Source of the DNA: Candidatus Eiseniibacteriota bacterium
Lineage (GTDB): Bacteria; Eisenbacteria; RBG-16-71-46; DASYSL01
DNA: 14,839 nucleotides
Reading direction: 5' to 3'
NCBI GenBank assembly: GCA_031431875.1
Contig: JANPEF010000102.1
Coordinates: forward strand, 1 to 14,839
Shown here: positions 1 through 14,839 of the stretch, one piece after another
Layout of the letters: each line of letters opens with the position of its first letter
Numbering within the stretch: position 1 is the stretch's first letter
Position numbers and translations under genes: made by a program
Notes under the pieces: model-generated
Seen by the model: the letters and a program-made list of their open reading frames with translations, nothing else
Told to the model about the DNA's origin: nothing
Database searches by the model: none

Positions 1-927
1 CACCAGCGTCCACGTCGCGTCCGGATCGAACGTCTCGATCGCCTCGACCGCCGAGTCGGTCTCCTCGCCCAGGTCCTTCTGGTAGACGGCACCGGCCTGG
101 CTGACGATGAACGTCTGCACGCCGCTCACGCCGTACTCCGCCGGCCACGCGATCAGCGCAAAGCCGCGCGCCAGGTAGCCGTTGACGAAGTAGTCGACGG
201 CACCGCCCTCCGCGTTGGCGCCCTGGGCATAGAGCTGGCGATAGCGATAGCCGTGATACGGCGTGGTCACGCCGGTGCTCGCCCGGTAACCCTCGGCGGC
301 GGCCGAGGCGACCCACGGTCCGATCGGGCTCTCGGGTTCACCATCCCCCGCCTTCCAGTAGAGGCCGTTGTGGCTGCCCTCGTCGCTCACGATCTTCTGC
401 GCGTAGATGCCGGCCGGCAGGCCGTCGTGACCGACCGATGCGTACTCCATCTCCGCGTCGACGTAGCCGCGGCTCGCCGCGATCGCACCCAGTTCGTTGC
501 CGCCGACACGGCGGTAGGCAATCTCGTCGACGCCGGCGGCGCCGTCGAGGACCCACTTGCCGTCGCGCTTCACGACCGGCACGGGGAGCGGCCAGTCGTC
601 GACGCCGACCTGCAGCGTCATGCGATCGTCCCCCTCAGGCACGAGCGCGTGCTTCGCCTCGTACCTGGCGAGGAACGACTTGCGGTCGTTCGCATCGGCC
701 ACCGGATCGCCGGAGTTGATCACGCCGTCCGAACCAGGACCGAACACCGCCTTCAACCGGGCCGGTTCGCCGCTCTGCACGGCGGCGACCATCGCCGTGA
801 CCGCGTCCTCTGCGGTGTCGAACGAGAGATGCTGCGTGGAGCCACCGCAACCGGCGAGCCCCAGGATCGCCACACCCACCATCGTCGCAAGGAGCGCGAG
901 GCTTCCAAGCATCGAATGCTTGTTCAT
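1..927 (-). CDS. DUF2950 family lipoprotein (3' end runs off the window)
   Basis: Not in the ORF track; translated by hand from ATG 927, open to position 1: MNKHSMLGSLALLATMVGVAILGLAGC (lipobox LAGC), then SGDPVADANDR, VGVDDWPLPVPVVK, EIAYRRVGGNELGAI, GLYW, PYHGYRYR, GFALIAWPAEYGVSGVQTFIVSQAGAVYQKDLG, FDPDATW. These motifs are typical of DUF2950. ATGA overlap with the upstream stop; GGAGGT RBS. Confidence 0.9.
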   Translation of the reverse strand, partial: MNKHSMLGSLALLATMVGVAILGLAGCGGSTQHLSFDTAEDAVTAMVAAVQSGEPARLKAVFGPGSDGVINSGDPVADANDRKSFLARYEAKHALVPEGDDRMTLQVGVDDWPLPVPVVKRDGKWVLDGAAGVDEIAYRRVGGNELGAIAASRGYVDAEMEYASVGHDGLPAGIYAQKIVSDEGSHNGLYWKAGDGEPESPIGPWVASAAAEGYRASTGVTTPYHGYRYRQLYAQGANAEGGAVDYFVNGYLARGFALIAWPAEYGVSGVQTFIVSQAGAVYQKDLGEETDSAVEAIETFDPDATWTLV

Positions 928-2738
928 CGCGACCTCCCGCCGGTGCGCGAGGCGCCACCGCCGCTGCTTCCACCCGAAGCCCGGGCTGCACCACCCGAGG
1001 ATGCCGTGCTGCTCCTTCCGCGTGCGCTCGCGGCGCTCGCCGAAGCACCACCGCCGCCACCACCGCTGAACGCGCTGCTGCCGCTGCCACCGCCTCCTCC
1101 GCCCGACGGGCGCCTCGGCGCGGAGCTCGCAGCGGGAGACGGACGCGATGCCGCTGCCGTGGGCGCCCTGGCCGCGGGCGTCGGACGCGATGCCACCGCG
1201 CTCGGCGCCTTTGCCGCCGCCGGTCGCGCTGCTGCCGCGCCACCACCGGCCTTTGTCGCGCCCGCGTAGCCGCGATCGGTCGCCGGCTTCGCCGCCGCGC
1301 CGGTCGTGGGCCGCGCCGGCAACTTGCTCGCCGAGCTCGCCGACTTCGCCTTCGCGGCGCCGTCTTTCGTCGCGCCGGCGTACGAGCCCTTCACCGCCGA
1401 ACCCGCCTGCGGCGCCTTGCCCTTTGCACCCGCTGCACCCGTGGTGGCGGTCGTCGCCCGCCCACCAGCGGCCGCGTCGCGCGCACCGCCGGCATCCGGA
1501 CGCTGCACCGAACGATCCCCAGCGGCCGCCGACTTCGCACCGTCGCGCGAGCCGGCACTCCGCTGCTCGTTGGCCTTGCGCGTGCGATCCTCGCCTTGCT
1601 TGTTGAGTGTTCCCAGGTCGGAGCGATTGGGCTTGGCCTGGGTGATGGGGCTCTTGACGCTGCGGCTGCTGCCGGCGTTGCGGTTGTTGTTGTTGTTGCC
1701 CCCGCGATCGCCATCACCGCGACCGCCGCCGCCGCCAAAATCATCGTTGTTCCAGTAGTTGTTGTTCCCGGTGTTGATGTTGATCGTGTTGTTGTTGAAG
1801 CTGTGGTTGTAGTTCGGCCCGGAGTTGTAGCCGTGCGAGGGGTAGTAACCTCCTCCATACGGGGGGCGATACATATACGGCGGGGGCGGATAGTACGGCC
1901 TGCCACCGTAGTACATGCCGCCATAGCCCCAGCTCGGCCCATAGTGATACCAGTCGTCGTCGTTGTCGAACGCATCGGCGACGAGGAGCCCCGCGCCGAA
2001 GGCGAGGAGCCCGGTCGCAATCACGGTGCCGGTGCTGGCGCCCTTCTCCTCGACGATCACCGTCGTCGTCGGCGCCGGAATCGTTGCCGGCGGCGGCGCG
2101 TACACCGCGACGGGGTCGTACTGCGGCACATAGATGACCTCGGGCTTGGGCGGCTCGATGGTGATCGCCGTCCTGCCCTCGGTGGTCACCGTCTCGACCT
2201 TGAGCTGCTCGCTCGTGGCGAGGTTGCCCACGTCCTGGGACTGCTTGCGCATGCGCTGCACCGCGTCGAGAACGGCCCCCTGGTCGGCGGTGAACGCCGT
2301 GCCGAGTTGAGTCGTCCAATCGATCTGCATGCACATCATGTCGACCGTCTCGGGAAACTGCAGCAGCGCCCGCATCGACGTGGTGAGGCCCAGCTTCTCG
2401 GCCTCCGCGTTGAGCTTGTCGGGTGCGAGGGTGTTGTTGGCGAGCAGCCAGTTGCCCGCATCGAGGACTTCCTGCGGATTGGTCGACGCGCTGAGGACAT
2501 GGCCGAGGATGACGTCGGGATAGAGCGCGATCGGGGCGACCAGGCCCTCGAGCGTCTCGGGCGACAGGTCGATCGGGGTCTCGCCGGCCGCCGTTGCTAC
2601 GGCGTTTTCGGCCGCGGGCGCCTGGCTGGCGGTATCCGGCGGGGCGAAGTCCTTCGATCCGCAGCCGCCGAGCAGCACAGGAAACAAGAAGAGGATTGCC
2701 ATCGTCCATGGACGTATGGCAAGCGAACGTGACTGCAT
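924..2738 (-). CDS. DUF3300 domain lipoprotein with a long low-complexity C-terminal tail
   Basis: Signal peptide ending LLGGC; LEGLVAPIALYPDVILGHVLSAST, WTTQLGTAF..DQGAVLDAVQRMR, IEPPKPEVIYVPQYDPVAVY match DUF3300; GGAGG RBS; adjacent to DUF2950, a commonly seen pairing. Confidence 0.9.
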   Translation of the reverse strand: MQSRSLAIRPWTMAILFLFPVLLGGCGSKDFAPPDTASQAPAAENAVATAAGETPIDLSPETLEGLVAPIALYPDVILGHVLSASTNPQEVLDAGNWLLANNTLAPDKLNAEAEKLGLTTSMRALLQFPETVDMMCMQIDWTTQLGTAFTADQGAVLDAVQRMRKQSQDVGNLATSEQLKVETVTTEGRTAITIEPPKPEVIYVPQYDPVAVYAPPPATIPAPTTTVIVEEKGASTGTVIATGLLAFGAGLLVADAFDNDDDWYHYGPSWGYGGMYYGGRPYYPPPPYMYRPPYGGGYYPSHGYNSGPNYNHSFNNNTININTGNNNYWNNDDFGGGGGRGDGDRGGNNNNNRNAGSSRSVKSPITQAKPNRSDLGTLNKQGEDRTRKANEQRSAGSRDGAKSAAAGDRSVQRPDAGGARDAAAGGRATTATTGAAGAKGKAPQAGSAVKGSYAGATKDGAAKAKSASSASKLPARPTTGAAAKPATDRGYAGATKAGGGAAAARPAAAKAPSAVASRPTPAARAPTAAASRPSPAASSAPRRPSGGGGGGSGSSAFSGGGGGGASASAASARGRSSTASSGGAARASGGSSGGGASRTGGRSR

Positions 2739-2975
2739 GCGAAGCCTCCTGGACGTTCGAGAGGGAGGTGCGCCGGGGGAAGGCGCGAGACCGCGGGCGT
2801 GATCCGTGCGGGAGTGCTTGTCTGGTATCCTGCCGATCGATAGGCATCCAGTCCCCGGATCCCCGGGGCTGTCAAGCGGCCCCCGGGCTGCCGGCTCGAC
2901 CTGTGCCCCGCGGGCGCCACCGGCGCGACCTGGGATCGCCCTTGCCTCGAGTTCTCGCGCAACCCCTGGGGTGTC

Positions 2976-3803
2976 ATGCTCGAGTTGTTCTGGGATACAC
3001 GGGGCTACCTGTTCTGGTTGCTCGTCCTCTCAGCGTTCGTTCTCACGCTGGAGCGACTGTGGCCGTGGCGACGCACGCAACGTCTCCTCCGTCGGCAGTT
3101 TGGGCAGGATCTCTTCTGGCTCGTGTTCAACGGGCACTACGCCGGGATCCTCGTCGGGCACGCCGGTGCCGCGATCTTCGCGTGGGCGTGGCCCGCGATC
3201 GAACAGTTCCAGCATGTGCGGTTCCTGGTGGAGCAGCCACTCTGGCTGCAGTTCGCGGGCTTCTTCCTGCTCAAGGACTTCCTCGATTGGTGCGTCCACA
3301 ACCTGCTGCATCGTGTGCCCTGGCTCTGGGAGTTCCACAAGCTTCACCACTCCATCGAGGAACTGGACTGGATCGGAAACTTCCGTTTTCACTGGATGGA
3401 GATCGTGGTCTACCAGGGGCTCACCTACCTGCCGCTGGCCGTCCTCGGCGTCGATGGTCGCGTCATCCTCGCGATCGCCCTCGCCAACACGCTCATCGGC
3501 CACCTCAATCACAGCAATCTCGACATCACCTGGGGCCCGCTGCGCTACGTCCTCAACTCGTCCCGGATGCACGTCTGGCACCATGATTGGGACCTGCCCG
3601 CCGGTCGTCCCAGGGGGGTCAACTTCGGCATTGCCCTCAGCGTGTGGGACTGGCTTTTCGGCACCGCCTGGTGGCCGACGCCCCTCGAGGCGCCGACTCA
3701 GCAGCCGCGGCGACTCGGCTTTCCGGGACTGGAGAAGTTCCCGCGCGGGTTGCCCGAGCGTCTCCTGTATCCACTCTCACGCCTCTGGCGCGGGCGCGCC
3801 TAG
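2976..3803 (+). CDS. Sterol desaturase / fatty acid hydroxylase superfamily membrane protein
   Basis: Several hydrophobic helices and di-iron His boxes HNLLH, HKLHHS, HLNHSN, HVWHH, plus NFG..LSVWDWLFGT. Confidence 0.9.
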   Translation: MLELFWDTRGYLFWLLVLSAFVLTLERLWPWRRTQRLLRRQFGQDLFWLVFNGHYAGILVGHAGAAIFAWAWPAIEQFQHVRFLVEQPLWLQFAGFFLLKDFLDWCVHNLLHRVPWLWEFHKLHHSIEELDWIGNFRFHWMEIVVYQGLTYLPLAVLGVDGRVILAIALANTLIGHLNHSNLDITWGPLRYVLNSSRMHVWHHDWDLPAGRPRGVNFGIALSVWDWLFGTAWWPTPLEAPTQQPRRLGFPGLEKFPRGLPERLLYPLSRLWRGRA

Positions 3804-6034
3804 TCCGCGTCCCCCACCAGCACGAACGGCGCCCAGTACGCCGGGTGCGCGAAGGGGTGCGAGCCGTCGGTGGCGGTGAATGCGCGCACGTCTTCGCGGG
3901 CGAGGCGCAGCGCCTCGGGGAGCGGCATGCGCGCCGACCCGTCCTCGCCGTAGGCGTGGGCGCAGAAGCCGCGCAGCAGCGTGACGGTTGCACGCTCGTC
4001 GACCGCCCACAGGCTGGTCAGCACGCAGCTCGCGCCGGCGTGCAGGAATGCGTCCCCGATTCCCACGAACCCGCCGTAGGTGTATCCCCCCGCGCTCTGG
4101 CACGCGGCGAGGACGACGAGGTCTGCCGAAAGGCGCAGGGCTTCGATCTCGGCCACGCTGAGAAGGCCATCGTCGGGTGCATCGACGAACTCGCTGGGCT
4201 TGCCCGACGCGGCGTCGAGAGCGCGCATCCCGGTGCCCTTTCCATCAAGCACCAGCGCCGAACGCCCGGGCAGCCGCGGGTCCATCAGCGCGTGGCCGTC
4301 GAACTGGACGAGTTGCGGCGGGGCCTGCCGCTTGCCCGGCGTCTTGCCCGGCGCCCAGGTGGCGCGCAGCGAGCTCTCGGCGCCGGGGCCGGGCTCGAGG
4401 TGCGTCATCGATGCGAAGTCCGCGAGCACGCCGATCCGCCCGTTCGCGTCGTCGCCGCGCGCGAACAGGTCGCCGTCGATGAACAGTGCGCTCGGGGTCG
4501 GACTGCGCGGTGCAGCCGCAGCTCTGCGGGCCAGGTCGACGCGCGTGCTCGGCGAGTGGACGTAGCTCACGGCGTAGCGCGCCACGATCGGTGTGCCGCC
4601 TTCGTCGACCAGCGCGTCGATGGGCACTCCGGCGATTCCGGGCGAGAGGAGGACGACGAGGTGACGCACGCCGGCGAGCTCCGGCTCGGCGCGGGCGAAG
4701 CGCTCGCGCCACGCGGCCTGCGCGGCTACTTCGAGTTCAGGCGTCGGCGCGATGCGCGCTGGCCACGCGACCGCCGTGGCGAGCCGAGTCCGGAAGCGAA
4801 GGAAGTCGCCGGGGTCGTTCTTCTGCAGCGGCTCGAGGCGGATCCAGCGCACCGGTCCCCGATCGCGCAGCACGTAGATCCACGACTCGATCGGCGTCTC
4901 CTCGACCACGCTCACGTCGAGCCAGCCCACGATCGCCGTTTGCGGATTGAGCGTCCGCTGCACCGTGGCGCGCGAGTGCGGCGGCACGGTGATCGAGCGC
5001 GGCCCGTCGCTCGCGCCCGCGGCTCCCGCCAGAGCCTCGTTGAACAGCAGCGACTGCGCGGCATCGAGCACGTTCCACGCCTCGTCCGGGCGGCCCGCGG
5101 CGAGATGCACGGCGGCGAGCACGTCGGCGCCCTTGGGGCGGTAGCGCAGGCGATCGCTGCCGGCCTTGGCACCCAGGCGCAACCGGGCGTACGTGTCGAG
5201 CGATTGCTCGAGGGAGCGCCGGGCGTTCTCGAGGTCGCCGGTGCGGAAGCCGACCCAGCCCGTGATGCTCGCGGCCAGCGCCACGGCCGGGTGATCCGGT
5301 CCCAGGTTCGCAGTCAGGACCGGGCGCGCCGCGTCGAGCTCGCTGCGTGCCTCGGCGATGCGATCGAGCTGTGCCAGCACCAGCGCATAGCCGACGCGCA
5401 TGCGTGCCAGCTGCAGGCTCGAGTCCCCCTCGACCTCGCGCGTGATGGCGATCGCCTGCGCCTGGTAAAGCGCGGTGCTGTCGCGTCGCGCGGGGTTGAT
5501 GCGCATGACCGCGCCGATGCCGGCCAGCGCGGCGGCCACCTCGGAGCGGCCTTCGGGGCCGACCGTGCGCGCCACCTCGGCCGCCGCCTCGTGACTGTGT
5601 TGAGCCTCGACGTAGCGGCCCTGGTTCTTCGCCCCGGTGCCCCAGCTGTTTCGCGCCTCCGCCTCGAGGAGCCGGTGCGCCGGGCCGGCTTGCGCGGCGA
5701 GCTCGATGGCACGCGCCAGGTGCGGCATCGCGCCGTCGAGATCGCCGAGGTCCATCTCGACCCTGCCGAGGCGAAGGAACGACTCGGCCTGCTCGGCGGC
5801 GGAGCACTTCTCACTCTCGGCCCGAGCCGCCTGCTCGCGCAGGACGGTGAGCGCGCCGGCCGAGTTGCCCAGGCGCCCCAGCGAGTCGGTGGTCGCGAAG
5901 GCGATGCGCCCCGCGTCCGAGATCGTGTCGCCATCGGGGGTGGAGGTGCGGTCGGTAGTCCGGCAGCCGAGGACGAGCGCAGCGGCGAGCACGACCCACG
6001 CCGCGCGGCGCGGAGTCGAGCGCGCGCGGGTCAC
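3800..6034 (-). CDS. TPR + CHAT (caspase-like, clan CD) protease, probable lipoprotein
   Basis: Start reassigned to GTG 6034 (GTGA overlap with upstream stop; 744 aa). Basic N-terminus, hydrophobic stretch and VLG-C24; TPR-like helical repeats (LGPDHPAV, GDLENARRSLEQSL); CHAT motifs FDGHA (His 4292-4294), DGLLSVAEI, ADLVVLAACQS (Cys 4100-4102), AFLHAGASCVLTSLWAVDE, HPAYWAPFVLVG. Confidence 0.9.
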   Translation of the reverse strand: MTRARSTPRRAAWVVLAAALVLGCRTTDRTSTPDGDTISDAGRIAFATTDSLGRLGNSAGALTVLREQAARAESEKCSAAEQAESFLRLGRVEMDLGDLDGAMPHLARAIELAAQAGPAHRLLEAEARNSWGTGAKNQGRYVEAQHSHEAAAEVARTVGPEGRSEVAAALAGIGAVMRINPARRDSTALYQAQAIAITREVEGDSSLQLARMRVGYALVLAQLDRIAEARSELDAARPVLTANLGPDHPAVALAASITGWVGFRTGDLENARRSLEQSLDTYARLRLGAKAGSDRLRYRPKGADVLAAVHLAAGRPDEAWNVLDAAQSLLFNEALAGAAGASDGPRSITVPPHSRATVQRTLNPQTAIVGWLDVSVVEETPIESWIYVLRDRGPVRWIRLEPLQKNDPGDFLRFRTRLATAVAWPARIAPTPELEVAAQAAWRERFARAEPELAGVRHLVVLLSPGIAGVPIDALVDEGGTPIVARYAVSYVHSPSTRVDLARRAAAAPRSPTPSALFIDGDLFARGDDANGRIGVLADFASMTHLEPGPGAESSLRATWAPGKTPGKRQAPPQLVQFDGHALMDPRLPGRSALVLDGKGTGMRALDAASGKPSEFVDAPDDGLLSVAEIEALRLSADLVVLAACQSAGGYTYGGFVGIGDAFLHAGASCVLTSLWAVDERATVTLLRGFCAHAYGEDGSARMPLPEALRLAREDVRAFTATDGSHPFAHPAYWAPFVLVGDAD

Positions 6035-6816
6035 TGCGAGCCCTGCGCCGGCGGGTCGGTGCTGGCTTCGAGGAGCGCCTGCGCTTTCCCCTGGAGGGGA
6101 CCGGGTCGACCGGCCAGCGCACGCACGACCGAGTCGGCGCGTCCCGCATCCAGCGCCTCGGGCGAAGTGCGCAGGCGGGCCCATTCGCGCCAGTCGGCGT
6201 AGGGCTCGGGCAGCGCCTTCGTCGCGATCGGCGTGAGCACGCTGCGGGCCTCGTCGTTACGCCCGAGCTCGAGCAGTGCGCTGGCGAGGTAGAGCCGGCG
6301 CAATGGCTCGAGTCGCGCGTCCTCGAACGGCGTGTCGAGCAGGCGGGCGGCCGCGGACCAGTTGCCGCTGCCGTAGCGCGCGATGGCGTCCTCGAGCCGC
6401 GGCAGGTCGGCCGTCTGTTCGCGTGCGCGCAGGTGGACGATCTCGAGCGGCGCGGGCAGTCCCAGGAGCGCGGGTTTCGCGCGCGGCGCGGGCTCGCGCA
6501 GCAGGACGATGCTGGAGACGATCGCCACCGCCGCCGCCGTGGCGAGCGCAATGCCGAGCAGGCCGCGCCGGCGGGCCCAGGCGGGCCGGACGCCGCCGGA
6601 CTGCACCGGAATCGCAGGCGCCGCGAGCACGCTTTCCGCCCGCGCCCGGAACCGCTCGCGATCGGCCGCCGCGATGCGAAGCTGCCGGTCGCATTGCGGA
6701 CAGGTATGCGCGTGCTCGACGGCGTTCGCGACCTCGTGGTCCGCGCGCAGCCCGTGCACGACTTCCAGCAGGAAGTCCTCGTCGTAGTGCCCGTTCGGGG
6801 CGCCCGGTCCGTTCAC
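6031..6816 (-). CDS. Putative zinc-binding (ZAS / zf-HC2-like) transmembrane anti-sigma factor with a C-terminal TPR-like domain
   Basis: Start reassigned to GTG 6816 (GTGA overlap with the sigma stop; 261 aa). N-terminal His plus HAHTCPQC (HxxxCxxC, 6691-6714); RRR followed by one TM helix (GLLGIALATAAAVAIVSSIVLL); TPR-like LYLASALLELGRNDEARSVL; directly downstream of an ECF sigma. Confidence 0.8.
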   Translation of the reverse strand: MNGPGAPNGHYDEDFLLEVVHGLRADHEVANAVEHAHTCPQCDRQLRIAAADRERFRARAESVLAAPAIPVQSGGVRPAWARRRGLLGIALATAAAVAIVSSIVLLREPAPRAKPALLGLPAPLEIVHLRAREQTADLPRLEDAIARYGSGNWSAAARLLDTPFEDARLEPLRRLYLASALLELGRNDEARSVLTPIATKALPEPYADWREWARLRTSPEALDAGRADSVVRALAGRPGPLQGKAQALLEASTDPPAQGSQ

Positions 6817-7592
6817 TTCGCATCCTCGTTCACGTGCCCGTTCCGCACGAAGCGATCCCACAGTCGCGCCATGCCCGCGACCGCCAGGTGCGACGCGTCG
6901 ATCCCGGCCTCCTGCAGGCAGGCGCGCAACGTCGTTCGCGCCCGCCCGACGATGACGTCGACGTTCGCCGGGTTGAGCCGGATCTCGGGATGGGCCGCGA
7001 TGTCGCGAGAACTCATTTCAAAGAAGGTGCGGAAGATCCAGATCCGTCGCGCCCGAGGGGCGAGGGTTTCAATGCACTGGTCGAGGGCGGCGGTCACCTC
7101 GGCGAACTCCACGCGATTCGAGGGGGAGATTGCGTCATTGGAACGCCCGCCCCCGAGTTCGGAAGAGTCGATGGGCCCCTCCGCCGCATGACCGTTGCCA
7201 CGGCGAACGCGCTCGCGGCGGAGCTGGTCGATGATCGCGTTGCGGCTGGTCTGGGCGACGAAGCCGGACACCTCGCGCGTGTCGTCGCGGCGCAGCACCA
7301 GCGTGCCCGCCTCGATCCGGTGCAGCAGGTCGAGAGCCTTGGTGGCGACGAGATCCTCGAGATCCTCGCGGGTCAGCGGTCCGAGAGTGCGTGCCTGGGA
7401 GCGGGCGAAGCGGGCGAGCGCCGAGGACAGCAGGACCCACAACTCGGCCCGGGCGCTGGCGCGCGTGGAATCCGCGAGCGGAGTGGCCAGCTGCTCGGCG
7501 AGCAGGGCCAAGCGTTCCGCCCAGGGCCTGGGTCCATTCGATGTCGAGTCGGGGGGGATTACTCCGACCGGGTCCGTCCCGTCTGGGGTCAT
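6813..7592 (-). CDS. ECF (sigma-70 group 4) RNA polymerase sigma factor
   Basis: Region 2-like EDLEDLV...FVAQTSRNAIIDQLRR; region 4-like LDQCIETLAPRARRIWIFRTFFEMSSRDIA...VDVIVGRARTTLRACL; no region 3. Exact start uncertain. Confidence 0.88.
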   Translation of the reverse strand: MTPDGTDPVGVIPPDSTSNGPRPWAERLALLAEQLATPLADSTRASARAELWVLLSSALARFARSQARTLGPLTREDLEDLVATKALDLLHRIEAGTLVLRRDDTREVSGFVAQTSRNAIIDQLRRERVRRGNGHAAEGPIDSSELGGGRSNDAISPSNRVEFAEVTAALDQCIETLAPRARRIWIFRTFFEMSSRDIAAHPEIRLNPANVDVIVGRARTTLRACLQEAGIDASHLAVAGMARLWDRFVRNGHVNEDAK

Positions 7593-8038
7593 GGATGTTA
7601 CTCGAGGTGAGAATCGTCATGCGAGCCCCGGTCGAAACAAGTATCAGAGGTGGATGTTCAGAAGGCAAGACATCCTGCCCGGACACGTAGGTACGTGCGT
7701 CGTGAAGCCATGGGCGACAGGCGGCGTCGGTCACGAGTTTCCCCCCGTACTCCTCGGTGCCTTTCCCGAGGCACTTTGGCCTCTGGCTGCCTGTCGCACC
7801 CCGTGGGGCGATGGTCTTCCCCGTCTCGGTGGTGGATACGCGCGAGGGGGGAGGATCTAACGGGAGAAGTGTCCAAAGCGGAGAGATGACCTGATGGGGA
7901 CACGATGGCTTCGCGGTATCTGCACCGATCGTTGGATCAGAGGGGTTTGTGCGAAGCAGCAGTTGGAACAGGAACTGTTCCTACGCCCGGACCCCGATCC
8001 GGGTCACCTAGGTCCACTCACCTTGATGAGGCTTTCAC

Positions 8039-8461
8039 ATGCGCCGACTGCTTGCCAGTAGCCTGCTACTGCTCACGATGCTCGTTCTTGCTCCGGTCGC
8101 GGAAGTCGCCATGGCGACCCCGTATGAGATCGTGACCTTCAACATGTCCGGACGAACCGTGAAGCAGAATGGAACACCCAAGCCGAACACGCTGGTCTCG
8201 CTGAGGCTAATTCATGCCACGACCCCGCCAAACATCAACTGGACCAGCGTCAGCGTGACATCGGACGCCAATGGGAACTTTTCCAAGTCTGTGACCACCA
8301 ACGGTTACTATGCGGTGGCGAGTATCAATGCGCAGGCCTACCAGGGAATCGCCAAGACTCTGACAGTTTCGTATCCAGTGAGTGGGTTGTATAACTTCGG
8401 CGACCTGATCAGCGGGAACTGTAGGAGCTGTCCACTGCCGGAGGATGGGAGCAATCCCTAA
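8039..8461 (+). CDS. Small secreted hypothetical protein, probable beta-sandwich (carboxypeptidase-regulatory / prealbumin-like), C-terminal CxxC
   Basis: Sec signal peptide MRRLLASSLLLLTMLVLAPVAEVAMA; pattern SGRTV..NGTPKPNTLVSL...TSDANGNF; CRSC near the C-terminus; GAGG upstream; hairpins follow the stop. Confidence 0.75.
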   Translation: MRRLLASSLLLLTMLVLAPVAEVAMATPYEIVTFNMSGRTVKQNGTPKPNTLVSLRLIHATTPPNINWTSVSVTSDANGNFSKSVTTNGYYAVASINAQAYQGIAKTLTVSYPVSGLYNFGDLISGNCRSCPLPEDGSNP

Positions 8462-8480
8462 GTCCTGAGTGGGCGGACGA

Positions 8481-8545
8481 TCGTGCATCCGCGCCAGGAT
8501 GCGTCACGAGATGGGCTCCGCGAACGATCGCTCGCGGAGCCCATC
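8481..8545. terminator. Tandem hairpins between convergent genes, probable bidirectional terminator
   Basis: Perfect 14-bp stem GATGGGCTCCGCGA (8510-8523) / TCGCGGAGCCCATC (8532-8545), preceded by GCATCC/GGATGC (8485-8502). No clear U-tract on either strand. Confidence 0.6.
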
Positions 8546-8568
8546 CGTTCACCCTTCGATTGGCTCAG

Positions 8569-10815
8569 CTACCGCGTCACGACCATCCGCCGTGTCTCGG
8601 CCGCCGCCCCCGCGCTGCCCGGCCCGCTCTCACCCCGCGCCGTCAGCCGCGCAAAGTACAGCCCGGCCGCAACGCGCCGCCCGCTCGTGTCGAGCCCGTT
8701 CCACTCGGCCGTGTGGGCGCCGGCGTTGAGCTCGGTCGTGCCGCCATCGAGCAGCGTGCGCACCAAGCGCCCCGTCACGTCGTAGATCGCGAGCGACACA
8801 GCCCCGCGGCGTGCCAGGTCGAACGTGATCGTCGTGCGCGACTGGAACGGGTTCGGCGCGTTGGCGCGCAGGCGCAGTGTCCAGCCCGCGGCAATAGCGG
8901 CGTCGCCCACGCCGACCACCGACGTCGAGTCGTAGATGAACGTCAGGTACTCGGGGTGGTCGATGAACGGGTTGCGGTTGCCCTGGATCACGTAGACCGC
9001 GCCGTTGCGCATGCGCTCCTTCCAGCTCACCGGATCGCCGTCGGACCACGCGCGGTACTGGGTCACGGCCCAGGGGTACATCTCGGCGCCGTCGGTCGAC
9101 GGGCTGCCCGGCCACGCGCCGTCCTGCCCGAAGTAGCGCGTCGACATGTAGAACTGGCTGCGCATGAGGTCGCCCTTGTAGGCGTCGATCGGCTCGAACA
9201 CGGTGCCGCTGTAGCCTGCGCTCACGCTCGGGCCAAGCTTGCTGCCGTTCTGCGAGGTGGTCGTGGGCGCGCCGACCGTGCCGTATGGATAGTTCGAGCG
9301 GTAGCCGTTCACCTTGGCGTCGGTGGGGTACAGGTTCCACAGATCGGTGTACATCGGCGAGGCGTCGCTGAACCACGAGGCGGGGAACGAGTGCTCGCGG
9401 TTGTAGCCCAGGCCCTCGGTCGCGCCCTGGCCGGTCTGGCCGAAGCTGTACTCGTAGGGCGGCGTGCCGCCCGGAATGTCCGAGTACATGTCCCACACCT
9501 TGCCGTTGGGCTTCACGTCGGTGGTCTGGAACGAGGTGAGAGCGCCGCTGTAGCTGCCCACGTTGTGGTTCCTGATCCGGTTGTGGAGTGCCACGCGCAG
9601 CGCCGAGCCGCTGAGCCCGGTCATCGCGTCGTAGTAGCCGGACGGAATGGTCACGTCGACGTAGTTGAAGGCGCGTGTCGCTCCGGCGTTGAAGTTGGCC
9701 TCGAGATCGGCCACGCCGCTCACGCTCAGCGTGCGCGTGCCCGCGGTCACGCCGCGGACCGTGATCAGGACCTGCGAGGTGTGCGCCAGGTCGTGCTCGG
9801 CGGCGATGGCGAAGAGCGCGCCGATCGAATAGTTGCCGGGCGACTCGGCGCTCGTCTCCTCGACGGGCTCGCTGAAGAAGACGAGGAACGTCGAGTCGCT
9901 CATCTCGCCCACGGCGAGGACCGACGCCGGCACGCCGGTGCCGCCGCCCGGGATCGTGTAATTGAGGATCGACGACTGCGTGTTCGCCACCGCGCCCTCG
10001 GCGAGCAGGCGGTAGTAGATCGTGATGCCGCTCGACTGCCCCGGGATCGCCGCGCTGGTCCGGTACGTGTCGCCCGCGAGCAGCGGCATGCCGATGACGT
10101 TGGCCAGGTTGCCTGCCGAGGTGCCCCACGACAGCGTGACCGCCTGGATCGCGCCGCTCGTGTCGGTCACGGTGGCCTGCACGTCGACGGGCACGCCCGC
10201 GGTCGGGCTCGCCGGATCGGTGACGATATTCGAGATCAGCGGGCCGCCGGCGGGCGGCGCTGAGCCGTTGTGCGAGCCGGGCGTCGCATCGGTCGCCAGC
10301 GTCACCGCGGTTGCCGTCCACTGGCCCGCATCGAACACGGGCGTGGGGTCGGTGATGTTCGCGTTTCGCACCAGCGTCAGGTTCTCGAACAGCACGCCCG
10401 GAGCGAGCACGTAGTCGAGCACCACGTTGCTGCCGTTGATCAGCTTGGCGCCGTCGCCGACCTTCCCGTTCCAATTGAAGTAGTTGGTCAGCCACGCCGC
10501 GCTGCCGTAGTGGAGCGGGAACACGGTCACCGGCGCGGTGCTGCCCGCCACCTTCGCCTCGCCGGGTCCGATCGTGCCCGACAGCGTCCACGTGTTGGCG
10601 TCGACGTTGTTGGCCACCGCGACGATCTTCCATCCGGTCAGGTCCACGGTGCCCGGGCCCGAGTTGTAGATCTCGATGAAGCGATCGGTCGTGTAGTTGT
10701 TCAGCGGATCGCACAACTCGGAGAGAAATACGCCAGCGGCGGCCGGTGCGGCGGCAATCGTCGCAAGGGCGGCGACCACGAAGGCGGCCAGGGCGAGCAC
10801 GGGGGTCCTGCGCAT
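8569..10815 (-). CDS. Secreted endonuclease I family nuclease with lamin-tail domain, Ig-like spacers and C-terminal FlgD-Ig domain
   Basis: Start reassigned to ATG 10815 (signal peptide MRRTPVLALAAF...AAA, AAAGGTG RBS; 748 aa). LTD-like VFLSELCD..DRFIEIYNSGPGTVDLTGW; EndA/Bsn-type YNREHSFPASW, DLWNLYPTDAKVNGYRSNYPYG, KGDLMRSQFYMSTRY, QGNRNPFIDHPE; CTD NAPNPF..TTITFDL..IYDVTGRLVRTL..WNG..GLYFARL. Confidence 0.9.
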   Translation of the reverse strand: MRRTPVLALAAFVVAALATIAAAPAAAGVFLSELCDPLNNYTTDRFIEIYNSGPGTVDLTGWKIVAVANNVDANTWTLSGTIGPGEAKVAGSTAPVTVFPLHYGSAAWLTNYFNWNGKVGDGAKLINGSNVVLDYVLAPGVLFENLTLVRNANITDPTPVFDAGQWTATAVTLATDATPGSHNGSAPPAGGPLISNIVTDPASPTAGVPVDVQATVTDTSGAIQAVTLSWGTSAGNLANVIGMPLLAGDTYRTSAAIPGQSSGITIYYRLLAEGAVANTQSSILNYTIPGGGTGVPASVLAVGEMSDSTFLVFFSEPVEETSAESPGNYSIGALFAIAAEHDLAHTSQVLITVRGVTAGTRTLSVSGVADLEANFNAGATRAFNYVDVTIPSGYYDAMTGLSGSALRVALHNRIRNHNVGSYSGALTSFQTTDVKPNGKVWDMYSDIPGGTPPYEYSFGQTGQGATEGLGYNREHSFPASWFSDASPMYTDLWNLYPTDAKVNGYRSNYPYGTVGAPTTTSQNGSKLGPSVSAGYSGTVFEPIDAYKGDLMRSQFYMSTRYFGQDGAWPGSPSTDGAEMYPWAVTQYRAWSDGDPVSWKERMRNGAVYVIQGNRNPFIDHPEYLTFIYDSTSVVGVGDAAIAAGWTLRLRANAPNPFQSRTTITFDLARRGAVSLAIYDVTGRLVRTLLDGGTTELNAGAHTAEWNGLDTSGRRVAAGLYFARLTARGESGPGSAGAAAETRRMVVTR

Positions 10816-10996
10816 GGATGGGGCACACCTTTCGGGATGGTCGGCGGCGCGTCGACTTCGCTTCCAATGGGGATGGACGCTGATGAGCGTATCACGGCTC
10901 TGCGGTGGGGTGATAGGCTCGCCGGGCCCGCCCCCTGTGCGCCCCCTGCGTGCCGTCTGCGTCCCGATCGCGCCCCCGCGGACCCCGCCCCCGGCC

Positions 10997-11025
10997 TTGA
11001 CGCTATTCGCAATATTGCGAATACT
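10997..11025 (+). promoter_or_regulatory. Sigma-70-type promoter with an overlapping perfect 20-bp palindromic operator for the TA operon
   Basis: TTGACG (10997-11002), 17-nt spacer, AATACT (11020-11025); palindrome TATTCGCAAT|ATTGCGAATA at 11004-11023. Confidence 0.75.
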
Positions 11026-11042
11026 GTCGGAAGGCTGTCGTC

Positions 11043-11409
11043 GTGCCGAGAGTCGTCTTCTTTCGGGAAGCCTAATGGGGAAGTCCCGTTCGTTCGCTGG
11101 CTTGAGGGGCTGTCGCAGAAGGGTAGGGACCATGTCTCCGTGAACATCGCCCGTCTCCGAACACATGGACACCTCCTCCGTCGTCCGGAGTCGGACTACC
11201 TGGTCGATGGAATCCACGAGTTGCGCTTCCGATGCCAGAGGCTCAACTACCGGGTCCTCTACTTCTTCCATGGCCGGGAACTTGTGGTCCTGTCGCACGG
11301 CATCTTCAAGCAGGAGGCAAGGGTCCCGAAGTGCGACATCGAGGTTGCCCGCAGGAGGCGGCTGCAGTTCCAAGCCGATTCGAGAATGCACACGCACGGG
11401 GAGGACTGA
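11043..11409 (+). pseudogene. RelE/ParE superfamily (HigB / Gp49-like) toxin with a +1 frame disruption near codon 8
   Basis: GGAAGG RBS then GTG 11043 gives MPRVVFFREA-stop (TAA 11073-11075). The +1 frame continues KPNGEVPFVRWLEGL..LRRPESDYLVDGIHELRFR..NYRVLYFFHG..VVLSHGIFKQ, a typical HigB/Gp49-like body ending at TGA 11409. Confidence 0.75.
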
Positions 11410-11411
11410 TC

Positions 11412-11747
11412 ATGCCGAAGGAACGCAGGCCCACGACAGACGCCATCGAAATCATCTATCGGCGCTTTTACGAGGGTCACCCCGATCGCATCGCAGGCCT
11501 CGAACTCGCCCGCCAGGAAGCCGCCATCGCCCGCAAGATCCACGCCCTGCGCACGCGTGCCGGCCTCACCCAGCAGCAACTGGCAAAGCTCGTCGGAACG
11601 AGCACCTCGGTCATCTCGCGGCTCGAGGATGCCGACTACGACGGGCATTCGCTCAAGACCCTTCACCGGATCGCCACCGCGCTCGACTGCGTGGTCGAGG
11701 TGCGGTTCGTCCGGCGGCGCAAGGGCGGTGGGCGGGCGAGCGCTTGA
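11412..11747 (+). CDS. XRE-family HTH antitoxin (HigA-like)
   Basis: ATG 11412 after GGAGGA; IARKIHALRTRAGLTQQQLAKLVGTSTSVISRLE is an HTH_3-type motif, then DYDGHSLKTLHRIATAL; toxin-first gene order as in higBA. Confidence 0.88.
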   Translation: MPKERRPTTDAIEIIYRRFYEGHPDRIAGLELARQEAAIARKIHALRTRAGLTQQQLAKLVGTSTSVISRLEDADYDGHSLKTLHRIATALDCVVEVRFVRRRKGGGRASA

Positions 11748-11802
11748 GCGCGGCGCGCAGCAGGCTGGCGCCGTCGGGCGCGGCGGGCTACTCTCCCCAC
11801 CC

Positions 11803-14488
<2,686 letters not shown>

Positions 14489-14490
<2 letters not shown>

Positions 14491-14527
14491 GAAACGCCCC
14501 GTATCCTCGCGGACACGGGGCGCTCTC
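14489..14527 (-). terminator. Rho-independent terminator, best formed on the minus strand and possibly bidirectional
   Basis: Minus-strand RNA GAGAGCGCCCCGUGUCC-GCGA-GGAUACGGGGCGUUUCUU: long stem with G-U pairs, GNRA tetraloop and U-rich 3' end; lies between convergent stops. Confidence 0.75.
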
Positions 14528-14560
14528 GTGTTGCAACTGCGCGGCTTCAGCCGCCGTCCC

Positions 14561-14839
14561 TTACGGCAGCAGCAGCGCCTTCCCCGTCTCGACCACCCCG
14601 TCCGCCGCGAAGCGCACGAAGTAGACGCCGGCCGAGACGCGCACTCCCGCGTCGTCCCGTCCGTCCCAGGTCATCGTGTGGCGACCCGGGTCGTAGGCGA
14701 GGTCGGCCAGCGCGCGCACGCGCTTGCCATCCGGTCCGAACACGTCGACCGTGACGCGCGATGCGTGCGCCAGCTCGAACGAGACCGCCGTCCGGGCCAC
14801 GAACGGATTCGGACGGAAGCCCGCCAGCTTCGTGATCGC
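14561..14839 (-). CDS. 3' end of a protein with a C-terminal FlgD-Ig / T9SS-like sorting domain (partial)
   Basis: Frame open to the window edge: AITKLAGFRPNPFVARTAVSFEL..VDVFGPDGKRVRAL..GRHTMTWDGRDDAGVRVSAGVYFVRF; same pattern as the nuclease CTD. Confidence 0.85.
   Translation of the reverse strand, partial: AITKLAGFRPNPFVARTAVSFELAHASRVTVDVFGPDGKRVRALADLAYDPGRHTMTWDGRDDAGVRVSAGVYFVRFAADGVVETGKALLLP

Follow-up and report, generated by a model that had tools for sequence, protein, structure and literature searches.

Analysis of a 14,839-nucleotide window from Candidatus Eiseniibacteriota revealed three open reading frames in a row on the minus strand, encoding an ECF sigma factor, a putative membrane anti-sigma factor and a TPR-CHAT protein. 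We propose, with a probability of roughly 0.55, that they represent the Myxococcus xanthus DdvS/DdvA switch in two-protein form, working by regulated intramembrane proteolysis. As the original prediction had described, the genes are coupled by two GTGA stop/start overlaps, at 6816-6813 (sigma/anti-sigma) and 6034-6031 (anti-sigma/CHAT). The triad is real and beyond chance, as the sigma subfamily recurs in 45 of 206 phylum genomes and the linkage is conserved. Its features are located as follows.

6813..7592, minus strand: ECF sigma factor, 259 aa (TIGR02937 above cut-off; relatives across the phylum)
6031..6816, minus strand: putative anti-sigma factor, 261 aa, with HHCC zinc domain, single TM, linker and TPR (conserved ligands, model, weak profile matches)
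6691..6789, minus strand: zinc-ligand stretch H10-C42 of the anti-sigma (sequence)
6505..6561, minus strand: predicted TM helix of the anti-sigma, residues about 86-104 (hydropathy scan; helix 87-106 in the model)
6427..6429, minus strand: anti-sigma Arg130, predicted P1 residue in the extracytoplasmic linker (conservation)
3800..6034, minus strand: putatively exported TPR-CHAT protease, 744 aa, with lipoprotein-type signal (PF12770, structure model)
5963..6034, minus strand: signal peptide of the CHAT protein, ending in the lipobox VLG-C24 (sequence)
4418..4420, minus strand: CHAT-protein Asp539, candidate S1-pocket acid (D/E in 27/27; low model confidence locally)
4292..4294, minus strand: CHAT-protein catalytic His581 (invariant, 27/27)
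4100..4102, minus strand: CHAT-protein catalytic Cys645 (invariant, 27/27)

The assignment of the first gene as an ECF sigma factor was confirmed by the superfamily model TIGR02937 (50.4 bits, cut-off 42.9) and by an architecture of sigma2 and sigma4 only; the Pfam r2 and r4 matches fall under their cut-offs. The protein belongs to a distinct subfamily within the phylum, and a search for related loci with the sigma alone returned one locus, in a same-genus genome of Ca. Eisenbacteria. Range beyond the phylum is suggested by Atlas look-alikes, which occur in Acidobacteriota, Gemmatimonadota, Bacteroidota, and Myxococcota.

The second protein carries the zinc motif H10...H35xxxC39xxC42, with ligands 96-99% conserved over 150 relatives, followed by one hydrophobic helix and a flexible linker, both evident in the hydropathy scan and the model. 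The model places three helices at the N-terminus and a TPR fold at 129-260, in agreement with the earlier reading of an HxxxCxxC, single-TM, TPR-like protein. A profile search for zf-HC2 gave a divided answer, with no match for the window's own anti-sigma and a match in 47 of 150 family members. Weak profile matches were obtained to the DdvA N-terminus (8rlz, E 0.089), 3hug_B, and RsiW, and comparison of the model with known structures returned generic TPRs only, DdvA being absent among the matches listed. From the ZAS motifs and gene order, the zinc domain probably holds the ECF sigma inactive. The best 150 relatives are every one 229-324 aa long; a longer fused anti-sigma-CHAT form was searched for among the relatives and none was found, which is weak evidence. 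One 1004-aa ORF (locus L078) was rejected as a natural fusion because it shows an apparent frameshift in a 56% complete genome and keeps an internal signal peptide.

Neighbourhood conservation of the triad, named in the original prediction as a check, was borne out. Of 47 loci that extend 1 kb or more downstream of the sigma, 46 have the anti-sigma as the next gene. CHAT genes occur no further than 6 kb away in 29 of the 31 fully covered sigma-family loci (5 kb or more of sequence on either side), versus 6/59 control loci anchored on a zinc anti-sigma (ZAS). Adding truncated loci where a CHAT was seen gives 39/41, with 33 in the same order and 6 rearranged. Two loci, L046 and L207, contain the anti-sigma, and no CHAT was found within about 6 kb. 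Across four orientations the CHAT gene is kept beside the sigma/anti-sigma pair while the flanking genes vary. A quick tree placed all 41 CHATs from sigma-family loci, together with this copy, in one clade (SH-aLRT 98), which also holds 10 other rows.

The third protein matched PF12770 well over its cut-off (134.7 bits, cut-off 24), which settled the CHAT profile check, and also matched TPR_12; phmmer against the PDB found no match for it or for one relative's CHAT domain. Its model (pLDDT 82.9) matches the folds of Csx29 (8eey, the top match), separase, and DdvA 385-991 (Z 20.1-20.3, rmsd 5.4-6.2). A lipobox, VLG-C24, can be read at its N-terminus, and among the relatives 14/28 have the lipobox pattern and 24/28 a hydrophobic N-terminus. 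The lipobox and hydropathy pattern support an exported protease located outside the cytoplasmic membrane, on the same side as the anti-sigma C-terminal domain, as the original prediction had placed it.

The catalytic residues His581 and Cys645 are invariant in 27/27 relatives, which share 25-30% identity. An intact His/Cys dyad with a lipoprotein-like signal had been claimed; the dyad and lipobox are present, and the surrounding active-site region is less regular than this implies. In clan CD, Gly follows the catalytic His (PMC4357240); this Gly is absent in 27/27 members of the CHAT family, and His581 is followed by Ala in this copy. Clan CD enzymes that cut at Arg line the S1 pocket with an acid from helix alpha1 (PMC4357240). 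Residue 539 is D or E in 27/27 relatives, and Asp539 may, by position, be equivalent to MALT1 D365 and RgpB D163; in this copy no helix is modelled there and model confidence is low. More broadly, the stretch 523-541, which in the relatives holds a conserved L...E motif, has diverged here and is modelled with low confidence, no helix is modelled at 533-545, the family GDP and L...E motifs are altered, and H577 is replaced by Q. Compared with the same-genus copy, the protein as a whole has a dN/dS of 0.23, its CHAT domain 0.26 and residues 510-600 0.39. The two copies alone share a stem of 1.33 substitutions per column in the CHAT tree, and the protease of this copy is among the most divergent of its clade.

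A candidate cut site lies in the anti-sigma linker. Arg130 is R in 145/150 family representatives, surrounded by linker columns (122-140) that are at most 45% conserved; it sits 20-28 residues past the TM, about 25 from the membrane, with hydrophobic residues at P2/P4 and a small or acidic P1'. We infer that Arg130 is the P1 residue cut by the CHAT protease; separases likewise cleave after Arg (PMC11506125). In unrelated CHAT-linked anti-sigmas, pre-set tests of the Arg motif were marginal (p 0.03; 14/22 vs 13/34, p 0.056); stronger results were post hoc, for example a hydrophobic-R-G motif in 10/22 vs 1/33.

The original prediction had taken CRISPR systems (Csx29/Csx30, CalpL-CalpT-CalpS) as precedent; the closest known system is instead DdvS/DdvA, in which the anti-sigma is a ZAS-TM-TPR-CHAT protein in one chain (PMC11506125; PDB 8ROT, 8RW5, 8RLZ), residues 368-991 forming the TPR-CHAT part (PMC11506125). 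Common to both are an ECF sigma, a zinc domain, a single TM, a flexible linker, TPR, an extracytoplasmic TPR-CHAT with a His-Cys dyad, and a proposed mechanism in which CHAT cuts at site 1 and RseP acts next. DdvA, however, is one polypeptide, whereas the triad has two, its CHAT with its own export signal. The zinc ligands are HHCC in the triad and CHCC in DdvA, and the triad TPR ectodomain has no specific match to the DdvA scaffold. In addition, DdvA controls a CBASS/CRISPR island, as do only a subset of its paralogues, whereas no such island adjoins the triad, whose neighbours are secreted enzymes or adhesins. DdvA cut off within the linker is degraded in an RseP-dependent manner (PMC11506125), and the authors propose the periplasmic CHAT as a site-1 protease (PMC11506125), a role that is unproven because no trigger was identified and protease and substrate share one chain.

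In the proposed switch, the membrane protein would keep the ECF sigma inactive through its cytoplasmic zinc domain. The exported TPR-CHAT would rest beyond the cytoplasmic membrane, where it probably docks on the TPR of the anti-sigma. An extracytoplasmic cue would activate CHAT, and the linker would be cut after Arg130. Loss of the TPR would then expose the anti-sigma stub to RseP and subsequently to cytoplasmic proteases, as suggested by DdvA and by an RseP homologue in the genome (264.6 bits, cut-off 147.55). The freed sigma would transcribe from promoters with the -35-like motif YGTTAGAW, serving its own operon and a neighbouring secreted-protein gene. This switch logic, and with it the original prediction of a TPR-gated, exported CHAT site-1 protease that frees the sigma, is partly supported by linkage, export signals, the near-invariant linker Arg, the RseP gene, and the lack of a cas1 or RAMP match; binding and cleavage are the steps that we infer. 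Counting against the mechanism are the divergent active-site region, the absent His-Gly, the marginal pre-set Arg tests and the lack of independence among kin, as are the DdvA dyad variants that still repress, the Met/Leu cuts of Craspase, and the CHAT-less L046 and L207.

Several of these observations would also suit a TPR-CHAT protein that does not cut, a co-sensor or shield comparable to RseB that grips the linker, Arg130 serving as its pseudo-substrate anchor, so that another protease or a conformational change frees the sigma once the two part. An invariant Arg suits binding as well as cutting, and this CHAT copy lacks the modelled 533-545 helix and the His-Gly and sits on a long branch. 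Likewise, the DdvA active site is incomplete, and its H862A and C907A variants retained ddvS repression, with neither trigger nor autoproteolysis seen (PMC11506125). A pure scaffold, however, would not need a His and Cys that are invariant at such low identity, and we regard this reading as unlikely.

Promoter-like YGTTAGAW motifs were detected upstream of neighbouring secreted-protein genes, of the sigma gene and of a divergent ORF, the last of which lies outside the 3800..7592 span of the original prediction.

7833..7864, minus strand: predicted promoter of the sigma operon, CGTTAGAT...CGTATC (motif matrix from other genomes)
7928..7959, plus strand: predicted promoter of the divergent secreted ORF, CGTTGGAT...CGAAGC (motif matrix from other genomes)
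8039..8461, plus strand: 140-aa secreted protein, weakly CarboxypepD_reg-like, predicted target gene (PF13620 below cut-off)

With this matrix, in whose refined form 1 of 17 sites is a wrong pick, the sigma-operon site scores highest of all minus-strand sites in the window (rank 6 genome-wide) and the divergent-ORF site highest of those on the plus strand (rank 24). Among non-seed genes, the motif precedes 5/21 secreted-tail genes vs 14/550 others (p 3e-4); plain k-mer enrichment upstream of sigma genes was weak, with TTGTTAG alone above the null maximum (z 5.6 vs 4.9). The motif may be used by this sigma. The divergent ORF matched PF13620 at E 0.0047 and has Atlas look-alikes at 0.92. Secreted neighbours in the relatives are often FlgD-Ig-tailed enzymes or adhesins.

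Such a regulon could include the CHAT protein as an output instead of a trigger, namely an exported protease of Arg type, acting on secreted proteins to mature or degrade them and co-transcribed only because it is sigma-controlled. Its gene closes an operon whose promoter is predicted to be autoregulated, and the flanking genes in relatives frequently encode secreted enzymes, among them C25, S8, and M43 peptidases. This leaves unexplained the near-invariant linker Arg, the retention of CHAT beside the pair in four orientations and the single-chain DdvA form, and we consider it improbable. Similarly improbable is a constitutive cut at Arg130 after which both fragments remain bound to the protease, keeping RseP out until a signal separates them; being a separate protein with one fixed substrate, the protease could cut as soon as it arrives, and self-cleaving, pre-cleaved anti-sigmas are covered in the DdvA discussion, but full-length DdvA is stable with no evident constitutive cleavage and TPR-CHAT proteases are allosterically gated (PMC11506125).

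A defence role for the triad was not supported: the original prediction noted no cas genes in the window, the 98% complete genome gave no cas1 or RAMP match, and PADLOC matched 5/73 flanking genes (two protein kinases, one subtilase and two partial mad3).

In the DegS/RseA/RseP scheme, the site-1 step belongs to DegS. The order proposed for the triad, an external site-1 cut and then RseP at site 2, is that of DegS/RseA/RseP-type proteolysis (PMC11506125). The triad would differ in using, at site 1, a cysteine protease of clan CD that serves a single anti-sigma. In type III-E Craspase (Csx29, Csx30, CASP-sigma; PMC10028731), a TPR-CHAT protease also cleaves a sigma-binding protein; Craspase is cytoplasmic, RNA-gated through Cas7-11 and cuts after Met or Leu, whereas the triad CHAT is predicted to be exported and to cut after Arg. 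ECF54 of Actinobacteria (PMC7826278) resembles the triad in that a CHAT-TPR protein and a carboxypeptidase-regulatory-like domain are encoded close to the ECF, and its predicted -35, GTATCAG, loosely resembles YGTTAG/YGTCAG. ECF54 is described as having subtilases, no anti-sigma and the carboxypeptidase-regulatory domain at +1, whereas the triad has a ZAS-TM-TPR anti-sigma at +1 and a putatively exported CHAT.

Since the DdvA authors already propose a site-1 role for CHAT, the concept is published as a hypothesis. The two-protein form was not found in the literature searched, DdvA table S7 and the full ECF supplement lying outside its scope; DdvA-type forms are reported as fused only, in Myxococcota and one Comamonas, in the parts of the report consulted (PMC11506125). 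It is possible, though short of an even chance, that exported separase-like CHATs are a widespread, undescribed class of site-1 proteases, each dedicated to its cognate membrane anti-sigma and cutting after a linker Arg (hydrophobic-x-hydrophobic-R, then a small residue), a code common to several unrelated anti-sigma families. Such modules would switch on one or few neighbouring secreted enzymes or adhesins; DdvA would therefore be a fused special case, and defence one output of several. As protease and substrate are separate in the triad, with Cys645, a predicted P1 Arg130 and a predicted promoter, each step is separately mutable. If true, the proposed switch would assign a function to a considerable part of the phylum's many TPR-CHAT proteins, as an ECF lies within 4 kb in 24/60 CHAT-anchored loci.

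Re-reading of the window sequence confirmed the three minus-strand ORFs of the original prediction and both GTGA overlaps (ECF sigma, 7592-6813; anti-sigma, the middle protein, 6816-6031; TPR-CHAT protease, 6034-3800), as well as the HxxxCxxC motif and single hydrophobic helix of the middle protein and the lipobox and His/Cys pair of the CHAT protein. Profile searches agreed on the ECF sigma (TIGR02937 passed) and on TPRs plus CHAT in the third protein (PF12770, 134.7 bits). For the middle protein itself, profiles gave only sub-threshold TPR matches, whereas zf-HC2 matched 47 of 150 relatives. A search for cas1 and RAMP genes found none in the 3.75-Mb, 98% complete genome, of which the window is one entire contig. 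The genome also contains one RseP homologue (site-2 protease), eight CHAT matches, and further sigma/TM-protein/CHAT modules on contigs C149 and C60.

The sigma subfamily comprised 67 matches in 45 of 206 phylum genomes. Linkage was assessed in 60 stretches, representing 61 of the 66 non-self matches after exclusion of five contig-end fragments. The anti-sigma directly followed sigma in 46 of 47 stretches having 1 kb or more downstream. CHAT lay within 6 kb in 29 of the 31 loci covered by at least 5 kb on each side (39 of 41 once truncated stretches showing CHAT are added), compared with 6 of 59 usable control zf-HC2 loci within about 6 kb (60 of 150 listed places sampled, from 21 well-assembled genomes). 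Because the sampled genomes are kin, such counts overstate independence. Gene order among the 39 was as in the window in 33, with CHAT upstream, divergent, or convergent in two each. A quick tree of 111 CHAT domains placed the 41 from sigma-family loci, without exception, together with the window's own in one clade (SH-aLRT 98), which also includes 10 other rows. Conversely, of 60 CHAT-anchored stretches sampled from 150 listed, 24 had an ECF gene within 4 kb of CHAT. One subfamily sigma, at locus L091, had neither anti-sigma nor CHAT and is a possible orphan; it has a strong promoter motif upstream and a small secreted ORF after it.

The accessible text of PMC11506125 describes DdvA, the fused anti-sigma of the Myxococcus xanthus ECF sigma DdvS, as ZAS (1-70), TM (71-92), linker (95-143), TPR scaffold (to 367), and TPR-CHAT (368-991). 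There, CHAT is proposed to cut the linker in trans ahead of RseP; the RseP step is demonstrated while the CHAT step is only proposed, dyad mutants had no phenotype, and the survey's fused forms come from Myxococcota and a single Comamonas. The concept of CHAT cutting an anti-sigma is already in print as a hypothesis for DdvA, and the accessible part of PMC7826278 catalogues ECF54 with a CHAT-TPR neighbor and no anti-sigma. A literature search, with subscription journals mostly uncovered, found no paper on an exported CHAT paired, as a separate protein, with a ZAS-TM-TPR anti-sigma. Our protease model (pLDDT 82.9) gave fold matches to Csx29, DdvA, and separase, aligning with DdvA 385-991 at Z about 20. 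The modeled middle protein has the layout of the first part of DdvA; its sequence matched the zinc domains of DdvA, 3hug_B, and RsiW only weakly, and nothing in the protein specifically matched the DdvA scaffold. The best 150 of 429 anti-sigma representatives (E up to 1e-30) are all 229-324 aa, hence stand-alone, and a search for a longer form found none, which is weak evidence.

Arg-130, the predicted P1 residue, is present in 145 of the 150 anti-sigma representatives, 20-28 residues past the TM, while conservation in the neighboring columns (122-140) is at most 45%. In the same set, P2 and P4 are hydrophobic and P1' is small or acidic. H581 and C645, the protease dyad, are retained in 27 of 27 family members, as is an acid at position 539. 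Clan CD Arg-cutters carry an alpha1 acid, for example MALT1 D365 and RgpB D163 (PMC4357240, accessible text), to which the acid at 539 is a candidate equivalent by position only. For unrelated CHAT-linked anti-sigmas, pre-set tests of the Arg motif were marginal (p 0.03; 14/22 versus 13/34, p 0.056), and the signal was stronger only post hoc (hydrophobic-R-G in 10/22 versus 1/33); these cross-family counts exclude loci without a TM call and two mis-picked ORFs. Downstream of C61:51098-51574 (minus strand) lies a ZAS-TM anti-sigma whose QVLR-G linker resembles the CHAT-linked ones; no CHAT was found anywhere on that contig, and one could possibly serve it in trans.

Several features count against activity of the window's own copy: a long stem shared with the same-genus copy (1.33, CHAT tree), changed family GDP and L...E motifs with H577 replaced by Q, and a low-confidence model without a helix at residues 523-541. 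The Gly following the catalytic His is missing throughout the family. That TPR-CHAT is instead a non-cutting shield we consider unlikely. Purifying selection still acts on this protease, with dN/dS of 0.23 overall, 0.26 in the CHAT domain, and 0.39 at residues 510-600. Among downstream CHATs, a pattern test (not SignalP) detected a lipobox in 14/28 and a hydrophobic N-terminus in 24/28; the four lacking the latter look like mis-called starts.

TTGTTAG was the sole k-mer upstream of sigma genes exceeding the shuffled maximum. A promoter matrix built from six sites facing divergent secreted genes in other genomes, with the window kept out of training, was applied to 579 called genes. Scores of at least 11.5 were reached by 5 of 21 non-seed genes with secretion-type C-terminal tails, versus 14 of the 550 other non-seed genes (p 3e-4). 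The best window site on each strand fell inside one 446-base gap (ranks by the refined matrix):

7864, minus strand: predicted promoter ahead of sigma, 6th in the genome
7928, plus strand: predicted promoter ahead of ORF 8039-8461, 24th in the genome

YGTTAGAW occurs five times genome-wide, once in the window. The target gene looks exchangeable because the divergent ORF 8039-8461 has no counterpart at the same-genus locus L094. CHAT itself could be an output of the regulon, a reading we find improbable. FlgD_ig was found in 11 of 34 flanking proteins, a sample mostly large or secreted-looking by choice, alongside C25, S8, M43, laminin-G, and propeller domains. Of 73 flanking genes compared with PADLOC, five matched: two as kinases, one as a subtilase, and two as partial mad3. 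The gene at 8569-10815 (minus strand) encodes a secreted endonuclease I carrying lamin-tail and FlgD_ig domains and has no strong promoter motif in front; at L094 it adjoins sigma directly upstream. Six loci of one clade (L055, L068, L082, L084, L089, L090) have a conserved, hairpin-rich non-coding stretch upstream of sigma, preceded by a gene for a secreted protein of 155-190 aa. A TAnnnT hexamer sits a few bases ahead of the start codon in many sigma genes.

Elsewhere in the genome, C60:8385-17026 carries two tandem exported TPR-CHAT genes convergent with an ECF sigma and an anti-sigma that itself carries two HxxxCxxC motifs; a large secreted protein lies upstream, and a third TPR-CHAT at the contig start. 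C149:13735-21072, a second module type, encodes in order a secreted protein, TPR-CHAT, ECF sigma, a zinc-less TM protein whose linker contains PLLR-G, and an OmpA-like protein. C6:359-3553 and C119:20789-24634 are near-duplicates, each encoding an exported TPR-CHAT that bears a membrane anchor at its C-terminus; at C119 the catalytic His is replaced by Gln (HFAGQS versus HFAGHS). At C49:55974-59047 a CHAT gene precedes an exported gene, subtilase-like by its motifs, resembling the ECF54 context. In the window, a DUF3300-DUF2950 pair (1-2738, minus strand) and a convergent fatty-acid hydroxylase family gene (2976-3803, plus strand; 4-base overlap with the CHAT stop) lie on one side. On the other, a Gp49-like gene, which we take to be RelE/HigB-type, and an HTH gene (11140-11747, plus strand) form a probable inserted toxin-antitoxin pair ahead of a Ser/Thr kinase-WD40 gene (11803-14490).

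What the data show directly is anatomy, linkage, residue conservation, and motif enrichment. We infer every physical step of the switch, to which we assign a probability of about 0.55: an extracytoplasmic signal would activate CHAT, which would cut the anti-sigma after Arg-130; RseP would then act, and the freed sigma would transcribe its own operon and the neighboring secreted gene. Constitutive cutting is more improbable than either alternative role for CHAT. With a stand-alone anti-sigma family of DdvA-like layout, the window system probably works like DdvA, yet is not itself a DdvA.
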